Assembly: GCA_035632755.1 (NCBI GenBank) | Contig: DASQGF010000168.1 | Coordinates: 1-62,135, forward strand | Reading direction: 5' to 3' | Length of the DNA stretch: 62,135 nt | DNA from: Terriglobales bacterium | Lineage (GTDB): Bacteria > Acidobacteriota > Terriglobia > Terriglobales > Acidobacteriaceae | Shown: piece by piece, positions 1-62,135 of the stretch | How positions within the stretch are numbered: position 1 is the first letter of the stretch | How the letters are laid out: every line of letters starts with the position of its first letter | Notes under the pieces: model-generated | Told to the model about the DNA's origin: nothing | What the model saw: only the letters and a program-made list of their open reading frames with translations | Database searches by the model: none | Position numbers and translations under genes: made by a program

Positions 1-1612
1 GGAAATAGGCGAGCACGGCGAGGGCAATGACGGCGAACCCGATCACGCCTACGGTGCGCTTGTGGCCGAGAGCCCAGCCGATTCCTCCCTCGTAGGCCCG
101 GTTCACCGGCTCGATGAAGCGCGTCGATGATTCACGAAAGCGCGATTTCGCCAGCAAGTACTCCGAGAGCAGCGGAATCAGCGTGAGCGCATAGATAAGT
201 GAGAGCAACACGGACGCCGCGAGCGTCTGGGAAAGCGCCTTGAAGAAATCGCCAACCACGCCCCGCAGCAATCCCAGCGGCAGGAATACGACCACGGTGG
301 TGAGCGTCGAACCAACAACGGGGCCGATCAACTCGCCGGTTCCCTTTTCCACCGCCGCCGCCACCGGCTCGCCCGCGCCGAGATGGCGGTAAATGTTCTC
401 GACGATAACAACCGCGTCGTCGATCACCAGGCCGATCGCGATCGCCAGCCCGCCCAGCGACATCAGGTTCAGAGTGCCGCCAAAAATCTTGACGAAAAAG
501 AACGTGGCAATCGCCGTCAGCGGAAGTGTGGTGGCAGCCACCAGCGTGATCCGGCCGTTCCGCAGGAACACATAAAGAATGACGACCGCAAGAAAACTGC
601 CGATGAGGATCGCGTCGCGCACGCTGCCCATGGCCTCCTGCACGAACTCGGCAAGGTCGTAGACGATGGACAGGTGCAGCGTCGAGGGGATCAGGTTCTT
701 GGCATTGAAGGCCACGTCCTTCACCTGCCTGGCGACAGCATTGATGTTCCCGCCGATCTGGCGGGTGACGTTGATAACCGCCGCTGGCCGCCCATTGCCG
801 GTCACGATGGTGCGGCGGTCAGCAACCCCTTCCCTGATGATTGCGATGTCACGCAGCCGCACCGGGTCCTGCGGGTCGGGGCTGACCACCGTGTTGCCTA
901 CGTCATCCACCGACTTGAATTGCGAGTTGGTCAGCAGCAGGAACTGTTGATAGTCCTTGTCGAGACGCCCAACGCTGGTGACGCCATTCGTAGCTTTCAG
1001 ACGGTCGGATATCTCGGGCAGGCTGATGTGGTGGGCGAGGGCCTTCTGCGGGTCAAGGATCACCGACACCTCGCGCGTGTCGGTGGCATCCACTTCCACC
1101 CGGGCCACACCGGGAACGCGGCTGAAAGCGGGGCGGAGGTTGTAAACGGCGTAGTCGCGAAGGTCCGCGTCCGGAACGTTGCCATTCAGCACCAGGCTGA
1201 GCATCGGCCAGACCGTGGGCGTCAGGCGCTCAACCTGGATTTCCGTATCGGCGGGGAGGGACGGGCGCGCTTCATTGACCGTTCCCTGTACAAGTTGCAG
1301 GGCCTGCTGCATGTCCATGGTGTCGCTGAAGAAGACGGAAATCTCCGCACCCCCGCGAATGGTCCGCGAGCGCACCCGCCGCACGCCGAGCACGGTGCTG
1401 ACCTGCACTTCGATTGGCCGAGTGACGGTGAGCAGCATGGTATCGGGCGCCAGATCGCCGGCATGGACAAGCACTACGATGCGGGGAAAGTTCAGCTCCG
1501 GATAGATATTGCTGGGCAGCTTAAATAACGAAACCAGCCCGGCGACGGTGAGCGCCCCGACAAGGAGGAAGACTGCCCGGCTGTTGCGCCGACAGAAGCG
1601 CACGAGGTTCAT
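1..1612 (-). CDS. RND family efflux permease (AcrB/CzcA-like), N-terminal ~537 codons; gene continues beyond the left edge
   Basis: Absent from the ORF track because it has no stop in the window. My minus-strand translation from ATG 1612 reads MNLVRFCRRNSRAVFLLVGALTVAGLVSLFKLPSNIYPELNFPRIVV...GGLAIAIGLVIDDAVVIVENIYRH, a typical RND N-terminus and TM4 region. Its ATG overlaps the TGA of the upstream MFP gene (ATGA at 1609-1612). Confidence 0.9.
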   Translation of the reverse strand, partial: MNLVRFCRRNSRAVFLLVGALTVAGLVSLFKLPSNIYPELNFPRIVVLVHAGDLAPDTMLLTVTRPIEVQVSTVLGVRRVRSRTIRGGAEISVFFSDTMDMQQALQLVQGTVNEARPSLPADTEIQVERLTPTVWPMLSLVLNGNVPDADLRDYAVYNLRPAFSRVPGVARVEVDATDTREVSVILDPQKALAHHISLPEISDRLKATNGVTSVGRLDKDYQQFLLLTNSQFKSVDDVGNTVVSPDPQDPVRLRDIAIIREGVADRRTIVTGNGRPAAVINVTRQIGGNINAVARQVKDVAFNAKNLIPSTLHLSIVYDLAEFVQEAMGSVRDAILIGSFLAVVILYVFLRNGRITLVAATTLPLTAIATFFFVKIFGGTLNLMSLGGLAIAIGLVIDDAVVIVENIYRHLGAGEPVAAAVEKGTGELIGPVVGSTLTTVVVFLPLGLLRGVVGDFFKALSQTLAASVLLSLIYALTLIPLLSEYLLAKSRFRESSTRFIEPVNRAYEGGIGWALGHKRTVGVIGFAVIALAVLAYF

Positions 1613-2721
1613 TGCTTCACTCGCACTGTGGACTTCTCGGGCAAGCCGTAGCCACCGCTGAGGATGACGACTTCGCCCGCTTGCACGCCGTCCAGCACTT
1701 CGACCTTGTCATTCGACTGCGCGCCCAGCTTCACCGGGACCGCCTCGGCCTGGTCACCCGTCACCCGGTACACATGGGGTTCGCCGCTTTCGCCAGGATA
1801 AATCGCCTGCCGCGGCAGAAGCAGCCTGTCTGCGGCTGCCTTGAGCGGGAGGTTCACGCTGAGGAACATGCCGAGCTTCAGCAGATGCTGCGGATTGTCG
1901 ATGCGGATGCGAACCGCGCCATTGTTGGTCGCGGGATCCACGGCAGGAAGCACCGCCACCACGCGGGCGGAGAATTTGGCGCCGGGCACATTCGGCGTCT
2001 CAAACGCAAACGAGTCGTTGGTGCGAATCTGGTTCAAGCGCGAACCCGGCACGCTGGCCAGCAGTTCGAGGACGTCGATGTTGGCGACCTCCACCACCGG
2101 CTGGGCGCCGTTCCCGTCCACTTGGTCGCCGACTCCCAGGAATCGTCGCACCACAGTTCCTGCGAATGGCGCACGGAGCGTCGCCCTTCCCAATTGGGCA
2201 CGAGCTGCCGACAGGGCGGCTTCGGATTGGTTCAGGGTCGCCTGGCTGACAGCTAATTGCGTCCTGGAATCCTCGACTTCCTTGCGTGAGGCGATACCGC
2301 GCTCCAGCAAGCGCTGGTTCCGCTCTGCCGCCAGGCGCGCATTTTCCAGGTTGGCGCGGGCCTGGGCGACGGCCGCCTCGGCCTGGCGCGCCTGGTCACG
2401 CAGCGGCCCGCTCTCGAGTTGCACCAAGTCCTGCCCGGGTGAAACCCGGTCGCCTTCAGTGACAAAAACGCGTTCAATGCGTCCGCTGACCAGCGCTGCG
2501 ACCTTGGCGTCCTGATTGGGCAAGGTCACGAGATTGCCGCTTACCAGCAAGTCTTGCGACAGCATCCCCTTTTCAACCCGCGTGACCGTGACTTCAGCTT
2601 CGGCCGTCCCGCCCCTGGGCTCACCCGAGCTCTGCCGGCCGCAACCACACAGGACAGTGATGCTGCACGCCCCTGCAAACAGGGCAAACCAGCGGCAAAA
2701 TGGGCTAATCAAGAGCTTCAC
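1609..2721 (-). CDS. RND efflux periplasmic adaptor (membrane fusion protein, HlyD family)
   Basis: C-terminal 370 aa of ORF 1609..3075. I place the start at GTG 2721 (VKLLISPFCRWFALFAGACSITVLCGC, lipoprotein-like signal) because the region upstream is occupied by the OMP gene. The body shows coiled-coil and beta-barrel MFP sequence (QLESGPLRDQARQAEAAVAQARANLENARL...). The start codon is uncertain (TTG 2712 is an alternative). Confidence 0.85.
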   Translation of the reverse strand: MKLLISPFCRWFALFAGACSITVLCGCGRQSSGEPRGGTAEAEVTVTRVEKGMLSQDLLVSGNLVTLPNQDAKVAALVSGRIERVFVTEGDRVSPGQDLVQLESGPLRDQARQAEAAVAQARANLENARLAAERNQRLLERGIASRKEVEDSRTQLAVSQATLNQSEAALSAARAQLGRATLRAPFAGTVVRRFLGVGDQVDGNGAQPVVEVANIDVLELLASVPGSRLNQIRTNDSFAFETPNVPGAKFSARVVAVLPAVDPATNNGAVRIRIDNPQHLLKLGMFLSVNLPLKAAADRLLLPRQAIYPGESGEPHVYRVTGDQAEAVPVKLGAQSNDKVEVLDGVQAGEVVILSGGYGLPEKSTVRVKQ

Positions 2722-3919
2722 CAGCGACCTCCTCCAAAGCCGCAAACGCGCTCTGTGCAGCGAACAGGCTGTCGAGATATGCCTTGCGCGTGTCCGACAG
2801 CTTGCGTTGCGCATCGATGACCACCAGCAGGTTGCTCTTGCCTTCGCGGTAGCTCTCGGCCGCCATCCCTTCCAGCCGGACGGTCTGTGGGACGATGATC
2901 TCTGAGTATTGCTGGGACTGCGCCAGCTTCGCCCTGTAATCGAAGAACGCCGCTGCGACCCTTGCCGATGCTGTCGTGCGTTGAGCATCGAGCGACAAGC
3001 GCAGGAATTCGAGCCTCGCGGACGATTGCGATACTTCCCCCTGTCCGTGATAGAAGATCGGCAGTGACATCCCAATCTGTCCGCGTGGTCCGACCTGGAA
3101 GTCTGGCGGCGCGTTCAGGTCAGTTCCTGCTTGAAGGTCAAGGTTTGGGACGCGCTGGGTCTTGGCCAGACCCAGGCGCCGCTGCTCGACCTGCACCTCC
3201 TGCGCGGCGCGCTGCAGCTCGGGATTGGATTGCAGTGCGGTTTGGGTCACGGCCCCCAAGGTCACGGGCTTGGGCAAATCCTCAATGCGGCCGTCCAGAT
3301 CAGGCGCGCGGTCGAGCGGCAGATTCAGCAATACCGCAAGCTGTGCGTCAGCCGATCTCTCGGACGCGCGTGCAAGCTCATAGTCCGCTCTAACGCGCGC
3401 AAGCTCTACGTCCGCTTGGATGACCTCCAACTGGGCAACATCGCCGGCCTGGTAACGCTGCTCGACACTGTCGCGCAGTTGCTGGGCCAGATCGAGCGTG
3501 ATTTTCGCCTGCTGGGTCTGGGCCCGGGTCAACAGCACGCGGAAGAATGCCTCGCGCGTACGGTGCCGGATCTGGCGCCCCAGGATCTGAACTTCGAGCT
3601 CCGTCGTTCGCTGCTCCTGCCGCGCAACGGCGATCCTGGCTCCCCGCTTTCCTCCAAGCTCGATCGGCTGGCTCCACAGAACGCTCTCGTGGGGAGCGTC
3701 GCGCGAGGCCGAAAACGTTATGGTCGGATTCGGAACTTGCCTTGCTGTCTGCAGCCCGGCAAGCGCGATGGCGCGTTGCTGACGCACCGCGCGCAATTCG
3801 AGGTTGTCAGCCTCGGCCCGCTGCAGAGCGCCGCGTAGATCCATGCGACCCTGCGCGAACGCACCTCCTGCAATGGCGAGGATCAGAGCGGCGGCCGTCA
3901 GGGTGCGCAAAGCGAACAT
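2705..3919 (-). CDS. TolC-family outer membrane efflux protein
   Basis: 404 aa with signal peptide MFALRTLTAAALILAIAGGAFAQ. Two-repeat coiled-coil OMP sequence. First gene of an OMP-MFP-RND operon with overlapping junctions. Confidence 0.85.
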   Translation of the reverse strand: MFALRTLTAAALILAIAGGAFAQGRMDLRGALQRAEADNLELRAVRQQRAIALAGLQTARQVPNPTITFSASRDAPHESVLWSQPIELGGKRGARIAVARQEQRTTELEVQILGRQIRHRTREAFFRVLLTRAQTQQAKITLDLAQQLRDSVEQRYQAGDVAQLEVIQADVELARVRADYELARASERSADAQLAVLLNLPLDRAPDLDGRIEDLPKPVTLGAVTQTALQSNPELQRAAQEVQVEQRRLGLAKTQRVPNLDLQAGTDLNAPPDFQVGPRGQIGMSLPIFYHGQGEVSQSSARLEFLRLSLDAQRTTASARVAAAFFDYRAKLAQSQQYSEIIVPQTVRLEGMAAESYREGKSNLLVVIDAQRKLSDTRKAYLDSLFAAQSAFAALEEVAGEALD

Positions 3920-4038
3920 GTTGGAACTAAGAAGCTAACTGAAACGGTGACACTGCGCAAACCTGAGCGAGGCGGCAGCCAGCAGGCGAAATCCCGAGCG
4001 CAGCGAGGGACCTCCCTCACGTTGAGCCAGTTGGGGAA

Positions 4039-4113
4039 TGGTGGGCGCTGTAGGATTCGAACCTACGACTTCCACCGTGTGAAGATGGCACTCTACCGCT
4101 GAGTTAAGCGCCC
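4039..4113 (-). tRNA. tRNA-Val (anticodon CAC), CCA encoded
   Basis: Hand-folded cloverleaf on the minus strand. Acceptor GGGCGCT/AGCGCCC, D arm ACTC..GAGT, anticodon stem CCATC/GGTGG with loop TTCACAC, T arm GTAGGTTCGAATCCTAC, then discriminator A plus CCA. Confidence 0.9.
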
Positions 4114-4432
4114 CAGGGAATTGAGCGGACCTTTTTCTATTCTACAGGCACCTGCGGGTGGTTGGGCAAACTTGGATTCAGGATTTCGACCACCTCATCG
4201 ACCGCTTGCCGATGGTCCTCACTGATGGCATGCGTGGACCCGATGCCTGCGAGCGCCAGGGGACGCAGCCCCCTTTGGACAGGCATGCAGAGCCGGTTGG
4301 GGCTGGCAAACGGCTCTTTACAAACTCTTTATGAACCTTTTATTCGAAGTTTACGCGCGGTGGTATCCAATCGATTAGAGGCTGAGGATACGCGGAAGCA
4401 GGCCAACGAACGCTCAGCCCGCGAGGTCCGCC

Positions 4433-4684
4433 ATGACCGCCACTCTAATGATGGCAGCGTTTTGCGTCGCCGGCGTTCTGTTCATGATCCGGTTCTTGGT
4501 GGCATTGTTCAGGGAAAGCAAGCCGAAGTCGCCCTGCCGCGTCGTTTACCTGCCATCGCGGAACACTCAGACCGAGAACGATGTGCTGGGCCTTATCCCC
4601 GAGGCGGGGAGCGACACGCATGGTCGATCCCGATTCGAAGTCATCGCCGGCGGGGCCGAAACGCCCGCCCGCAGGGTTGGATGA
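4433..4684 (+). CDS. hypothetical small membrane protein (83 aa, one N-terminal TM helix)
   Basis: GAGG motif 6 nt upstream of the ATG. N-terminus MTATLMMAAFCVAGVLFMIRFLVALF is hydrophobic. I recognise no homology. Confidence 0.35.
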   Translation: MTATLMMAAFCVAGVLFMIRFLVALFRESKPKSPCRVVYLPSRNTQTENDVLGLIPEAGSDTHGRSRFEVIAGGAETPARRVG

Positions 4685-4705
4685 CTGGGCCGCTGTGGGG
4701 GTTGA

Positions 4706-4864
4706 ATGCTGACATTGATCTTGCTGATCGCGGCTGGCGCTGTTCTCATCACAGCAGCCGCCTTCGCCATGGTGAACGACTTGTCCCCTGTGGAGCTGGC
4801 CCGCGAAGTGGCGAGGTTTGTCCGTCACAGCCTTCGGTCGCGGGTGCGGCTGCCGAACGGATAA
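4706..4864 (+). CDS. hypothetical 52-aa single-TM peptide
   Basis: My own translation (below the track size cutoff): MLTLILLIAAGAVLITAAAFAMVNDLSPVELAREVARFVRHSLRSRVRLPNG. Only a weak G-rich motif lies upstream. Confidence 0.3.
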   Translation: MLTLILLIAAGAVLITAAAFAMVNDLSPVELAREVARFVRHSLRSRVRLPNG

Positions 4865-4982
4865 GAGTGCGAAGTTGCACGGGAGGGCTTTTATCCCAGA
4901 TTTACCTCGGGCAGTGTCCAATTTAGTGCGACGGGCCGAGTTTGAAGGTGGCGGATCGCGAGTTTACTATCGGAGATCGTTT

Positions 4983-5069
4983 ATGCAAGACATTGTGTTT
5001 GTAGCCATAACGATTGCTTTTTTCGCGGTGTCGATCGCTTATGTTCGCTTTTGCGACCGCTTGAAGTGA
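4983..5069 (+). CDS. 28-aa hydrophobic peptide immediately upstream of kdpF
   Basis: MQDIVFVAITIAFFAVSIAYVRFCDRLK. GGAG lies 7 nt upstream of the ATG. The stop is 10 nt before the kdpF start. Confidence 0.5.
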   Translation: MQDIVFVAITIAFFAVSIAYVRFCDRLK

Positions 5070-5079
5070 GGAATTAAAT

Positions 5080-5169
5080 ATGCATCTGGAATCGATGATC
5101 ATGCTTGCAATCTGCATCCTGATGGCAGGGTACCTAGTGTACGCGTTGTTAAGGCCGGAGGTGTTCTGA
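5080..5169 (+). CDS. kdpF: K+-transporting ATPase subunit F
   Basis: 29 aa, [29 protein letters not shown]. It contains the KdpF hallmark GYLVYAL(L/I). GAGGA lies 7 nt upstream. Position is directly ahead of kdpA. Confidence 0.8.
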
Positions 5170-5321
5170 TGATTGGCCAGGGATTGCCATCGGTGGCTCT
5201 GCTCGGGGCACTCGTGCTGATCTGGATCCTGCTGGCAACGATAAAAGATACACGCCCACGCCGGCACCCAGAGGCAGTTGCCAACGGGCAATACAAGCGC
5301 AGCGAGGAGAAGCTCTCATGA
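5169..5321 (+). CDS. 50-aa single-TM peptide between kdpF and kdpA
   Basis: [55 protein letters not shown] lies 7 nt upstream. Its ATG overlaps the kdpF stop (TGATG) and its TGA overlaps the kdpA ATG (ATGA), so it is translationally coupled on both sides. Confidence 0.5.
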
Positions 5322-7114
5322 CGGTCAATGGATGGCTGCAAATCGCAGTCTTTCTCGCGCTGATCTTCGCTATCACGAAGCCGCTGGGCGTCTTCATGAC
5401 GCGCGTGTTCAACCGCGAGAAGACATTCATGGATCCCGTGCTGCGGCCCATTGAGCGGCTGCTCTATCGAGTGACGGGCGTGGATGAGAACCACGAGATG
5501 CGCTGGACCGAGTACGCCGGCTCGATGCTGTTGTTCAGCGCGGTTTCCATGCTCCTGCTGTACTTGATCCAGCGCGTGCAGGGTGTGCTGCCGTTCAATC
5601 CGCAGAAACTTCCCAAGGTGGCGTCCGACCTGGCGTTCAATACGGCCGCGTCGTTTACCACTAACACCAACTGGCAGGCGTACACCCCGGAAACGACCAT
5701 GAGCTACTTCACGCAAATGGCGGGGCTGGCGTATCACAACTTCGTATCGGCAGCGGCCGGCATTGCCATGGCCATCGCCCTGATTCGCGGCATTGCCCGG
5801 CGCGAGAAAGAGACCATCGGTAATTTCTGGGTAGATATGGTGCGCTGCTCCCTATGGGTGCTGGTACCCCTGTGCATCGTCGGTTCCCTGGCGCTGGTTG
5901 CGCTGGGTGTTCCTCAGAATTTGAAGCCCTATGACACGGTGAAGCTGGTCGAACCGCAACAGGTGCCGAAAGTGGACGCGGATGGCAAGCCGGTGATGGG
6001 ACCAGACGGAAAGCAGGTCATGGATACCGTCACCGAGCAGACCATCGCGCAAGGCCCGGTGGCTTCGCAGGAGATCATCAAGGAACTGGGAACCAACGGC
6101 GGCGGCTTCTTCAACGCCAACAGTGCGCATCCTTATGAGAATCCCACGCCTTTCAGCAATCTGTTCGAGATGGTGTGCATTTTCGCGATTGGCTCTGGCC
6201 TCACCTACACCCTCGGCCGCATGACTGGATCGCAGCGTCATGGCTGGGCGGTGTGGGCCGCCATGGCCATCCTCTTCCTGGCGGGGATCACTACCGCATA
6301 TTGGGCGGAAGCTCGCGGGAATCCCCTGCTCGCGGGAGTGGATCAGCACGTGAGCGCGCTGCAGTCCGGCGGCAACATGGAAGGGAAAGAGGTTCGCTTC
6401 GGCATAGCCAACTCCGCTCTATGGGCCACGGTGACCACCGATACCAGTTGTGGCGCCGTGAACAGCATGCATGACTCCTACACCCCGCTCGGCGGCATGG
6501 TGCCGCTGGCCAACATTATGCTCAGTGAGGTGGTATTCGGCGGAGTGGGCTCCGGACTTTATGGGATGATCATTTTTATCATCCTCTCAGTTTTCATCGC
6601 CGGCCTCATGGTGGGCCGAACGCCGGAGTATCTGGGTAAAAAAATCGAGGCCCATGAAGTGAAGATGGCCATGCTGGTGGCGCTGATCTTCCCGCTGGTG
6701 ATTCTGGTGTTCACCTCGATTTCGGTGTTGAAGGGGTTCGGCACTTCCAGTATCGCCAACCCCGGCCCGCACGGGTTTTCCGAGATCCTGTACGCCTACG
6801 CCGAGGGTGCTGGCAACAATGGTTCAGCATTCGCAGGTCTGAACGCCAACACGCTCTGGTACAACACCACCATCGGCTTCACCACTTTGATAGGCCGGTT
6901 CTTGATGGTCATCCCCGCGTTGGCGATCGCCGGCAGCCTGGCGCGCAAGAAGGCGGTTCCGCCTTCGCTGGGCACTTTCCCGGTCACCACGCCACTGTTC
7001 ACCGTGTTGCTGGTTGGTGTGATTCTGATCGTGGGTGCGCTGACCTTCTTCCCGGCGTTGAGCCTGGGGCCGATTCTTGAGCACCTGCTGATGGCGGCAG
7101 GCAAGACGTTCTGA
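5318..7114 (+). CDS. kdpA: K+-transporting ATPase subunit A
   Basis: 598 aa starting [27 protein letters not shown]. Typical KdpA polytopic sequence with TNGGGFF selectivity-filter-like motifs. Confidence 0.95.
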
Positions 7115-7121
7115 GGGGCAT

Positions 7122-9146
7122 ATGGCAAAGCAGAAAGCGGTTTGGGAATGGAGGATCGTGCGCCGCGCGATCCTGGATTCCTTCATCAAACTCAACCCGC
7201 GCCACATGATGGGCAATCCCGTCATGTTCGTGGTGGAAATCGGGAGCGTGATCACCACCGTGCTGCTGTTCCGCGGAGGCACGGCGTTCGGGTTCAACCT
7301 GCAGATCACCTTATGGCTGTGGTTCACCGTGCTGTTCGCCAACTTCGCCGAAGCCATGGCCGAAGGGCGCGGCAAGGCACAAGCCGACACGCTGCGCAAA
7401 GCCCGTGCTGAAACCATTGCGCACCGGCTGGTTGGCGATGGCAAGATCGAGCAGGTGCCCAGCTCGAAGCTGCGGGCGGGAGATATGGTTATCGTTTCTG
7501 CCGGCGACTTCATTCCCTCCGACGGCGAGATCACCGAGGGGGTCGCGTCGGTCGACGAGTCGGCGATCACTGGCGAGTCCGCGCCCGTCATCCGCGAAGC
7601 TGGCGGTGACCGCTCGGCCGTGACCGGTGGCACTCGGGTTCTGTCCGACCGCATCAAAGTCAAGATCACTTCCAATCCTGGGGAAACCTTCCTCGACCGC
7701 ATGATCGCCCTGGTCGAAGGCGCCGAGCGTCAGAAGACACCGAATGAGATCGCGCTGAACATTCTGCTGGCCGGCCTGACCATCATCTTCTTGCTGGCGG
7801 TGGTGACCCTGCAGCCGTTCGCGATTTACTCCGGCTCGCCGCAAACCGTGTTTGTGCTGGTGTCGTTGCTGGTCTGCCTGATTCCCACGACCATTGGTGG
7901 ACTGCTCTCGGCCATCGGCATCGCCGGCATGGACCGCCTCATTCAACACAACGTCCTGGCCATGTCCGGCCGTGCGGTGGAAGCTGCCGGCGACGTCAAC
8001 ACCTTGCTGCTGGATAAGACAGGCACGATCACTCTGGGCAACCGGCAGGCATCTCAGTTCATTCCTGGCCCTGGGGTCACGGAAATGGAACTCGCCGATG
8101 CCGCGCAACTGTCTTCCCTTGCAGACGAGACTCCCGAGGGCCGCTCCATCGTCGTGCTGGCCAAAGAGAGATACGGCATTCGCGGCCGCGAACTCGCCTC
8201 CCACCAGGCGGAATTCGTGCCTTTTACGGCCCAGACCCGCATGTCTGGCGTGAACCTGAACGGCTTCGAGATCCGCAAAGGCGCCGCCGATGCCATCGCC
8301 AATTACATCCGCCAGAACGGTGGTGAGCTGCATCAGGAGGTCCAGGCGACAGTGGACCAGATCGCCCGCTCCGGAGGTACGCCGCTGGTGGTGGCGGAGA
8401 AGCGTCGCGGCGCGCTGGGGGTGATCGAGCTCAAAGACATCGTCAAGGGCGGCATGCGCGATCGCTTCGATCAGCTCCGCGCCATGGGAATCCGCACGGT
8501 GATGATCACCGGGGACAATCCTTTGACCGCTGCCGCCATCGCGCGCGAAGCCGGCGTGGATGACTTCCTGGCGCAGGCCACCCCCAAAGAGAAGATGGAC
8601 CTGATCAAGCGCGAGCAGGCCGCCGGCAAGCTGGTGGCGATGACCGGCGATGGCACCAACGACGCTCCCGCCCTGGCTCAGGCCGATGTTGGTGTCGCGA
8701 TGAACACCGGCACCCAGGCGGCCAAGGAAGCCGGCAATATGGTGGACCTGGATTCCAACCCCACCAAGCTGATCGAGGTAGTGGAGATCGGGAAGCAGCT
8801 TCTGATGACTCGCGGTTCGCTGACCACGTTTTCCATCGCCAACGACGTGGCCAAGTACTTCGCCATCATTCCCGCCATGTTCGCCGGTACCTTCCCGGTG
8901 CTGAATGCACTCAACATCATGCGCCTGCAAACGCCGGCATCGGCGATCCTGGCGGCGGTGATCTTCAATGCGCTCATCATCATCGCCCTGATTCCGCTGG
9001 CGCTGCGCGGCGTGAAATACCGCCCCATGGGCGCGGCAGCGCTGCTGCGACGGAATCTTTGGATTTACGGCGTGGGCGGCATCATCGTGCCCTTCATCGG
9101 GATCAAGCTGATCGACATGATGATCACGCGTGTCGGGCTTGCGTAA
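7122..9146 (+). CDS. kdpB: K+-transporting P-type ATPase subunit B
   Basis: 674 aa with the DKTGT phosphorylation motif ([14 protein letters not shown]) and [12 protein letters not shown]. Confidence 0.95.
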
Positions 9147-9158
9147 GTGGAGTAGGCA

Positions 9159-9749
9159 ATGAAAAAGAATCTTGTTACTGCGGTATTGATGACCATCGCC
9201 ACCACGGTTCTGCTAGGGATTATTTATCCGCTGGTCGTGACCGGACTGGCCAAGCTGCTTTTTCCCGGCAAAGCTAACGGCCAGCTCATCGAGCGCAACG
9301 GAAAGATCGTCGGCTCGCGCATCATCGGCCAGCCCTTTACCGGCCCGGGGTATTTCTATTCGCGTCCGTCTGCCGCGGGCAACAATGGCTACGACGCTGC
9401 GAATTCCGGCGGCTCGAATCTCGGACCCACCAACCAGAAGCTGATCGACCGTGTGAAGCAGGACGCTGCACGGCTGCAGGCCGAAAATCCGCAGCAGCCC
9501 GTGCCCATCGAGCTTGTAACCACATCCGCCTCCGGGCTTGACCCCCACCTTTCGCCGGCTGCAGCCGATTTCCAAGTTCCCCGGGTCGCGCGCGAACGCG
9601 GACTCAGCGAAGACGAACTCCGTCGTGTGATCGCAGAGCATACGGAGGGCAGGCAGCTCGGCTTTCTGGGCGAGCCCAGAGTCAACGTCCTGGAGCTGAA
9701 CCTCGATCTGGATTCAGCTCATCCTCTCGAAAAAAGAGCCGCGAAGTGA
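9159..9749 (+). CDS. kdpC: K+-transporting ATPase subunit C
   Basis: 196 aa with N-terminal TM helix. Contains conserved KdpC segments (GSNLGPTNQKLIDRV, ASGLDPHLSPAAA). Confidence 0.9.
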   Translation: MKKNLVTAVLMTIATTVLLGIIYPLVVTGLAKLLFPGKANGQLIERNGKIVGSRIIGQPFTGPGYFYSRPSAAGNNGYDAANSGGSNLGPTNQKLIDRVKQDAARLQAENPQQPVPIELVTTSASGLDPHLSPAAADFQVPRVARERGLSEDELRRVIAEHTEGRQLGFLGEPRVNVLELNLDLDSAHPLEKRAAK

Positions 9750-9888
9750 GATAGTAGACCCGTTTCTACAATCCATGGCCGGGGTGCGGGAATTCGCTCT
9801 CGCACTTGGTGTATATGGCGTCCTCGCCTACCTCCTACGAGTCGCGCAACGACCTGGGCGAACTGGACCGACTTCCCCGCACCTGAGG

Positions 9889-9917
9889 TTGTTGTTCTGA
9901 TAACAGAACGGTACAAT
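9889..9917 (+). promoter_or_regulatory. candidate sigma70-type promoter (TTGTTG-17 nt-TACAAT) with a 16-bp palindrome GTTCTGATAACAGAAC in the spacer
   Basis: Read directly: -35 at 9889-9894, -10 at 9912-9917, palindrome at 9894-9909. It lies about 85 nt upstream of the repeat-protein ORF in a locally AT-richer stretch. Confidence 0.35.
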
Positions 9918-9999
9918 TTGCCTCAATTTGGGGGCAAGATTTTCTCGCTTTCGCGATCAGAAGAGAGTCTTGATCAAGTGCCCTTCGGAGGTTATTAGC

Positions 10000-10230
10000 A
10001 TGAAGAAGTGGAACGATCCGACCAATCCTATGAACCCGAATAGCCCATTAAATCCGATGAACCCGATGAATCCCAACAGTCCGCTGAATCCCATGAACCC
10101 GCGGAATCCGGCCAGCCCGCGCAACCCGATGAACCCAGCAAATCCCCTGAGTCCTCTGAATCCCATCAACCGTAGACGACGGATGGAGCGTATGAACCCG
10201 CCCAATCCGTTTCGGCGCAATCGGCCGTAG
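10000..10230 (+). CDS. 76-aa X-(N/S)-P triplet-repeat protein with basic C-terminal tail
   Basis: MKKWNDPTNPMNPNSPLNPMNPMNPNSPLNPMNPRNPASPRNPMNPANPLSPLNPINRRRRMERMNPPNPFRRNRP. GGAGG lies 8 nt upstream of the ATG. Synonymous codons vary between repeats. The track ORF 9928..10230 is an N-terminal extension. Confidence 0.6.
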   Translation: MKKWNDPTNPMNPNSPLNPMNPMNPNSPLNPMNPRNPASPRNPMNPANPLSPLNPINRRRRMERMNPPNPFRRNRP

Positions 10231-10725
10231 GAAAGAGAGGAGGGCCACAGACCTCAAGGTCAGCGTAGGAATGGATGCTCCAGCCGTCGCGCTTTGCACG
10301 AAGGTGCCACCCCCAGTTGTTGAAGCACGCCTATGGCGGAGGACGCAGCGCATTCCTCACAAAGTTCTTAAGGCTCGTCCAAGGAATCAGCCCCTGAAGG
10401 GCCTTTCCTTAATGCTCTGGAGTAGGTTAGGACAGCCGAATCACCGGATTTGGTGTTGCACTTCTGAGTTAAGCACCCACGCGCGGTGTGCTCATTGTCG
10501 CAAAACCTGTCTTCCCCAACCCTCTTTCCCAAACCCGGCGACTCTGCGAAAATCCTTGCTACCACGTACCCTATGCCCCCGGACCGAGACCGACCGGCAG
10601 CTCCTGAAGGCACGCAACTTTCGTCCCGCCAGCGGGTTAGTAGAGATGTGAGCAGCCTAGCGCTCAGCCAGGAACTGCCGGCAGGCGCCGCTGCCCGTCC
10701 AAGACTGGCCGGGGAGGGGGGGACG

Positions 10726-11316
10726 ATGGCCGCATCCTCAGCGGCCTTGCACCTGCTCAGCGACGCCGAGGTGATGCTGCGCGTAGCGGCGGGGGATGAT
10801 TTTGCCTTCGACTATCTGGTGGAGAAGTTCCGGCGTCCACTCGTGAGTTTTATGTATCGCATGACGCACAACCAAGCGGTGGCGGAAGAACTGGCGCAGG
10901 AAGTCTTCCTGCGGGTATACCGTTCGCGGGCGAGTTACGCAGCGGACGCCAAGTTCACCACCTGGCTGTACCGGATCGCGACCAACCTGGCGGTGAACCA
11001 CGCCCGCGACACCAAGGCGGAGCGCTCGGGCACCAGCCTGGATGAACCCGATCCGCATACGGGGCTGACCATCGACGTGGCCGATCCCAAGACGACGGCA
11101 GAGCAGAAGCTGTTGCGGCGGGAGCGGCTGGTGGCCATTCGCAGAGAAGTGGAAGCGCTACCCGAGCGGCAGAGGCTGGCGGTGATCATGCATAAGTACC
11201 AGAGCATGGATTACCGGCAGATCGCGGAAGTGCTGAAGCTGAGCGAGTCGGCCACCAAGTCGCTGCTGTTCCGCGCTTACGAAACACTGAGGGTGAAGCT
11301 CGAGAAGTTTTTGTAA
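10726..11316 (+). CDS. ECF-type RNA polymerase sigma-70 family factor
   Basis: 196 aa from an internal ATG preceded by GGGGAGGGGGGG. Region 2 (FLRVYRSR..TWLYRIATNL) and region 4 HTH (MDYRQIAEVLKLSESATKSLLFRAYETLR) are present. Confidence 0.9.
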   Translation: MAASSAALHLLSDAEVMLRVAAGDDFAFDYLVEKFRRPLVSFMYRMTHNQAVAEELAQEVFLRVYRSRASYAADAKFTTWLYRIATNLAVNHARDTKAERSGTSLDEPDPHTGLTIDVADPKTTAEQKLLRRERLVAIRREVEALPERQRLAVIMHKYQSMDYRQIAEVLKLSESATKSLLFRAYETLRVKLEKFL

Positions 11317-11326
11317 CGGGGGAGTT

Positions 11327-11839
11327 ATGACCTGCAAGGAAGCACGCGAATACATGCTGGACGCGGCCCAGCAAAACACCGCCGCCGGCCTCCACCCCAG
11401 CGCGCCAAAAGCGGGCGCGCCGGGGACCCCGCTGGACGAGCACCTGCGCTCGTGCGCGAGCTGCGCCCGGGAACTGGAATCGATGCGCCGGACCATGACG
11501 CTGTTGGACGAGTGGGAGGCGCCCGAACCTTCTCCCTATTTCGATTCCCGGCTGCGTGCGCGCGTACGCGAAGCCGCGGCCGAACCTCGGAGCTGGCTGG
11601 AGTGGCTGCGCAAGCCGGCCATCGCCTTCGCCCTGGCTGTGTTGATGGTGGTGAGCATCACGATCTTCCGCAATGCTCCTGAGCACACGCCGGTTGCGAT
11701 GGACAGGCCGGCGCCCACCGTGGGTCAGGCTGGCACGGCGGTCAGCGACTTGCAGGAACTCGAGCACGACGGCGATATGTACGCCAACTTTGACATGCTG
11801 GATGATCTGGGAACGGAGGCGGAGACGGCCAATCCGTAG
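11327..11839 (+). CDS. anti-sigma factor (zf-HC2 type, single TM)
   Basis: N-terminal MTCKEAREYML...EHLRSCASCAREL (H-x3-C-x2-C). TM helix AIAFALAVLMVVSITIF. Directly follows the ECF sigma gene. Confidence 0.8.
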   Translation: MTCKEAREYMLDAAQQNTAAGLHPSAPKAGAPGTPLDEHLRSCASCARELESMRRTMTLLDEWEAPEPSPYFDSRLRARVREAAAEPRSWLEWLRKPAIAFALAVLMVVSITIFRNAPEHTPVAMDRPAPTVGQAGTAVSDLQELEHDGDMYANFDMLDDLGTEAETANP

Positions 11840-11844
11840 CTGAC

Positions 11845-12411
11845 GTGCTGAAGATCAGATCCATTGCGATATTGGTTCTTGCCGCTCTGGCGCTGGCGGT
11901 AGCGGCTGAGCCGCGGGCGCTGGCGCAGCGCCAGGACAAAGACAGACAGGAGAAATGGGGAGACCGCCAGCGCATGAAGGGCCCCGGTCCGCATCGCGGA
12001 GAATGGCTGCGCAAGAACCAGAACCTGCCTCCGGCAGAGCAGGAGAAAGCCCTGCGGAACGACCCCGGGTTCCGGCAGCTTGCTCCGGAGAGGCAGGAGC
12101 AGCTCATCAATCGGCTGCGCAATTTCAACAGCAGGCCGCCGGAGCAGCGGCAGCGGATTCTGGAGCGTATGGAGACCTTCGAGCACCTGCCGCAAGGCCA
12201 GCGGCAGCAGGTGCGCAACCTCTACGGCCAGATGCGGGACCTGCCCGAGGACCGCCGCATCGCCGTGCACCAGGCCGCCCGGCAGTTGGGTGGGATGAGT
12301 CCGGGCGAACGCCAGCGCATGATGAATTCTCCGCAATTCCGGCGGCGCTTCTCTCCTCAGGAGCAGAACCTGGTCCGCGGACTCGCCGAGTTAGAACCCG
12401 GCCAGCGCTAG
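11845..12411 (+). CDS. secreted Gln/Arg-rich helical-repeat protein (DUF3106-like), third gene of the ECF operon
   Basis: GTG start and signal peptide LKIRSIAILVLAALALAVAAEPRALAQ. Repeated P-E/G-x-R-Q motifs. The family name is from memory. Confidence 0.7.
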   Translation: MLKIRSIAILVLAALALAVAAEPRALAQRQDKDRQEKWGDRQRMKGPGPHRGEWLRKNQNLPPAEQEKALRNDPGFRQLAPERQEQLINRLRNFNSRPPEQRQRILERMETFEHLPQGQRQQVRNLYGQMRDLPEDRRIAVHQAARQLGGMSPGERQRMMNSPQFRRRFSPQEQNLVRGLAELEPGQR

Positions 12412-12567
12412 TTCGGTCGGGGTCGTCGGTCGTTGGCTCTCGGTCGTCGGCCGTTAAGTCCAATCTCGATGAAGACGATGTGGTCCTTCTGAAATCGCCT
12501 CAGTGATCCCGAGCGCACAAGAATACTTGCTTTTGCCGACGACCGAGGACCGACAGCCGACGACGGT
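12412..12567. repeat. inverted heptamer arrays (GGTCGTC-like units) flanking a 79-nt core
   Basis: Left arm 12421-12455 reads GGTCGTC GGTCGTT GGCTCTC GGTCGTC GGCCGTT. The right arm 12535-12567 read on the minus strand gives ..GGCTGTC GGTCCTC GGTCGTC GGC. The arms abut the stop codons of the two convergent genes. Confidence 0.85.
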
Positions 12568-12568
12568 T

Positions 12569-13423
12569 TTAGTTCATGGTCGCCATCATCCGCCGCAGTG
12601 ATGCCGCCGTCTGGCGGATCTCGTCGGCGTCCGAGGCATCGGGCGACATCTTCAGATAATCCTCCAGGTCCGCCAGCGCACCGCGGGTCTGCCCCAGGCT
12701 CCAGCGCAGCAAGGCACGCTGTTTCACGTCCTCGGGCGAGCGCGGATAGATGGCTAGGATCAGGTCCACGATAGGCAGCGCCTTGCGGAAGTTACGCCCC
12801 GAGAGGTAGATGGACTTCAGGTTGTTGAGCATGCGCACCAGCACCTGACGCCGGCTGACGGCCATGAGGAACTCGGGCTGCAGCGGCATCTGCCCGCCGT
12901 AGATCTCGTCCAGGGCGCGCTGGCAATCCTTTGCGGTCAGGATGCTGCCCCGGTTGAAAGGGTCGATGAGAATCTCGCGGCCTTCCACGTCGTAGTGCTT
13001 GAGCAGGAAGTGTCCGGGCATGCCCACGCCCACCAGAGGAAAACCCACGCGGCGCGCGACTTCCATATAGACCACCGCCAGGGTGATGGGGATGCCGAGC
13101 TTGCGGTCCAGCACATCGTTGAGGCACGAGTTGCGTGGATCGTAATAGTCCTCCGCGTTGCCGCGGAAGCCTTCTTCCTCAAACAGCACGCGATTCAGCG
13201 CGGTAATGGACTCGGATGGATCGCCCAGGTCGGGCACCAGTCGCTTCACGCGCCGCGCCAGTTCCTCGATGCGGGCGCAGTAGGCGTCGAAGTCGAGGTT
13301 GGGATACTCCGTCTGGGCGATGGTGAGCGAGGCGCGCACCAGATCGATGCGCTCGTCCTCCACGTCCTGCCCGACCAGAGCGGCAAACGCCTGCGCCAGC
13401 GTGGCTGGGTCGCTGCGAGACAT
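12569..13423 (-). CDS. transglutaminase-like / TPR protein (SirB1-YchA family)
   Basis: 284 aa. Contains NSCLNDVLDRKLGIPITLAVVYMEVARRVGFPLVGVGMPGHFLLK, typical of the SirB1 N-terminal transglutaminase-like fold, followed by a TPR-like C-terminus. Confidence 0.75.
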   Translation of the reverse strand: MSRSDPATLAQAFAALVGQDVEDERIDLVRASLTIAQTEYPNLDFDAYCARIEELARRVKRLVPDLGDPSESITALNRVLFEEEGFRGNAEDYYDPRNSCLNDVLDRKLGIPITLAVVYMEVARRVGFPLVGVGMPGHFLLKHYDVEGREILIDPFNRGSILTAKDCQRALDEIYGGQMPLQPEFLMAVSRRQVLVRMLNNLKSIYLSGRNFRKALPIVDLILAIYPRSPEDVKQRALLRWSLGQTRGALADLEDYLKMSPDASDADEIRQTAASLRRMMATMN

Positions 13424-13468
13424 GCGCCTATGTTAACAGATGAGGCAACAGGGGGAGTTGACGCTTCG

Positions 13469-14389
13469 TCATCGCCGGAACAGGTTCTTAGCGATGAAGA
13501 AGACGTTGGCGGGGCGCTCGCCCAGCCGCCGCATCAGGTAGGGATACCACTCGGTCCCGAATGGGATGTAAACGCGCATGCGCCAGCCGTCGCGCACCAG
13601 CTCCTGCTGCAGGTCGCGGCGGATGCCGCGAAGCATCTGGAACTCGAAGGAGTCGGGTGGGATCCTCTCGGCGCGCGCGAAGGCCTTCGTCGCCTCGATG
13701 ATCTTCTCGTCGTGGGTGGCGATGCCGTGGTACACGCCGCTCTTGAGCAGCACCTTCATCAGCTTGACGTAGTTCGCATCCACTTCTGACTTCTTCTGAA
13801 AAGCCAGTTCCGGCGGCTCTTTGTACGCTCCCTTGCACAGGCGTATGCGGATGCGCTCGGCCAGCAGCTCTTCGATGTCGCGCTGGCTGCGGCGCATGTA
13901 GGACTGGATGACGGCGCCGACGGAGTCCTCGTGTCCGGGGACGCGGTGCAGCTCCCGCACGAATTCGAGGGTGCGCTGGGTGTAGGGCGAGCCCTCCATG
14001 TCCACGCGGATGAAGTTATAGCAGCCGGCAGCGTGCGCCACCAGCGCACAGACGTTCTCGCGCGCCAGCTTCTCGTCGATGTCGAGGCCCATGTGGGTGA
14101 GCTTCAGGCTGACGTTCGCCTTCAGGCCGCGGGCGGTGATCTCGTCCAGCAACCGGTGATAGAGCGCGGCGCTCCGCCGGGCCTCCTCGGGATTGGTGAC
14201 GTTCTCGCCCAGGTTGTCGATGGAGACGGTAAGGCCGAGGTCGTTCATGCCGCGGGTGGCCGCCATCACCTCTTCGACCGTGGTGCCGGCGACGAAGCGG
14301 CTGGAGGTGCGTTGTCCGAGGGCAGAGTGCTCGGCCACCGCCCGCAGCGCACGGCTCTCGGAAAGCCAGATAAAAAGCGCCCTCAGCAT
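13469..14389 (-). CDS. proline dehydrogenase
   Basis: 307 aa from MLRALFIWL. Monofunctional PutA-like PRODH sequence (IRLCKGAYKEP, YHGIATHDEKII, FQMLRGIRRDLQ). The upstream 111 codons of the track ORF look non-coding. Confidence 0.85.
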   Translation of the reverse strand: MLRALFIWLSESRALRAVAEHSALGQRTSSRFVAGTTVEEVMAATRGMNDLGLTVSIDNLGENVTNPEEARRSAALYHRLLDEITARGLKANVSLKLTHMGLDIDEKLARENVCALVAHAAGCYNFIRVDMEGSPYTQRTLEFVRELHRVPGHEDSVGAVIQSYMRRSQRDIEELLAERIRIRLCKGAYKEPPELAFQKKSEVDANYVKLMKVLLKSGVYHGIATHDEKIIEATKAFARAERIPPDSFEFQMLRGIRRDLQQELVRDGWRMRVYIPFGTEWYPYLMRRLGERPANVFFIAKNLFRR

Positions 14390-14654
14390 CCCTGTGGCCT
14401 GCCGGGGCGCCGGATCGGTGTGCGACCGTCCATAGGCACTTTGTAACACATCGCGTGCGGGCCACCATGTGGCGGAGGTCACAGAGGTGAGGTGCTCCAA
14501 CGGTGGGCCTCCGCAGACTCGGAATGTGCAAAACCTTGCAGACCTGTGCACACCGGTGCCGACCAAATAGCTCATTGCGAAGCACTTAGGTGCGGGAACT
14601 CCTGGTGGCTGGATTGCCCAATGGAGGTTGTCGGCTTTGCTGGGGCCTTCCATC

Positions 14655-15062
14655 ATGCCTTCCCGAGCTCGCTGGAGTGCCGTCGCGATTCTGCTGCTGG
14701 CGGGAGTGTGCGCCGCCTCCATCCCGCCGCAAAGGCCGGGTCCTCACGCTAAGCCGGGAGCGGTCTCCGACGCGGATTGGGTGCCTCCCTTCGCAGAACA
14801 GAGCCGCTGCCCCGCCGTTCTTCCTCCCAAGCCCCTGGCGACCCCCTTGCCCGCGTTTCGCAAGGCCGGTCGGGGGAACCTGAAGATCCGCTTCGTGATC
14901 GGGACCGATGGCCGGTTGCACAAGCTGGCCGTGGTCAACAGCGCCGGTCACGCCGCTGACTCCAAGGCCTTCAACGCGCTGCGGCAGTGGCGCTATGAGC
15001 CGGCCATGTGCAACGGCATCCCGATGGAGGCCGAGGGAACGGTGGAGTTCCCGGTAAATTGA
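14655..15062 (+). CDS. TonB C-terminal domain protein
   Basis: 135 aa with signal/anchor MPSRARWSAVAILLLAGVCAA. The C-terminus GNLKIRFVIGTDGRLHKLAVVNSAGHAADSKAFNALRQWRYEPAMCNGIPMEAEGTVEF matches the TonB_C fold pattern. Confidence 0.7.
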   Translation: MPSRARWSAVAILLLAGVCAASIPPQRPGPHAKPGAVSDADWVPPFAEQSRCPAVLPPKPLATPLPAFRKAGRGNLKIRFVIGTDGRLHKLAVVNSAGHAADSKAFNALRQWRYEPAMCNGIPMEAEGTVEFPVN

Positions 15063-15063
15063 G

Positions 15064-15119
15064 TAATTGGGTCATTGGGCCATTGAGTCATTTAGCCCTG
15101 GGTGATTGGGACTATTGAA
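15064..15119 (+). repeat. octamer tandem array (YCATTGRG units)
   Basis: TAATTGGG TCATTGGG CCATTGAG TCATTTAG, then three degenerate units. It starts 2 nt after the TonB-like gene stop. Confidence 0.8.
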
Positions 15120-15173
15120 CGACTGCCGCGAACCAAATTATGCTCGCGCGGCCAACTGCACCGGAGCCGTCCG

Positions 15174-15632
15174 ATGCCATCGCTGCCGGAGATTCTGAGG
15201 GACAGGACAAAAGCATTCGCGGTCAGAATCGTACGATTGTTTCGCCAACTGCCCAAGACGGACGAAGCCCGGATCATTGGCAAACAGCTCCTTCGATGCG
15301 GTACCTCGGTCGCAGCTAATTACCGCGCCGTCTGCCGTGCCCGTTCGCCGGCGGAATTCCTCGCCAAGATCGGAACGGTCGTGGAGGAAGCCGATGAGAC
15401 CGTCTTCTGGCTTGAATTTCTAGTAGAGACTGGGTTGGTCACCGCAAAGCGTCTCCAGCCACTATTGGACGAAGCGAATGAAATTCTCGCCATCGTCGCT
15501 GCGTCCCAGAGGACCGCTCGAGCACGGGGTCAATGGCTCAATGACCCGATGACCCGATCCTTCACCTTCCTTGCTCTTCCAAAAACTTTTCCACCTCGAT
15601 GGCGGCCATGCAGCCGGTGCCGGCAGCGGTGA
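15174..15632 (+). CDS. four-helix-bundle protein (23S rRNA intervening-sequence protein family)
   Basis: MPSLPEILRDRTKAFAVRIVRLFRQLPKTDEARIIGKQLLRCGTSVAANYRAVCRARSPAEFLAKIGTVVEEADETVFWLEFL. GGAG lies 7 nt upstream. The first in-frame stop is at 15630-15632, about 70 nt inside the convergent trxB gene. Confidence 0.8.
   Translation: MPSLPEILRDRTKAFAVRIVRLFRQLPKTDEARIIGKQLLRCGTSVAANYRAVCRARSPAEFLAKIGTVVEEADETVFWLEFLVETGLVTAKRLQPLLDEANEILAIVAASQRTARARGQWLNDPMTRSFTFLALPKTFPPRWRPCSRCRQR
15526..15560 (-). repeat. octamer tandem array, inverted relative to 15064-15119
   Basis: The minus strand reads GGATCGGG TCATCGGG TCATTGAG CCATTGAC CCC. It ends 1 nt before the trxB stop codon and encodes the tail GQWLNDPMTRS of the four-helix-bundle ORF. 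Confidence 0.8.
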
Positions 15633-16497
15633 TGGCCTGGCGATAGCGGCGGTCAGCAACGTCGCCGCAGGCATAGACGCCGGGGATGCCCGTGAACACG
15701 TAATCGCGCGTTATCAGGTAGCCGTCGGCGTCGGTGGCGAGTTGGCCGTCGAACATGGCGGTGTTGGGAACGTGCCCGATGCCGAGGAACAATGCGCTGG
15801 TGGGGAAGGTGTGCGTGTGTCCGCTGTGCACGTTGCGCAGCTTGAGCGCCGTGACCTCGTTCTTCCCGACGTCATACACGTCGTCCACCACCGTGTTGGT
15901 AAGGAAGTTGATCTTGGCGTGGTTCTGGGCGCGGTCGAGCATGATCTTGGAAGCGCGGAACTGGTCGCGCCGATGGATGATGGTGACCTTGGTGGCAAAG
16001 CGGGTGAGGAACAGCGCTTCTTCCATGGCGGAATCGCCGCCGCCGACCACCACGATCTCCTTGCCGGAGAAGAAAAAGCCGTCGCAGGTGGCGCAGGAAG
16101 ACACGCCGTGCCCGATGAGCGCCTGTTCATGCGGCAGGCCGAGCCAGCGTGCGGTAGCGCCGCTGGCCACGATCAAGCTGCGGGTGTGGATGGGCGGCTT
16201 GCCGCCCATAAGATGTAGAACGAAGGGACGCTGGCCGAGATCGGCGCGGTGGACGTGCGCGGTCTCGTATTCGGCGCCGAAACGCGCCGCCTGTGCCTTC
16301 ATGTTCTCGATCAGCTCCGGCCCCTGGATGCCTTCGGGGAACCCAGGGAAATTCTCGACCAGGGTGGTGAGCGAGAGCTGTCCGCCGGGTTCATGTCCCT
16401 CGAGCACCAGCGGCTTCAGGTTGGCGCGCGCGGCGTAAATCGCCGCCGTCAGTCCGGCGCATCCGGACCCGATGATCACAGTATTGCGGATTTCCAT
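15562..16497 (-). CDS. trxB: thioredoxin-disulfide reductase
   Basis: 311 aa with GSGCAG FAD motif, redox-active CATCDG and GGGDSAMEEA NADPH motif. Confidence 0.95.
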   Translation of the reverse strand: MEIRNTVIIGSGCAGLTAAIYAARANLKPLVLEGHEPGGQLSLTTLVENFPGFPEGIQGPELIENMKAQAARFGAEYETAHVHRADLGQRPFVLHLMGGKPPIHTRSLIVASGATARWLGLPHEQALIGHGVSSCATCDGFFFSGKEIVVVGGGDSAMEEALFLTRFATKVTIIHRRDQFRASKIMLDRAQNHAKINFLTNTVVDDVYDVGKNEVTALKLRNVHSGHTHTFPTSALFLGIGHVPNTAMFDGQLATDADGYLITRDYVFTGIPGVYACGDVADRRYRQAITAAGTGCMAAIEVEKFLEEQGR

Positions 16498-16545
16498 GGG
16501 TACTTAGATTAATGGCTCGCGGGTTTGATTCAAAGCGGGCTGCTA

Positions 16546-16594
16546 GCTTCTAGCTTCTGGTTATTCGCTTTTGGCTTTTGGCTTTTGGCTCTTG
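16546..16594 (+). repeat. heptamer tandem array (GCTYYTG x7)
   Basis: GCTTCTA GCTTCTG GTTATTC GCTTTTG GCTTTTG GCTTTTG GCTCTTG. It spans the stop codon (16561-16563) and the last ~11 codons (AAKSQKPKAKSE) of the minus-strand gene. Confidence 0.85.
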
Positions 16595-17232
16595 GCTGCC
16601 TGAGTCTTGCCCAGGCCCAGCCGCGCCAACTCCGGGGGAACACTCTCTCTCACACCCAGTGCCGCGCGATAACGGCTCATCACGCGGCTGGCGGCTGCGA
16701 ACACGCTCTCGTAGGCGGTCTGGTCGGCCTGAGCGCAGCGCGACAGGCCCAGAGAAGGCTTACCGAAGCGTTCTACGCGGATGCGGCTGGCCGGCGTGTC
16801 AGTCGCAACCACGGTGGTCGGACTGGCCACGGCGGAGACGCTGTCCTCGATCGCGACCTGCATCACGTTCTTGGGCTCGCGCCAGCGGAAGACAACGGTC
16901 TCGATGATGTCCTTCGCATCCAGGCTGACGGAGTACTGGGCGTTGGTCAGCGGCGCCTCAAGCGGGAACTCGCGACGCACCCGCACCCAGGAGGCGATGG
17001 GCGTATCGGGGGCACTGGAGCGGCCGCGGGCGATCTCGAACTCCGGCCCGAAGCGGGGAGTGGTGGGAATGCGCTCGAGGGCGGAGACGATCTCCTGCTT
17101 GTCGGCGTCGCTGGGAGAGCAGACGTTCAGGTAGTTGACACGCACCTGCATATCGCCCTGCTTAGGCTGCTGTTGCGCCTGCAAGGCCGCCGTACAGAGG
17201 ATCAGGAGCAGAAAGCATTTCAGCGGGGACAC
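16561..17232 (-). CDS. secreted hypothetical protein (223 aa)
   Basis: GTG start with a clear signal peptide MSPLKCFLLLILCTAALQAQQ. I recognise no family. Confidence 0.6.
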   Translation of the reverse strand: MSPLKCFLLLILCTAALQAQQQPKQGDMQVRVNYLNVCSPSDADKQEIVSALERIPTTPRFGPEFEIARGRSSAPDTPIASWVRVRREFPLEAPLTNAQYSVSLDAKDIIETVVFRWREPKNVMQVAIEDSVSAVASPTTVVATDTPASRIRVERFGKPSLGLSRCAQADQTAYESVFAAASRVMSRYRAALGVRESVPPELARLGLGKTQAAKSQKPKAKSE

Positions 17233-17247
17233 GCGGTGATTGTAGTT

Positions 17248-17289
17248 CAGTTGCCAGTTGTCAGTCGCCGGTCGCCCGTTGCCACTCGG
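17248..17289 (+). repeat. heptamer tandem array (CRGTYGC x6)
   Basis: CAGTTGC CAGTTGT CAGTCGC CGGTCGC CCGTTGC CACTCGG. It lies between the start of gene 16561..17232 and the stop of the receiver gene. Confidence 0.8.
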
Positions 17290-17308
17290 ATTCCCCCGGG
17301 CCTGGGAC

Positions 17309-17725
17309 CTACTGACCGCTGGCCTCTTTCGGCCCGTAGGCGTGCCTCAAATGGGCACGGATAACGCCGAGAAACTCCTGGATGTCGATGGGCTTTAACA
17401 GGACGGAAATGTCAAGGTGCAGGGCGCGAGCGCTGATGTCCTTGCCAGCGTAACCCGTGAGCAGCAGCGTCGGCAGTCCGGGCTGGCGGCGGCGCGCATA
17501 CTCGATGATCGCGAAGCCGGAGTCCTTCTCCTCGAGCGACAGGTCGCAGAGTAGCAGGTCGAGTTGTTGCGAACTCTCCAGGGCGCGGCGCGCCTCGGCG
17601 GACGACGGGGCGGCCACGACTTCGTAGCCCTTCTGCTCCAGGATCATTTGGTAGGTGAGAAGCACCGAGGGTTCGTCATCCACCACCAGGATGCGGTACT
17701 TGCGGGCACGGGCGGTCATCGGCAC
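17309..17725 (-). CDS. single-domain response regulator (CheY-like receiver)
   Basis: KYRILVVDDEPSVLL...LLLCDLSLEE...LLTGYA...LLKP. The acidic pocket, phospho-acceptor Asp and conserved Lys are all present. Confidence 0.85.
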   Translation of the reverse strand: MPMTARARKYRILVVDDEPSVLLTYQMILEQKGYEVVAAPSSAEARRALESSQQLDLLLCDLSLEEKDSGFAIIEYARRRQPGLPTLLLTGYAGKDISARALHLDISVLLKPIDIQEFLGVIRAHLRHAYGPKEASGQ

Positions 17726-17908
17726 ACTACCGCGCGCAGACTCGTTTGCGTAAGGAAAGCTTGGACACGGAAGTATTCTACGCAGAACCTTGTGGTGGTT
17801 GGCAACGTATCCTTGTCAGAACGTCCGAGCCGGAGTTCGGCGCGTGTCGCGCCCGGCCGCAAGCGTCCGTCTATAATCAACCGATGCTCGGCTGAGAAAA
17901 GTCTCTCG

Positions 17909-20038
17909 ATGAAAGGTTCGTCCTATTATCTTGGCAAGCTGGCGCGACTCGCGCCCACCAGCGGCTTGGGCCGCTTCGCGCTCTACCTGCTGCTGGTGGA
18001 CCTGTTCATCTACGGACTGAGCCGGCTGCTCTCCGGGGGGCGTGGTGGCGGATCGCTCGATGTATGGGTCCTGCTGCTGACCATCAGCCTGGTTGTGCTG
18101 GGACTCATCCTCGGCCTGCGCTGGTTCCGGCGCCGGTTCATGTGGCGGCTGCGCAACCGCCTGATCGTCACCTATACATTCATTGGCGTCATCCCGCTGG
18201 TGCTGGTGCTGATGATGGCCCTGATCGCCGGCTATCTCTTCGCCGGACAGTTCGCCACCTTTCTCGCCAGTTCCGATTTGAATTCCGAGCTGCAGACGCT
18301 GGAGGCAGCCAACTCCGCCATGGCGACGGAACTGGCCACGGTGGCTCGCGTCCGCGGCGCGCCCACCAGCAAGGACTTGCTGGCCTCGCAGGAGTTCCGC
18401 CCCGACGAACACCTGAAGACCGCCGAAGTGGTCGCCTGGTACCGCGGCCGGCGGATCCAGCTCTATGCTCCCAGCGGGCAGCAGCACGTCGGCGAGCTTC
18501 CTGCCTGGCTCAAGGGCAATTTCCAGGGTATTGCCCGTGACGAGACCGGGCTTTATCTGCGAGCAGTCAATACGGTGGCGGCCGACGACACCACTCTGAC
18601 GGTGCTCTCCAGCATGCCCGTGGATGGCGCCCTGCTGGAGCGGATCGCCGCCAACATCGGCGAGGTGACGATCTATCCCGGCAGCGTGATCCGTGGCCGT
18701 GCCAGCGGGGATCGCCGCCCTTCCGAGATCACTCTAGATACCGGGGACAAGCCGAAGCAGGAGCCACCACGGCGCGCCCGCATCTCGGGAGGCTCGCTGC
18801 CGCCACAGACCCGGCGCCTCGACCGCGAGGTTACCTTCTTCGCTCCTCTGGGGATCGTGGATTGGAAAACCGGGGAACAGACGCGCATCGCGTTGCGGGC
18901 AACCACCCGGCTGTCGCTGCTGTATGCTCGGCTGTTCCAGACCATGGTGGAATTCGGGACCGCCATCTGGACGCTGCTCATCGTTCTGGCCATCGTCTTC
19001 GCGGTGATCGAACTGATCGCGCTGATCGTCGGCGTGGGACTCACCCGGACCATGACGCGGTCGGTGGCCGAACTTTACGGCGCGACCCAACACATCAACC
19101 GCGGCGACCTGAGACATCGCATCAACGTCCAGGCGCAGGACCAACTGGCGGCGCTCGAGAGCTCGTTCAACTCCATGAGCGAGTCTTTGGAGAAGCTGAT
19201 CGCCGAGCAGAAGGAGAAGCAGCGACTGGAGAACGAGCTGGCCATCGCCCAGGAAGTGCAGGCGCAGTTGTTCCCCAAGGCGGCGTCGGACCTGGAGTCG
19301 CTTGAGGTCCACGGCGTGTGCCGCCCGGCGCGTACGGTCAGCGGCGATTACTATGACTTCCTGCCCTACGGTCCGGACCGCCTGGGCATCGCGGTGGGCG
19401 ACATCAGCGGCAAAGGCATCTCGGCCGCGCTGCTGATGGCCACCATCCACTCCGCCGTCCGCGCCTACGAGATCGGACGCATGCCGGCGATGACCGCGCA
19501 CCTAGTGGCGGCGGGAGGCGACCACGGCACTCCCACCCACATCTTCGAAGCGCGGTCGGCGAGCGAGGATGAGTTCTCTCCCGCCCAGGTGCTGGCTCTC
19601 CTCAACCGCCAGTTGTATCGCAGCACCCCGGCGGAGAAGTACGCCACGCTTTTCCTGGGCGTGTACGACGGGCGCTCGCGCGCGTTCACCTATGCCAATG
19701 CCGGGCACCTGCCTCCGATCATCCTGGGACATGACGGATCTCTGCGGCGGCTGGACACGCCCGGGCTGGTGATCGGCCTGTTCGATGACCAGGGCTACGA
19801 GGAGCGCACCATCGGCCTCCAGCCCGGCGACATCTTCCTCGCCTTCAGCGACGGGGTCACGGAGCCGGAGAACGAGTTCGGTGAGTTCGGCGAGGAACGG
19901 CTGATCGAGATTGTGCGTGACCACCGCCACCTGCCGCTGGCCCGCATCTCGGAGATGGTCACGTCGGCAGTGAGCGACTGGATCGGCTCCAGCGAGCAGC
20001 CCGATGATGTAACTGTGGTGCTGGCGCGGGCACGCTGA
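17909..20038 (+). CDS. membrane HAMP-domain SpoIIE/PP2C-family protein phosphatase
   Basis: 709 aa from MKGSSYYLGKLARL. Contains TM helices, a HAMP segment (TRTMTRSVAELYGATQHINRGDLRHRINV) and a PP2C domain (SGDYYDF...VGDISGKGISAALLMA...SDGVTE). The upstream part of track ORF 17564.. overlaps the receiver gene antisense. Confidence 0.85.
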   Translation: MKGSSYYLGKLARLAPTSGLGRFALYLLLVDLFIYGLSRLLSGGRGGGSLDVWVLLLTISLVVLGLILGLRWFRRRFMWRLRNRLIVTYTFIGVIPLVLVLMMALIAGYLFAGQFATFLASSDLNSELQTLEAANSAMATELATVARVRGAPTSKDLLASQEFRPDEHLKTAEVVAWYRGRRIQLYAPSGQQHVGELPAWLKGNFQGIARDETGLYLRAVNTVAADDTTLTVLSSMPVDGALLERIAANIGEVTIYPGSVIRGRASGDRRPSEITLDTGDKPKQEPPRRARISGGSLPPQTRRLDREVTFFAPLGIVDWKTGEQTRIALRATTRLSLLYARLFQTMVEFGTAIWTLLIVLAIVFAVIELIALIVGVGLTRTMTRSVAELYGATQHINRGDLRHRINVQAQDQLAALESSFNSMSESLEKLIAEQKEKQRLENELAIAQEVQAQLFPKAASDLESLEVHGVCRPARTVSGDYYDFLPYGPDRLGIAVGDISGKGISAALLMATIHSAVRAYEIGRMPAMTAHLVAAGGDHGTPTHIFEARSASEDEFSPAQVLALLNRQLYRSTPAEKYATLFLGVYDGRSRAFTYANAGHLPPIILGHDGSLRRLDTPGLVIGLFDDQGYEERTIGLQPGDIFLAFSDGVTEPENEFGEFGEERLIEIVRDHRHLPLARISEMVTSAVSDWIGSSEQPDDVTVVLARAR

Positions 20039-20230
20039 TCCCACGATACACTGCCCCCGAGTTTTGGAAAATGTGGGGCGAGAAATCACGGCCACGTCCC
20101 GATAACCCCTCTGGCGACCACGGCGGTGCTGGCGCGCCATAAGGTATACGTGTGTCCTTGACAATGCCTTCGCTCTTATCGAGGGGCACCCGCGGCCAAG
20201 GGGCGGGCAGCCGGCGAAAGGAGTTGTCAG

Positions 20231-22105
20231 TTAGGCGACCTTGGCATTGGCTACGCTAGTAGGCAGGAAGATGGAGAACGCAGTTCCAACACCGGGAGTG
20301 CTACGAACCCGGAGTTGGCCACCGTGTTTCTCCACCAGGCTCTGAGACACCCACAACCCCAGCCCCGTGCCCTTCTCTCCCTTGGTGGTGAAGAAGGGCT
20401 CGAAGAGCCGGTGACGGATTTCGCGGGGGATGCCGGACCCGTTATCGGCGACGATGATGCGGACGCCTTTCCGGCCCATGTCCCCCCACTCCACCGAATC
20501 ACGCACGTGGATGCACAGTCTGTCGCCCATCTTGGCGAGCGCATCCACGGCATTCACAATCAGGTTGGAGAACACCTGCCGCAACTCGCTGGCATCGCCG
20601 ATCACCTCCCCGGCGCTGTCATATCGCTTTTCGATGGTCACTCCCAACGATTCGATACGGTACCCGTACAGGGTGAGAATGCCGTCAAATAGTTCGCTGA
20701 TCTTGAGCGGCACCGCCCTGCGCTCTTCGCCTTCGCGGTGGAAGCCCAGGGTCAGCTTGGTGATCTGGCCGATCCTCTTGACCTCTTCCTGCGCCATAGA
20801 GATAAATTCTCGGGCGGTGTGACCCAGTTCCGCCTGTTCCAAAAGGAAGAGGATGTTGGCGACGGCCTCCAGGGGGCCATTGATCTCGTGCGCGACGGTA
20901 GCGGCCATCCGCCCAGCCACGACCAGCTTCTCGGAGTTGCGCAGGGCTTGCTCCGCCATCTTGATCTGGGTAAGGTCGCGAGCGATGGTAGAAGCCCCAA
21001 TGATTGTCCCATTGGCATCGCGCATGGGTGAGACGGTCAAAGCGACATTCAGCAGCCGGCCATCCTTGGTCACGCGGGTGGTTTCGAAGTGCTCAACCCT
21101 CTCGCCGCGCCTGATGCTGGCGAGAACCTGGTCACCCTCGGCGAGCCTGTCCGCGGGAAACAGTATGGAGATTGGTTTGCCAATGATCTCTTGGGCGCAG
21201 TAGCCGTACATGCGTTCGGCGGCATTGTTCCAGGTCACCACGATGCCCTCAAGCGTCTTGCTGATGATGGCATCGTCGGAAGACTCCACAATGGCGGCCA
21301 GTTGGGACTGCTTCTCCTCGGCCTGCTTGCGCGCCGTGATGTCACGCAGGACCACGGTGAAGAATTTTTCCTCGTCGCCTCCCACCTGCGAGATGGTCGC
21401 CTCAATGGGAAATTCCTCCCCGTCGGCTCGCAGCCCGACCAGAACGCTGGGGGAAGACATCGACCGGCTGGTGACTCCGGTGTGCCCAAACCTTTGGATA
21501 TGTTCGCGGTGGCTGGCGCGGAAGCGTTCCGGGATAAACGTGTCGAGGGGCTTTCCCAGGGCCTCCTCGCTGGGGCAGCGGAAAATCGTCTCGGCGGCCT
21601 TGTTAAACAGGACAATCCGCTGGTCGTCTCCCACGGTGATGATGGCGTCCATCACCGATTCGACGATGGTTGCCAGTCGCTCTCGACTCAGCAGCGTGAG
21701 TTGGTCGGCGCCGACTTCAGCCGGTTCCTGCCTGGAGGCGGCGCGTCCCAACAGCGCCGAAACCCGGTGCAGGAGGACTTCCGGCCCCTCACTCTTGCAG
21801 ACGAAGACATCCGCATTCTCAGTGCCTTCGGGCGGGTTGCTGCTCCCCGAAAGGATGATGATTGGGATGTCAGGTCGCAATCGCTTCAGGGCTGCGGCCA
21901 TCGCCGTGCCCATGGCTCGTCCGATCAGGTGGTCAGTGATGACAAGGTCAACGGCGTTGGACTGAAAGACCTCCATGCCTTGCTGGGCGGAGGTCGCAAG
22001 AAGGACCCTATAGCCTTTTGCTTCCAGCATGAGCTGCCGAAAGCGCAGCCCCGTGGAGTCATCGTCCACGCAGAGAATAACCGGGGCATTCCGTTGGCTG
22101 GCCAT
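20231..22105 (-). CDS. hybrid receiver-PAS-PAS histidine kinase
   Basis: 624 aa from MASQRNAPVILCVDDD (receiver), then two PAS regions, H-box VAHEINGPL and HATPase motifs (DNGSGI, GTGLGL). Confidence 0.85.
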   Translation of the reverse strand: MASQRNAPVILCVDDDSTGLRFRQLMLEAKGYRVLLATSAQQGMEVFQSNAVDLVITDHLIGRAMGTAMAAALKRLRPDIPIIILSGSSNPPEGTENADVFVCKSEGPEVLLHRVSALLGRAASRQEPAEVGADQLTLLSRERLATIVESVMDAIITVGDDQRIVLFNKAAETIFRCPSEEALGKPLDTFIPERFRASHREHIQRFGHTGVTSRSMSSPSVLVGLRADGEEFPIEATISQVGGDEEKFFTVVLRDITARKQAEEKQSQLAAIVESSDDAIISKTLEGIVVTWNNAAERMYGYCAQEIIGKPISILFPADRLAEGDQVLASIRRGERVEHFETTRVTKDGRLLNVALTVSPMRDANGTIIGASTIARDLTQIKMAEQALRNSEKLVVAGRMAATVAHEINGPLEAVANILFLLEQAELGHTAREFISMAQEEVKRIGQITKLTLGFHREGEERRAVPLKISELFDGILTLYGYRIESLGVTIEKRYDSAGEVIGDASELRQVFSNLIVNAVDALAKMGDRLCIHVRDSVEWGDMGRKGVRIIVADNGSGIPREIRHRLFEPFFTTKGEKGTGLGLWVSQSLVEKHGGQLRVRSTPGVGTAFSIFLPTSVANAKVA

Positions 22106-22209
22106 TCTACCCCCGCGGAAAAACATAAAGTCTAGCACTTTTTCAAGACCGACGGGCCGGGGTCAATGTGAAGCGGGCGATCGGCTTTGGTCATCGGTTC
22201 AGCGCGGTC

Positions 22210-22635
22210 TCATTTTTGCTGCAGAGATTCAAGGTACTTGGCTAGATTGGTGATGCGCATTTGCACTTGAGCTGGATGGGCCTCGCTCATCGCAAGGAAC
22301 ACCGGGCCCCAGACCGGCATATCCTTGTCACCGTGGGCCGGCATACTCACGTCGCCACGGATGACTTGGTAGACATGGTCGGCCGGAAACTTGCCGTTGT
22401 TCCGCCTGGCCAGGGTCGTGAGGTCAGGCGGCGGCACTTTCAGCGCCGCGGCCACGGGACCTCCGCCTTTGCTGTCCTTCCCGTGGCATGAGGCGCAATA
22501 CGCCAAGTACATGTCATGGCCCGATGCGGCCGAGGTGTGTGGCGCCGGACCCTTCTTGACGGAAGGTTTCTGGGCCGCGGCAAGGACCGCAACCCACATT
22601 AGAAGTGTGAACGAAAGCGCCAGACGTGACCACAT
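22210..22635 (-). CDS. c-type cytochrome (mono-haem, secreted)
   Basis: 141 aa with signal MWSRLALSFTLLMWVAVLAAAQ, haem motif CASCH and distal Met region. GGAGGAG SD lies upstream of the ATG. Confidence 0.8.
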   Translation of the reverse strand: MWSRLALSFTLLMWVAVLAAAQKPSVKKGPAPHTSAASGHDMYLAYCASCHGKDSKGGGPVAAALKVPPPDLTTLARRNNGKFPADHVYQVIRGDVSMPAHGDKDMPVWGPVFLAMSEAHPAQVQMRITNLAKYLESLQQK

Positions 22636-22888
22636 GGAACTCCTCCTCTTCGCCAACCCTTGCCCACAATTCTCCACCAGCATTCAGCTTACTCATGAAT
22701 ACACCTAATCCCCCGGGCAGGCCGTGACGACGCACACAGCAACCTGTGACTCTGCCGGCAATGGCACACGAATGCGTGGCACGATGGATGGACAATCGTC
22801 AGATTTCACAGTTGATGGTGACCCAGGTCATTGCTCTCAGCGAGCCAAGGGGTAAGAATGTAGTTTGCGGGGCACATTCCCGTCGACG

Positions 22889-23302
22889 ATGGCCAGTGAC
22901 TTGCGATTCCGGGAAGTGGAACACACTGCCGACCGCGCTTTCACGGTCCGCGGGCGTGATCTGGCCGAACTGTTTGCGCTCGCTGCCCGTGCCCTCGGTA
23001 CCATCCAGGGACAACCGGCCGATACCCGGGAAACCATCAGCCGGCAGCTCGAGGTTTCAGGCGTCGATCGCGAAACACTGCTGGTGAATTGGTTAAACGA
23101 GATTTTGTATCTTCAGGACGTCCACAAGGAGTCCTATTCCCGTTTCGAGGTGGCCACGATCTTCGACACCTCTCTGCGCGCATCCCTTCATGGTGAGCCC
23201 GATGCTTCGAGCCGGCGCACAATAAAAGCGGTGACCTTCCACGGTCTGAAAATCGAGCGGCTACCGGATGGGTGGGAAGCCACTATTGTCGTGGACGTTT
23301 GA
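22889..23302 (+). CDS. archease (RtcB activator)
   Basis: [18 protein letters not shown]...[12 protein letters not shown]. The EHTAD and KA(V/I)T-H motifs of archease are present. Lies directly upstream of rtcB. Confidence 0.85.
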
Positions 23303-23313
23303 GTAGCAAAGGA

Positions 23314-24789
23314 ATGGGAAAGCCATCTCCATCTCGCACGATTGCGAAATCTGATTTCAAGCGTATTTCGGAACAGATCTGGGAGCTTCCGCGCGATTTC
23401 CGCGAAGACATGCGCGCCCCGGCCCGGCTCTACGCCGATGACGCCTTGCTCGAGGCGGCCCTGACTGACAACTCGGTAGAGCAGTTGGTCAACACCGCCA
23501 CCCTGCCCGGGATCGTCAAGTACGCCATTGCCATGCCCGACATCCACCAGGGCTACGGCTTTCCCATCGGCGGAGTAGTTGCTACCAAGTTGCCCGATGG
23601 CATCATCTCTCCCGGGGGCGTGGGCTACGACATCAACTGCGGGGTGCGCCTGCTGGCCTCCGAAGCCTTGGTGGAAGAGATCTCTCCGTTCCTCAGTGAG
23701 CTGGCCTCGGCGCTCTATCACAACTGTCCCAGCGGGGTAGGGGTCCACGGTGAGATCAAACTGCAGGACACCGAACTGGACAAGGTATTAGTCGAAGGCG
23801 GGAGCTGGGCACGACAGCGCGGCCTGGCCCGCAACCAGGATCTGGAGCGCACCGAGGAGTTCGGCGCCATGCCCGGGGCCGACCCAGAATACGTTTCCCA
23901 CAAGGCGCGGGAGCGTGGACGCGGCCAGATCGGTACCTTGGGCGCGGGCAATCATTTTATCGAAGTGGATTGCGTCGCTGAGGTTTACGACGAGACCGCG
24001 GCCGAGCGTCTGGGCTTGCTTCCCGGCCAGGCGGTGGTGCAGATTCACTGCGGCTCCCGCGGCTTCGGTCACCAGGTCTGCGAGGATTATGTCGCACGCT
24101 TTCAGAAGACGGTGCGCGACTTTGGCATCGAGCTCGCCGACCGCGAACTGGTCTGCGCGCCCTTTGAATCCCAGGAAGGGCAGCAGTATTTCCACGCCAT
24201 GGCCTGCGCAGCCAACTTCGCCTTTGCCAACCGCCAGGTGCTGGCGCACCAAATCCGGCGCACTTTCGAGCAAGTGCTGGCTGGCAAGGTGCCGGCATTC
24301 GACCTCCACCAGGTCTACGACATCGCCCACAACATGGCCAAGATTGAGGAACATGAGGTAGGCGGGAGACGCATGCAGTTGTGCGTGCACCGCAAGGGCG
24401 CAACCCGGGCTTTCGGTCCCGGCTCGCCCGGGTTGCCGGACGACCTGCGCGACCTCGGTCAGCCGGTGCTGATCCCAGGCTCGATGGGCACGGCGTCTTA
24501 CGTGCTGATCGGCACGCGTGGTTCGATGGAACAGACGTTCGGCTCAACCTGCCATGGCGCCGGACGGGTGTGGAGCCGCGCCCGCGCCAGAAAGATGGTG
24601 CGAGGCGAGGAGTTGCGCCAGGAGCTGAAGAGCCGCGGGATTGCCGTGCGCGCCGGCTCCATGTCGGGGCTGGCGGAGGAAGCGCCGCAGGCTTACAAGG
24701 ACGTCTCGCGCGTGGTGGACGTGGTTGAGCGCGCAGGCATCGGCAAGAAAGTCGCGCGGCTTGAGCCTGTCGCTGTGATCAAAGGGTAG
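23314..24789 (+). CDS. rtcB: RNA 3'-phosphate ligase RtcB
   Basis: 491 aa. Contains [41 protein letters not shown] and HNMAK, the RtcB metal/GMP-His motifs. Confidence 0.95.
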
Positions 24790-24887
24790 CGGCAATGGGG
24801 CAGCTTACCTTCACCGGTAAAAAACGACCACAGTCAACAAAAACGGAAGCCGCCCCGGCTGACGGCCGATTCAGACAATACCCTGGG

Positions 24888-25958
24888 CTAGGGCTGCAGC
24901 GCCAGTGGGCGCACGCGAGCGACCAGTTCCGGCAGAAATCTGTTGGGCATGCTCCAGACGGCGAAATGCCCGACACCCTCAAAAGCTACAAACTCCTTAC
25001 GCGGAGCGTTGATCTTTTCGAAATAGTCTCTGGGAGGCACAGCCGCCGTCACCTCGTCTTCCGTTCCCTGGAAGAAGTAAATTGGCACTTTGAAATCCGT
25101 CCCCAGCGAAGACAAATTCGTATTGAGCATCTCCTGGTAGAGCCGCCATGTGGGAATCTGAAAAAATCCTCTGTTGCGGTTGTATATATCCCGCAGCGAG
25201 TAGTTCGGAGCTCCAAAGATCATATTGCTGAGAAGTGACGATTCCGCTACACGGTCGGATTCCGCTTCGTAGCGCCCCAGCCACCTGAAATGCACTTTGA
25301 CCTTGTCGAAACTGTTGTAGGGCGGCGGGCCGATGTTCTCCAGTTCTTTGATGGCCTGTTTGTTGCCTGCTGCCCGGGCTTTTTCCAGGATGTACGCGTA
25401 CCCAATCCGCATGCTTTCTTGCAGGTCGCCAACCTGCCCGGTGCCCACATAGGCATAGAACAGGTCGGGCCGCTGTTTTGCCATGTGGATTCCCAAGATG
25501 GAGCCCCAAGAGTGGCCCAGGAGGATAATCTTGTTCTTGTGCAGATGACTCCGGAGGAACTCGGAAACCTCGATTCCATCCTGCGCCATCCGATCGATGG
25601 ACATGCTGTCGGCTACGGCGGGGCCGGTCGCCTCCAGCGTCCTGCCTGCGCCGCGCTGGTCCCATTGGACCACGGTGAACTCTTTCTCCCAGGGCAGGAA
25701 AAGCGCGGTGAAAGGGAGCCATGTTGCCCCCGGGCCACCGTGAAGACATAGTAGAACCGGATTATTGCGGTCCTGTCCCCGGATCTGAATCCACTGGTCG
25801 ATCTCGCCGATCCTGACGTACATGCCCGCGTTGATGCCATTCGGAGTGTGGATGGCCATCGCTTCCGCATTCACATGCTGTCTATGAACCCGATAGGCGA
25901 GGACCGCTGCGACTCCAACCACGAAGAGCACTACCAGGCACAAAAGGACGACCTTCAC
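24888..25958 (-). CDS. membrane-anchored alpha/beta hydrolase (proline iminopeptidase-like)
   Basis: 356 aa with N-terminal TM helix, oxyanion HGGPG and nucleophile elbow GHSWGS. Visibly lower G+C than its neighbours. Confidence 0.8.
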   Translation of the reverse strand: MKVVLLCLVVLFVVGVAAVLAYRVHRQHVNAEAMAIHTPNGINAGMYVRIGEIDQWIQIRGQDRNNPVLLCLHGGPGATWLPFTALFLPWEKEFTVVQWDQRGAGRTLEATGPAVADSMSIDRMAQDGIEVSEFLRSHLHKNKIILLGHSWGSILGIHMAKQRPDLFYAYVGTGQVGDLQESMRIGYAYILEKARAAGNKQAIKELENIGPPPYNSFDKVKVHFRWLGRYEAESDRVAESSLLSNMIFGAPNYSLRDIYNRNRGFFQIPTWRLYQEMLNTNLSSLGTDFKVPIYFFQGTEDEVTAAVPPRDYFEKINAPRKEFVAFEGVGHFAVWSMPNRFLPELVARVRPLALQP

Positions 25959-25971
25959 GACTTTGAGTAGC

Positions 25972-28566
25972 TTACGCGTGCCGAAGTCCTCCTTCCCCGG
26001 AGCGAGCGCGAGCGACTAACAAGGTGAGGTCATCACTCTGCTCGCCCGCAGCGAATTCCTGGACGGCGGCCAGAACGGCCTGAAGAAGGCCGGGAGCGTC
26101 CAGATGCCGATTCTCCCGCAGGGCCCGCGCCAGGCGAGCTTCGCCGAACTCCTCCTGGCTGGCGTTCATCGCTTCGACGATACCATCGGTATAGATGGCC
26201 AGGATGTCGCCAGGGGCGAGTTGGGTTTCGGCAACCACGCACTCCCATTCCTCGAACAATCCTAGAACGGTCACCGTGGCAACCAGGTGCTCTATGCTCT
26301 CACCCCGCAACAACAGCGGCGGGTTGTGACCGCAGTTGGCATACCACAGGCGGCGAGTCGCGTCTTCATACACGCCCAGGAACAGGGTGGCGTAGTTACT
26401 GGGCTCGGTGGATTCGTAAAACATGCGATTCACGGATCGCAACGATCGCGGGAGATCCTGCACCAGGATGGCAGACTGGCTGCGCAGGTGGGCTTGAAGG
26501 TTGGCCATCAACAAGGCTGCGGACATGCCTTTCCCCGCGATGTCGGCCAGAACGAAGCCCACGCGGCCCAGCCCCAGTTCGAGGAAGTCGTAATAGTCCC
26601 CGCCCACGGCCCGAGCCTGGATGCAGGTGCCGGCATAGTCGAGAGTGGCGAGCGCCGGGGCCTTCTGCGGCAACAGCTTGCTCTGCACCTGCCGCGCAAT
26701 CTCCATCTCGCGCGCGGCGCGGTGCTCGGCTTCCATACGCTCGGCCATCTTCTCCGCAAGGCGAATATTTTCCAGCGCCACCCCCGCCTGGTTGGCCACA
26801 GAATCGAGGAGGCGCTTGTCCTCGTCGGAATAGGGTTCTTCGGACCGCCGCTGTCCCAGGACGAGCAAGCCCAGCAGCCGGCTGTCGCGGCCCAGGATAG
26901 GTACCAAGCACTCCGGCGAGAGCGCCGACAAGGCCATGGCTTCCGCCGCAGCCTCCGCTTCCGGGGGCGGAACGTCCCAGGCTTTTCCCCACCGTGCGAG
27001 TTTGCGCAGAATGGGTAGCGCCGGAGAGATGGTTGCAAGCTGGGGCAGCGACACGCCACACTCCGCCACCAATTGCGAGTCACCCGCTTCGAGATAACAA
27101 GCGAACGACTTGGGATGCAAAGCGCCCTGGATGTGTCCCTGGAGCAGGGATGCCAGTTCATGCCGGTCGGTTACGGTGCGGGTCTTTTCCGCCAGATCTT
27201 GCAGGATGATGCGAGCATCGTATGCGCTGCGAAAGAACGCCCGGTCGATGCGCTCGGTTCCGCGCTTGACCATGGGTGCCGAAGCCCACACCAGCACAAT
27301 CCCGAACACCGCGCTAACGGCCATGCCGATGTTGGAATCTGTCCGGAAGAATCGCGAGAAAGTATGCGTGAACAGTGCGATGGCGGTAGCCGCAGCGATA
27401 AACAGTAAAACGATGAATCCGCGCTGCACCAGCACGTACCGCGCACTTCGTCGCAGCAGCACCGGGATTTCCAGCACCCGGTGCTTCACCACCGCGTAAG
27501 CAAACGACAGGGGGTACAGGATCAACACCACATTGAGCGCCGTATTGAGCCAGAAGGACGGTTGGAATCCAGCGAAGTCAACCGCCGCGCGCTCGATGAC
27601 GATCGGAAGAACGCCGACGAAAGTGCCCCAGAGAATCACCCGCGATTTTCGCCGCACTTCCGGAGAGCTGGTGGCCCCCAAACCATTTCCCGCAAGCGAA
27701 ATCATACCTAGGGCGAAGAAGGCGTAAGTCAATGCAAGGCCCATTACATGCGCGACGCGGGCGCCCACAAGCTGCGTCAGCATAATCGGCCAGCGCGGAT
27801 CGCCCGTCCGCAGCCCGGGCAACCCCCGAAAGACTCCCAGAGCGAGGCTTGCCCACTTCAACCACGGGAACCCGCGTTCCAGCGGAGATCGCGCCGGAAA
27901 GACCGCAAAGAATGTGTAGAAGAGCGAGGGAAACATGCCCCAGAGAACGGCGCGATAAGCAAAAGCAAAGGCACGCAGCGCGGGAGGCATGGCTGATTGA
28001 TTCAAGATGCCCGGGGCGGCGACGAACCCGCAGAACACCAAGGCTAACAGCCAGGCATAGGGATCATCGAGCCGCAAGAACAGGACCACAAATCCCACCA
28101 CCAGAAACAAGACCGGGAACGAGCCGATGATTTGCAGCGCCGAAGTCTTGGCCAACCCCTCCCGTACCAGGGTGGAAGCTCGAAAGACCCCATGCAGGAT
28201 GAGCGGCTTCGCCTCCCCGGGGCGCTCGATGGCCAACTCCACCGGGTCGCCTGGCCGACCACGGGCCCAGGCTTCGTCGAAAGGTGCCGCCGTATCGAGT
28301 CTTTGCCCGTTGACCCCAACAATGCGGTCCCCCGGACGCAGCCCAGCGCGCTCGGCCGGACTCCCTGGCACCACATCGCCAACTGCGATCGAGTGCGTTT
28401 TCTCGTCGTACTGGACGTTGTGCGTCTGATTGAAACCCAGCTCCACCAGGTTTCCCGGACGACGCACGTAGTACATCCAGAGCGAACCGTAAAGAATCGC
28501 GACGGCCGCTAAGAGCACAGCCAGCCCCCATAGAAACGGGCGCGGGAGAGAAATCCGGATCGGCAC
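25972..28566 (-). CDS. PDZ - polytopic membrane - GAF - SpoIIE/PP2C phosphatase
   Basis: 864 aa. PDZ (VVPGSPAERAGLRPGDRIVGVNGQ), about 8 TM helices, a GAF-like region and a PP2C domain (GGDYYDF..LADIAGKGMSAALLMA..TDGIVEA). Confidence 0.85.
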   Translation of the reverse strand: MPIRISLPRPFLWGLAVLLAAVAILYGSLWMYYVRRPGNLVELGFNQTHNVQYDEKTHSIAVGDVVPGSPAERAGLRPGDRIVGVNGQRLDTAAPFDEAWARGRPGDPVELAIERPGEAKPLILHGVFRASTLVREGLAKTSALQIIGSFPVLFLVVGFVVLFLRLDDPYAWLLALVFCGFVAAPGILNQSAMPPALRAFAFAYRAVLWGMFPSLFYTFFAVFPARSPLERGFPWLKWASLALGVFRGLPGLRTGDPRWPIMLTQLVGARVAHVMGLALTYAFFALGMISLAGNGLGATSSPEVRRKSRVILWGTFVGVLPIVIERAAVDFAGFQPSFWLNTALNVVLILYPLSFAYAVVKHRVLEIPVLLRRSARYVLVQRGFIVLLFIAAATAIALFTHTFSRFFRTDSNIGMAVSAVFGIVLVWASAPMVKRGTERIDRAFFRSAYDARIILQDLAEKTRTVTDRHELASLLQGHIQGALHPKSFACYLEAGDSQLVAECGVSLPQLATISPALPILRKLARWGKAWDVPPPEAEAAAEAMALSALSPECLVPILGRDSRLLGLLVLGQRRSEEPYSDEDKRLLDSVANQAGVALENIRLAEKMAERMEAEHRAAREMEIARQVQSKLLPQKAPALATLDYAGTCIQARAVGGDYYDFLELGLGRVGFVLADIAGKGMSAALLMANLQAHLRSQSAILVQDLPRSLRSVNRMFYESTEPSNYATLFLGVYEDATRRLWYANCGHNPPLLLRGESIEHLVATVTVLGLFEEWECVVAETQLAPGDILAIYTDGIVEAMNASQEEFGEARLARALRENRHLDAPGLLQAVLAAVQEFAAGEQSDDLTLLVARARSGEGGLRHA

Positions 28567-28736
28567 GGCGACCTCTCCTTCTGAGAAGTCGGGCTTTACA
28601 CCGGTGTCAGACTACGGTGATAACCGGCAGCAGTCAATCGCGAGGTAGAGTATCCAGACACGAGGCAGCATCCTTCTTCGCCCCACGGCATTGAGGCTTT
28701 TCGTCCGGTCTTTTTTTGAAAAGCCGCACCCGTCCG

Positions 28737-29729
28737 TCAACCCATGACGGCGCGCAGCACAGACCGGTTGTCGAGATGGCGCAACCCGGCTTCTGAGGCC
28801 GCTTCCAGTGCATCCTGGAATTCCTCATGCGTGATGCAGCGGTTGATCTCAGCGTGCTCCTTCGCGCTCACCTTGCCCGCGGGATAGTACTGCGGCATGA
28901 CGTTGACGTAGGTGTCGGGGCCGAGTTCGCGGGCGATCCAGCGCAGGATCTCGTGCGTGCCAGCGATGCCACCAGGCATGACCAGATGGCGCAGGATGAG
29001 GCCGCGCAACGCCAATCCGCTCTCGTCCAGTACCAGCGCCCCGACCTGCCGGTGCATTTCCTTGATAGCGTGGCGGGCCGTCTCCGGATAGTCAGGAGCG
29101 CGGAGGTAGCGGCGCGCCATCTCGGGGTCCCAGAACTTGAAGTCCGGCATGTAGATGTCAACCAGGCCGTCCATCAGTTCCAGCGAGTCGAGCGAGTCGT
29201 AGGCGCCGGTGTTGTACACCAGCGGCAGCCGCAAGCCGCCCTCGACCGCGATCAGCAGCGCTTCCAGGATCTGCGGCACCACGTGCTCGGGCGTCACCAG
29301 GTTGATGTTGTGGCAGCCGCGCCCCTGCAGCTCGAGCATCATGGACGCCAATTTCCGGGGAGGCGTGATCTCGCCTTCCACCTGCCAGCTCACCTCGAAG
29401 TTCTGGCAGAAGACGCAGCGCAGGTTGCAGCCGCTGAAGAAGATGGTTCCGGAGCCGCGGGTGCCCCGCAGGCAGTCTTCCTCGCCGGAGTGGGCGAAGT
29501 AGCTGCTGACCCGCACGTAGCGGCCGGAGCGGCAGACCGCGAATTTGTCAGCCAGGCGATTGACGTGGCAATCACGCGGGCAGAGCGCACAGTCGCTGAG
29601 CTTGCTGAGCCCGCGTACGACGCGGTTAGCGAGCTCACCTGATTCCCACAGCTCAAGGTACGCCGGCCGGAACGAAGCACGAGCTTGAACCACAGGGTCC
29701 ATAACGCCTGCCTTGAGGATTCTATGCAC
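28737..29729 (-). CDS. radical SAM protein (PflX/COG1313-like activase family)
   Basis: Cluster motif CNLRCVFCQN preceded by a Cys-rich N-domain (CALCPRDCHVNR). The start is uncertain (ATG 29729 or ATG 29702). Confidence 0.8.
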   Translation of the reverse strand: MHRILKAGVMDPVVQARASFRPAYLELWESGELANRVVRGLSKLSDCALCPRDCHVNRLADKFAVCRSGRYVRVSSYFAHSGEEDCLRGTRGSGTIFFSGCNLRCVFCQNFEVSWQVEGEITPPRKLASMMLELQGRGCHNINLVTPEHVVPQILEALLIAVEGGLRLPLVYNTGAYDSLDSLELMDGLVDIYMPDFKFWDPEMARRYLRAPDYPETARHAIKEMHRQVGALVLDESGLALRGLILRHLVMPGGIAGTHEILRWIARELGPDTYVNVMPQYYPAGKVSAKEHAEINRCITHEEFQDALEAASEAGLRHLDNRSVLRAVMG

Positions 29730-29933
29730 GGTAAGCCGGCCGGTTCAATGCTGCACGCGGCGCTTGACGGTCCCGCTGCTGCTTTCGCAGACTTCCTATT
29801 TCGGCACAAGACGAAAGCGAGGCGGTAGCGCGGTAGTTTTGCTCAGCATAACCTCCAAATTTCTGATTCTGCCAGGCCGCGGAATTTAGGCTGGTTTTTT
29901 GGTTAGAACGGTGCTACGATTCGCCGCCCTAGT

Positions 29934-29959
29934 TTTGCAAGTCCAATTTGCAAGTCCAA
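29934..29959 (+). promoter_or_regulatory. perfect tandem 13-bp direct repeat TTTGCAAGTCCAA x2
   Basis: Read directly. It lies 69-94 nt upstream of the GTG start of the large peptidase gene, in an AT-richer divergent intergenic region. Confidence 0.4.
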
Positions 29960-30027
29960 AAAGGTCTTCACGTTTGAGTAGTGGGCCCCAGGGATCAACA
30001 TCCTGCCGTTGACATGGAGGCGTTGTC

Positions 30028-33000
30028 GTGAAGAGACTAACTTCTGCTTCGTCGCTCTCGTCCATTTCACTAGCCACCAGCCACATTCTATTGGTTGCCG
30101 CCGTAACGCTGCTTCTGGTGATCGCGGCGCCGCGCGATTCGTACGCCCAGACGGGGCATGGCCGCAACAATGACGTGATCACCCACAAGTTCCAGCCGAG
30201 GGTCTCGCCTGAGAGTTTGGCTCCGGCGGGGCCGCCGGCTACGAGTAAGACCGGCATCGCCGCCAGCGCCCTGGGGCAGATCCAGGCGCTGCAGCTGGAC
30301 AAGGCGGCACGCACGCAGACACAGAAGAAGATCAGTTCCAAACTCATCTATACAGCCAGGATGCTGCAAGGACAGCCCGCGGCACCTGGCGTGCCATTCT
30401 TGAACACTGGCGTGGATGTCGACGATAACGGCAACATGCTGGTGGACATCACCGCCAATTTCACGGATGACTTCCTGGATCGGCTGAGGGCGACGGGGGC
30501 ACAAGTGTTGACCTCCGTTCCTGCCTATCGCGGTGTCCGGGCATTGATCCCCGCCAACAAGCTGGAGACCATCGCGGCTTGGTCCAACGTGATCTTTATC
30601 GCGCCCAAGCGGGAGGCGATGACAACGGGTGTGATAGCGGCGGCCGGCAAGTCCTCTGGGGTGGCGGGCACGGCCCCGGGGTTTGAGCAGCGAGCGGCCA
30701 GGGTACGCAATTATCTGGCATCGGTGCTTCCCGTGGCGGCCGTGTTGCAACATGGTGTGCCTCCTCACAGTGTTTCCAGTGTTCCCGGGACGCCAGTCAT
30801 CCCCTTCACCGGGCAGGGCAGCGTGACCACCCAAGGCGATTTGACCCACAAAGCCTTTGAAGCCCGCCAGGCTTTCGGCGTCAATGGCGCCGGACTCAAG
30901 ATCGGCGTCCTTTCCGATGGCGTCACCCGCCTGGCCCTCAGTCAGGCTTCGGGCGACCTCGCGAATGTGACGGTGTTGGAAGGGCAGACCGGAGAAGGCG
31001 ATGAGGGTACGGCCATGCTGGAGATCATCCACGACATGGCCCCGGGCGCGGCACTGTATTTCGCCACCGCGTTCAACAGTCTCGAGAGCTTTGCTCAGAA
31101 CATTCACGACCTGCGGACGGCGGGTTGCGACATCATTGTTGACGATGTCTTCTACTTCGTCGAATCGCCCTTTGTGGATGGGCAGACGGCAGCCGTAGTT
31201 TCGCCCAACGACCAGGGGCTTATTCTTCAAGCGGTAGACGATGTCACCGCCGATGGCGCATTGTACTTCTCTTCTGCCGGGAACCAGGGCAACCTGGACC
31301 TGGGTAGTGCGACTACCTACGAAAGCGACTATGTGGACGGCGGTCCGCTCACCGTGCCGGGGGTCCCCCCTATAGCCCCCCCCTATCCCGTGGTCCTCAG
31401 CAGCGTTCACAATTTTGGCACCACAGCCTCCCCGGTGCTATGGAACCAGGTTCTCGTCGCCAGCGGAGGCCCTTCCTTCCTCTACTGGTCTGACCCGCTG
31501 GGCGCCTCCACCAACGACTACGACCTCTTTGTGCTCGATCCTACGGCTAAAACCGTGGTGGACGCGTCCACCGACACCCAGGACGGAACTCAGGATCCAG
31601 TCGAAGCCGTGGGCCCCGTCCCGGCCGGCGACCTCCTGGTTGTGTCCAAATTCTCAGGCGACCCCCGGTACTTCCATCTGAACATGAGCGCCAACGGCGT
31701 GGGCGCGTTGACTTTTGTCACCAACGGAACAACCCACGGCCACAACCAAGCGGCGCTGGCCTACGGCGTTGCCGCCACCCCGGCGGCCGCGCCCGCAGGC
31801 AACACCGTGCCCGGGCCGTACCCGAATTTCTTCAATACTGGTAACGAGATCGAGTTCTTCAGCGCAGACGGACCGCGCCGAATCTTCTTCGAACCAGATA
31901 TGACACCGATCACTCCGGGGAATTTCTCTTCCACCGGAGGCCTCCTGCGCCAGAAGCCCGACATCACGGCAGCGGACGGCGTCTCCGTCACCGGCACGGG
32001 CGGTGACTTCCCTAGTACTTTCTACGGTACTTCCGCCGCCGCTCCTTCTGCGGCCTCGGTTGCCGCTCTGGTGAAATCGGCCAAGTCCGGCCTGACCCCT
32101 GATCAAATTCGCACTGCCCTGACCACGACCGCGGTCGACATCATGGCCGAGGGCGTGGACCGCGATTCCGGCGCCGGCATTGTGATGGCGTGGGATGCGG
32201 TGAATTCGCTGGGCGTTCCGGGCTTCGCCAATCCCGAACTTGGTGACATCACCGCCACCGATCACCCGGGGAACGGCGATGGCTTCCTGGAAGGCGGTGA
32301 AGGTGGCATCGTCACCATCAAATTGAAGAACACAAACGGGGTGGTGAATGCTTCGGGAATCACCGCGACGCTCAGCAGTCCCACCGGCGGAATCACGGTT
32401 ACTCAACCCCCCACGTCAACCTATCCGAACATGCCGGCGCGCTCGGCTGCCCAGTTCGCAAATGTGAGCCCGTTCACGTTCACCCTGGCGAGCAATTACC
32501 CGTGCGGCCAGGCCATCACTTTCAATTTGGCCCTGAGCTATACAGGCGGTCCCAGTCGAACTCTGACTTTCACTGTGCCCACCGGTCCGATTGTCAACAT
32601 CAGCACCACCCTGGGCACTCCGACCGCGGTGACGGGCGTTACCACGGAAACGGGGACGCTGACCGCAGCAAGAATTAGCCGTAACGCCGTGCCCAGCACC
32701 TGCGCTACCACGCCCAAGGCCTTCCCGGGCACTGCGGGAGGCGCCGGTAACCGTGCCTTCGACGGCTACACCTTCATGGCCACCCACACCACCTGCACCC
32801 CCGTCACCATGACCTCGGACAATGGCGTCAATCTCTTCACCGCTGCCTATTCGCCGGACGTCGTTCCCACGAATCTCGCAACAGGCTACTTTGCGGATGC
32901 CGGAAGCAGCAACACCGTACAAAGCTTCGGCATGGAAACGACGGCCGGAAAAACGTACACACTGATCCTCTATGATGTGCCTCTGCTCGAGACCCCCAGC

Positions 33001-33807
33001 GCAAGCGCTTACAACCTGCAGTTCTCCGGCTGTGCTTTTTACACGCCTACCGTCAACCACCCGCCGGTGGCGAAAGCGACGAACGTCACCGTGGGCGTGG
33101 CACCAAATGCAACGACGGCCAGTGCGTCGATCAATGATGGGTCCTTCGATCCCGACGGAGATCCGATCACCATTACCCAGATACCTCCGGGACCGTATGC
33201 GCTGGGAACAACCCCTGGTGTGCTGTTGACGGTGGTGGATCCGTTTGGAGCGACGTCACAGGCGACTGCGAGCGTGACCGTAGTGGTTCCTACCATCACG
33301 GTTGTTCCCGCTTCGTCGGCGGTGACAGTCGCAGCCGGCGGAGCAGCCAACGTCAACCTCACCATTACCGGCAACCTCAATTTCTCGACGGCGTCGACCC
33401 TGGGATGCGTGACCACAGCGGCGCATACCAGCTGTGGGTTCAATCCGTCGAGTCTGACCGTGGGAACCTTGTCCCAAACGGTTGCCCTGAGCATCCAGAC
33501 CAAAGGCTCGCACTCCGCGTCGAACCGCATGCCGCGGTGGCCGGGCAGGTCCAAGGTCGTGTTCGCGACGCTGCTAGGTATGCCGATGTTCGTGTTCATG
33601 GTCCCGCTTGTTGACCGCAGGCGTGGCCGCAAACGTCACAGGGTATGGCCCTGGATGGGATTCCTGCTCCTGCTGCTGCTGCTGGCCGGTTGCGGCACCT
33701 CGGCTGTGCCGGACGTCACGTCTCCTGGTGTGTACCCCGTGCAGGTGAACGTGACCGTGGGACCAACCACGGGTTCGGCTGTCATCAACCTGACCGTTAC
33801 CGATTAG
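30028..33807 (+). CDS. large secreted S8/S53-type serine peptidase with beta-rich/Ig-like domains and a C-terminal two-helix membrane hairpin
   Basis: 1259 aa. GTG start with GGAGG 7 nt upstream and a signal/anchor ILLVAAVTLLLVIAAPRDSYAQ. Contains IGVLSDGV, EGTAMLEIIHDMAPGAALYF and catalytic-Ser motif FYGTSAAAPSAASVAALV. Confidence 0.8.
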   Translation: MKRLTSASSLSSISLATSHILLVAAVTLLLVIAAPRDSYAQTGHGRNNDVITHKFQPRVSPESLAPAGPPATSKTGIAASALGQIQALQLDKAARTQTQKKISSKLIYTARMLQGQPAAPGVPFLNTGVDVDDNGNMLVDITANFTDDFLDRLRATGAQVLTSVPAYRGVRALIPANKLETIAAWSNVIFIAPKREAMTTGVIAAAGKSSGVAGTAPGFEQRAARVRNYLASVLPVAAVLQHGVPPHSVSSVPGTPVIPFTGQGSVTTQGDLTHKAFEARQAFGVNGAGLKIGVLSDGVTRLALSQASGDLANVTVLEGQTGEGDEGTAMLEIIHDMAPGAALYFATAFNSLESFAQNIHDLRTAGCDIIVDDVFYFVESPFVDGQTAAVVSPNDQGLILQAVDDVTADGALYFSSAGNQGNLDLGSATTYESDYVDGGPLTVPGVPPIAPPYPVVLSSVHNFGTTASPVLWNQVLVASGGPSFLYWSDPLGASTNDYDLFVLDPTAKTVVDASTDTQDGTQDPVEAVGPVPAGDLLVVSKFSGDPRYFHLNMSANGVGALTFVTNGTTHGHNQAALAYGVAATPAAAPAGNTVPGPYPNFFNTGNEIEFFSADGPRRIFFEPDMTPITPGNFSSTGGLLRQKPDITAADGVSVTGTGGDFPSTFYGTSAAAPSAASVAALVKSAKSGLTPDQIRTALTTTAVDIMAEGVDRDSGAGIVMAWDAVNSLGVPGFANPELGDITATDHPGNGDGFLEGGEGGIVTIKLKNTNGVVNASGITATLSSPTGGITVTQPPTSTYPNMPARSAAQFANVSPFTFTLASNYPCGQAITFNLALSYTGGPSRTLTFTVPTGPIVNISTTLGTPTAVTGVTTETGTLTAARISRNAVPSTCATTPKAFPGTAGGAGNRAFDGYTFMATHTTCTPVTMTSDNGVNLFTAAYSPDVVPTNLATGYFADAGSSNTVQSFGMETTAGKTYTLILYDVPLLETPSASAYNLQFSGCAFYTPTVNHPPVAKATNVTVGVAPNATTASASINDGSFDPDGDPITITQIPPGPYALGTTPGVLLTVVDPFGATSQATASVTVVVPTITVVPASSAVTVAAGGAANVNLTITGNLNFSTASTLGCVTTAAHTSCGFNPSSLTVGTLSQTVALSIQTKGSHSASNRMPRWPGRSKVVFATLLGMPMFVFMVPLVDRRRGRKRHRVWPWMGFLLLLLLLAGCGTSAVPDVTSPGVYPVQVNVTVGPTTGSAVINLTVTD

Positions 33808-33811
33808 GGGT

Positions 33812-33859
33812 CAACGGCTGGGGTCAAAGGAGAGTTATTCCCTTGACCCCAGCCGTTTG
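33812..33859 (+). terminator. long hairpin after the peptidase gene (no U-tract)
   Basis: CAACGGCTGGGGTCAAAGG - 10 nt - CCTTGACCCCAGCCGTTTG, with a 13-bp perfect core. It starts 5 nt after the stop codon. Confidence 0.5.
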
Positions 33860-34002
33860 CAGGTGACGGTGGAACAATCCGGGCTCGGCTGACTTTCGGG
33901 CGATGGTGCCCGAGGCGGTCGGGCCCGGTGCCTTTGGGCCGGGCGGTCCGTAGTACGTGGGGTGTCTTGTGGGGCGGCGTCTCCGCCGCCCTTGTCACAC
34001 CA

Positions 34003-34470
34003 TCAATAAGGGATTCTGTCCGCTTTTGCCTGCCAGGCTCGGAACGCAGCCAGAGCTTCATGGCGCAGCATCTGCGTCATGGGGAGACTGCGAGTGGCGT
34101 GTGGTAACGCGAGCTCACGATAGATGCGCGAGTCATCGAAGCCGATGGCGGCGGCGTCCTCCACCGTGTTGGCGTAATAAACCTTGTCCAGCCGCGCCCA
34201 ATAGATCAGCCCCAGGCACATGGGACACGGCTCGCAACTGCTGTAGATGTCGCATCCCGCCAGTTGGAAATGCGCGAGCGCACTGCAGGCGGCCCGCACC
34301 GCCAGTATCTCGGCGTGCGCGCTGGGGTCGTTGGTGGAGGTCACCTGGTTCGTGCCCTCCGCGATGATCTCATCCCCCCGCACCACCACGGCGGCAAACG
34401 GGCCTCCCCGGCCCGACCTCACATTCTCCAGCGAGAGCGCGATGGCCCTGCGCATGAATTGTTCCTGCAA
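34003..34470 (-). CDS. CDA-fold nucleoside/guanine deaminase
   Basis: 155 aa with zinc motifs HAE and PCPMC. Overall similar to GuaD/TadA-type deaminases. Substrate cannot be assigned from sequence alone. Confidence 0.8.
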   Translation of the reverse strand: MQEQFMRRAIALSLENVRSGRGGPFAAVVVRGDEIIAEGTNQVTSTNDPSAHAEILAVRAACSALAHFQLAGCDIYSSCEPCPMCLGLIYWARLDKVYYANTVEDAAAIGFDDSRIYRELALPHATRSLPMTQMLRHEALAAFRAWQAKADRIPY

Positions 34471-34851
34471 CAGTCCTCTCCCGAGTGCGCGGGAGCGGGC
34501 GCGCGACAGGCCCCACTCCAGCGGCGTGCGCGGATTGTACTCCAGCTTACGATTCGTGGTGGTGGACGCAGATTTACTCCGCGGGCATTCTCAGCAACCG
34601 TCTCCTGAATAGTTTCCGGGCCAGGGATTGTTCCCAGAGACCGCGGTTGCTGGGTCTTCGACGCACCGCACCCGGGCCGACACGCGCGTTGACACCGGTT
34701 AGGAACTTGCAGTAACGTTTGCTCGCAAGAACGAGATTCCTTCTCCGCGCGCGCGGAGTCCTTCCCACGATTTTCGCCACGAATCAGAAAAAGCCGGACC
34801 AGCGCCCCTGTCCGGGAGAGCCGCGTTAGTGTTATTTTCTTAAGCTTCCGT

Positions 34852-36912
34852 ATGACCCTGCAAACGATCGGGCGGTACAACATTGCGGCGGAACTGGGAA
34901 AGGGCGCCATGGGCGTGGTGTACAAGGCCACCGACCCCAACATCGGCCGCACCGTGGCCATCAAGACCACGCGGCTCGACACCCACGGCCTGGAAACCGC
35001 AGACCTGCTGCGCCGCTTCCGCAACGAAGCGCGTTCGGCTGGCACCCTCAATCATCCCAACATCGTCACCATCTACGACGCTGGCGAGCAGGACGGCGTC
35101 TTCTACATCGCCATGGAGTACATCGAGGGCGAGACCCTGCACGCGTTGCTCAGCCAGCATCGCTCGCTGCCGGTGGAGAAGGTCATCGACATCGTGCGTC
35201 AGGTCTGCGCCGGCCTCGATTACGCGCACGCCCACGGCGTGATCCACCGCGACATCAAGCCGGCCAACATCATGCTGGCGGCCAATGGTGTGGTGAAGGT
35301 GATGGATTTCGGCATCGCCAAGGCGGGCGGCACCATGACCGCCACCGGCCAGGTATTGGGCACGCCCAATTACATGTCCCCGGAGCAGGTGAAGGGAAAG
35401 TCTATCGACGGCCGCTCCGATCTGTTCAGCGTGGGCGTGCTTCTCTACGAGATGCTGACCGGCGAGAAGCCCTTCGACGGCCAGAACGTCACCACCATCA
35501 TCTACAAGATCGTCTCCGAGAATCCCATTCCGCCGCGCGAACTCGACGTCACCATTCACCCCGGCCTCAGCGTCGTCGTGACCAAGGCATTGGCCAAAGC
35601 CCCGGATGAGCGCTATCAGACGGGTGCGGCCCTGGTCGCCGACCTGGCGAACTACAAATCGTTCGGGTCGGAAGCCGGCGCCACCCAGTTGATCTCGCCG
35701 GTCGGCGATCGCACCCTCGTGACACCCCCGCCGGCGCAGTTAAAGCCACCCGTCCCGGCTCCCTTAGCCACCGCCCCTGTCGCCGCAAAAGCTCCCGCTC
35801 CGCCAACGCCGGTCGCTGCGCCGCCGCGTACCCCTGTGCCGGCCAAGCCACCTGCAGGGAAAGCTCCTACGAAGGGCATGAATACGCGCGTGCTTGCCGG
35901 GATCGTCGTGTTGCTGCTGATCGCCGGCATCGCCGCCTGGCGCGTGCACCGCCGCCACCAGCAGGTAGCGCAGGAAGCAGCGGCGACACAAGCTCCACCA
36001 GCCGCGCAGGAGCCTGCTGCGCAACCACCGACATCACCGCCTCCTGAAACGGCAACCGCGCCGGCCACAACCCAGCCTGCGGAAACCACACCGGCTGCTG
36101 AGCCGCCGCTGCCGCCGCAACCAACGCCGCGCGCAGCGTCCAAGTCCAAGGCGAAGACGGCAGCGGCACAGGCGGCTCCTGCGCCGCCGCCTCCGACATC
36201 GTCGCCCGGGGCGTCCGCCACCGGCACCGTGCACGTCACCTCCACTCCCCCAGGCGCCACCGTCACCATTGACGGCGGCGGATCCTTCATCACGCCCTTC
36301 GATTCCCCGCCGCTCCAGCCCGGCGCGCACTTTTTCAGTATCTCTAAGGTTGGATATGCGGCTGCGCAGCGAAAGCTCGATGTGGTCGCCGGCAAGGCCA
36401 CGAACCTGGACGTGCCGCTGGCCGTCTCTGGTGCCGTCCTGGAGGTGCAGAGCGATCCTCCGGGCGCCGCCATCCTGGTAGACGAAAAGCCCACCAACAA
36501 GTTCACGCCGGCCAAGCTGGCAATCCCACAGGGCGAGCACAAGGTCCGCCTGCGCATGGAAGGTTACAAGGACGAGAACACCGTCATCCAGCTCGCCGAA
36601 GGCCAGACCTTCGGCTTGTCGCCCAAGCTCGCCCCCGCCAAGGCTTCCAAGCTGAAGCGTCTTTTCGGCGGGGGCGGCGGTTCACCCGAGGACATGGGGA
36701 CGCTGGATGTGGCCACTCACCCAGGCGGCGCGCACGTCACCCTGAACAACGCCGCGGCGGCGCAGACCACGCCCACCAAGGTGAGCGTCAAACCCGGCAA
36801 GTATGACCTCGCCATCATCCTTCCCGGCTACAAGACGGTTCATCGTACGGTCGAAATCGAGAAGGGCAAGACGCTGGGCGTGGACGAGGTTCTGGAGAAG
36901 GAGAAGCCCTAG
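34852..36912 (+). CDS. Ser/Thr protein kinase with Pro/Ala-rich linker, TM helix and three PEGA domains
   Basis: GKGAMGVVYKA, AIK, HRDIKPAN, DFG and SPE motifs. TM helix VLAGIVVLLLIAGIAAW. Three PEGA-like modules (e.g. PPGATVTIDG...KVGY). Confidence 0.9.
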   Translation: MTLQTIGRYNIAAELGKGAMGVVYKATDPNIGRTVAIKTTRLDTHGLETADLLRRFRNEARSAGTLNHPNIVTIYDAGEQDGVFYIAMEYIEGETLHALLSQHRSLPVEKVIDIVRQVCAGLDYAHAHGVIHRDIKPANIMLAANGVVKVMDFGIAKAGGTMTATGQVLGTPNYMSPEQVKGKSIDGRSDLFSVGVLLYEMLTGEKPFDGQNVTTIIYKIVSENPIPPRELDVTIHPGLSVVVTKALAKAPDERYQTGAALVADLANYKSFGSEAGATQLISPVGDRTLVTPPPAQLKPPVPAPLATAPVAAKAPAPPTPVAAPPRTPVPAKPPAGKAPTKGMNTRVLAGIVVLLLIAGIAAWRVHRRHQQVAQEAAATQAPPAAQEPAAQPPTSPPPETATAPATTQPAETTPAAEPPLPPQPTPRAASKSKAKTAAAQAAPAPPPPTSSPGASATGTVHVTSTPPGATVTIDGGGSFITPFDSPPLQPGAHFFSISKVGYAAAQRKLDVVAGKATNLDVPLAVSGAVLEVQSDPPGAAILVDEKPTNKFTPAKLAIPQGEHKVRLRMEGYKDENTVIQLAEGQTFGLSPKLAPAKASKLKRLFGGGGGSPEDMGTLDVATHPGGAHVTLNNAAAAQTTPTKVSVKPGKYDLAIILPGYKTVHRTVEIEKGKTLGVDEVLEKEKP

Positions 36913-36920
36913 CCCGCGTT

Positions 36921-38555
36921 ATGGCGAGGCTCATCATCTCGGCGCCGGACGGCAAGCGCGGCATCCTGGAACTGACCAAGCCGGTCATCACCGTAGGCCG
37001 CGGCAATGCCAACGATCTGGTGCTCAACGATCCCAGCGTTTCCCGCTTCCACGCGGTGGTGAAGCAGTCGCCGGAGGGAGCGGTGGTGATCGCCGATCGC
37101 GGCAGCACCAATGGGGTGATGGTGAACGGCGCTCGCATCGCTACCGAAGTCGAACTCCACAAGGGCGACCGGGCGCGCATTGGGGCCTACGAGCTGGTAT
37201 TCGAGTCGGTGGACGATTCCGTTCTGCAGATCCGCCGCGCTGACATTCCTTCGGCCATCGAGAACGTGCTGCGCGGCGGTCCCGCCAGCCAGCCGGTGAA
37301 GATCTCCGAGACCGACGTGGCCCGCGAGTCCAGCGCCACCCTGGAGAAGCTGGAGCGGGAAAACTTCCTGCTGCGCATGCTCTACGACGCCGGCAAGGCG
37401 CTGCACGCCAAGCTATCCATCGACGACATCGCCGCCGAGGTGATGGGACTGGCTTTCCGCGTGGAAGGCGTGGAGCGCGGTTTCATCATGCTTTTCGACG
37501 AGAGGGGCGAAGTCACCCGCCAGACCGAGGTGCGCTACCGCGTGGCCCCCGCCAAGGAGCAGCCGCAGATCATCCTCAGCCGCTCCGTGCTGGAGCGCAT
37601 GAAGACCGAGCTGCAGCCCATCCTCATCACCGACCTTTCCGCCGACGAGCGTTTTCGCGCCAGCGAGAGCATGATGATCTCCGGTCTGCGCTCCGCCATC
37701 TGCACGCCCCTGGTGGCGCAGAACCGCCTGGCCGGCGTGCTATACGTGGACAACCTCAACAAGACTGCGGCCTTCACCCAGGATGAGCTGGACGTGCTCA
37801 CCGTGGTTTCGGCGCAGGCGGCCGCCGCCATCGACAGCGCCAAGACCCATGCCGAACTGGCCGAGCACGCCATGCAGCGCTCCGCGCTCGAGCGTTTTCT
37901 CTCTCCCGAAGTGGTGGAGATGATCGCCGCCAACCCGCAAGAGGTGAAGCTGGGTGGCGTGAGCCAGAAAGTCACCATCCTGTTCGCTGATATTCGCAAC
38001 TTCACCGGCCTCTCGGAAACCCTGCCGCCGGAGAAGATCGTCGAGATCCTGAACGAGTACTTCACCCGCGTTACCGACGTGATCTTCGATTACGGGGGCA
38101 CGCTCGACAAATATCTCGGTGACGGCGTCATGGCGGTGTTCGGCGCGCCCATCTCCAAGGGCAACGATGCCGCTAGCGCCGTGCGCTCCGCCATCGCCAT
38201 TCAGCGCCTGGTGAGCGAGATGAACCGCGACGCTTCCGCCCGCGGCTGGCCGCGCCTGGGCGTCGGGATCGGAGTGAATACCGGGGTGGTGACCGCCGGG
38301 AACATCGGCTCGCCGCGCCGCATCGATTACACCGTGATCGGCGACCCGGTGAACGTGGCTTCGCGCCTGATGACCAATGCCTCGGCGGGGCAGACGCTTA
38401 TCTCCGAGGACACCGCCCGCGACCTCGGCAGCGCACCCGAGTTCCAGCTCACCCGCCTGGCCCCGCTGCAGGTTAAGGGCAAGAGCCAGCCCCTCTCCGT
38501 GTTTAGTGTCGATTCCGGACAGGACACGCGCGAAATACCAGCATCCTCCGGGTGA
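36921..38555 (+). CDS. FHA - GAF - class III adenylate/guanylate cyclase
   Basis: FHA (ITVGRGNANDLVLNDPSVSRFHAVV), a GAF region and a cyclase domain (VTILFADIRNFTGLSE...GDGVMAVFGAP). Starts 8 nt after the kinase stop. Confidence 0.9.
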   Translation: MARLIISAPDGKRGILELTKPVITVGRGNANDLVLNDPSVSRFHAVVKQSPEGAVVIADRGSTNGVMVNGARIATEVELHKGDRARIGAYELVFESVDDSVLQIRRADIPSAIENVLRGGPASQPVKISETDVARESSATLEKLERENFLLRMLYDAGKALHAKLSIDDIAAEVMGLAFRVEGVERGFIMLFDERGEVTRQTEVRYRVAPAKEQPQIILSRSVLERMKTELQPILITDLSADERFRASESMMISGLRSAICTPLVAQNRLAGVLYVDNLNKTAAFTQDELDVLTVVSAQAAAAIDSAKTHAELAEHAMQRSALERFLSPEVVEMIAANPQEVKLGGVSQKVTILFADIRNFTGLSETLPPEKIVEILNEYFTRVTDVIFDYGGTLDKYLGDGVMAVFGAPISKGNDAASAVRSAIAIQRLVSEMNRDASARGWPRLGVGIGVNTGVVTAGNIGSPRRIDYTVIGDPVNVASRLMTNASAGQTLISEDTARDLGSAPEFQLTRLAPLQVKGKSQPLSVFSVDSGQDTREIPASSG

Positions 38556-38616
38556 CGCCGGCGTCGCGCCGGCTTGGGGCGCGGAGTGCGCCGGGCGCCG
38601 CGTACAATCTCATTGA

Positions 38617-38658
38617 CTGGCCACTGCCCATTGAGCGCTGCTCACTGGCGACTGGCTA
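38617..38658 (+). repeat. heptamer tandem array (CTGSYSA x6)
   Basis: CTGGCCA CTGCCCA TTGAGCG CTGCTCA CTGGCGA CTGGCTA. It contains the stop codon and last codons (..VASRQ*) of the minus-strand TPR gene. Confidence 0.75.
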
Positions 38659-39388
38659 CCGGAGCCTTGCTCTGTCCGAACTCGCGCGCCCGACGCAGGC
38701 ATTCCTCGGCTCCGGCCACATCTCCCTGCGCCCGGCGGATCACCGCCAGGTGAAAGAGGCTGCTGACCTCACCCACAGCCTGGTCCTCGCTGTACTCGAA
38801 GGCACGCTCGGCGGCCTCCATTTCGCCCCGCCGCTCGCGGATCACGCCCATGTGGTAGTGCGCCATCAGGTACTCCGGCGTGAGGATGATGGACTCCTCG
38901 AACTGCTGGAGCGCCTCTTCGAGTTGCCCGGCGTGGAACAGCGCCAGCGCCAGCCGGTAGTGGGCGGCGTTGTAGTGTGGATCGATCTCCAGGCAGCGGC
39001 GGAAGGCGTGGATGGCCTCCAGCATGTTGCCCCGGTGATACCAGGCCACACCCAGGTCATAGTGCGCCAGGATGAAATTTGGCGCCGCCGCGACCGCCTG
39101 CTGATAGAAGCGCGTCGCCACTTCCAACACGCCTTCATGGAAATACAAGATGCCCAGCAGGTGATTGGCGAGCACATGGCCGGGATCGGATTCGAGGATG
39201 CGTTCCAACTCCTGGCGGGCTTCCTGGTTGCGGCCTTCGCGCTCGTGTACCAGGGCCAGCAGCACCCGCTGATCGAGGGACCCCTCGCGCAGGAAAATGC
39301 CGCATTCCGCGCAGAACTTCTGGCTCGCAGCGCAACCAGCGCCACACCTCGGACAACGCTCGACCGCAACCACTTTCTCGTTGCTCAT
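38642..39388 (-). CDS. zinc-ribbon plus TPR repeat protein
   Basis: 248 aa from MSNEKVVAVERCPRCGAGCAASQKFCAECG (double CxxC), followed by about six TPR motifs. Confidence 0.8.
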   Translation of the reverse strand: MSNEKVVAVERCPRCGAGCAASQKFCAECGIFLREGSLDQRVLLALVHEREGRNQEARQELERILESDPGHVLANHLLGILYFHEGVLEVATRFYQQAVAAAPNFILAHYDLGVAWYHRGNMLEAIHAFRRCLEIDPHYNAAHYRLALALFHAGQLEEALQQFEESIILTPEYLMAHYHMGVIRERRGEMEAAERAFEYSEDQAVGEVSSLFHLAVIRRAQGDVAGAEECLRRAREFGQSKAPVASRQ

Positions 39389-39600
39389 GGTATCCCTCGC
39401 CTGCGGACAGCTCCGCAGCCTCCATTCTCCCGACCCAGCTCCACCCTGCACAGTGACCGCAATCACAGGGGGTCGTGATTTGAGTCATCGTGCCCATCCA
39501 TCACGTACGCTTGTAAGCGCGGTCACAGACCCCTACGAGCACTCGCCTATAGTGGGAATTGCAGGATCATCGCGAGGCCTCGCTCGCGGGAGGCGTGCCC

Positions 39601-40266
39601 ATGTTTGAAGAAGAACTCAAGCTGCAGAAGGAATCCTCCTATTTCGTACCGTTGGTGATGGTGCTGGTGCTGATCGCCGTGATTGTGGGTGCGATCGGGT
39701 ACTGGGTCGTGCCCCACAGCCTGTCGCAGCCGCAGGCCGCCGGACTGGTTTCCGCCTACCTGAAGGGGCAGGGGCCGGCCACCGTCCACTTCCACGTCGG
39801 TGTGCTAAAACCCAGCGTGGACGAGAAGATTCGCGATCCTCATTACCGCCTCTTGGAAAAGGCCGGCATCCTCAAGCTGGGCAAGGCGAAGGGTGACACC
39901 GTCAGCGTTGCCTTTGCGCCCGAAGGTGAACGCAAGCTCGCCGCTATCCCCGGAGTGGTGAAGACCAGGAACTCGGATGGCAGCGATGCTTACACCGTTC
40001 CCCTGGCGGACCGCCAGTTGGCTGCCGTGTCCAAGGTCACGATGAGCGGCCGCGACGTAGCCTATGTGCAGTTCACCTGGAAATGGGCGCCCAACGAGTT
40101 AGGCAACGCCTTTGACGCCGCCGGGCCGCTGGCGAAGAGCTTCAATACCTGGGACCGCTCCACGCTCATCCAGAATTACGGCGTGGCGTTTTATCACGTG
40201 GAGCCCGCCCAGGCGTCATTGACCTTCGTGCGCGGAGACAAGGGCTGGAGACTGGCGGCGGAGTAG
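39601..40266 (+). CDS. membrane-anchored hypothetical protein
   Basis: 221 aa. GGGAGG lies 8 nt upstream. TM helix YFVPLVMVLVLIAVIVGAIGYWVV. I recognise no family. Confidence 0.6.
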   Translation: MFEEELKLQKESSYFVPLVMVLVLIAVIVGAIGYWVVPHSLSQPQAAGLVSAYLKGQGPATVHFHVGVLKPSVDEKIRDPHYRLLEKAGILKLGKAKGDTVSVAFAPEGERKLAAIPGVVKTRNSDGSDAYTVPLADRQLAAVSKVTMSGRDVAYVQFTWKWAPNELGNAFDAAGPLAKSFNTWDRSTLIQNYGVAFYHVEPAQASLTFVRGDKGWRLAAE

Positions 40267-40319
40267 GTGTGGTAGAGACTTAGCTGGCTGCGTCCGGCAA
40301 CGCCTCGATGATCCACCAG

Positions 40320-40490
40320 GGTGGAGCAGGCCTTTAGGCCTGCATTCATGCGGCCCTTTGAAATTGTGGGCTTTAGCCCCTGAGGTACCGTACGGGTCGA
40401 AGCGAATGCGTGTAAGGAATAGGTACCTCAGCGGCTAAAGCCGAGCATCAGCGATGCCGCCATAATGCAGGGCTGAAGCCCTGCTCCACT
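40320..40490. repeat. nested composite palindrome (~170 bp), REP/MITE-like
   Basis: Outer arms GTGGAGCAGGCCTTTAGGCCTGCATTCATGCGGC (40321-40354) and GCCGCCATAATGCAGGGCTGAAGCCCTGCTCCAC (40456-40489). Inner arms GGCTTTAGCCCCTGAGGTACC (40369-40389) and GGTACCTCAGCGGCTAAAGCC (40422-40442). Each outer arm also holds its own small hairpin. Confidence 0.8.
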
Positions 40491-40536
40491 CAGAACCCTC
40501 CGACATCGTGAATTAATTCGGGCTTGAGGGACACTG

Positions 40537-41463
40537 CTACGCCCGCCCTGTTTTCTGGCGCAGACCTGCCAGCGCCGCGATATGGTCGGGTGTGGTGCCG
40601 CAGCAACCGCCCAGGATGCGCGCTCCCATCTGCTGCCAACTTAAAGCCACTTGCAGGTAGCGAGCAGGCGGATACTCGTCGGTGAACACCCACTCCGGCG
40701 GATCGAAGCGCCCGATGTGGGGATACGCTCCTGTTGCCACCCGCGCATACGGCAACAGCTCCTTCATTCCTGCGTTGATGTCCCCCGGTGGGGCGCAGTT
40801 CAGCAGGATGGCGTCCACCCCCAGCGGCTCGAGCGCGGCGACCATTTCGGCCATGGTCTCGCCGGTGAACAGCCGTCCGCGTTCGTCGCACACAAAGCTG
40901 GTCCAGCAGGGAAGGCCAAGGCTTTTCGCCACTTCCAGTGCGGCGCGCGCTTCCGGGATGCTGTTCAGTGTCTCCAGTAGCACCAGGTCGGCGCCCGCGT
41001 CCTGCACCACCTCAAAGATCTCGCGGTACTCGCGTTTCGCCTGTCCGGGCGAGGGCGCCAAGTCAGGACGGAAGCACCATTCCAGCGTGGTGATGGCTGC
41101 GGCCACGGCGACCGGGCGTCCCGCGGCTGCGCGTTCGCGCGCTTCGATGGCCAGGCGCACCGAGGCCGCCAGCAGCTTGTCGGCGCGATCGTCGAGGTCG
41201 GTGGCGCCGATCTGCCGGCGGTGTGCCTCGTCCCGGAAGTGGTTGTAGAGCGCGCGCCGGCAGAGCTGGAAGCTGTTGGTGCTGATCACGTCGGCGCCGG
41301 CGCGGATGTAGTCCTCGTGAATGCCGCGCACGAATTCTGGCCGGCTCGCCAGTTGGTGGTCAGCCCAGGTGACGTTGCGGCGCAGAATCTCGGTGCCGAT
41401 GGCGCCGTCCAGGATCACCGTCTCACCCGCGCCGAGTTTCTTGCCGATCGCCTGGTAGCTCAT
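40537..41463 (-). CDS. homocysteine S-methyltransferase family protein (paralog B)
   Basis: 308 aa. Contains LDGAIGTE, NSFQ, LLNCAPP and GGCCGTTPDHI, the zinc-binding Cys motifs of the S-methyl_trans domain. Confidence 0.85.
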   Translation of the reverse strand: MSYQAIGKKLGAGETVILDGAIGTEILRRNVTWADHQLASRPEFVRGIHEDYIRAGADVISTNSFQLCRRALYNHFRDEAHRRQIGATDLDDRADKLLAASVRLAIEARERAAAGRPVAVAAAITTLEWCFRPDLAPSPGQAKREYREIFEVVQDAGADLVLLETLNSIPEARAALEVAKSLGLPCWTSFVCDERGRLFTGETMAEMVAALEPLGVDAILLNCAPPGDINAGMKELLPYARVATGAYPHIGRFDPPEWVFTDEYPPARYLQVALSWQQMGARILGGCCGTTPDHIAALAGLRQKTGRA

Positions 41464-42419
41464 GCCGACCTGGCTCCTTCCCGCCTGGCGTGCAGCGAGG
41501 TGTTGACCGCGGCGATGTGCGCCGGCGTGGTGCCGCAGCAGCCCCCGAGGATGGTGGCCCCTTCTTCCCGCCAGCGCTGGGCTTCGCTGGCGTAACGCTC
41601 GGGAGGCCAGTTCTCCGTCTCGGTGAACTGAGGAAAGAATTCGAATTTCCAGCTCGGCGGCGAGAACTTCCCGATGTGCGCGAAGCCGCCATAGGGAAGC
41701 CGCGTCGCAACTTTGACTTTGGCAAGCGCGCGGCCGATCTCGGCGGGCGGGGCGCAGTTCACCAGCACCGCCTGCGCACCCAGTTTCTCCACTTCCGCGA
41801 TGGCCTGGGCCAGCGGCTCGCGGCTCAGCAGTTCTCCTTCCGGCCCGATGACGAAGCTGATCCAGACCGGCAGTCCGACGGTGCGCGCCGCCTCGGCCAC
41901 GGCGCGCGCCTCCGCGATGGTGTTCATGCTCTCCGCCAGCAGCAGATCGGCGCCCTCTTCGGCGAAGACGCGAGCCAGCTCGAGTTGCTCCGCGCTCGCC
42001 TGCTCGAATGCGGGCGCCAGGTCGGGACGGAAGCAGTGCTCGAGCGGCGCCAGCACGCCCGCGATCGCCGCCTGCTTCTCCCGGCCTGCATTGGCGCGCG
42101 CCTGCCGCGCCACCCGGACGCTCGTTCGCAGGAGCCGCGGCGTCAGGTCTTCCAGTCCGGGCGCGCCGATGTGGCGCATGTGCTGGCGGTTGCGGAAGAC
42201 GTTGAGGTAGATGCGAGGATTCAGTTGGAAGGTGTTGGTACGCATCACGTCGGCGCCGGCGGCCAGATATTCTTCGTGCAGACGTTGAACGCTGTCGGCG
42301 TCGGTGAGCAGTCCGTGCTTGCGCCAGCGGACGCCGCGGCGCACCAGTTCCGTCCCCATGGCGCCGTCCAGCAGGACGGGCTCGCGGCTCTTCAATCGCG
42401 CTTCAAGCTGCTGGTACAT
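41460..42419 (-). CDS. homocysteine S-methyltransferase family protein (paralog A)
   Basis: 319 aa from MYQQLEARLKSREPVLLDGAMGTE. Contains LVNCAPP and GGCCGTTPAHI. Its stop overlaps the downstream paralog start (ATGA). Confidence 0.85.
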   Translation of the reverse strand: MYQQLEARLKSREPVLLDGAMGTELVRRGVRWRKHGLLTDADSVQRLHEEYLAAGADVMRTNTFQLNPRIYLNVFRNRQHMRHIGAPGLEDLTPRLLRTSVRVARQARANAGREKQAAIAGVLAPLEHCFRPDLAPAFEQASAEQLELARVFAEEGADLLLAESMNTIAEARAVAEAARTVGLPVWISFVIGPEGELLSREPLAQAIAEVEKLGAQAVLVNCAPPAEIGRALAKVKVATRLPYGGFAHIGKFSPPSWKFEFFPQFTETENWPPERYASEAQRWREEGATILGGCCGTTPAHIAAVNTSLHARREGARSA

Positions 42420-42520
42420 GGCGGCGGAGAGTATACAACCTGGTCCCATTTCGGGACTGCAATGCGCACACCCGACCGGACGCAGCAGGGCTAGAATTAA
42501 GGTGCGTGAGAGGTACTCCT

Positions 42521-42712
42521 ATGCAAATCGACCTGAGTTCTGAACAGGTTACTCTCCTGGCGGAGTTGCTACGCCGCGACTATCAGGAGCTGCGCGAGGA
42601 GATCTACAAGACCGAAGCCACCCGCTTCAAGGCCGATCTTCGCACAAAAGAAAAGTTGATGGAATCTTTGTTGGCGAAGTTTGAGCCCGGTGGTGTCGCC
42701 AGGACGGCGTAG
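42521..42712 (+). CDS. hypothetical 63-aa helical protein
   Basis: MQIDLSSEQVTLLAELLRRDYQELREEIYKTEATRFKADLRTKEKLMESLLAKF. GAGAGG lies about 7 nt upstream. Confidence 0.5.
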   Translation: MQIDLSSEQVTLLAELLRRDYQELREEIYKTEATRFKADLRTKEKLMESLLAKFEPGGVARTA

Positions 42713-42730
42713 GGATGGTCGCTGCCTCGG

Positions 42731-43105
42731 TCAGTCGTCCGCAGGCGATCCCATGGCCTGCAAGACCTGGCGGATCTGCTCTGCCTGCAGCTTGTCTTCG
42801 CGGTTCACGAGCAGGAACTCGGTGCCGTAATTATATCCGTTGCGGTTGCGGATGGTGCTGCGCACCCGCAAGGGCTGGCCATCATAGGGAGGGGTAAATT
42901 CGATGGCCACGCGCTGGCCGACCGTCAGCTCGACGCCGGCGAAGAGCGCCATGCCGCCTTCATTCAGCTCCATGCCCCGGCCGCTGACGATCACCGTCTT
43001 GTCCGGTCGCTGGACCACCACGCGGACAGGCACGTTGATGCGGTAACGCGGCCAACGCCGCATCCTGGCGTACCCCGGCTGCGGCATTACAACATCCGTG
43101 GCCAT
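42731..43105 (-). CDS. PilZ domain protein
   Basis: RRWPRYRINVPV (RxxxR-type motif) and D/N-x-S-x-x-G-like MELNEGGMAL. 124 aa single domain. Confidence 0.75.
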   Translation of the reverse strand: MATDVVMPQPGYARMRRWPRYRINVPVRVVVQRPDKTVIVSGRGMELNEGGMALFAGVELTVGQRVAIEFTPPYDGQPLRVRSTIRNRNGYNYGTEFLLVNREDKLQAEQIRQVLQAMGSPADD

Positions 43106-43273
43106 GCCTTCACCTCACTGCCGATGGTAATCTTCGTTCTTGTGGACGCTCAAATTACTTTAGGTCCGGGTACGAACGTACTGGCGATCCGCCGGTCGCG
43201 AATATCTCTGTACGATATAAAACGCACCAGCTAAAGCACCTGATTTTGGGCGCCGGAGTCGTATAATCGCAAT

Positions 43274-43513
43274 ATGGCCAGAGGTTGGGAAAGCAAGTCT
43301 GTGGAAGCGCAGATCGAGTCAGCCGAAACCAGCGACCAGGAATCCAGCCACCCCGACAACCCGGACCCGGAGCGCATACGCCGCCACCAGGCGCTGCTCC
43401 TCTCGCGCAGCCGGGTGCTGCAGCAACTGGAAGCCAGCCAGAATCCGCGACATCGCGAGATGCTGAACCAGGCCCTCGCCGATCTGGAAGCTCAGTTGGC
43501 GCAGTTCAATTAG
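43274..43513 (+). CDS. hypothetical 79-aa protein (MARGWESKSVEAQ N-terminus)
   Basis: ORF with TATAAT ending 6 nt before the ATG and no SD, so it may be leaderless. The N-terminal motif looks conserved to me, but I cannot name a family. Confidence 0.55.
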   Translation: MARGWESKSVEAQIESAETSDQESSHPDNPDPERIRRHQALLLSRSRVLQQLEASQNPRHREMLNQALADLEAQLAQFN

Positions 43514-43604
43514 CCGCGACGGGTTTCGCAATAGCTGTGACGCAAAGTAGCGCCGCTGTCTCGGCGGCTGGGATGGTACGCGGGTGGGGGCAGGGCTGAG
43601 ACCA

Positions 43605-44330
43605 TCAAAACGGCGCCACGTATTTCCCCCGGCGTCGAATCTCGGAGAGCCACGCGGCGCGCGGGTAGCCGGAGCTGGCCAGGAGTTTGATCTCGGCTTC
43701 CACATCGTATTCCACGCGACGAATAATGACGTTGCCATCCTCCACCAGCAGATAAGAGGCGCGCGGATCGCCATCGTAGGTCACGCCTGCGCTGCCGCTG
43801 TTGGCCACCACCAATCCTGGAACTCGCCGCACGTACGGGCGGTGGATGTGTCCGTAGACCACGATGGCGGCGCCGACTCCGCCGTAGGTGGCGAGAAGCT
43901 GCTGAGGATCGCAATCCGGCATGGGAGCCTGCCACAGATCGCCGGGGCTGGCATGCATCAACAGCAAATCCTGATTCCGCCATTCGAGCGGAAGCGCTCG
44001 CAGCCACTGAGTGCGTTCGTCACCAAGCAGTTCGCGCGTTGCCGGCGCAAATTCATGGAACAGGATCTCCAGCAGGACGCGAAGTTTGGAAGCGCGCTTT
44101 ATCTGCCGGTCGAACTGTTCGGGAGCCCAGAGCATCTCGTCGGTGTTGCCCACCACGCCCGGCCAGCCCAGGTCCCGGATTCGGTCGACGACTTCCGCGG
44201 GACGATTGCCGCTGGCCGCCAGGTCCCCACCGTGAACCACAAGATCAGGGCTCGCCGTCTTCAGGTCGGCGATGACTGCCTCGAGAGCGGTGAGGTTGCC
44301 GTGAATGTCCGAGACGATTGCCAGACGCAT
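43605..44330 (-). CDS. metallophosphoesterase (YfcE/MJ0936-like)
   Basis: 241 aa from MRLAIVSDIHGN. Contains GGDL, GNTD and YGHIH motifs. The upstream 88 codons of the track ORF look non-coding. Confidence 0.85.
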   Translation of the reverse strand: MRLAIVSDIHGNLTALEAVIADLKTASPDLVVHGGDLAASGNRPAEVVDRIRDLGWPGVVGNTDEMLWAPEQFDRQIKRASKLRVLLEILFHEFAPATRELLGDERTQWLRALPLEWRNQDLLLMHASPGDLWQAPMPDCDPQQLLATYGGVGAAIVVYGHIHRPYVRRVPGLVVANSGSAGVTYDGDPRASYLLVEDGNVIIRRVEYDVEAEIKLLASSGYPRAAWLSEIRRRGKYVAPF

Positions 44331-44341
44331 AAAGAAGGATT

Positions 44342-45796
44342 CTAGGCGCGGCTGAGCAGTGGCGATGGGTAGTCGCGCAACCAACGCGTGCTCTGCTCGT
44401 AGCCGTGCGCGAGCTGGAGCACAGCGAAATCGGCATGTCGCCTGCCGATGATCTGCATCCCCATCGGCAGCCCGTCGCGGCTGAACCCGACAGGCACATT
44501 GACCACGGGGAACCCCAGCATCGATGCCAGGACGACCACCTCCATCCAGCGGTGGTACGTGTCCATGGCGATGCCGTTGATCGTCTGCGGCCAATGGATA
44601 CTCGCGTCGAACGGGAACACCTGCGCGCTGGGCAGCGCGAGGTACTCGTATGTTTCGAACAGCTTCAGGACCGCGCGATAGAGCTCGGAGCGGGTGACCG
44701 AAGCGCGGTACACATCCTGCGCGCTTAACCTCAAGCCGCCCTCGACTTCCCAGACTGCTTCCGGTTTCATCTGTGCGCGCTTCGCCGGGTCCTTGTAGAG
44801 CGCGCCCAGATTACCGGCGATGAGCCAGTGCCGCAGCGTGACCCAGGCCTCCCACATCCGCTCGGGCGGAAAGCCAAGCCCGATTTCTTCGGCCGTGCAT
44901 CCCGCGCCTTCGAGCGCCTTGAGCGCATCGCGGCAAAGTGCCATGATGCCGGGCTCCATGGGCAGAGATCCGCCAAGATCGCCGAACCACGCCACACGAG
45001 TGCCGCGAAAATCGCGTTCCAGGTTGCGCGTGAAGATGGCCGGGTCCTCCTCGATCGAGAAGGGCGCTCGCGCATCAGGTCCAGCCATCACCGAGAGCAG
45101 CATGGCGAGGTCGGCGACGCTGCGGGCCATCGGGCCCGGGACCAACTGCCCGAGGAACAGCTCGATCTCGGCGGAGGGCACGCGTCCATAGGAGGGGCGC
45201 AGCGCCAGGACGTTATTGTAGGCGGCAGGATTGCGCAGCGAGCCCATCATGTCGCTGCCATCGGCGACCGGCAGCATGCGCAGGGCAAGCGCCACGGCCG
45301 CACCTCCGCTGCTGCCGCCGGCCGTCTTCGAGAGATTGTAAGGATTCAGCGTGGTCCCAAAAATCGGGTTATAGGTCTGCGACCCCATGCCGAATTCCGG
45401 CACGTTGGTTTTCCCGATGATGATGGCGCCGCTGCTCCTCAGCCGCTCGACGAAGATGGCGTCCTCACCGGGCACGGTGTCGAGCAGAGGAGAGCCCCAG
45501 GTGGTGCGGAGGCCGCGGGTCGGCGCCAGGTCTTTCACCGCGTACGGGAAGCCGTGCATCCAGCCGCAACGCTGGCCGCGCGCCAGTTCGCGGTCACGCT
45601 CCTCCGCCTGCTGCAGCAGCGCCTCGCGCGGCTCAAGCGAGACGATGGCGTTGACTTTGGGGTTGAAGCGCTCGATCTGGTCGAGAAAGCCGGCCATCAC
45701 CTCGCGGCACGAGAGCTCTTTCGTGCCGATGGCTTTGGACAGCGCGAGGCCGTCCATCAAGACCAGGCCGGAAACCGAGTTCGGGAGGGCCGGCAC
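44342..45796 (-). CDS. amidase (amidase-signature family)
   Basis: 484 aa with signature GGSSGGAAVALA and KDL...GKTN context. Confidence 0.9.
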   Translation of the reverse strand: MPALPNSVSGLVLMDGLALSKAIGTKELSCREVMAGFLDQIERFNPKVNAIVSLEPREALLQQAEERDRELARGQRCGWMHGFPYAVKDLAPTRGLRTTWGSPLLDTVPGEDAIFVERLRSSGAIIIGKTNVPEFGMGSQTYNPIFGTTLNPYNLSKTAGGSSGGAAVALALRMLPVADGSDMMGSLRNPAAYNNVLALRPSYGRVPSAEIELFLGQLVPGPMARSVADLAMLLSVMAGPDARAPFSIEEDPAIFTRNLERDFRGTRVAWFGDLGGSLPMEPGIMALCRDALKALEGAGCTAEEIGLGFPPERMWEAWVTLRHWLIAGNLGALYKDPAKRAQMKPEAVWEVEGGLRLSAQDVYRASVTRSELYRAVLKLFETYEYLALPSAQVFPFDASIHWPQTINGIAMDTYHRWMEVVVLASMLGFPVVNVPVGFSRDGLPMGMQIIGRRHADFAVLQLAHGYEQSTRWLRDYPSPLLSRA

Positions 45797-45818
45797 TCGC
45801 TGCGCGATGACGCTCTCC

Positions 45819-46013
45819 TTACGAGGGCTCTTTCTTCTCGGACTTCTCGGACGAGTCAGGAGCGGGCTTTGGTGGCTCTTCTTTCACTGCCGATCTGAAG
45901 CTGCGGATACCTTCTCCCAGGCTCTTGCCCAGCTCGCCCAGCTTCTTCGGACCGAACAGCAGCAGCGCAATTCCCAGGATAAGGAGAATTTCCGGAAGGC
46001 CTAGTTCGCCCAT
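45819..46013 (-). CDS. tatA: twin-arginine translocase subunit TatA/E
   Basis: MGELGLPEILLILGIALLLFGPKKLGELGKSLGEGIRSFR, the canonical TatA TM plus amphipathic helix. Confidence 0.9.
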   Translation of the reverse strand: MGELGLPEILLILGIALLLFGPKKLGELGKSLGEGIRSFRSAVKEEPPKPAPDSSEKSEKKEPS

Positions 46014-46271
46014 GATAGAACCTCAATGCAAAGCAAACTACCAACTGTAATCCTAGCAGAGATGCTGCGTGGGGCAGGCATCTCCTCATTCTGGGAGCCC
46101 TTGTTGCAGCGGAAGGTTCCGCGTCAAGCCGGTGACCCATGGTTCAGCACGAAGTGATGGGCATCACTGACCCTGGGGCCGCGGCCGGCATAACTTGGTA
46201 AGTGGATAGAGGCCATGATCCGTCCTTCTGCGCCGGCACTGGCTGCGACGTTTGGCGAAAGGAGGTCCGCT

Positions 46272-46670
46272 ATGAAGCGGAGATTCATTCTCGCCGGAGG
46301 CATTCTCGTTGTCTTGACGGTGACCCTGACGTGGGCGCAAGCCCCAGCCAGCGCTCCCAAGTATGACCTTGCCAATGAAGTGACCATCAAGGGTGTGGTG
46401 CAGGAAGTGAAGGATTTCCAGTGCCCGGTCAGCGGCGGCATGGGCGCGCACCTGGTGGTCAAGACGGACAAGGGCACGGTCACCGTTCACCTCGCCCTAA
46501 GCAAGTTCCTCAGCGAATACGGGTTCGGTTTCGCCAAGGGGGATGAGATCCAGATCATCGGTGTCAAGGCCAAGGTTGGCGACGACGAGAACGCTATCCT
46601 GGCGCGCAAGATCGAACGCGGCAACCAGAGCTTCACTTTCCGCGACAAGACCGGCAAGCCGCTCTGGTAG
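46272..46670 (+). CDS. secreted hypothetical protein (132 aa)
   Basis: GGAGG lies 6 nt upstream. Signal peptide MKRRFILAGGILVVLTVTLTWAQA. I recognise no family. Confidence 0.65.
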   Translation: MKRRFILAGGILVVLTVTLTWAQAPASAPKYDLANEVTIKGVVQEVKDFQCPVSGGMGAHLVVKTDKGTVTVHLALSKFLSEYGFGFAKGDEIQIIGVKAKVGDDENAILARKIERGNQSFTFRDKTGKPLW

Positions 46671-46684
46671 CCGACCCAATGCCG

Positions 46685-46712
46685 GTAGAGACGCAGCATG
46701 CTGCGTCTCTAC
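46685..46712. terminator. 28-nt perfect palindrome GTAGAGACGCAGCATGCTGCGTCTCTAC
   Basis: Read directly. It lies 15 nt after the stop of 46272..46670. It is the reference copy of a hairpin that recurs in this window. Confidence 0.6.
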
Positions 46713-46761
46713 ACCTGACTCATTTGAACCCCTACCATTGGTGCGATAGCATCGCCTGCGA

Positions 46762-48354
46762 ATGCGAACTCGTTTCCGCGCGCCTTTCCGCCGCCCGGTT
46801 TTTCTGCTTGGCCTGGCGGCGTTCCTCACCGCGCTTGTGGTGCAGTCCGGCGAACTAGGTTCCAGCGACACCGCGCACCGCCTGCAGGCGACGCATTCCT
46901 TCTGGACTTCCCAGCCCGCGGTGCTGCCGGAGGATTACCCGGATTTCGGGCTCATTGGCCGCGGTGGCCGCATCTATGGCTGGTACGGCCTCGGCCAGTC
47001 GCTGCTCATGCTGCCCTCTGACATCGTGGGCACTTACCTCGAGAAGCTGCCCATCTTCGCCGACTACGAAGGAAACGATCCCAGCGTACGAGACATGGTA
47101 GTGAGCGTCACTACCAACACCCTGGTGTGTGTCCTTGCCATTCTGATGTGCTTCCGCTTCCTCCGCCGGCTGGAGTTCACGGTCGCGCAGGCGATGACCG
47201 GCGCGCTGGGGCTGCTGTTCGCCACCACCTTCCTGCACTACACCCAGAACATGTTGGAGAACAACCTCATCATGCTGCTGACGCTGACGGGGTTCTGTTT
47301 CCAGTACGAGTGGCTGCGCACCGGCCGCACTCGCGCCTTGCTCTACGGCTCGCTTGCCCTGGGTGCCAACCTGCTCGTGCGTCTGACCACCGCGCTTGAC
47401 CTCGTCGCCGTCGGATCGTTCCTGCTGCTGGTGCTGCTGATGGAAAAAGCCGGGTGGCCAAACATCAAGGCGCGCCTGAGCGCCTATCTGAAGATCGTCA
47501 CGCCCTGCTACGCGCTCTTCTTCGCCATCGATCGCGCCTACCAGTACTACCGCTTCGGCTCGGTCTTCAACACTTATTTATCTGTTTTCGCTGAGCAGCA
47601 GAAACAGCTCGATCCCAGCTTGCCGGCGAATTTTCCCTGGAGCACACCCTGGCGTGTGGGCCTGCTGGGGCCGCTGATCACGCCGGAAAAATCGATTTTT
47701 CTTTTCGACCCGCTCATCGTGCTCTCGCTGTTGCTGGCACCGTTGCTGTGGAAACGGCTGCGTCCGGAGATGCGCGCCTGGCTTGCGGTGACGGCGCTGC
47801 TAGTGGCCACGTACATAATCTTTTATGCCCGCTACATGGTGTGGAGCGGTGATTTCGCCTGGGGAGACCGCTACGTCTCGACCGCGGTCGAAGTGCTGGC
47901 GATGATGGCCATCCCGCTGCTCTTGCGGCACCGGCAGCAACTCCGGCCGCTCTGCTTCCGAACCGGGCTGGTACTGGTGGCCGTGAGCGTCGCCTTCCAG
48001 CTTGCGTCGGTCGCGTTCTGGCATCCGCTCGAGATCTATCAGATGAACACCCTCGGGCACCCGACGTTCGTGATCGGCTTGCGCTTCGAGAACATCGCCG
48101 CGGTTGCGCTCGGAAAAGTACAAGCGTGGGGGCTGAGCAACTCCTGGACCTGGGATGACCCCTGGCAGCGGCTGCGTTCCACCACGCCATACTTCCTCCC
48201 GTTCCTGCTGGGGAAAAACGCCGATGTGCCGCGCTGGCTGGCCCACACGCTTGCGGTTGCCTGGTTTGGGCTGCTGGCAGGATTGCTGGCGGTGCTGGCG
48301 GTGATCCGGCGCAGAATGGCGCGGCAAGGGTTCGACGGTCCCGCTGTTGTGTGA
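46762..48354 (+). CDS. polytopic membrane protein, possibly a GT-C-fold (ArnT/PMT-like) glycosyltransferase
   Basis: 530 aa with about 12 predicted TM helices and size/topology like GT39/GT83 enzymes. I could not see a clear catalytic DE motif, so the function is tentative. Confidence 0.45.
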   Translation: MRTRFRAPFRRPVFLLGLAAFLTALVVQSGELGSSDTAHRLQATHSFWTSQPAVLPEDYPDFGLIGRGGRIYGWYGLGQSLLMLPSDIVGTYLEKLPIFADYEGNDPSVRDMVVSVTTNTLVCVLAILMCFRFLRRLEFTVAQAMTGALGLLFATTFLHYTQNMLENNLIMLLTLTGFCFQYEWLRTGRTRALLYGSLALGANLLVRLTTALDLVAVGSFLLLVLLMEKAGWPNIKARLSAYLKIVTPCYALFFAIDRAYQYYRFGSVFNTYLSVFAEQQKQLDPSLPANFPWSTPWRVGLLGPLITPEKSIFLFDPLIVLSLLLAPLLWKRLRPEMRAWLAVTALLVATYIIFYARYMVWSGDFAWGDRYVSTAVEVLAMMAIPLLLRHRQQLRPLCFRTGLVLVAVSVAFQLASVAFWHPLEIYQMNTLGHPTFVIGLRFENIAAVALGKVQAWGLSNSWTWDDPWQRLRSTTPYFLPFLLGKNADVPRWLAHTLAVAWFGLLAGLLAVLAVIRRRMARQGFDGPAVV

Positions 48355-48380
48355 AGACGCAGCTTGCTACGTCTCTGCAC
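48351..48380. repeat. degenerate copy (25/30) of the GTAGAGACGCAGCATGCTGCGTCTCTAC hairpin
   Basis: GTGAAGACGCAGCTTGCTACGTCTCTGCAC. It overlaps the TGA stop (48352-48354) of the preceding gene. Confidence 0.6.
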
Positions 48381-48382
48381 CG

Positions 48383-49018
48383 TCAGTCCGCCGGAACGCC
48401 TGCCGTCACTGCCGTGCGCTTCTGTTTGGCGGCTACGGCCGACGTTGCCCAAACCACCAGCCGATACCCCAGCAGCACACCCAGCACAATGCCGTACTCG
48501 ATCGGCCGATGGATGTCTTTCTTCATCGCCCAGGTGAAGTGCACGATAGCCGCCGTGGCGCTCACATAGATCAGCCGGTGCAGCCACTGCCAGCGCCGCC
48601 CGCCCAGGCGCTGGATCATCTTGCGCGTTGAAGTCACGGCCAGCGGGACCAGCAGCACGAACGCAGTGAAACCCAGGGTGATGAACGGACGCTTGTACAC
48701 GTCCTTGATCATGCTGTGGACGTCGAACCCCTGGTCGAGCCAGATGAAGGTGAGAAAGTGCAGGCAGCCGTAGAAGAAAGCGAACAGCCCGATCATGCGG
48801 CGCAGCCCGATGAGCCAGAGCTGGCCGGTGAGCTTGCGCAGCGGCGTGATCGCGAGTGTGACCAGCAAAAAGATCAGGGTCCAGTCGCCGGTCGAGTGGG
48901 TGATAGCCTCGATGGGATTGGCGCCCAGGTTCGCCGTCGCGCCCTTCCAGAACAGCCGCGCCAGTGGCACGAGGCATGCAGGGAAGATCGCGAGTTTGAG
49001 CCAGCCGACGTGGGTCAT
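48383..49018 (-). CDS. msrQ: protein-methionine-sulfoxide reductase haem-binding subunit
   Basis: 211 aa YedZ-like protein with six TM helices and conserved His residues (FFYGCLHFLTF, WLHRLIY). Confidence 0.85.
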   Translation of the reverse strand: MTHVGWLKLAIFPACLVPLARLFWKGATANLGANPIEAITHSTGDWTLIFLLVTLAITPLRKLTGQLWLIGLRRMIGLFAFFYGCLHFLTFIWLDQGFDVHSMIKDVYKRPFITLGFTAFVLLVPLAVTSTRKMIQRLGGRRWQWLHRLIYVSATAAIVHFTWAMKKDIHRPIEYGIVLGVLLGYRLVVWATSAVAAKQKRTAVTAGVPAD

Positions 49019-49996
49019 TTAGAAGTATTTTCGCAGATCCATTCCGGCGTAAAGCAGCGCCACCTGGTCGCCGTAGCCGTTGAACGGCCGCGTCGGGATC
49101 TTCTTGATCGAGGCGAAGAAGCCGCTGCCGTCGATACGCCGCTCCGTCTTCTGGCTCCAGCGCGGATGATCAACGTCCGGGTTAACGTTGGAATAAAACC
49201 CATACTCGCCGGGCGCGGCCTGGTTCCAGGTGTTGATGGGCTGCTGCTCCACCAGCCGTATCTTCACAATCGATTTGGCGCTCTTGAAGCCGTACTTCCA
49301 GGGCAGCACGATGCGCACCGGCGCGCCGTCCTGGTTGGGCAGGGCTTCACCGTAGAGGCCCACGCACAGGATGGCCAGCGGATGCATCGCCTCGTCGAGG
49401 CGCAAGCCCTCGACGTAGGGCCAGTCCAGGATTCGAGCTCGCTGGCCCGGCATCTGTTTCGGATCGAGGATGGTGGTGAACTCCACGTATTTCGCTTTCC
49501 CCAGCAGGTCCACCTGCTTCAGCAGCTTGCTCAGCGGGTAACCCACCCAGGGGATCACCATTGACCAGCCTTCCACGCAGCGATGGCGGTACACGCGCTC
49601 TTCGAGCGGCGCCAGCTTCAGGATGTCGTCGATGTCAAACGTGCGCGGCTTCTGTACCAACCCTTCCACCTTCACCTGCCAGGGGCGCGTGCGGAAGTCC
49701 TTGGCCAGTTGTGCCGGCCCGTCCTTGTCGGTGGAGAACTCGTAGAAGTTGTTGTAGGTGGTCACGTCTTTGTACGGCGTAAGCTTTTCATCGGTGCCAA
49801 ACGGTCCTTTGACCGTGCTTAGCTTCGCGCCCGCGTGCGCCACTTGGGCGGGAGACGCCATCTCCAGCAGCCGTCGTCCGGCGAGCAGCGAGGCGCCGGC
49901 CGCCGCCGCTCCCGCCATGAAGGTGCGCCGGCTCAGGTAGGCGCGCTTGGGCGTGATCTGGGACGAAGGTATGTCGGCAGTTTTTTTGATCAGCAT
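49019..49996 (-). CDS. msrP: protein-methionine-sulfoxide reductase molybdopterin catalytic subunit
   Basis: 325 aa from MLIKKTADI. Tat signal [19 protein letters not shown]. YedY-type sequence ([29 protein letters not shown]). The stop directly abuts the msrQ start. Confidence 0.9.
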
Positions 49997-50225
49997 GTTC
50001 CCCCCACAACCCCAGTACGTATTCCAACGGCTGGCGGATTGCCCCCAGTCAATCAGACTCACAGGACGGCCAAAAGTTTCGCGCACCCTCTCGATGCCGG
50101 GGATTTCGCCTTCGCCATTCTTTCAGAGATGGTCATACCGACCCTCTGCCAGATCGGTCCCCGGGAAGCGCGCTCTTAAACAGTATTGAATCGACGAATC
50201 ATATCGTATTAAACTGCACACCATT

Positions 50226-50627
50226 ATGGATCTCATTCGTCCCCGCGACGCCGCCACCGTGCTGGGCATCAGCTATCCCACGGTGAAGCAATGGATCTAC
50301 AAAGGCAAGCTGCGCACCGTCAAGACCGCCGGCGGCCATCACCGCATCCCGCAGAGCGAACTCGATCGCTACCTGCACCGGCTGCACGAGAAGCCAGGCC
50401 CGAAGCGCCGCCGCAACTTCCGCCGCATCAGCGGGCGCAACCAGCTCGTCGGACGGGTCCTCGAAGTGCGCACCAGCGGGTTGATGGCCCAGGTGAAGCT
50501 CTCCATCGGCGGCCAGACCATCACCTCCATCATCACCGCCGACGCTGTACGCGAGATGCGGCTGAGAAGAGGTGATACTGCCGCCGCACTCATCAAGTCC
50601 ACCGAGGTGATGATCGTCCGGGTGTGA
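50226..50627 (+). CDS. excisionase-type HTH plus TOBE/Mop (molybdate-binding) domain regulator
   Basis: N-terminus ATVLGISYPTVKQWIYKGKLRTVKTAGGHHRI (MerR/excisionase HTH). C-terminus SGRNQLVGRVLEV...QVKLSIGGQTITSIIT...GDTAAALIKSTEVMI (TOBE). Confidence 0.8.
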   Translation: MDLIRPRDAATVLGISYPTVKQWIYKGKLRTVKTAGGHHRIPQSELDRYLHRLHEKPGPKRRRNFRRISGRNQLVGRVLEVRTSGLMAQVKLSIGGQTITSIITADAVREMRLRRGDTAAALIKSTEVMIVRV

Positions 50628-50644
50628 AGCGGACGTGAACCCGC

Positions 50645-51826
50645 ATGACGACCTCGCCCCCAAACATCGCCGAACCCAGGGCCCGTATACGCTTCGATCG
50701 CAACGAACTCTCCGGCGCCTTCGGCGATATGGGCACTGACTTCCCCCTCATCGCCGGGATGATCCTGGCTGCGGGCCTGAACCCTGCCAGCGTGCTGACC
50801 CTCTTCGGCGGCATGCAGATTCTCACCGGACTGCTGTACGGCATTCCCATGCCGGCGCAGCCGTTAAAGGCGATGGCGGTGATTGTCATCAGCCAGAAGG
50901 CAAGCGGCGCCGCGCTGTTCGGAGCCGGTTTGGCGATCGGCGTGGTGATGCTTGTGTTCGCCGCCACCGGGCTGCTGACATTGCTGGCGAATACCGTCCC
51001 GAAGTCGGTGGTTCGCGGAATCCAGTTCGGCCTGGGCCTCCAGTTGGCCACACTGGCGTTGCGGGATTATGTGCCGGCGGAGGGCGCTGCCGGTCTCGTT
51101 CTGGCGGTAGTCGCTTTTTTCCTTACTCTGTTGCTGCTGGGGAACCGGCGGATGCCTCCAGCGCCATTCGTGCTCGCATTAGGGCTCGCCTTCGCGCTCC
51201 TGTTTCGCGTTCACCCAAAACTGGTCATGCAAGGCGTCGGATTCGTCCCACCCGCACTGCATGTGCCCACCCGGCACGATATTTGGGTCGGCTTCTATCT
51301 GCTCGCCATCCCGCAGCTCGCGTTATCGTTCGGCAACTCGATTCTGGCGACGTGGCAGGTTGCCGCCGACCTGTTCCCCGGGCGGGATCTCACGATCAAG
51401 AAGATTGGCCTGACGTACTCCGCCATGAATCTAGTCAACCCGTTCTTTGGCGGCGTTCCGACCTGCCACGGATCGGGTGGGATGGTGGGCCACTACACCT
51501 TCGGAGCGCGGACCGGTGGCTCGGTCATCATCTACGGTTTTTTCTACCTGATACTCGGACTTTTCTTCTCCGCCGCTTTTCAGCAGGTCATTCCCCTGTT
51601 TCCCAAACCTGTGCTCGGGATCATGCTGCTGTTTGAAGCCCTGGCCTTGCTGCTTCTCTGTCGTGACATGGCAGCGTCGCTCGCGGATTTCGCCGTGGTT
51701 CTCATGGTGGGGCTGAGCGCGGTGGCGCTGCCTTACGGGTATGTGATCGGACTCATACTCGGGCTGCTGCTTCACTACCTATTCTTGAACCGGCTTCGGC
51801 GCTTCAGGCGCGAGCAGACGAAGTAG
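50645..51826 (+). CDS. MOT1-like putative molybdate/sulfate transporter
   Basis: 393 aa. N-terminal ELSGAFGDMGTDFPLI motif as in the SulP-related molybdate transporter family, about 10 TM helices. Confidence 0.7.
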   Translation: MTTSPPNIAEPRARIRFDRNELSGAFGDMGTDFPLIAGMILAAGLNPASVLTLFGGMQILTGLLYGIPMPAQPLKAMAVIVISQKASGAALFGAGLAIGVVMLVFAATGLLTLLANTVPKSVVRGIQFGLGLQLATLALRDYVPAEGAAGLVLAVVAFFLTLLLLGNRRMPPAPFVLALGLAFALLFRVHPKLVMQGVGFVPPALHVPTRHDIWVGFYLLAIPQLALSFGNSILATWQVAADLFPGRDLTIKKIGLTYSAMNLVNPFFGGVPTCHGSGGMVGHYTFGARTGGSVIIYGFFYLILGLFFSAAFQQVIPLFPKPVLGIMLLFEALALLLLCRDMAASLADFAVVLMVGLSAVALPYGYVIGLILGLLLHYLFLNRLRRFRREQTK

Positions 51827-51891
51827 CCAGAGATCTATTCTGCTGGGTTAGGGTGGAAGCAGCTCAGCATTTTACTATCGTCAGGAGTCCC

Positions 51892-52131
51892 TCACTGTGT
51901 GGATGTCGGGGCATTGTTTTCAATCTCCGCCTTAGCGCTGAGAAACTCCTGGCTCCATTGCTTGCCTGAACACTCGGCGCACTCATCTATGGTGTTTCCT
52001 ACAGCGAAACAGTGATAGCAGGGCTGGCCCTGGTTGCTGGGAAATTTCCCACACTGCGGACAAGGATCAAACGGCCCAGCTTCGCCGTTGCGGTGCTCCT
52101 CATAAAGCTCGTGTTCACAAACGATGCACAT
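51892..52131 (-). CDS. 79-aa cysteine-rich protein with four CxxC pairs (double zinc-ribbon-like)
   Basis: MCIVCEHELYEEHRNGEAGPFDPCPQCGKFPSNQGQPCYHCFAVGNTIDECAECSGKQW. GGAGG lies 5 nt upstream of this ATG. The local G+C is visibly lower than the flanks. Confidence 0.55.
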   Translation of the reverse strand: MCIVCEHELYEEHRNGEAGPFDPCPQCGKFPSNQGQPCYHCFAVGNTIDECAECSGKQWSQEFLSAKAEIENNAPTSTQ

Positions 52132-52216
52132 TGCATCCTCCAACTCAGTTGAGGCACAAAACTACCACAAATGGACGATGTCGGCTTGGAAGGTAATCGC
52201 GGTAGAGAAGGACAAC

Positions 52217-53296
52217 TCAAGGCCATTCTTCCGCTGCATTCGCCGCCACCAGGTTCAATTGGTCGAAGCCAACGAACACGGGCTCGGGCTGGAGTTGGAT
52301 GCCGAACTCGTCGAGTACGCCCTGCTGAATCTCGTTTTTCAACGCGACGATGTCGGCGGCGGTGGCGCCGCCGCGGTTGACGATGGCCAGCGCGTGCCTG
52401 CGCGAAATACCCACCGGACCGCGCTCCAGACCCTTGGCGAAGCCCGCATGCTCCACCAGCCACGCGGCCGCCACCTTGACCATGCCATCTTTCGCAGGGA
52501 AGTTGGGGACGGGGTCCACGCGGGCTTGCAGTCGTTCGAATGCCTCATGCGTGAGAACCGGGTTCTTGAAGAACGATCCTGCACTGCGGCAGTCGTCGTC
52601 GCCGGGAACGATCAACATGGCCTTGCTGAGGCGGATCGCGCGCACTGCCTCGCGCGTCTCGGCCAGCGTCGGCGGGCGGCTGCGGCCGGCGAAGTGGCGT
52701 TTCAAGTCGGCGTATTCGATGCGCGCAGCGCCTCCGGGCGCGAGCACGAACGTCAATCGCAACACGATGTAGCGCCCGCGCTCCCGCGTGTTGAAGATGC
52801 TGGTGCGGTAGGCGAAGCCGGAGTCGGCATTCTCCAACTCGCGGAAGTCGCCGCTCGTCGTGTCGAGCACGCGCACGCTGGTGATGGTGTCGGCGACCTC
52901 CTGCCCGTAGGCACCGACGTTCTGTACTGGCGTGCCCCCGACCGTCCCCGGGATACCGCTCAGGCACTCGATTCCCGCGCAACCGCGTGCGACCGCGTGC
53001 GCGACGAAGCCGTCCCAGTCTTCGCCCGCGGCGGCTTCGAACATCATGCGCGCGCCGTCGCGCCGCTGCGAGATCCCGGTCAGCGCGATCTTCAGCACCA
53101 GGCCCGGCCAGCCCGCGTCGGAGATGACGAGGTTGCTGCCGCCGCCCAGCACGAACAGTGGCCATCCACGCGTCTGCGCTTCTGCGACGGCCGTGCGCAC
53201 GTCCTCCTCACTGCGTGCTTCCACGAAATAGCGCGCCGGCCCGCCGACCTTGAAGGTGGTCAGCGGGGCGAGCTGGACCTGCTGCTGGATCTGCAT
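52217..53296 (-). CDS. murB: UDP-N-acetylenolpyruvoylglucosamine reductase
   Basis: 359 aa. Contains LAPLTTFKVGGPARYF, LGGGSNL and the C-terminal MurB domain (SAGSFFKNP). Confidence 0.9.
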   Translation of the reverse strand: MQIQQQVQLAPLTTFKVGGPARYFVEARSEEDVRTAVAEAQTRGWPLFVLGGGSNLVISDAGWPGLVLKIALTGISQRRDGARMMFEAAAGEDWDGFVAHAVARGCAGIECLSGIPGTVGGTPVQNVGAYGQEVADTITSVRVLDTTSGDFRELENADSGFAYRTSIFNTRERGRYIVLRLTFVLAPGGAARIEYADLKRHFAGRSRPPTLAETREAVRAIRLSKAMLIVPGDDDCRSAGSFFKNPVLTHEAFERLQARVDPVPNFPAKDGMVKVAAAWLVEHAGFAKGLERGPVGISRRHALAIVNRGGATAADIVALKNEIQQGVLDEFGIQLQPEPVFVGFDQLNLVAANAAEEWP

Positions 53297-53338
53297 GCGG
53301 GCTCAGAATAGCAGAGGCAAAACCGCGTAGCACTCGCG

Positions 53339-54487
53339 TCAGGGCGTCGGTTCCTGAGCGATAAAGGCCTTCACGGCGATCTGGTTGGGCTGGATGCCGA
53401 CCGGGACCAGGGTATGCAGCGCGAAGGGAGCGGGGTTGGTCTTGGTGGTCTTATCACGCTTCAGGATCACGGCTACGTCGCCGGCGAGCGTGTCGGTGAC
53501 CAGCAGGAAGTGCTGGTTGGGACTCAGTGCCAGCGTATCGGGACGGCTGCCCACCATCACCGAGGCCACCAGCCTGCCGGTATCGATGCTGTAAACCGCC
53601 ACCGCGTCGGCCCCGAAGTTGCTCACGTAGAGCAGGGAATTATCGCTGCTGACGACTGCGTGCGAGGGGCGCGTCCCGATCAGGAATGTGCTGCCGACCT
53701 CGTTGGTCGAGGTCTCGATGACGGAGACGCTGTCGGAATCGAAGTTGCACACAAACAGTTCGCCGCCATCGGGTTTGAGCGCCAGGCTGGCCGGCGTCTT
53801 GCCGACGTCGAGCAAGGTGAGCAGGCTCCCGGAGCGCAGATCTACGGCCGCCACCTGGTCCGAGCCGCTGCAGGCCACGAAAGCTTTGCTGGAATCCGGC
53901 AGGATGGCGACATCTCCCGGCTGGTGGCAAACGGCGACTGTGCTGTGGACCTGGTTGCCGTCCGTGTCGATGAGCGAGACCGAATCGCCGCCGCGGTTGG
54001 AGACGACCACCGTCCTGCCATCCGGCGAGACGCGCGCCACGCCCGGCGCTCCGCCCACGCCCACCGTCGCCAGCACGCGCCGCGTTTCCAGGTCGAGCAC
54101 CGACACATTGGCCGAGCCGGAATTGGCCACGTAGCCGCGCTTGCCGTCCGCCGACACATCGATAAAGTAGGGCGTGCGCTGCACGCCGATGGTCGCCACC
54201 ACCAGGTTGCGCTCGGCGTCGATCACGCTGACGTTGTTCGAATCCGTGTTGACGACGTAGACCTGGTTGCGCGCCGGGCTGGCGGTGACGCCGGTGGGAT
54301 TGCGTCCGACGGGAATGGTCTGGATGGCGCGAAAGCTGTAAAGGTCGATGACGCTGACGCTGTTGCTCCTACCGTTGGTGACGTAGGCATACTGGCGCAG
54401 GTCGGGAACCGGCTGGCTGTGGCAGCCGCCGAGCGCAAGCAAGGACAGGCCCGCGAGGGCGGTGGCGATCTGCTTTCCGAGACTCAA
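53339..54487 (-). CDS. YVTN-family beta-propeller repeat lipoprotein
   Basis: Lipobox LLALGGC, then about 7 repeats of the pattern YV(T/A)N..SN.VSVID. Confidence 0.85.
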   Translation of the reverse strand: MSLGKQIATALAGLSLLALGGCHSQPVPDLRQYAYVTNGRSNSVSVIDLYSFRAIQTIPVGRNPTGVTASPARNQVYVVNTDSNNVSVIDAERNLVVATIGVQRTPYFIDVSADGKRGYVANSGSANVSVLDLETRRVLATVGVGGAPGVARVSPDGRTVVVSNRGGDSVSLIDTDGNQVHSTVAVCHQPGDVAILPDSSKAFVACSGSDQVAAVDLRSGSLLTLLDVGKTPASLALKPDGGELFVCNFDSDSVSVIETSTNEVGSTFLIGTRPSHAVVSSDNSLLYVSNFGADAVAVYSIDTGRLVASVMVGSRPDTLALSPNQHFLLVTDTLAGDVAVILKRDKTTKTNPAPFALHTLVPVGIQPNQIAVKAFIAQEPTP

Positions 54488-54490
54488 CGT

Positions 54491-55576
54491 CTAGCGCGCG
54501 GCTGCGGTTGCGGGCGCATCCGGGGTCCCCAGCGCGCGCCGGTTTTGCGCGGGCTGGGGTGGCAGTTCGCGGCGCACCACGGCGGCGATCTGCCGCACTT
54601 CCGACATCAATTCGTCGAATTGGTCGGGATAGAGCGACTGCATGCCGTCGGAGAGCGCGCGGTCGGGATCGTTGTGGACTTCGACGATCAGGCCGTCCGA
54701 GCCCACCGCCACCGCCGCCCGCGAAAGCGGGGTCACTTTGTTGCGCTTGCCGGTGCCGTGGCTGGGGTCCACCAGGATGGGCAAATGGCTCAGGCGATGC
54801 ACCGCCGGCACCACGCTCAGGTCCAGCGTGTTGCGGGTGTGGTCGGCGAAGGTGCGCACCCCGCGCTCGCACAGGATCACGTTGTAGTTGCCCTCGCACA
54901 TCACGTACTCGGCCGCCATGAGAAACTCTTCCAGGGTGGCCGCCATGCCGCGCTTCAGCAGCACCGGTTTCTTCGACCGCCCGGCGCGCTTCAGCAGCGA
55001 GAAGTTCTGCATGTTGCGAGCGCCGATCTGGATGACGTCGGCGTACTCTTCCACCAGCTCCAGCGATTCGTTGTCGATGGCCTCGGTGACGATGCGCAGG
55101 CCCCAGCGCTCGCGCACGTCCGCCAGGATCCGCAGGCCCTCCTCGCCCAGTCCCTGGAATGAGTAAGGCGAGGTACGCGGTTTGTATGCGCCGCCGCGGA
55201 AGAACTGCGCCCCGGCGCGATGCACGCGCTCGGCGATGGCGAATGTCTGCTCGCGGCTCTCTACGGCGCACGGTCCGGCGATGATCGCCAGCTCCGGCCC
55301 GCCCATGGTCGCGGCGCTGCCCGGGAAGCGAACGACGGTGTTCTCCTCCTTCACGTCGCGACTCACCAGCTTGTAGGGTTTGCTGACGCGGATGACCTCG
55401 GCCACGCCCGGCATTTCATCCAGGCCGATCTCCACCTCGCCGCGGTTTCCGGTGATGCCGATGGCGGTGCGCTGCGCCCCGGGGATGGCGTGTGCGCGGT
55501 ATCCCGCCGCTTCGATCTTTTCGCAGACCGCACGCACCTGTTCTTCGGTGGCGTGCGCTTGCATGACGACTAGCAT
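54491..55576 (-). CDS. aroF: 3-deoxy-7-phosphoheptulonate (DAHP) synthase, type I-beta with N-terminal regulatory domain
   Basis: 361 aa from [14 protein letters not shown]. Contains [27 protein letters not shown] and DPSHG motifs. The upstream 94 codons of the track ORF look non-coding. The gene symbol follows common usage for this class. Confidence 0.85.
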
Positions 55577-55667
55577 GGATGACCTCTGAGAAACTCCATA
55601 GTGTACCGCAGAGGACGGCGAAAACGTTGGGTTCTCGCGCACATGTCGTTCGTGCGCACCGAATATA

Positions 55668-55698
55668 CTGGCCACTGACCACTGACCGCTGGTCACTG
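55668..55698 (+). repeat. heptamer tandem array (CTGRYCR x4)
   Basis: CTGGCCA CTGACCA CTGACCG CTGGTCA CTG. It lies in the divergent region between the DAHP synthase and nfo starts. Confidence 0.75.
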
Positions 55699-55703
55699 TT
55701 TTT

Positions 55704-56657
55704 ATGCCCATTCCCATGGCTCGCGAACAGGACATCCTGAACCTGCCGCCGCCGAAGCGGCCGCCGCGCCGGACCCCCCGCCGCATTGGCATCCACACCT
55801 CAACTGCCGGCGGTGTCGAGAATGCCGCCGAACGCGCCTGGCGCCTGGGCTGCAGCACCTTCCAGATTTTTTCCTCGAGCCCTCGTCAATGGAAGCCGTA
55901 CGAACTCGGCCCAAAGCAGTGCGCGGAAATGCGCCGCCTGCGCGAGAAGTACGACCTCAGGCCACTGGTCATCCACGCCAGCTACCTGCTGAACCTGGCC
56001 GGCGGCAATCCCGAGTTCTACGCCAAGACCATCGCGGCGTTCCGCGGGGAAGTCGAACGTGCGCTGGCGCTCAGCGCCGAGTACCTCGTTGTCCATCCGG
56101 GATCGTTCCGCGGCGCGAGCCGCGAAGAAGGACTGGCGCGAGCTGCGTATGCCATCCGTGAGGGCGCCGCGGGTCTCGACCTGTCCAAGGGCGGACTGAC
56201 CGTGCTGGTCGAGAACACGGCCGGCGCCGAGTACTCGCTGGGCGCGAGTTTCGAGCAGGTAGCGGCGCTAGTGGGCGTGCTGCGCGAATTCATCCCCGTG
56301 GCCGCATGCATGGATACCTGCCACATCCACGTGGCCGGCTACGACATTGTCACCCCAACGGGCTACGAGGCGACGCTGCGGCAGATCGATGAGACCATTG
56401 GCCTCAAGAATGTCCCAATTTGGCATTGCAACGACGCCAAAGCCGCCTTCGGCTCGAAGCTCGACCGCCATCAGCACATCGGCCAGGGCACAATCGGCAC
56501 GGCGACCTTCAAGCGCCTGTTGAATGATCTTCGCCTGGCGCACGCCGCCTTCATCGCCGAGACGCCGATTGACAGGCCGGGAGATGATCGGTGGAATGTC
56601 GATGCATTGAAGCGGCTGGTGGGAAACAGCCAGTCTCGGCGTCACAAATCTCTCTAG
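55704..56657 (+). CDS. nfo: deoxyribonuclease IV (endonuclease IV)
   Basis: [29 protein letters not shown] and CMDTCH motifs of the Nfo TIM barrel. The N-terminal ~25 aa extension makes the start uncertain. Confidence 0.9.
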
Positions 56658-56673
56658 AGACGCAGCATGCTGC
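56655..56673. repeat. partial copy of the TAGAGACGCAGCATGCTGC hairpin; its TAG is the nfo stop codon
   Basis: 19/19 identical to 46686-46704, then diverges. It retains the GCAGCATGCTGC palindrome. Confidence 0.6.
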
Positions 56674-56704
56674 AGGCTTGTCCAAACTAGATTTTCGTCC
56701 CGGA

Positions 56705-56762
56705 GTGTCATCCTGAGCCGCCCGAGCCGAGCACACGCGAGGTGAGGGCGAGCGAAGGATCT
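56705..56762 (+). repeat. mini-element with termini GTGTCATCCTGAGC ... GCGAGCGAAGGATCT (copy A)
   Basis: Read directly. It pairs with an inverted copy at 56836-56915. Confidence 0.7.
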
Positions 56763-56835
56763 GCGCAATTTTTATGCCAGTCCATACTGGCAGAGGAGGC
56801 TCAGCAAACGTTCGGCGTGAGGAATGGCAGTGTCG

Positions 56836-56915
56836 AGATCCTTCGCTTGCGACCGCGCGGCCCAGAAACAGGGCCGCAAACAGGAAACCACGCGGTCGCA
56901 AGCTCAGGATGACAC
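56836..56915 (-). repeat. mini-element with the same termini in inverted orientation (copy B) and a 12-bp internal stem
   Basis: The minus strand reads GTGTCATCCTGAGCTTGCGACCGCG...CGCGGTCGCAAGCGAAGGATCT. Internal stem CTTGCGACCGCG/CGCGGTCGCAAG encloses a second hairpin CGGCCC..GGGCCG. Confidence 0.7.
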
Positions 56916-57041
56916 CGCCCTGGGGGATTGCTTGCAAGTCCGCGGGCAATTTGGACAGCCCTTACAGCCCTGCTGCGTCCTACCAGGGTGTGTCGCCCAT
57001 CCGTGTAAAATCAAGGGACTGAGTGGATATCTTTGGACATC

Positions 57042-59603
57042 ATGCCTGAACGCCAAACCTCAACGGCCGCCGAACCTCGCGACGAGCGCTACGATCCGCA
57101 GCGCATCGAGGAGAAATGGTCCGCCCGCTGGCAGCAGCAGCCGGAACTCTTCCGCGCTGAACCCTTCGACTCGCCGCGCCCGAAATACTATGTCCTCGAG
57201 ATGCTGCCCTATCCCTCGGGCGCGCTGCACATGGGGCACGTGCGCAACTACTCCATCGGCGACGCGCTGGCGCGCCACATGTGGATGAAGGGCTACAACG
57301 TCTTGCATCCCATGGGCTGGGACGCCTTCGGCCTGCCCGCCGAGAACGCCGCCATCAAGAACAACACGCCGCCCCGGCAGTGGACGCTCTCCAACATCGC
57401 GCACATGAAGGTGCAGATGACGCGGCTGGGCTTCGCCTATGACTGGTCGAAGGAAGTCACCACCTGCCTGCCCGAGTACTATCGCTGGAACCAGTGGTTT
57501 TTCCTCAAGATGTACGAGCGCGGGCTGGCCTACCGCAAGAAGAGCCGCGTGAACTGGTGTCCGGAGTGCGCCACCGTGCTCGCCAACGAGCAGGTGGTGG
57601 ACGGCTGCTGCTGGCGTCATACCGAGACTCCCGTCCAGCAGCGCGAGTTGGAGCAATGGTTTCTGCGGATCACCGATTACGCCCAGGAACTGCTCGACGA
57701 TCTCGATCGCCTTCCCGGCTGGCCGGAAAAGGTCCGCACCATGCAGCGCAACTGGATCGGCCGCAGCGAAGGCGCGCTGGTGGACTTCAAGCTCGACGGC
57801 CCCGCCGGCCCGGCGGGTGACAAAATCCCCGTGTTTACCACGCGTGTGGACACCATCTTCGGCGCCACCTCGGTGCAGCTTGCCCCCGAGCATCCCGTGG
57901 TCGCCGACTTGGTGGGCAACGATTCCGAGCTGCGCGCCAAGGTGGACGAGTTGATGGCCGAGCAGCGCCGCGCCAAGGAAGCCGGGGATGTCGGCGAGAT
58001 CGAGAAGCACGGTGTCTTTACCGGGCGCTACGCCATCAATCCCTTCAACGGCGAGAAGCTGCCCATCTGGGTGGCCAATTACATCCTGATGGATTACGGC
58101 ACGGGCGCCATCATGTCCGTGCCAGCGCATGACGAGCGCGACTACGAATTCGCGAAGAAGTATGGGCTGGAGATCCGTGTGGTCATCCTGCCGCGGCGCG
58201 AGGGCGAACCGCCCGAAGCTGGCCAAGAAGAGACGCCAGTGCTGCCCTTCACCACCACCGATAGCCTCTTGATCAATTCCGGCCCCTACAACGAGCTCTC
58301 ATGCGAAGAGGCCATGCAGCGCATGGCGCAGGACGCCGAGCGCGGCGGCTTCGGCAAGGCTGCGGTCACGTATCGTTTGAAAGATTGGGGCATCTCGCGC
58401 CAGCGCTACTGGGGCACGCCCATCCCCGTGCTGTACTGCGACCACTGTGGCATCGTGCCCGTGCCGGAGAAAGACTTGCCCGTCGTGCTCCCGGAAAACG
58501 TGGACATCACCTTGACCGGCGGTTCGCCGCTGAGCAAGGTCGAGGAATGGGTGAACACGACATGTCCGGCGTGCGGCGGCCCGGCGCGCCGCGAGACCGA
58601 TACCATGGACACCTTCGTGGATTCGTCCTGGTACTTTTATCGCTATACCGACCCGACCGTCGCCACCGCACCCGTGGACCGCAAGACCATCGCCTACTGG
58701 TTCGAGATCGACCAGTACATCGGCGGGGTCGAGCACGCCATTCTGCACCTCATCTATTCGCGCTTCTGGACGAAGGTCATGCGCGACCTGGGTCTGATCG
58801 CCAACTCGGAGCCGGTTGCACGCCTGTTCACCCAGGGCATGATCATCAAAGATGGCGCCAAGATGTCGAAGAGTCTTGGCAACCTGGTCATTCCCGATGA
58901 CATGATCACGCGTTACGGGGCGGACGCCACGCGCATGTACACGCTGTTCGCGACCTCGCCTGATCGCGAGCTCGACTGGCAGGACGCCGGACTCGACGGC
59001 ATCAGTCGCTTTCTCTCCCGCGTACACCGGTTTTTTGCCGCGACGCATGAATCTCCGGCTGAGCCGCAGGCCGCAGATCGAAGGGTTCTGCGCAAACTGC
59101 ACCAGACCATCTGCCGCGTCACGGAGGATTTCGACGGCCGCTGGCATTTCAATACTTCCATTGCTGCCCTGATGGAACTGCTGAATCTTGTCTTGGAGGA
59201 GCGCTCCGGCGGCGACACGAAAGACACAGTTGCGATTGAGAAGCGTGCTTTTCTCAGCGGGAGCGCGTTGAAGGCCTTGCAGCGGAATTTCGTGCTGATG
59301 TTGCACCCGTTTGCGCCCTATCTTGCCCACGAGCTCTGGGAGAGGCTGGGCGAGACGTCGAACCTGCTGCGCGCGCCCTGGCCGAGGTACGATCCCGCGC
59401 TGGCCAAGGAAGACGAGATCGAGATCGTGGTGCAGATCAACGGCAAGATTCGCGACCGGCTCTTCGTTCCGGCCGATTCTTCGGAAGAACAGGTCCGGCG
59501 GCTGGCGCTCGCCGCTCCCAAGGTCCAGGCCACGCTCGACGGCAAGCAGGTGGTGAAGGCCATCGTGGTGCCGGGCAAGCTAGTCAACATCGTAGTGCGG
59601 TAA
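57042..59603 (+). CDS. leuS: leucine--tRNA ligase
   Basis: 853 aa. Contains the HMGH (HIGH-class) motif ([12 protein letters not shown]) and KMSKS ([10 protein letters not shown]), plus CP1 editing domain sequence. Confidence 0.95.
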
Positions 59604-59638
59604 GGGAAAGACGCCACAGATTCTCACGGATTGAATGC

Positions 59639-60628
59639 ATGGCTTCCGAGTCTCCCATCAGCGAAGGGTTCCGCCGGGCGTTCCGCGAGCCGGCGATCGT
59701 AGTGGCCGAGATCGTCTGGCGATGGACCTTTGGCCTGGCGGCACTGGCGCTCGCGGCCGCTTCGTTCGGTGCCTATCTGGACACGCTCCGCGTCACCAAT
59801 CTCGAACTTCTGGCGCTGCGCGGCCACCCGCGCTGGCTGATCGCCGATGCCGTTGGCCATATCCTGCACGGCGGTCCGCGCCTGGTAAGGGCCGCAGCTA
59901 TCGTGCTGCCGGCGATCTTCGTGCTGTGGGTTGCGGCGGCGACGATCGGGCGCGCCGCCACCCTGAAGGCGCTTCTTCGCCGCGAGAGCACCGTGGCGCT
60001 GGGACCTCAGTTCGGGCTGAATCTCCTGCGCGCCAGCGTGACGTTGGCTTCGCTGGTCGGATACCTTGGCGCGGCCATCCTTGCCGGCCGTGCCGCTTCT
60101 GGCGCTGCCGATGTTCGTGGGGGCATCTTTCTGGTTATCTTCGTCGTGCTCGGTACGGCAGTCGCCATGGTGCGCTCGCGCGTGAACTGGTTTCTTTACT
60201 TGGGAGCGATCCCCGCTGCTCGCGACGGTCACCACACCTTCTCCGCCATCAGCGAAGCCGTCGGCCTTTTCCGCCGCCACCCCGGGAGATTTGCAGGCGC
60301 CGGAGCCGTTTTCGGCACAATCCACGGCGTGCTTTTCGCTTTCTGCACCGTGGTCTGCCTGCTGGCGTTGTCTCTCGCTGGAAAAGTGCCGCCTGTGGTC
60401 ACGCTGTTCTTGCTGGCTGTGATCACGTTGGCGTACTTCGCAGCCGTGGATTTCCTGTACATCGCGCGTCTGGCTGCCTACGTCACACTGGACGAGAGCG
60501 ACCGCATGCCGCCGCCCGTAGCCGTCGCGCCGGAATCTCCACCACCTGCGCCGGAGCCACTGCCAGTGCCCGAACTGCCACCCGTATCCGAGCCGGGATT
60601 GCCCAGCCCGGAAGGGGCTACCAGCTAG
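59639..60628 (+). CDS. polytopic membrane hypothetical protein with Pro-rich C-terminal tail
   Basis: 329 aa with about 6 TM helices. Tail [37 protein letters not shown] recognise no family. Confidence 0.6.
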
Positions 60629-60690
60629 AGCTAGTGGCTAACGGCAGCCTTCTCCCTTTACACTGTCCTCAGGTTCTGGCATCTTTATTT

Positions 60691-62135
60691 ATGGAAGCGC
60701 AATCCATCGTTGTCCTCGACTTCGGCGCGCAGTATTCCCAGCTCATCGCGCGCCGCATCCGCGAACAGAAAGTCTTCTCGGTAGTCCTGCCGTGCACCGC
60801 TTCGGTGGAGGAGATCCGCAGCTATTCGCCGGTGGGCATCGTGCTCTCCGGCGGGCCGTCGTCGGTGTACGACCAGGACGCGCCCACGACCGACGATCGC
60901 GTCTTCGCGCTCGGCATGCCGGTGCTCGGCATCTGCTACGGGCTGCAGCTCATGGCACACAAGCTCGGCGGCAAAGTCCGCGCCGCGGAGAAGCGCGAGT
61001 ACGGCCACGCGACGGTCCAGGTGCTGAACGGGTCGCGCTTGTTCCAGGAGCTGCCGGCCGAGATGTCGGTCTGGATGTCGCACGGCGACGAGGCGCTCGA
61101 GCTTCCGCCCGGCTTCAAGCTGGTGGCTCGGACGCAGAACGCCGCCGTCGCCGCCATCGAAAACCCCAAGCGCAACCTGTACGCGGTGCAGTTCCATCCC
61201 GAAGTGCACCACACCCGCCAGGGGACGGAGATCCTGAAGAACTTCATCTTCGGCATCTGCCACGCGCGGCCGGAGTGGACGAACCAGCACTTCATCGACG
61301 AGACCGTAGCCTCCATCCGCCGAACGGTGGGCAACGGCTGCGCCATCTGCGCCCTCTCCGGCGGCGTGGATTCCTCGGTTGCAGCCACGCTCGTGCATCG
61401 CGCCATCGGCGACCGTCTCACTTGCGTCTTCGTCAACAACGGCGTGCTGCGCAAGAACGAGTTCGAAAAAGTTCAGCAGACCCTCCGCGACAAGCTCGGC
61501 CTGAACCTGCTGGCGGTGGACGCGACCGAGCGCTTCCTTGCGAAACTCGCGGGTGTCACCGACCCGGAGCGGAAGCGCAAGATCATCGGCAACGAGTTCA
61601 TCGCCGTCTTCGACGAGGAAGCGCACCGCATCGCGCAGGAGCAGGGGCACGTGGAGTGGCTGGTGCAGGGCACGCTCTATCCCGACGTGATCGAGTCGCG
61701 CTCCGTGCGCGGCCCCTCGCAGACGATCAAGAGCCACCACAACGTCGGCGGGCTGCCCGAGGAAATGAAGCTCAAGCTCATCGAGCCGCTGAAAGACCTG
61801 TTCAAGGACGAAGTGCGGCGCATCGGTCGCGACCTCGGAATGCCGGAGGAAATCCTGCAGCGGCAGCCGTTCCCGGGGCCGGGTCTGGCGGTGCGCATCC
61901 TGGGCGAGGTCACGCGCGAGCGCCTGGAGCTGCTGCGCGAGGCCGACGACATCGTGGTCGGCGAGATCAAACGCGCCGGGCTGTACACCAAGATCTGGCA
62001 ATCGTTCGCCGTGCTGCTCCCGGTGATGTCGGTGGGCGTGATGGGCGACGCGCGCACCTACGCCTACACCTGTGCCATCCGCGCCGTGCACTCCGAAGAT
62101 GGTATGACCGCCGACGTAGTCGAGTTGCCCTGGGA
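60691..62135 (+). CDS. guaA: GMP synthase (glutamine-hydrolysing), N-terminal ~481 codons; runs off the right edge
   Basis: Absent from the ORF track because it has no stop in the window. My translation reads [34 protein letters not shown]...GICYGLQLM...SGGVDSSV.., the GATase plus ATP-pyrophosphatase motifs. The 468-aa minus-strand ORF here is its shadow. Confidence 0.9.

Follow-up and report, generated by a model that had tools for sequence, protein, structure and literature searches.

A predicted 76-residue Asn-Pro repeat protein of a Terriglobales bacterium is a minimal member of a widespread, undescribed family

INTRODUCTION

Proteins in which Pro recurs at every third residue, or in which Asn-Pro forms the core of a repeat, are known from several settings. 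In group B Streptococcus, the beta protein (Bac), which binds IgA-Fc at the cell surface, contains a region called XPZ, a long stretch of which has Pro as every third residue (PMC3190825). In the same tripeptide register as the protein described here, the C-terminal tail of the S. aureus V8 protease (SspA; PDB 1qy6 and 2o8l), a secreted serine protease, is acidic and repeats (D/N)-N-P about 12 times (NPDNPDNPNNPDNPNNP). The tail has no known role and is not known to be needed for protease activity. The P-x-x region of amelogenin (PF02948), a vertebrate enamel matrix protein, also has a three-residue Pro periodicity, and the collagen-like G-x-y proteins of bacteria and phages combine a three-residue period with a Pro-rich extended helix; the collagen triple helix, built of polyproline-II strands, needs Gly at every third position. 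Asn-Pro is the dipeptide core of the NANP/NPNA repeats of the Plasmodium circumsporozoite protein, a surface antigen of a eukaryotic parasite with a four-residue period, in which this dipeptide favors Asx-Pro and type-I beta-turns.

Here we describe a 76-amino-acid (aa) coding sequence at positions 10000 to 10230 (+ strand) of a 62,135-nucleotide stretch of DNA from a Terriglobales bacterium (the window, by which we mean the whole stretch analyzed). An initial annotation had read its product as a stand-alone protein of 17 X-(N/S)-P triplets with an Arg-rich tail. The length of 76 residues and the 17 consecutive triplets with Pro as the third residue hold, but one of the triplets is D-P and the other 16 are N/S-P.

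RESULTS AND DISCUSSION

Comparison with described proteins

The window protein resembles XPZ in having Pro at every third residue, in its case over the 17 consecutive triplets, and positions 836 to 908 (XPZ) of the NCBIfam model NF038253 match it with an E value of 0.045 and its metagenomic homolog L009 with an E value of 0.0011. These are weak profile matches to the XPZ segment only, and their scores of 11.6 to 16.9 bits (11.6 for the window protein) are far below the 1,700-bit cutoff. XPZ is, moreover, a segment of a protein matched by a 1,127-position model and surface exposed in a Firmicute, whereas the window protein has 76 residues and no export signal, and XPZ lacks the Asn-Pro dipeptide rule, the 12-residue unit, the Trp cap, and the basic tail present here. 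The XPZ region reportedly adopts a polyproline-II structure.

The V8 protease is the best match of the family profile (see below) among all PDB sequences (E = 0.0044, chain residues 218 to 265), and yet this match is weak and driven by composition, and the acidic V8 tail contains no Ser-Pro-Leu, 12-residue unit, Trp cap, or basic tail. Amelogenin PF02948 is the top Pfam match of the window protein and of several relatives, but the scores of 18.8 bits (window protein) and 22.8 bits (L009) fall short of the gathering score of 27 bits, and the likeness is compositional only. Unlike those of the collagen-like proteins, the triplets of the window repeat contain no Gly (the codon table of the gene has no Gly codon), and a collagen triple helix is therefore impossible here. 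The window repeat shares the Asn-Pro core with NANP/NPNA and differs from it in period, host, and setting.

Searches of Pfam, NCBIfam, PADLOC, and PHROGs returned nothing above threshold for the repeat protein; the subthreshold matches, to amelogenin, the beta protein XPZ segment, and a phage tail-fiber family (E values of 0.003 to 0.024), were compositional. Searching the literature for the strings of the motif (SPLNP, NPNSPLNP, and others) turned up nothing relevant. The earlier statement that the protein belongs to no described family agrees with these results.

Evidence for a gene in the plus frame

The coding sequence (translation MKKWNDPTNPMNPNSPLNPMNPMNPNSPLNPMNPRNPASPRNPMNPANPLSPLNPINRRRRMERMNPPNPFRRNRP) ends with the stop codon TAG at 10228 to 10230 and is preceded by the Shine-Dalgarno sequence GGAGG at 9987 to 9991, 8 nt before the ATG, exactly as first annotated. 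Its N-terminal cap, MKKWNDPT (10000 to 10023), places basic residues and Trp before the repeats, as do many relatives in the alignments. The cap is followed by four 36-nt units of 12 residues each (NPMNPNSPLNPM, NPMNPNSPLNPM, NPRNPASPRNPM, and NPANPLSPLNPI; 10024 to 10167), supported by TRF, a unit table, and the AlphaFold2 model, and by an Arg-rich C-terminal tail (NRRRRMERMNPPNPFRRNRP; 10168 to 10227) of a kind that recurs in the cytoplasm-facing subgroup of the family. The predicted protein is strongly basic, with a pI of 12 and a net charge of +10.

The three-residue period is nested in a strict 12-residue unit, NPxNPxSPxNPx, so that Ser-Pro forms every fourth triplet. TRF described the array as having a period of 36 with 3.4 copies. 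A degenerate DNA pattern of the unit had 13 overlapping matches at the repeat gene and none elsewhere in the window, and shuffles of the window gave 0.00 matches. Synonymous codons vary along the gene (AAT 10 and AAC 9; CCG 12, CCC 5, CCT 2, and CCA 2), and units 1 and 2, identical in amino acids, differ at 10 nucleotides, all of them synonymous. In the comparison with L009 (gene at 5995 to 6258 of its contig; N terminus MKRKWNDP versus MKKWNDP), the + frame has a pS of 0.72, a pN of 0.23, and a dN/dS of 0.12. The purely synonymous differences between units 1 and 2, together with this dN/dS, argue for selection on the peptide rather than DNA slippage, which is what the initial annotation had proposed on the basis of the varied codons.

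The same comparison bears on the idea that there is no gene at all, i.e., that the array is an open 36-bp tandem DNA repeat or that an antisense G-F/L-x ORF is the real product. The array is indeed detected by TRF as DNA. The antisense ORF (9957 to 10220, minus strand) shares its wobble positions with the + frame and is open in both the window and L009. However, its dN/dS is 0.38, and the values of the remaining frames exceed 0.8 where the frames are not interrupted by stops; the substitutions relative to L009 thus favor the + frame over the antisense, and when read in the + frame the great majority of changes, whether among units or among homologs, are synonymous. The 19 Asn codons are without exception AAY and never AAR; their third positions are four-fold degenerate Gly positions in the antisense frame and would be free to vary there, which again favors the + frame. 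A Shine-Dalgarno sequence with an ATG exists only on the + strand, and the protein-level relatives, found in different phyla, have varied N-terminal domains fused in the + frame. We consider the absence of a gene, or an antisense product, scarcely credible. As judged from its sequence, 10000 to 10230 is a genuine gene, and its product is a tiny, strongly basic Asn-Pro repeat protein.

Upstream region and the question of a split gene

The initial annotation had also assigned the gene its own promoter-operator, which is not supported. The promoter candidate TTGTTG-17-TACAAT (9889 to 9917, +) has a weak −35 element, as TTGTTG (9889 to 9894) matches the consensus at 3 of 6 positions; a promoter scan reported no site there, and the candidate shows no conservation with L009, the sole close homolog. 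A terminator-like hairpin followed by a T-rich run was found by a terminator scan at 9917 to 9938 (+), beginning at the final base of the proposed −10 element. The 56-nt segment that contains it folds at −14.1 kcal/mol (z-score −1.76), and the hairpin may terminate the transcript coming from kdpC. Conservation between the DNA of the window and that of L009 begins at the ATG and continues through the WNDP codons, with nothing upstream in common; L009 has a ribosome-binding candidate of its own, GGGGA, 9 nt before the ATG.

What had been described as a 16-bp palindrome is really an inverted repeat with 6-bp arms, GTTCTG and CAGAAC, around the 4-nt spacer ATAA (GTTCTGATAACAGAAC; 9894 to 9909), symmetric at 14 of 16 positions. 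It contains the in-frame TGA TAA stops of an upstream 41-aa ORF. We examined the inverted repeat as an operator and rejected it: the 62-kb window contains one further match to it, with 1 mismatch, and it is not conserved with L009.

Downstream of the repeat gene, the terminator scan found no intrinsic terminator, and the segment from 10225 to 10440 folds no better than its shuffles. An Rfam search of 9000 to 11500 at a permissive threshold found nothing, and in the whole window it found only a tRNA-Val at 4039 to 4113.

The upstream 41-aa ORF (9775 to 9900, +), a doubtful gene candidate, shares its reading frame with the repeat gene and encodes a membrane-helix-like segment, FALALGVYGVLAYLL, followed by basic residues. 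Only the TGA TAA and 32 open codons separate the two ORFs, both belong to the one lineage-specific block that follows kdpC, and the resulting order of helix, linker, Trp, repeats, and tail is the commonest layout in the family. The repeat gene could therefore be the C-terminal remnant of a membrane-anchored member, with the 41-aa ORF as the old helix exon cut off by the TGA TAA, and could persist as a restarted fragment or a decaying pseudogene. We regard such a split as unlikely: a shared frame is expected by chance in 1 of 3 cases, the 41-aa ORF has no Pfam match and a coding score no better than that of other frames, and neither the ORF nor its linker shows significant similarity to family N termini. 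Further, L009 is itself a stand-alone homolog that begins alike (MK(R)KWNDP) and is preceded by several stops in its frame, the repeat gene possesses a strong Shine-Dalgarno sequence and an ATG, and its repeats are still under purifying selection.

A family of Asn-Pro dodecapeptide repeat proteins

The 76-residue protein had 21 matches when searched as a single sequence and 137 when searched as a profile. All 137 profile relatives are annotated as "hypothetical," and none carries a Pfam or NCBIfam family. Low-complexity sequence inflates E values. Of the 711 representatives obtained by exhaustive phmmer searching at E ≤ 0.001, many are generic three-periodic Pro-rich proteins (G-P-x or P-x-x), some resembling off-frame translations of collagen-like sequences, and their number is therefore not a family size. 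Within the family, the NPxNPxSPxNPx-type unit was also found in L009, P0001, P0005, P0063, P0132, and others, Ser-containing triplets are most commonly spaced 4 triplets apart, and the variable position is N in 22% of cases, A in 21%, L in 20%, and M in 15%. From these alignments, the family is very probably defined by the unit N-P-[M/A]-N-P-[N/A]-S-P-L-N-P-[M/N].

Most relatives have an addition at the N terminus, either a DnaJ-like zinc finger or a signal peptide or membrane helix. A hydrophobic N-terminal segment is present in 81 of 124 relatives, which makes it common but not defining, and 58 of the 124 have a Trp at most 8 residues before the repeats (MKKW-NDP in the window protein; MKRKW, QRRW, KRW, and AEW-ARS in relatives). 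The most frequent layout consists of a membrane helix, a basic linker, Trp, repeats, and a basic tail, such tails reading RRRR or RRR, NRNRNR, RHRH, or HKR. Members of the cytoplasm-facing subgroup, whose repeats stand between a basic, Trp-containing segment and a basic tail, have pI values of 10.2 to 12 (most of them about 12) and net charges of +6 to +16, and those of the exported or tail-anchored subgroup have pI values of 4 to 5.7.

The window protein has the 12-residue units, the basic and Trp-containing cap, and the basic tail, and lacks the helix, signal, or zinc finger of the majority. Only L009, P0126, and P0098 are likewise module-only members. The description of the protein as stand-alone is accurate for the window gene itself, but the gene is not an isolated oddity, as it belongs to a family of more than 100 proteins that are mostly membrane anchored or exported. 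On the evidence of these comparisons, the window protein belongs to a widespread, undescribed family as a minimal member reduced to the module alone.

Neighborhood and lineage distribution

The neighbors of the repeat gene in the window are kdpABC and genes for an ECF sigma factor, a DUF3106 protein, a transglutaminase-like protein, and a proline dehydrogenase. In three close Terriglobales relatives, whose KdpC proteins are 89 to 95% identical, homology to the window ends at 9742 to 9750, at the kdpC stop codon, which places the repeat gene in lineage-specific DNA. No repeat ORF was found in the six frames downstream of kdpC in these close relatives, and the gene is thus dispensable for the lineage. 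A scan of species-representative genomes yielded loci only in Mycobacterium, Nocardia, Clostridia, and other Actinomycetes, with none in Acidobacteria. Synteny with the kdp or ECF operon, a check suggested earlier, is not conserved in relatives; no neighbor gene recurs across five different contexts of family members, and a defense-system search had no match. Taken together, it is highly likely from the sequence comparisons that 10000 to 10230 is independently translated and monocistronic, lies in lineage-specific DNA between kdpC and the ECF sigma operon, and encodes a minimal, module-only member of a multiphylum family whose other members mostly add a membrane helix, a signal peptide, or a DnaJ-like zinc finger.

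The gene has a K+-uptake operon on one side and an ECF stress sigma operon on the other, a location that might point to a hydrophilin or disordered-chaperone type of protectant, acting under osmotic, K+, or envelope stress with no defined partner. The very hydrophilic, low-complexity Asn/Pro composition and the status of the gene as an accessory gene of a soil lineage are in keeping with such a role. Nevertheless, the neighborhood differs in relatives, and the position-specific conservation of the 12-residue unit (SPLNP) and the Trp cap amount to more than bulk composition, which makes a protectant of this type very unlikely.

The neighborhood bears in a similar way on the suggestions that the product is a precursor peptide or a ribosome- or chaperone-targeting peptide. 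Precursors with three-residue repeats that undergo maturation by radical-SAM enzymes are known, e.g., the His-Xaa-Ser repeat proteins (PMC13128918). The tail of the window protein (RMNPPNPFRRNRP) is rich in Arg and Pro, as a ribosome- or DnaK-targeting peptide would be. However, the initial observation that there is neither a signal peptide nor an adjacent modifying enzyme was borne out: the 76-residue protein has no signal peptide, leader, or pro-region, and no radical-SAM enzyme, protease, or transporter adjoins the gene in the window or in the locus of any relative. Most relatives are membrane anchored, and PRP-type Arg-Pro motifs, such as would be expected of Pro-rich antimicrobial peptides of the apidaecin, oncocin, or Bac7 type, are present neither in the window protein nor in the family tails (NRNRNR, RRR, or RHRH). 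With no maturase, transporter, PRP-type motif, or conserved neighbor, a modified ribosomal peptide or another bioactive Pro-rich peptide is highly improbable.

Predicted structure and possible role

The AlphaFold2 model built with the family alignment has a mean pLDDT of 82, with 86 to 89 in the repeats, and DSSP assigns neither helix nor strand to residues 1 to 54. A short helix is predicted for residues 55 to 65 in both AlphaFold2 runs, beginning at 10162, two codons before the tail. Foldseek searches with the confident model returned 0 PDB matches and nothing significant in a viral library. The initial annotation had proposed a polyproline-II helix; the repeats are modeled as nonhelical and nonstrand, which is compatible with polyproline-II, but prediction from the single sequence reaches a pLDDT of only 44 to 51 in the repeats, and the model fits an extended or a compact shape.

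The best overall reading of the repeat protein is probably an extended Asn-Pro rod with basic ends. The 48-residue repeat would form an extended, fairly stiff rod of the polyproline-II or Asn-Pro-turn type, about 15 nm long if wholly polyproline-II, with one face for Pro, one for Asn/Ser, and one for the variable residue (Met, Leu, Ala, or Asn). The basic N-terminal cap and the Arg-rich helix and tail, which give the protein its charge, would attach to an anionic partner (nucleic acid or the ribosome, or else an acidic membrane lipid), and the protein would serve as a spacer or tether rather than as an enzyme, toxin, or precursor peptide. We put forward this rod-and-tether mechanism tentatively, the function being read from the features of the protein. 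The exported relatives are acidic, which shows that the repeat itself needs no basic partner.

A stripe of Met along one face could also suggest a soft-metal (Cu/Ag) or oxidant buffer, in which Met, together with His in relatives, would provide stripes of thioether or imidazole ligands, or else a sink of sacrificial Met. Of the residues of the window protein, 11% are Met, a share several times that of a typical proteome, besides its share of the variable positions across the family, and MNPM produces a repeated MxxM spacing. His- and Met-rich repeats or tails occur in several relatives, e.g., P0132 (NPHNPMNPNSPH), P0071, P0027 (MHRSMHRSMHKPMHKPMHKR), P0024, and P0059. Many members, though, contain no His and fill these positions with Ala or Asn, no Cu/Ag-resistance genes are located near the repeat gene or its relatives in any context examined, and successive variable residues would be about 9 Å apart in a polyproline-II rod, by our estimate too far for chelation by a single chain. 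A metal or oxidant buffer is therefore quite unlikely.

Returning to the Asn-Pro rod, a bolder proposal would be that the 12-residue unit is a new ordered rod or solenoid, based on polyproline-II or Asn-Pro turns, without a solved counterpart and a new domain in Acidobacteriota, Chloroflexota, Actinomycetota, Verrucomicrobiota, and Firmicutes. Its basic, cytoplasm-facing form would link nucleic acid or ribosomes, as a tether, to the membrane or to a zinc finger, and its acidic form would be exported, with the window protein as the minimal stand-alone example of the domain. We hold this extension to be doubtful.

CONCLUSIONS

For annotation, we suggest that 10000 to 10230 be called as a gene, that it not be linked to the kdp or ECF operons, and that the operator be left unannotated. 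Pfam and NCBIfam lack more than 100 small proteins whose conservation is strict and position specific, and which low-complexity filters probably hide. The 76-residue form is easy to synthesize and to study physically by circular dichroism, NMR, and SAXS. If the repeat is an ordered rod, the family would add a building block to the few architectures that are neither alpha nor beta, such as collagen, polyproline-II bundles, and XPZ-type stalks.

The repeat ORF is a stand-alone gene under selection

The ORF at 10000-10230 (+) encodes a 76-aa protein (MKKWNDPTNPMNPNSPLNPMNPMNPNSPLNPMNPRNPASPRNPMNPANPLSPLNPINRRRRMERMNPPNPFRRNRP), and its translation reads as the initial annotation described it, with Pro third in 17 consecutive triplets (one D-P and 16 N/S-P). 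The Shine-Dalgarno sequence attributed to it is also present (GGAGG, 9987-9991, +), with the ATG 8 nt further on. The triplet period sits inside a strict 12-residue unit, every fourth triplet being Ser-Pro, and four such units occupy 10024-10167 (+), reading NPMNPNSPLNPM, NPMNPNSPLNPM, NPRNPASPRNPM, and NPANPLSPLNPI. TRF found a period of 36 nt with 3.4 copies in the gene. Searched with a degenerate DNA pattern describing the unit, the gene gave 13 overlapping matches, the rest of the 62-kb window none, and shuffled windows 0.00.

The closest homolog is an 87-aa stand-alone ORF on a soil metagenome contig (L009, 5995-6258; N-terminus MKRKWNDPMNPANPNSPLNP, C-terminus HRRR). The alternative that the repeats represent no gene, or an antisense one, was weighed by comparison with L009: an antisense frame of G-F/L-x repeats runs open through the two sequences, its wobble positions coinciding with those of the + frame. 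Compared codon-wise, the + frame gave a pS of 0.72 and a pN of 0.23, and thus a dN/dS of 0.12, versus 0.38 for the antisense frame; the remaining frames exceeded 0.8 or contained stops. The Asn codons of the window gene are all AAT or AAC (19/19), and their third positions, read antisense, are four-fold degenerate Gly positions at which free variation would be expected. Within the gene, units 1 and 2, counted from the 5' end, encode identical 12 residues and yet differ at 10 of 36 nt, all synonymously. The DNA of the window and L009 is unrelated 5' of the ATG and conserved from the ATG through the WNDP codons. ATG 10000 is therefore the start codon, and the gene is read from the + strand. The synonymous differences between units 1 and 2 and the low dN/dS bear out the earlier argument for selection on the peptide. 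We conclude that the repeat ORF is a real, stand-alone gene under selection with its own ribosome-binding site.

A family of Asn-Pro repeat proteins

Searching with the window protein as a single sequence returned 21 matches, and a profile of ten members returned 137 at E <= 0.001; all are unnamed or “hypothetical,” and none contains a Pfam domain. The module common to the relatives read consists of basic residues, a Trp, a few further residues, and then N-P-[M/A]-N-P-[N/A]-S-P-L-N-P-[M/N] units. It occurs twice in some members (P0038, P0059, P0060, and P0062), and one subgroup carries a basic tail after the repeats (RRRR, NRNRNR, RHRH, or HKR). Parts found N-terminal to the module include a membrane helix and then basic residues (P0001, P0006, P0025-P0036, P0047 from Ktedonobacteraceae, and L050/L051), a signal peptide with Cys pairs (Mycobacterium, Mycobacteroides, and Nocardia), and a lipoprotein signal (P0018 from Ruficoccus, P0056, and P0094). 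In P0015, P0022, P0031, P0042, P0054, and P0071, the membrane helix is replaced by a DnaJ-like CxxCxGxG zinc finger with weak matches to DnaJ_CXXCXGXG and anti-TRAP. Elsewhere the membrane helix is C-terminal instead (P0014, P0016, P0020, and P0082), and only a few members (L009, P0126, and P0098) consist, as the window protein does, of the module alone.

Among 124 family proteins, a hydrophobic segment is present at the N-terminus of 81, and a Trp occurs at most 8 residues before the repeats in 58. Their variable repeat position is most often N (22%), A (21%), L (20%), or M (15%), and the commonest spacing between Ser-containing triplets is 4 triplets. The cytoplasm-facing subgroup has a pI of 10.2 to 12 (mostly about 12) and a net charge of +6 to +16 (+10 for the window protein), whereas exported or tail-anchored members are acidic (pI 4 to 5.7).

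As the initial annotation had stated, no described family accounts for the protein: no curated family matches it, and a full-text literature search for motif strings found no paper. Weak matches were all to other 3-periodic Pro-rich segments, among them the amelogenin P-x-x region (18.8 to 22.8 bits, under the 27-bit cut-off) and, with the family profile, the tripeptide repeats (Pro-Asp/Asn-Asn) at the C-terminus of S. aureus V8 protease (NPDNPDNPNNPDNP; 1qy6_A 218-265; E 0.0044). A collagen triple helix requires Gly at every third position, and the codon table of the window gene contains no Gly. The window protein is a minimal member of a previously undescribed family of 12-residue Asn-Pro repeat proteins present in several phyla.

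The searches also recovered another metagenomic family, larger than the first and made up of small secreted proteins (L010-L049, e.g., L013 5786-6130 and L037 5908-6264; P0009, P0107, P0117, P0227, and P0232). These have a signal peptide, DPGFDEKYERDYNIFNP, ~11-residue repeats NPxNxYxPDNP(L/F), and a C-terminal PFEPLNR; none has a Pfam match. Separately, L043 (5713-8943; 31% GC contig) encodes a 1,076-aa protein in which N/S-P tripeptide repeats spanning ~200 residues separate an N-terminal coiled-coil-like region from a large C-terminal domain, a layout reminiscent of phage tail fibres that have a repeat stalk. The window protein itself weakly matches PHROG tail-fibre family 17587.

Genomic context and upstream region

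The repeat gene is bordered on its 5' side by kdpC (9159-9749) and followed by an operon encoding an ECF sigma factor (10726-11316, start ATG 10726), a putative anti-sigma factor (11327-11839), and a DUF3106 protein (11845-12411). KdpC relatives assign the window to Terriglobales, Acidobacteriota. In three close relatives (L062, L063, and L064/L065), KdpC is 89 to 95% identical and kdp operon DNA 85 to 91% identical, and yet DNA homology ends at window 9742-9750, the kdpC stop codon. No repeat ORF lies downstream of kdpC in any of the three, and the genes found there differ mutually and from those of the window. This loss of homology puts the repeat gene at a synteny break, within DNA specific to its lineage, and the different genes in each relative mark the kdpC end as a recurrent break. 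In L064/L065, ~150 to 200 nt 3' of kdpC, GGCGGGATTCGAACCCGCG by eye resembles the T-arm end of an opposite-strand tRNA gene. An RNase_H_2-family gene comes next, and the arrangement suggests that this relative has an integration hotspot here.

Synteny with kdp or the ECF operon, raised earlier, is not conserved. Other members' settings are unrelated: a gap between phosphoesterase and M20 peptidase genes, the inside of a pyrimidine gene cluster, and positions beside AAA/TPR regulators or a CadC-like regulator. Most are solitary between convergent or divergent neighbours. No maturase, transporter, toxin partner, or defence gene recurred near the loci examined, in agreement with the earlier statement that no modifying enzyme is adjacent. 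A precursor or bioactive peptide is an unlikely rival reading: in its motifs and gene neighbourhood the protein fits neither Pro-rich antimicrobial peptides nor repeat-type precursor peptides.

A promoter-operator had also been proposed upstream and was not borne out. The candidate -35 (TTGTTG, 9889-9894) agrees with consensus at 3 of 6 positions and the candidate -10 (TACAAT, 9912-9917; spacing 17) at 5 of 6, and a promoter scan requiring at least 4 of 6 per hexamer found no site at TTGTTG-17-TACAAT. The reported 16-bp palindrome does have symmetric 6-bp arms, but a 4-nt spacer interrupts it (GTTCTG-ATAA-CAGAAC). It has one more match in the window with 1 mismatch and no counterpart upstream of L009; by our own rough estimate, about 1 in 15 stretches of 30 bp would contain by chance two inverted 6-bp arms some short distance apart. 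Directly 3' of these elements is a terminator-like hairpin (9917-9938) followed by ATTTTCTCGCTTTCG, the 56-nt segment holding it folding at -14.1 kcal/mol (z-score -1.76). This hairpin could end the transcript from kdpC; since a start ~7 nt past the -10 would fall inside its left arm, candidate promoter and terminator could coexist. No terminator was found 3' of the repeat gene by terminator scan or folding.

In frame with the repeat gene, a 41-aa ORF (9775-9900, +) encodes a membrane-helix-like segment and then basic residues, ending TGA TAA within the 6-4-6 inverted repeat; it may descend from an ancestor that had a membrane anchor, encode a small membrane protein, or be fortuitous. The predominant family architecture runs from a helix through a basic linker, Trp, and repeats to a basic tail, and the matching order makes a split ancestral gene conceivable. 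We nevertheless consider it improbable that the repeat gene is such a relic, as L009 is itself a bare module preceded by several in-frame stops, and the 41-aa ORF resembles no family N-terminus, matches no Pfam family, has a coding score not above other frames, and would be in frame by chance one time in three.

Two further features were noted. The interval between repeat gene and sigma factor start (10231-10725, about 490 nt) contains no convincing ORF, Rfam match, or terminator; an ECF-like motif precedes the sigma gene (GGAAC, 10670-10674; CGTC, 10696-10699) with longer spacing than usual. Between kdpF (5080-5169) and kdpA (5318-), a 50-aa membrane-helix-like ORF (5169-5321, +) overlaps the kdpF stop with its start (TGATG) and the kdpA start with its stop (ATGA); it had no Pfam-type match against PADLOC or PHROGs, and in L063 kdpF abuts kdpA directly.

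Predicted structure and possible role

AlphaFold2 was run on the window protein with a 40-sequence family alignment and without one. With the alignment, mean pLDDT was 82.4 (86 to 89 in the repeats) and pTM 0.50; residues 1 to 54 had no DSSP helix or strand, and a short helix was predicted at 55-65 (PINRRRRMERM). Without it, repeat pLDDT fell to 44 to 51 and the helix was retained. Foldseek found no PDB match to the model and nothing significant among viral models. Repeats modeled as neither helix nor strand are compatible with the polyproline-II proposal; the model scores fit both an extended polyproline-II rod and a compact Asn-Pro turn arrangement. At the polyproline-II rise of 3.1 Å per residue, 48 residues would give a rod of ~15 nm.

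We hypothesize that the repeats adopt the shape of an extended rod, neither alpha nor beta, and that the basic Trp cap and the Arg-rich helix and tail may engage an anionic partner (nucleic acid, ribosome, or acidic membrane), so that the protein would act as a tether or spacer. A Met/His metal or oxidant buffer and a stress protectant are less likely rival roles. Tripeptide-periodic Pro repeats are of a known kind; the 12-residue module and its family have not previously been described.

Follow-up and report, generated by a model that had tools for sequence, protein, structure and literature searches.

Results

A four-helix-bundle gene bracketed by octamer arrays

The window (the whole stretch of DNA that was analyzed, 62,135 nucleotides) comes from a Terriglobia-like member of the Acidobacteriota, and the best relatives of its trxB gene are found in Acidobacteriaceae/Terriglobia MAGs. 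The original prediction had placed short tandem arrays at four consecutive gene junctions between 15.06 and 17.29 kb, and all four are present where it put them, both by TRF and by reading the units in register. It had assigned the first two arrays to a single junction between a TonB_C-like gene and trxB. This overlooked a gene on the + strand, 15174-15533, which sits between them; therefore, the two arrays are its two flanks. The features and the evidence for each are listed below, with L082 and L174 being two close relatives of the window.

12413..12564, no strand assigned: gene-less hairpin, with a TCGGTCG-type arm (12413-12454) and an inverted CCGACGA-type arm (12536-12564) (TRF, inverted repeat, fold)
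15058..15119, + strand: 5' arm of the cassette, about eight units of ATYGRGYC (TRF, register view, inverted repeat, orthologous array in L082 and L174)
15120..15173, + strand: leader, from the 5' arm to the start codon of the four-helix-bundle gene (alignment with L082)
15174..15632, + strand: four-helix-bundle (4HB) gene, S23p/Avd-like, core 15174-15533 of 120 codons (Pfam, TIGR02436, PDB, homologues)
15526..15560, + strand: 3' arm, inverted octamers TCAATGGC TCAATGAC CCGATGAC CCGAT (TRF, register view, inverted repeat)
16539..16597, − strand: unpaired heptamer array GCTYYTG (CAAAAGC/CAGAAGC on the sense strand) (TRF, register view)
17248..17289, − strand: unpaired heptamer array CRGTYGC, six copies (TRF, register view)
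55667..55691, + strand: unpaired array ACTGRCC, 3.6 copies (TRF; divergent intergenic region)

The overlooked gene matched Pfam PF05635 (E = 3.5e-15, 56.6 bits against a cut-off of 33.8) and TIGR02436 (E = 3e-23, 82.1 bits against a cut-off of 24). It is a member of both families, above the curated cut-offs. The protein also matched PDB 2rld_A (E = 1.8e-19) and has at least 7,980 (~8000) homologues, the best of which is 94% identical, 120 aa long, and ends in ARARGQ before its stop. Between the window and L082, dN/dS for this gene is 0.03, and the protein is under strong purifying selection. Alignment of the window with its relatives placed the ancestral 4HB stop at 15534-15536, where TGA has become TGG in the window; thus, the open reading frame (ORF) extends by 32 codons, antisense into the 3' end of trxB. 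The cassette contains no transposase, integrase, or nuclease domain, no defense-system model of PADLOC matched the 4HB protein, and a scan of viral contigs with the 4HB alignment returned no relatives. One phage record holds a distant 4HB homologue, which has no arrays.

The units of the 5' arm are, in order, ATTGAGTA ATTGGGTC ATTGGGCC ATTGAGTC ATTTAGCC, and the array is degenerate thereafter. This array had been described as beginning 2 nt past the TonB-like stop; it starts at 15058, and the TGA stop of the upstream gene (15060-15062) lies inside its first unit. Donation of stop codons by the arrays, as originally proposed, is therefore seen here and again at the other end, where, in the relatives, the TGA that ends the 4HB gene is supplied by the opening unit of the 3' arm. 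The 3' arm overlaps the former 4HB stop, ends 1 to 3 nt short of the trxB stop (15562-15564), and is one unit shorter in the window than in L082 and L174. As an inverted repeat, the arms (15066-15098 and 15526-15558) match over 33 nt at 82%, the longest such repeat in 12-18 kb. In the predicted RNA fold of 15055-15565, the arms pair and the fold closes on them (MFE of −208.8 kcal/mol, z = −4.4). L082 and L174 carry orthologous arms at conserved positions; substitutions in the units and an indel of one unit set them apart. The leader differs between the window and L082 far more than the 4HB ORF does. The cassette was inherited vertically with its TonB_C-like and trxB neighbors across ~13% trxB nucleotide divergence; the trxB-to-ProDH region is variable among relatives. 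Taken together, 15058-15560 is a ~500-bp element in which a 4HB gene lies between inverted tandem arrays of the octamer ATYGRGYC.

The other arrays of the window

TRF called period-8 arrays at 15058-15096 (ATTGAGTC) and 15541-15558 and period-7 arrays at 16539-16558 plus 16567-16597 (GCTTCTA/GCTTTTG) and 17248-17284 (CAGTTGC), and reading in register stretched these calls out to the originally predicted limits. Two further sites emerged, an inverted heptamer pair at 12413-12454 and 12536-12564 and ACTGACC (3.6 copies) at 55667-55691. With a period of 7-8 and 2.8 or more copies as the criterion, the window has 7 arrays, against a mean of 0.58 and a maximum of 4 in 100 dinucleotide-preserving shuffles. 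Noncoding DNA makes up ~12% of the window, and each of the seven lies in it or across its boundary. No octamer array besides the two cassette arms was found in the window, and a match with two mismatches at 39479 is not an array. The claim that units vary by transitions did not survive counting: transitions and transversions at the unit lag stood at 8:13, 3:4, 5:5, and 6:4 in the four arrays, and the ratio across 60 related cassettes is 1.19. At gathering thresholds, Rfam returned only a tRNA and no rRNA in the window, and 12.3-17.4 kb gave no match at an E value of ≤1. A promoter and terminator scan of 12-18 kb was at or below chance, with a single weak match inside an array.

The pair at 12413-12564 fills the gap where two genes converge stop codon to stop codon, one ending at 12411 and the other at 12569. 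Its arms match over 30 nt at 83% around an 81-nt loop, and it folds with z scores of −3.4 on the + strand and −5.5 on the − strand. No 4HB remnant was found in the loop (12455-12535) in any of six frames, and the orthologous junction of L082 carries a different element. We conclude that it is best explained as a gene-less hairpin of the same build as the cassette, with heptamer arms.

The array at 16539-16597 straddles the stop codon (16561-16563) of gene 16561-17232 and runs 22 nt past it, upstream of trxB. The proposal that arrays also donate terminal codons was borne out, since the last ~11 codons of this gene are heptamer coded here and in a relative: the tail of the L082 orthologue, AKRQKPKPKGQ before the stop, is likewise quasi-heptamer coded. 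In L082, the portion past the stop is replaced by another element. CAAAAGC repeats encode a Lys-rich peptide in any frame, and the tail is Lys rich in all orthologues. The array is in part an old coding-tail repeat, and its coding part is best explained as a repeat tolerated in a Lys-rich disordered tail. The array at 17248-17289 has the receiver gene's stop (17309) on one side and, on the other, the GTG start codon of gene 16561-17232. It is missing from L082, the syntenic closest relative, which has an extra 186-aa gene in its place.

Neither of these two arrays has a predicted structure (z = 0.15 for 16539-16597 and z = 0.63 for 17248-17289), and neither an inverted-repeat search nor folding revealed a partner arm for them. 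We rejected pairing of the two with each other because their units are not complementary. Thus, the four originally predicted arrays are not a single kind of thing but an octamer pair and two unpaired heptamer runs. The suggestion of a maintained structural or processing signal fits the octamer pair, which is complementary, recurrent, and kept in position in two close relatives, and is not supported for the two heptamer runs, which have neither partner nor predicted structure. The array at 55667-55691 lies between a gene starting near 55575 on the − strand by our own reading and a gene starting at 55704 on the + strand. Its ACTGRCC unit forms both arms of a hairpin in another relative (L001, 8751-8835, z = −7.2). 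The three unpaired arrays are STRR-like heptamer arrays and are most likely slippage products or orphaned arms.

Conservation of the arrangement in related loci and in other phyla

We surveyed 77 related metagenome loci, which are one subfamily ascertained by similarity to the window's 4HB gene. An array of period 8, 16, or 24 lies upstream of the gene in 64/77 loci, downstream in 65/77, and on both sides in 59/77; about 18 of the 77 have no TRF-detectable array on one side. The arms match over a median of 29 nt at 90%. They differ between loci and are complementary within each, with the within-locus score exceeding the cross-locus score in 72/77 and with 97% of loci above the 95th percentile of random-interval controls. 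Unit positions 1 to 4 (ATYG) are conserved across loci. Arrays cover 16% of the sequence close to the 4HB gene versus 1% elsewhere in the same loci, a 16-fold difference. As a prediction, we examined three other array pairs spaced ~370 to 390 nt apart, and each encloses a second 4HB gene.

With neighboring ORFs called crudely, the upstream neighbor is co-oriented with the 4HB gene in 58/67 loci (p = 7e-10), so that the gene lies in sense orientation in host transcription units, and the array starts at the upstream stop codon (within 30 nt in 57/67). From that stop, arrays reach as far as the following start codon and in some cases overlap it. In roughly half of the arrays, every unit contains a stop codon; in the window's cassette, it is TGA on both strands. 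The cassettes occupy many unrelated junctions, including those of nuo and defense operons.

Pair spacing is bimodal: 60 pairs are 352 to 523 nt apart with the 4HB gene inside, and 34 pairs are without a gene, with a median gap of 26.5 nt. In 14/14 cases, an empty hairpin and the full cassette found in its locus have arms in common, with near-identity over up to 31 nt that includes the order of unit variants, so that gene-less hairpins with near-identical arms exist within one genome. The loops of the empty hairpins are unique and are not copies, and the same hairpins were found between co-oriented genes, e.g., nuo, in related genomes. In one locus (L097), the 5' and 3' remnants of another 4HB gene, themselves flanked by arrays, enclose a full cassette.

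Outside this subfamily, we inspected 17 plasmid-borne 4HB homologues from Cyanobacteriota, Chloroflexota, Bacteroidota, Spirochaetota, and Bacillota. In this small, plasmid-only sample, a 7- to 8-nt array lies on one flank or both in all 17, with the inverted partner present in most; the cyanobacterial arrays are STRR-type heptamers. The layout of a 4HB gene with flanking arrays thus recurs in five bacterial phyla, and the window's cassette belongs to a very large family of 4HB genes bracketed by inverted 7- or 8-nt arrays. Our literature survey found no paper that connects such arrays with the PF05635 gene family.

Discussion

A proposed co-transcribed cassette with a cleavable stem

The region is best explained as three different things, namely, the cassette at 15058-15560, the gene-less hairpin at 12413-12564, and the unpaired arrays. 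For the cassette, we think it probable, on balance, that it is co-transcribed with its host genes and that its arms form a stem cleavable by RNase III. Read-through from the upstream gene would transcribe the cassette, the arms would pair into a ~30-bp double-stranded stem, and an RNase III cut would part the cassette RNA from the host mRNA. This proposed release is modeled on experiment with the homologous Coxiella 23S rRNA cassette. Stop-bearing units would close all three reading frames at the cassette boundary, since a period of 7 or 8 nt is no whole number of codons, so that host ORFs end there. Arm length would shift through unit slippage. The wobble test gave no support for RNA-level selection on the arms, with 98 G·U-type mismatches in the sense and 87 in the antisense direction (p = 0.46); therefore, we attribute arm complementarity to DNA-level processes, perhaps template switching or gene conversion, acting from arm to arm and from copy to copy. 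The window's stem is 82% complementary, which counts against the cleavable stem. Cleavage alone leaves the periodicity of the arms, the period of 7 or 8, and the conservation of ATYG across loci unexplained.

The cassette may also be a DNA-level mobile element, a possible if rather doubtful account that is compatible with the cleavable stem. The arrays would then be terminal inverted repeats with multiple subterminal binding sites for a recombinase or the 4HB protein, full cassettes would be autonomous, short hairpins would be nonautonomous, and the RNA stem would be incidental. Several of the survey results argue for this: the empty hairpins and full cassettes of one locus with near-identical arms, variant order included (14/14), the bimodal spacing, the cassette amid 4HB remnants in L097, the lack of wobble asymmetry, the many unrelated junctions occupied (nuo, defense operons), and the variable trxB-ProDH region. 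However, the cassette has no transposase, integrase, or nuclease domain, and we know of no catalytic role for a 120-aa helical bundle. No clean empty sites or, in a nonexhaustive search, target-site duplications were identified. The hairpin loops are unique rather than copied, and the window's cassette has descended vertically with trxB. Ralph and McClelland, as cited in PMC4990558, proposed that the ORF of rRNA intervening sequences helps mobility. Strong purifying selection on the 4HB protein fits the mobile element and the cleavable stem alike.

Alternatively, the arrays may be sites for a single-strand or periodic nucleic acid-binding protein that tunes or couples translation of adjacent genes or acts on promoters, as has been proposed for TAACTGA repeats in Beggiatoaceae, where sets end ~1 nt before start codons (MacGregor 2015, PMC4679880), and for heptamers in Nostoc, where deletions altered recF and recO expression (bioRxiv 10.1101/2022.06.06.494920). 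The reach of arrays from an upstream stop to, at times into, the next start codon and the conserved ATYG would suit such a protein. We consider it unlikely, given the widely different units in one window (ATTGRGYC, TCGGTCG, GCTYYTG, CRGTYGC, and ACTGACC) and no identified candidate protein; complementary inverted pairs and the bracketing of one gene family would be left unexplained.

It is more improbable still that the arrays as a whole are functionless slippage microsatellites that built up in intergenic spacers and disordered protein tails, both under weak selection. Work cited in PMC4679880 reports that, among long simple repeats, heptanucleotide ones are the most frequent in many prokaryotic genomes and explains them by slippage. 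The two unpaired arrays without partner or structure, the absence of 17248-17289 from the closest relative, the one-unit indels between orthologous arms, and the Lys-rich coding of CAAAAGC in every frame within a tail that is Lys rich in all orthologues are consistent with this. Slippage cannot explain complementarity that tracks unit changes between loci (72/77), a 16-fold concentration at one gene family, conservation of the arrangement in five phyla, or identical arms at several sites of one genome, and we judge it already refuted for the paired arrays.

Bidirectional intrinsic terminators, as originally suggested, are very unlikely: the 12413-12564 hairpin does occupy a junction of convergent genes, with strong folding of either strand, and the cassette's 3' arm reaches right up to the trxB stop, but no G+C-rich stem with a T run was found at the octamer arms, 12413-12564, or 17248-17289, the sole in-array match (+ strand, 16542-16554) is weak and at chance level (overall, 4 found versus 4.2 expected from shuffles), the unpaired arrays form no stem, and related genomes have the same hairpins inside single operons such as nuo, between genes of one orientation, where termination would be harmful. 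Among terminators, recombination hot spots, and cassette boundaries, the three roles first offered for the arrays, cassette boundaries comes nearest.

Comparison with known elements

The nearest precedent for the co-transcribed cassette is the Coxiella 23S rRNA intervening sequence (IVS). IVSs with S23p ORFs occur in 23S rRNA genes of Coxiella burnetii and are also reported for Leptospira, Brucella, and Xanthomonas (PMC4990558). The Coxiella IVS has an S23p ORF, a 28-bp terminal stem, and tandem GACAGAT heptamers of variable copy number in its 5' part; in vitro assays and RACE showed that RNase III cuts this stem where the first repeat begins (PMC4990558). It shares with the window's cassette a PF05635 ORF in sense to the host transcript, a size of ~430 to 500 nt, and terminal inverted repeats that form a ~28- to 33-bp stem around the ORF. 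The Coxiella stem region has GACAGAT in two to three copies on its 5' side, whereas the cassette has an 8-nt unit in more copies. The window's cassette thus has the ORF family and the ~20- to 30-bp stem of an S23p-type IVS, but it lies between a TonB_C-like gene and trxB rather than in a 23S helix (25 or 45; helix 45 in Coxiella). While the window's 4HB protein is under strong purifying selection, the Coxiella ORF is reported to be decaying and probably untranslated (PMC4990558).

The original prediction likened GGTCATT to a permuted STRR heptamer. In letter this fails, as GGTCATT is a substring of the 8-nt unit and no heptamer unit; in substance the link holds, as cyanobacterial homologues of the overlooked gene are flanked by heptamer arrays, e.g., AATCCCC, which we take to be STRR type. 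The STRR1-3 unit sequences used for comparison are reportedly those of Mazel et al. 1990. The window's 7-nt arrays share with STRRs intergenic tandem 7-nt units and several unit families per genome. STRRs of heterocystous cyanobacteria are often capable of forming hairpins and have no known function (PMC2670836), and hairpins in other Acidobacteriota loci resemble them, as cyanobacterial 4HB genes resemble the window's in being flanked by arrays. A 7-nt unit is present at 16539-16597, 17248-17289, 12413-12564, and 55667-55691, while the 4HB-flanking arrays have a period of 8. STRR-like dispersal is seen in the window (7 arrays over 62 kb, each within noncoding DNA or bordering it), but the units differ from STRR1-3, and the host is an acidobacterium and not a heterocystous cyanobacterium.

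TAACTGA and other heptamers of Beggiatoaceae, Cyanobacteria, and Bacteroidetes (MacGregor 2015) and the tandem heptanucleotides of Geobacter metallireducens (PMC2700814) are likewise short arrays of 7-nt units that overwhelmingly lie between genes, directly next to start or stop codons, in scattered lineages, and without a known mechanism. Unlike the window's inverted pairs, the arrays described there mostly repeat one unit in direct orientation ahead of start codons, and MacGregor 2015 (PMC4679880) contains no occurrence of four-helix-bundle or S23 genes. MITEs and REPINs are also intergenic and come in two size classes with the same terminal arms in a genome. They differ from the present elements, which have no transposase or RAYT, unique short-form loops, and tandem arrays rather than unique sequence as arms. 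We rejected this class, having found no near-identical internal copies, no transposase in the cassette, and, in a nonexhaustive search, no target-site duplications. PF05635 is treated as Avd-like in the literature (PMC10053308). Avd of diversity-generating retroelements shares fold and family with the window's 4HB protein, but the 4HB gene stands alone between housekeeping genes, and such a retroelement was rejected: neither the window nor syntenic loci have a reverse transcriptase of that type or a variable-protein target among the neighbors.

Implications

Intergenic heptamer arrays (STRRs and related repeats) have been recorded from several phyla over decades with neither an origin nor a role assigned, STRR-like repeats having stood unexplained since 1990, and stand-alone S23p/Avd-like four-helix-bundle proteins are without an assigned function. 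Their tight association across phyla, the co-varying arms, and the arms shared within a genome turn two puzzles into one testable problem, namely, binding of the arms by the protein and their cutting by RNase III. Tentatively, and with more doubt than conviction, we suggest that PF05635 genes and STRR-type 7- to 8-nt arrays may together make up a single widespread element, each being one half of it. In this view, the protein would act in trans to recognize, propagate, or homogenize the arms, and the gene-less hairpins and orphan arrays of cyanobacterial, acidobacterial, Bacteroidota, and other genomes would be nonautonomous derivatives. If true, this would give an origin to STRR-like repeats and a function to a very abundant protein family.

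For annotation, genes at such arrays are overlooked or wrongly extended by gene callers and annotators alike, as with the lost stop that here adds 32 codons antisense to trxB, and period-7/8 arrays can be used as a flag for the cassette. The association also shows the rRNA intervening sequence to be a special case of a much commoner cassette that lies between ordinary genes, including those of essential (nuo) and defense operons.

Tandem arrays in the window

Tandem Repeats Finder (TRF) and inspection of the sequence confirmed the four arrays between 15.0 and 17.3 kb that the original prediction had claimed, and TRF called further arrays of the same kind elsewhere.

Tandem arrays called in the window by TRF.
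15058-15096: period 8, unit ATTGAGTC (within array 1, the 5' arm, 15058-15119)
15541-15558: period 8 (within array 2, the 3' arm, 15526-15560)
16539-16558 and 16567-16597: period 7, GCTTCTA and GCTTTTG
17248-17284: period 7, CAGTTGC
12413-12454: TCGGTCG
12536-12564: CCGACGA
55667-55691: ACTGACC

Seven arrays with a period of 7-8 and 2.8 or more copies were present in the window, compared to a mean of 0.58 (maximum of 4) in 100 dinucleotide-preserving shuffles of it, with counts depending on the TRF thresholds. All seven lay within noncoding DNA or straddled its edge, and noncoding DNA made up about 12% of the window by a crude, hand-corrected gene map in which neighboring ORF calls are also crude. 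The window arrays are real and not a product of chance. A small ORF at about 9996-10229 (+ strand; MKKWNDPTNPMNPNSPLNPMNPMNPNSPLNPMNP...) made of NPxNP repeats was also called (period 18/36, 10016-10171); its repetition lies in coding sequence and has no connection with the intergenic arrays.

Between arrays 1 and 2, an ORF starting at 15174 (+ strand) encodes a four-helix-bundle (4HB) protein, matching Pfam PF05635 (“23S rRNA-intervening sequence protein”; E = 3.5e-15), NCBIfam TIGR02436 (E = 3e-23), and PDB 2rld_A (E = 1.8e-19). Thus, the two arrays are the flanks of one small gene, which the original prediction had overlooked. The longest inverted repeat in 12-18 kb joins 15066-15098 to 15526-15558 (33 nt, 82% complementary, 427 nt apart), and the predicted RNA fold of 15055-15565 was closed by both arrays (MFE, -208.8 kcal/mol; z = -4.4). 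Second was the heptamer pair 12422-12451 and 12535-12564 (30 nt, 83%, 83 nt apart); hairpin 12415-12564 folded with z = -3.4 on the + strand and z = -5.5 on the - strand. Predicted folds of 16530-16605, 17240-17300, and 55655-55705 were no better than those of shuffles. The proposal that all four arrays form a maintained structural or processing signal fits the octamer pair but was not supported for the heptamer arrays at 16539-16597 and 17248-17289, both of which are unpaired and unstructured.

Conservation in syntenic relatives

A search with the 4HB protein found at least 7,980 relatives among 8,000 scored candidates, and the best among the matches listed was 94% identical (120 aa, C-terminus ARARGQ*). 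Contigs syntenic with the window (L081-L086 for the best relative and L174 for P0006) have the order sigma-70 - x - DUF3106 - transglutaminase-like - ProDH - TonB_C - 4HB - trxB - 225-aa protein - (extra 186-aa gene) - receiver - sensor phosphatase. Peat samples were the source of L081-L087. Junction alignment showed octamer arrays 1 and 2 kept at the same positions, the differences being base substitutions at unit positions and, in the 3' arm, an indel of one unit. The suggestion that arrays supply stop codons was borne out at these junctions: in the window and its relatives (3/3), the first unit of the 5' arm provides the TGA that ends TonB_C, and the relatives' 4HB gene ends at the TGA in the first unit of the 3' arm (TCAATGAC). 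The ancestral TGA stop, kept in L082 (the closest syntenic relative) and L174, is TGG in the window (15534-15536), so the window ORF continues to 15632, antisense to the trxB end; the read-through adds 32 codons (WLNDPMTRSFTFLALPKTFPPRWRPCSRCRQR) and overlaps the trxB 3' end by about 70 nt. Array-encoded tails also end several 4HB homologues, e.g., NDPMTQ or QWLDDPMAQWLNDPMTR.

Between the window and L082, dN/dS was 0.03 for the 4HB gene and 0.08 for trxB, and this pattern of codon substitution indicates that the 4HB protein is functional. In more distant Terriglobales, found via trxB, the trxB-ProDH region was empty or occupied by other genes, so the TonB_C-4HB segment is variable at that scale.

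Other junctions differed between genomes. Junction alignment placed a different palindromic element at the relative's counterpart of 12413-12564 and another small repeat element past its 225-aa gene's stop. In L082, different small palindromic elements at 7157-7378 and 11333-11443, with motifs such as CTGAGCGAAGCGAAGGACC and GCTCAGGATGAC (translating to “SEAKD” and “LRMT”), lie where the window has heptamer arrays; thus, different repeat families colonize the same spacers in sister genomes. The spacer upstream of trxB in comparison locus L001, orthologous to window 16498-16560, carries a different 8-nt array (GGTTTTAA x3) at 9915-9945. In the Terriglobia relative L002, three element copies, one inverted, occupy the spacer (8200-9090) that separates the sensor gene from the orthologue of the window's 223-aa protein; each has a G+C-rich core of about 90 nt (...GGCGTCCCGCC...GGAGGGCGTCTCGCCCTCC...) between heptamer arrays of the TCGGACG and CTGACGC types. 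A 66-aa gene is present in the same stretch in two copies, one intact and one decayed, and incomplete copies of the core are found again at 9845-9880 and 11340-11380.

Layout across related metagenome loci

Scanning metagenomes with the 4HB protein yielded 80 loci (62-94% identity), all of one protein subfamily picked by similarity to the window gene; 77 with enough flank were quantified. By eye, nearly all 80 shared one layout: an upstream octamer array starting at the neighbor's stop codon, then a leader (very roughly 30-170 nt), the ORF, and the inverted array. An array of period 8, 16, or 24 was found upstream in 64/77, downstream in 65/77, and on both sides in 59/77. Arrays covered 16% of bases within about 250 nt of the 4HB gene versus 1% elsewhere in the same loci. 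The octamer consensus was ATYGRGYC, with unit families varying by locus (ATTGAGTC, ATCGGGYC, ATTGATTC, ATTTGTAA, ATTTAGYG, ACTGAATC, and ATTGGCGA), and one locus had the heptamer CAGAAGT instead. The two arms of a locus always matched, irregular units included (31/31 in L139). The best arm match had a median of 29 nt at 90% over the 77 loci; complementarity scored higher within than across loci in 72/77 and exceeded the 95th percentile of random-interval controls from the same locus in 97%.

The layout also had predictive value. Three other array pairs in the flanks, 370-390 nt apart, were each found to enclose a second 4HB gene (E = 1e-36 to 1e-55). Spacing of complementary pairs was bimodal, with 60 pairs lying 352-523 nt apart around a 4HB gene and 34 geneless pairs having a median gap of 26.5 nt. 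These empty hairpins have unique loops, and their arms were near-identical to those of a full cassette in the same locus (14/14), over 28-31 nt and with variant order preserved in L152, L128, and L147. In L097 (2870-3520; also L105), a full cassette lies between array-flanked remnants of another 4HB gene, in the order array, 14-codon N-terminal remnant (QAQELKERTKQFGK), array, full 4HB gene, array, C-terminal remnant (VAASQRTSKEQ…), array. The arrangement looks like the result of a cassette inserting into an internally deleted one or recombining with it.

The 4HB gene was co-oriented with its upstream neighbor in 58/67 loci (p = 7e-10) and with its downstream neighbor in 45/60, and the upstream stop lay within 30 nt of the array start in 57/67. 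Cassettes and same-armed hairpins also sit between genes of the essential NADH dehydrogenase operon, judged from flanking C- and N-terminal peptides: at nuoD|nuoE (L112, L118, L139, L140, L157, and L161) and at nuoF|nuoG (L138, L147, L154, and L166). In nuo and plasmid loci, the 3' arm often extends into the next gene's ATG.

Unpaired heptamer arrays

Our search of partner arms, folds, and the relative's junctions gave no evidence of function for 16539-16597 or 17248-17289. The latter is not conserved in the relative, where the aligned junction of the 225-aa gene with the following gene contained no heptamer array. In both genomes, heptamers encode the C-terminal end of the 223-aa protein (16561-17232; window, ...AAKSQKPKAKSE; L082, ...AKRQKPKPKGQ), and more distant orthologues have other Lys/Ala/Pro-rich tails. 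The coding part of 16539-16597 is an old coding-tail repeat, and the array is partly a tolerated coding repeat. Unit types of the unpaired arrays form paired arms elsewhere: CAGAAGC/T in a hairpin in L026 and in the flanks of a 4HB gene in L160, and ACTGRCC in a hairpin in L001. The unpaired arrays may be arms left without a partner or recent products of slippage.

In both the window (16498-16540, - strand) and L082 (11334-11380), the trxB ATG is preceded, 8 nt upstream, by the hexamer TAATCT; the window's heptamer array sits immediately farther upstream. Its sequence suggests a conserved -10-like box with a very short trxB leader; a promoter scan did not call it.

Other phyla and geneless hairpins

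A tblastn search against plasmids returned 30 4HB homologues, mostly cyanobacterial. In this small, plasmid-only sample, all 17 homologues whose flanks were inspected carried tandem arrays of 7- or 8-nt units on at least one side, and in most the downstream array was the reverse complement of the upstream one.

Array units flanking plasmid 4HB genes (upstream; downstream).
Planktothrix: AATCCCC and AATCGTA; ACGATTT
Nostoc punctiforme: AAGTCGG; ACTTCCG
N. flagelliforme: TAATTCG; AATTACG
Aulosira: TTCAAAA; AATTTTG
Euhalothece: CCAGTTA; ACTGGTC x12.6
Chlorohelix (Chloroflexota): ATGAAGG; TCATAAT
Monoglobus (Bacillota): AATTAGG; TAATTCC
Treponema (Spirochaetota): AGGAAAG and TCCGCTC; CTCTCCG

In Bernardetia (Bacteroidota), the repeats look direct rather than inverted, and the inspected flanks of one distant phage homologue lacked arrays. 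Plasmid 4HB genes (L167-L184) lie inside defense operons (DUF1156|HEPN, DrmD|MmeI, hsdS|hsdR, and cas2|cas1).

Among trxB-derived loci, heptamer hairpins without a 4HB gene occurred in Acidobacteriota (Pyrinomonadaceae L026, L027, and L051; Vicinamibacterales L023; Terriglobia L001 and L002) and folded very strongly (z = -7.2 and -9.5); most trxB-derived loci of other phyla lacked them. L056, from an unclassified bacterium (OZ252237.1), has TCATTGG x5.7 directly downstream of trxB (10983-11022). This unit is a cyclic permutation of TTGGTCA, the heptamer that the original prediction gave as an STRR unit.

Discussion

The arms are complementary and co-vary between loci, are copied or homogenized between sites within one genome, and change length by whole units. 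The cassette is sense-oriented inside host transcription units, its array beginning at the host stop codon, and about half of the arrays leave none of the three reading frames open. Both arms would be carried on one transcript and could pair into dsRNA of about 30 bp. By analogy with the homologous rRNA cassette, RNase III would cut this duplex, which would insulate the host genes from the insert and perhaps control 4HB expression. A wobble-asymmetry test gave no sign of selection on pairing in the sense RNA (98 versus 87, p = 0.46), and we therefore assign upkeep of complementarity to DNA-level processes; from established knowledge, these would be template switching in quasi-palindromes and gene conversion. 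Neither RNA-level pairing nor DNA-level upkeep explains the period of 7 or 8 or the conserved ATYG, a gap that a sequence-reading protein could fill, with the 4HB protein as the obvious candidate.

The closest known system is the 23S rRNA intervening sequence of Coxiella burnetii, whose S23p ORF, of the same family as the window 4HB gene, is bordered by a 28-bp terminal stem (PMC4990558). Its 5' part has two or three tandem GACAGAT heptamers, varying by strain; RNase III cleavage within the stem, where the first repeat starts, was shown in vitro and by RACE, and the authors regard the ORF as decaying (PMC4990558). Cyanobacterial STRR heptamers are intergenic and hairpin-forming, with function unknown (PMC2670836). 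TAACTGA heptamer repeats adjoin start codons in Beggiatoaceae, Cyanobacteria, and Bacteroidetes (PMC4679880), in which paper neither “helix bundle” nor “S23” appears. Geobacter has tandem heptanucleotide elements (PMC2700814), and heptamers affect recF and recO expression in Nostoc (bioRxiv 10.1101/2022.06.06.494920). We found no paper linking such arrays to 4HB genes, which is weak evidence of novelty since subscription literature was mostly outside the search.

Taken together, the octamer pair represents a new form of the S23p intervening-sequence cassette located outside rRNA, and the window heptamers add new members to the STRR-like class. The association of 4HB cassettes with STRR-like heptamers across phyla is, as far as we found, undescribed and is worth testing.
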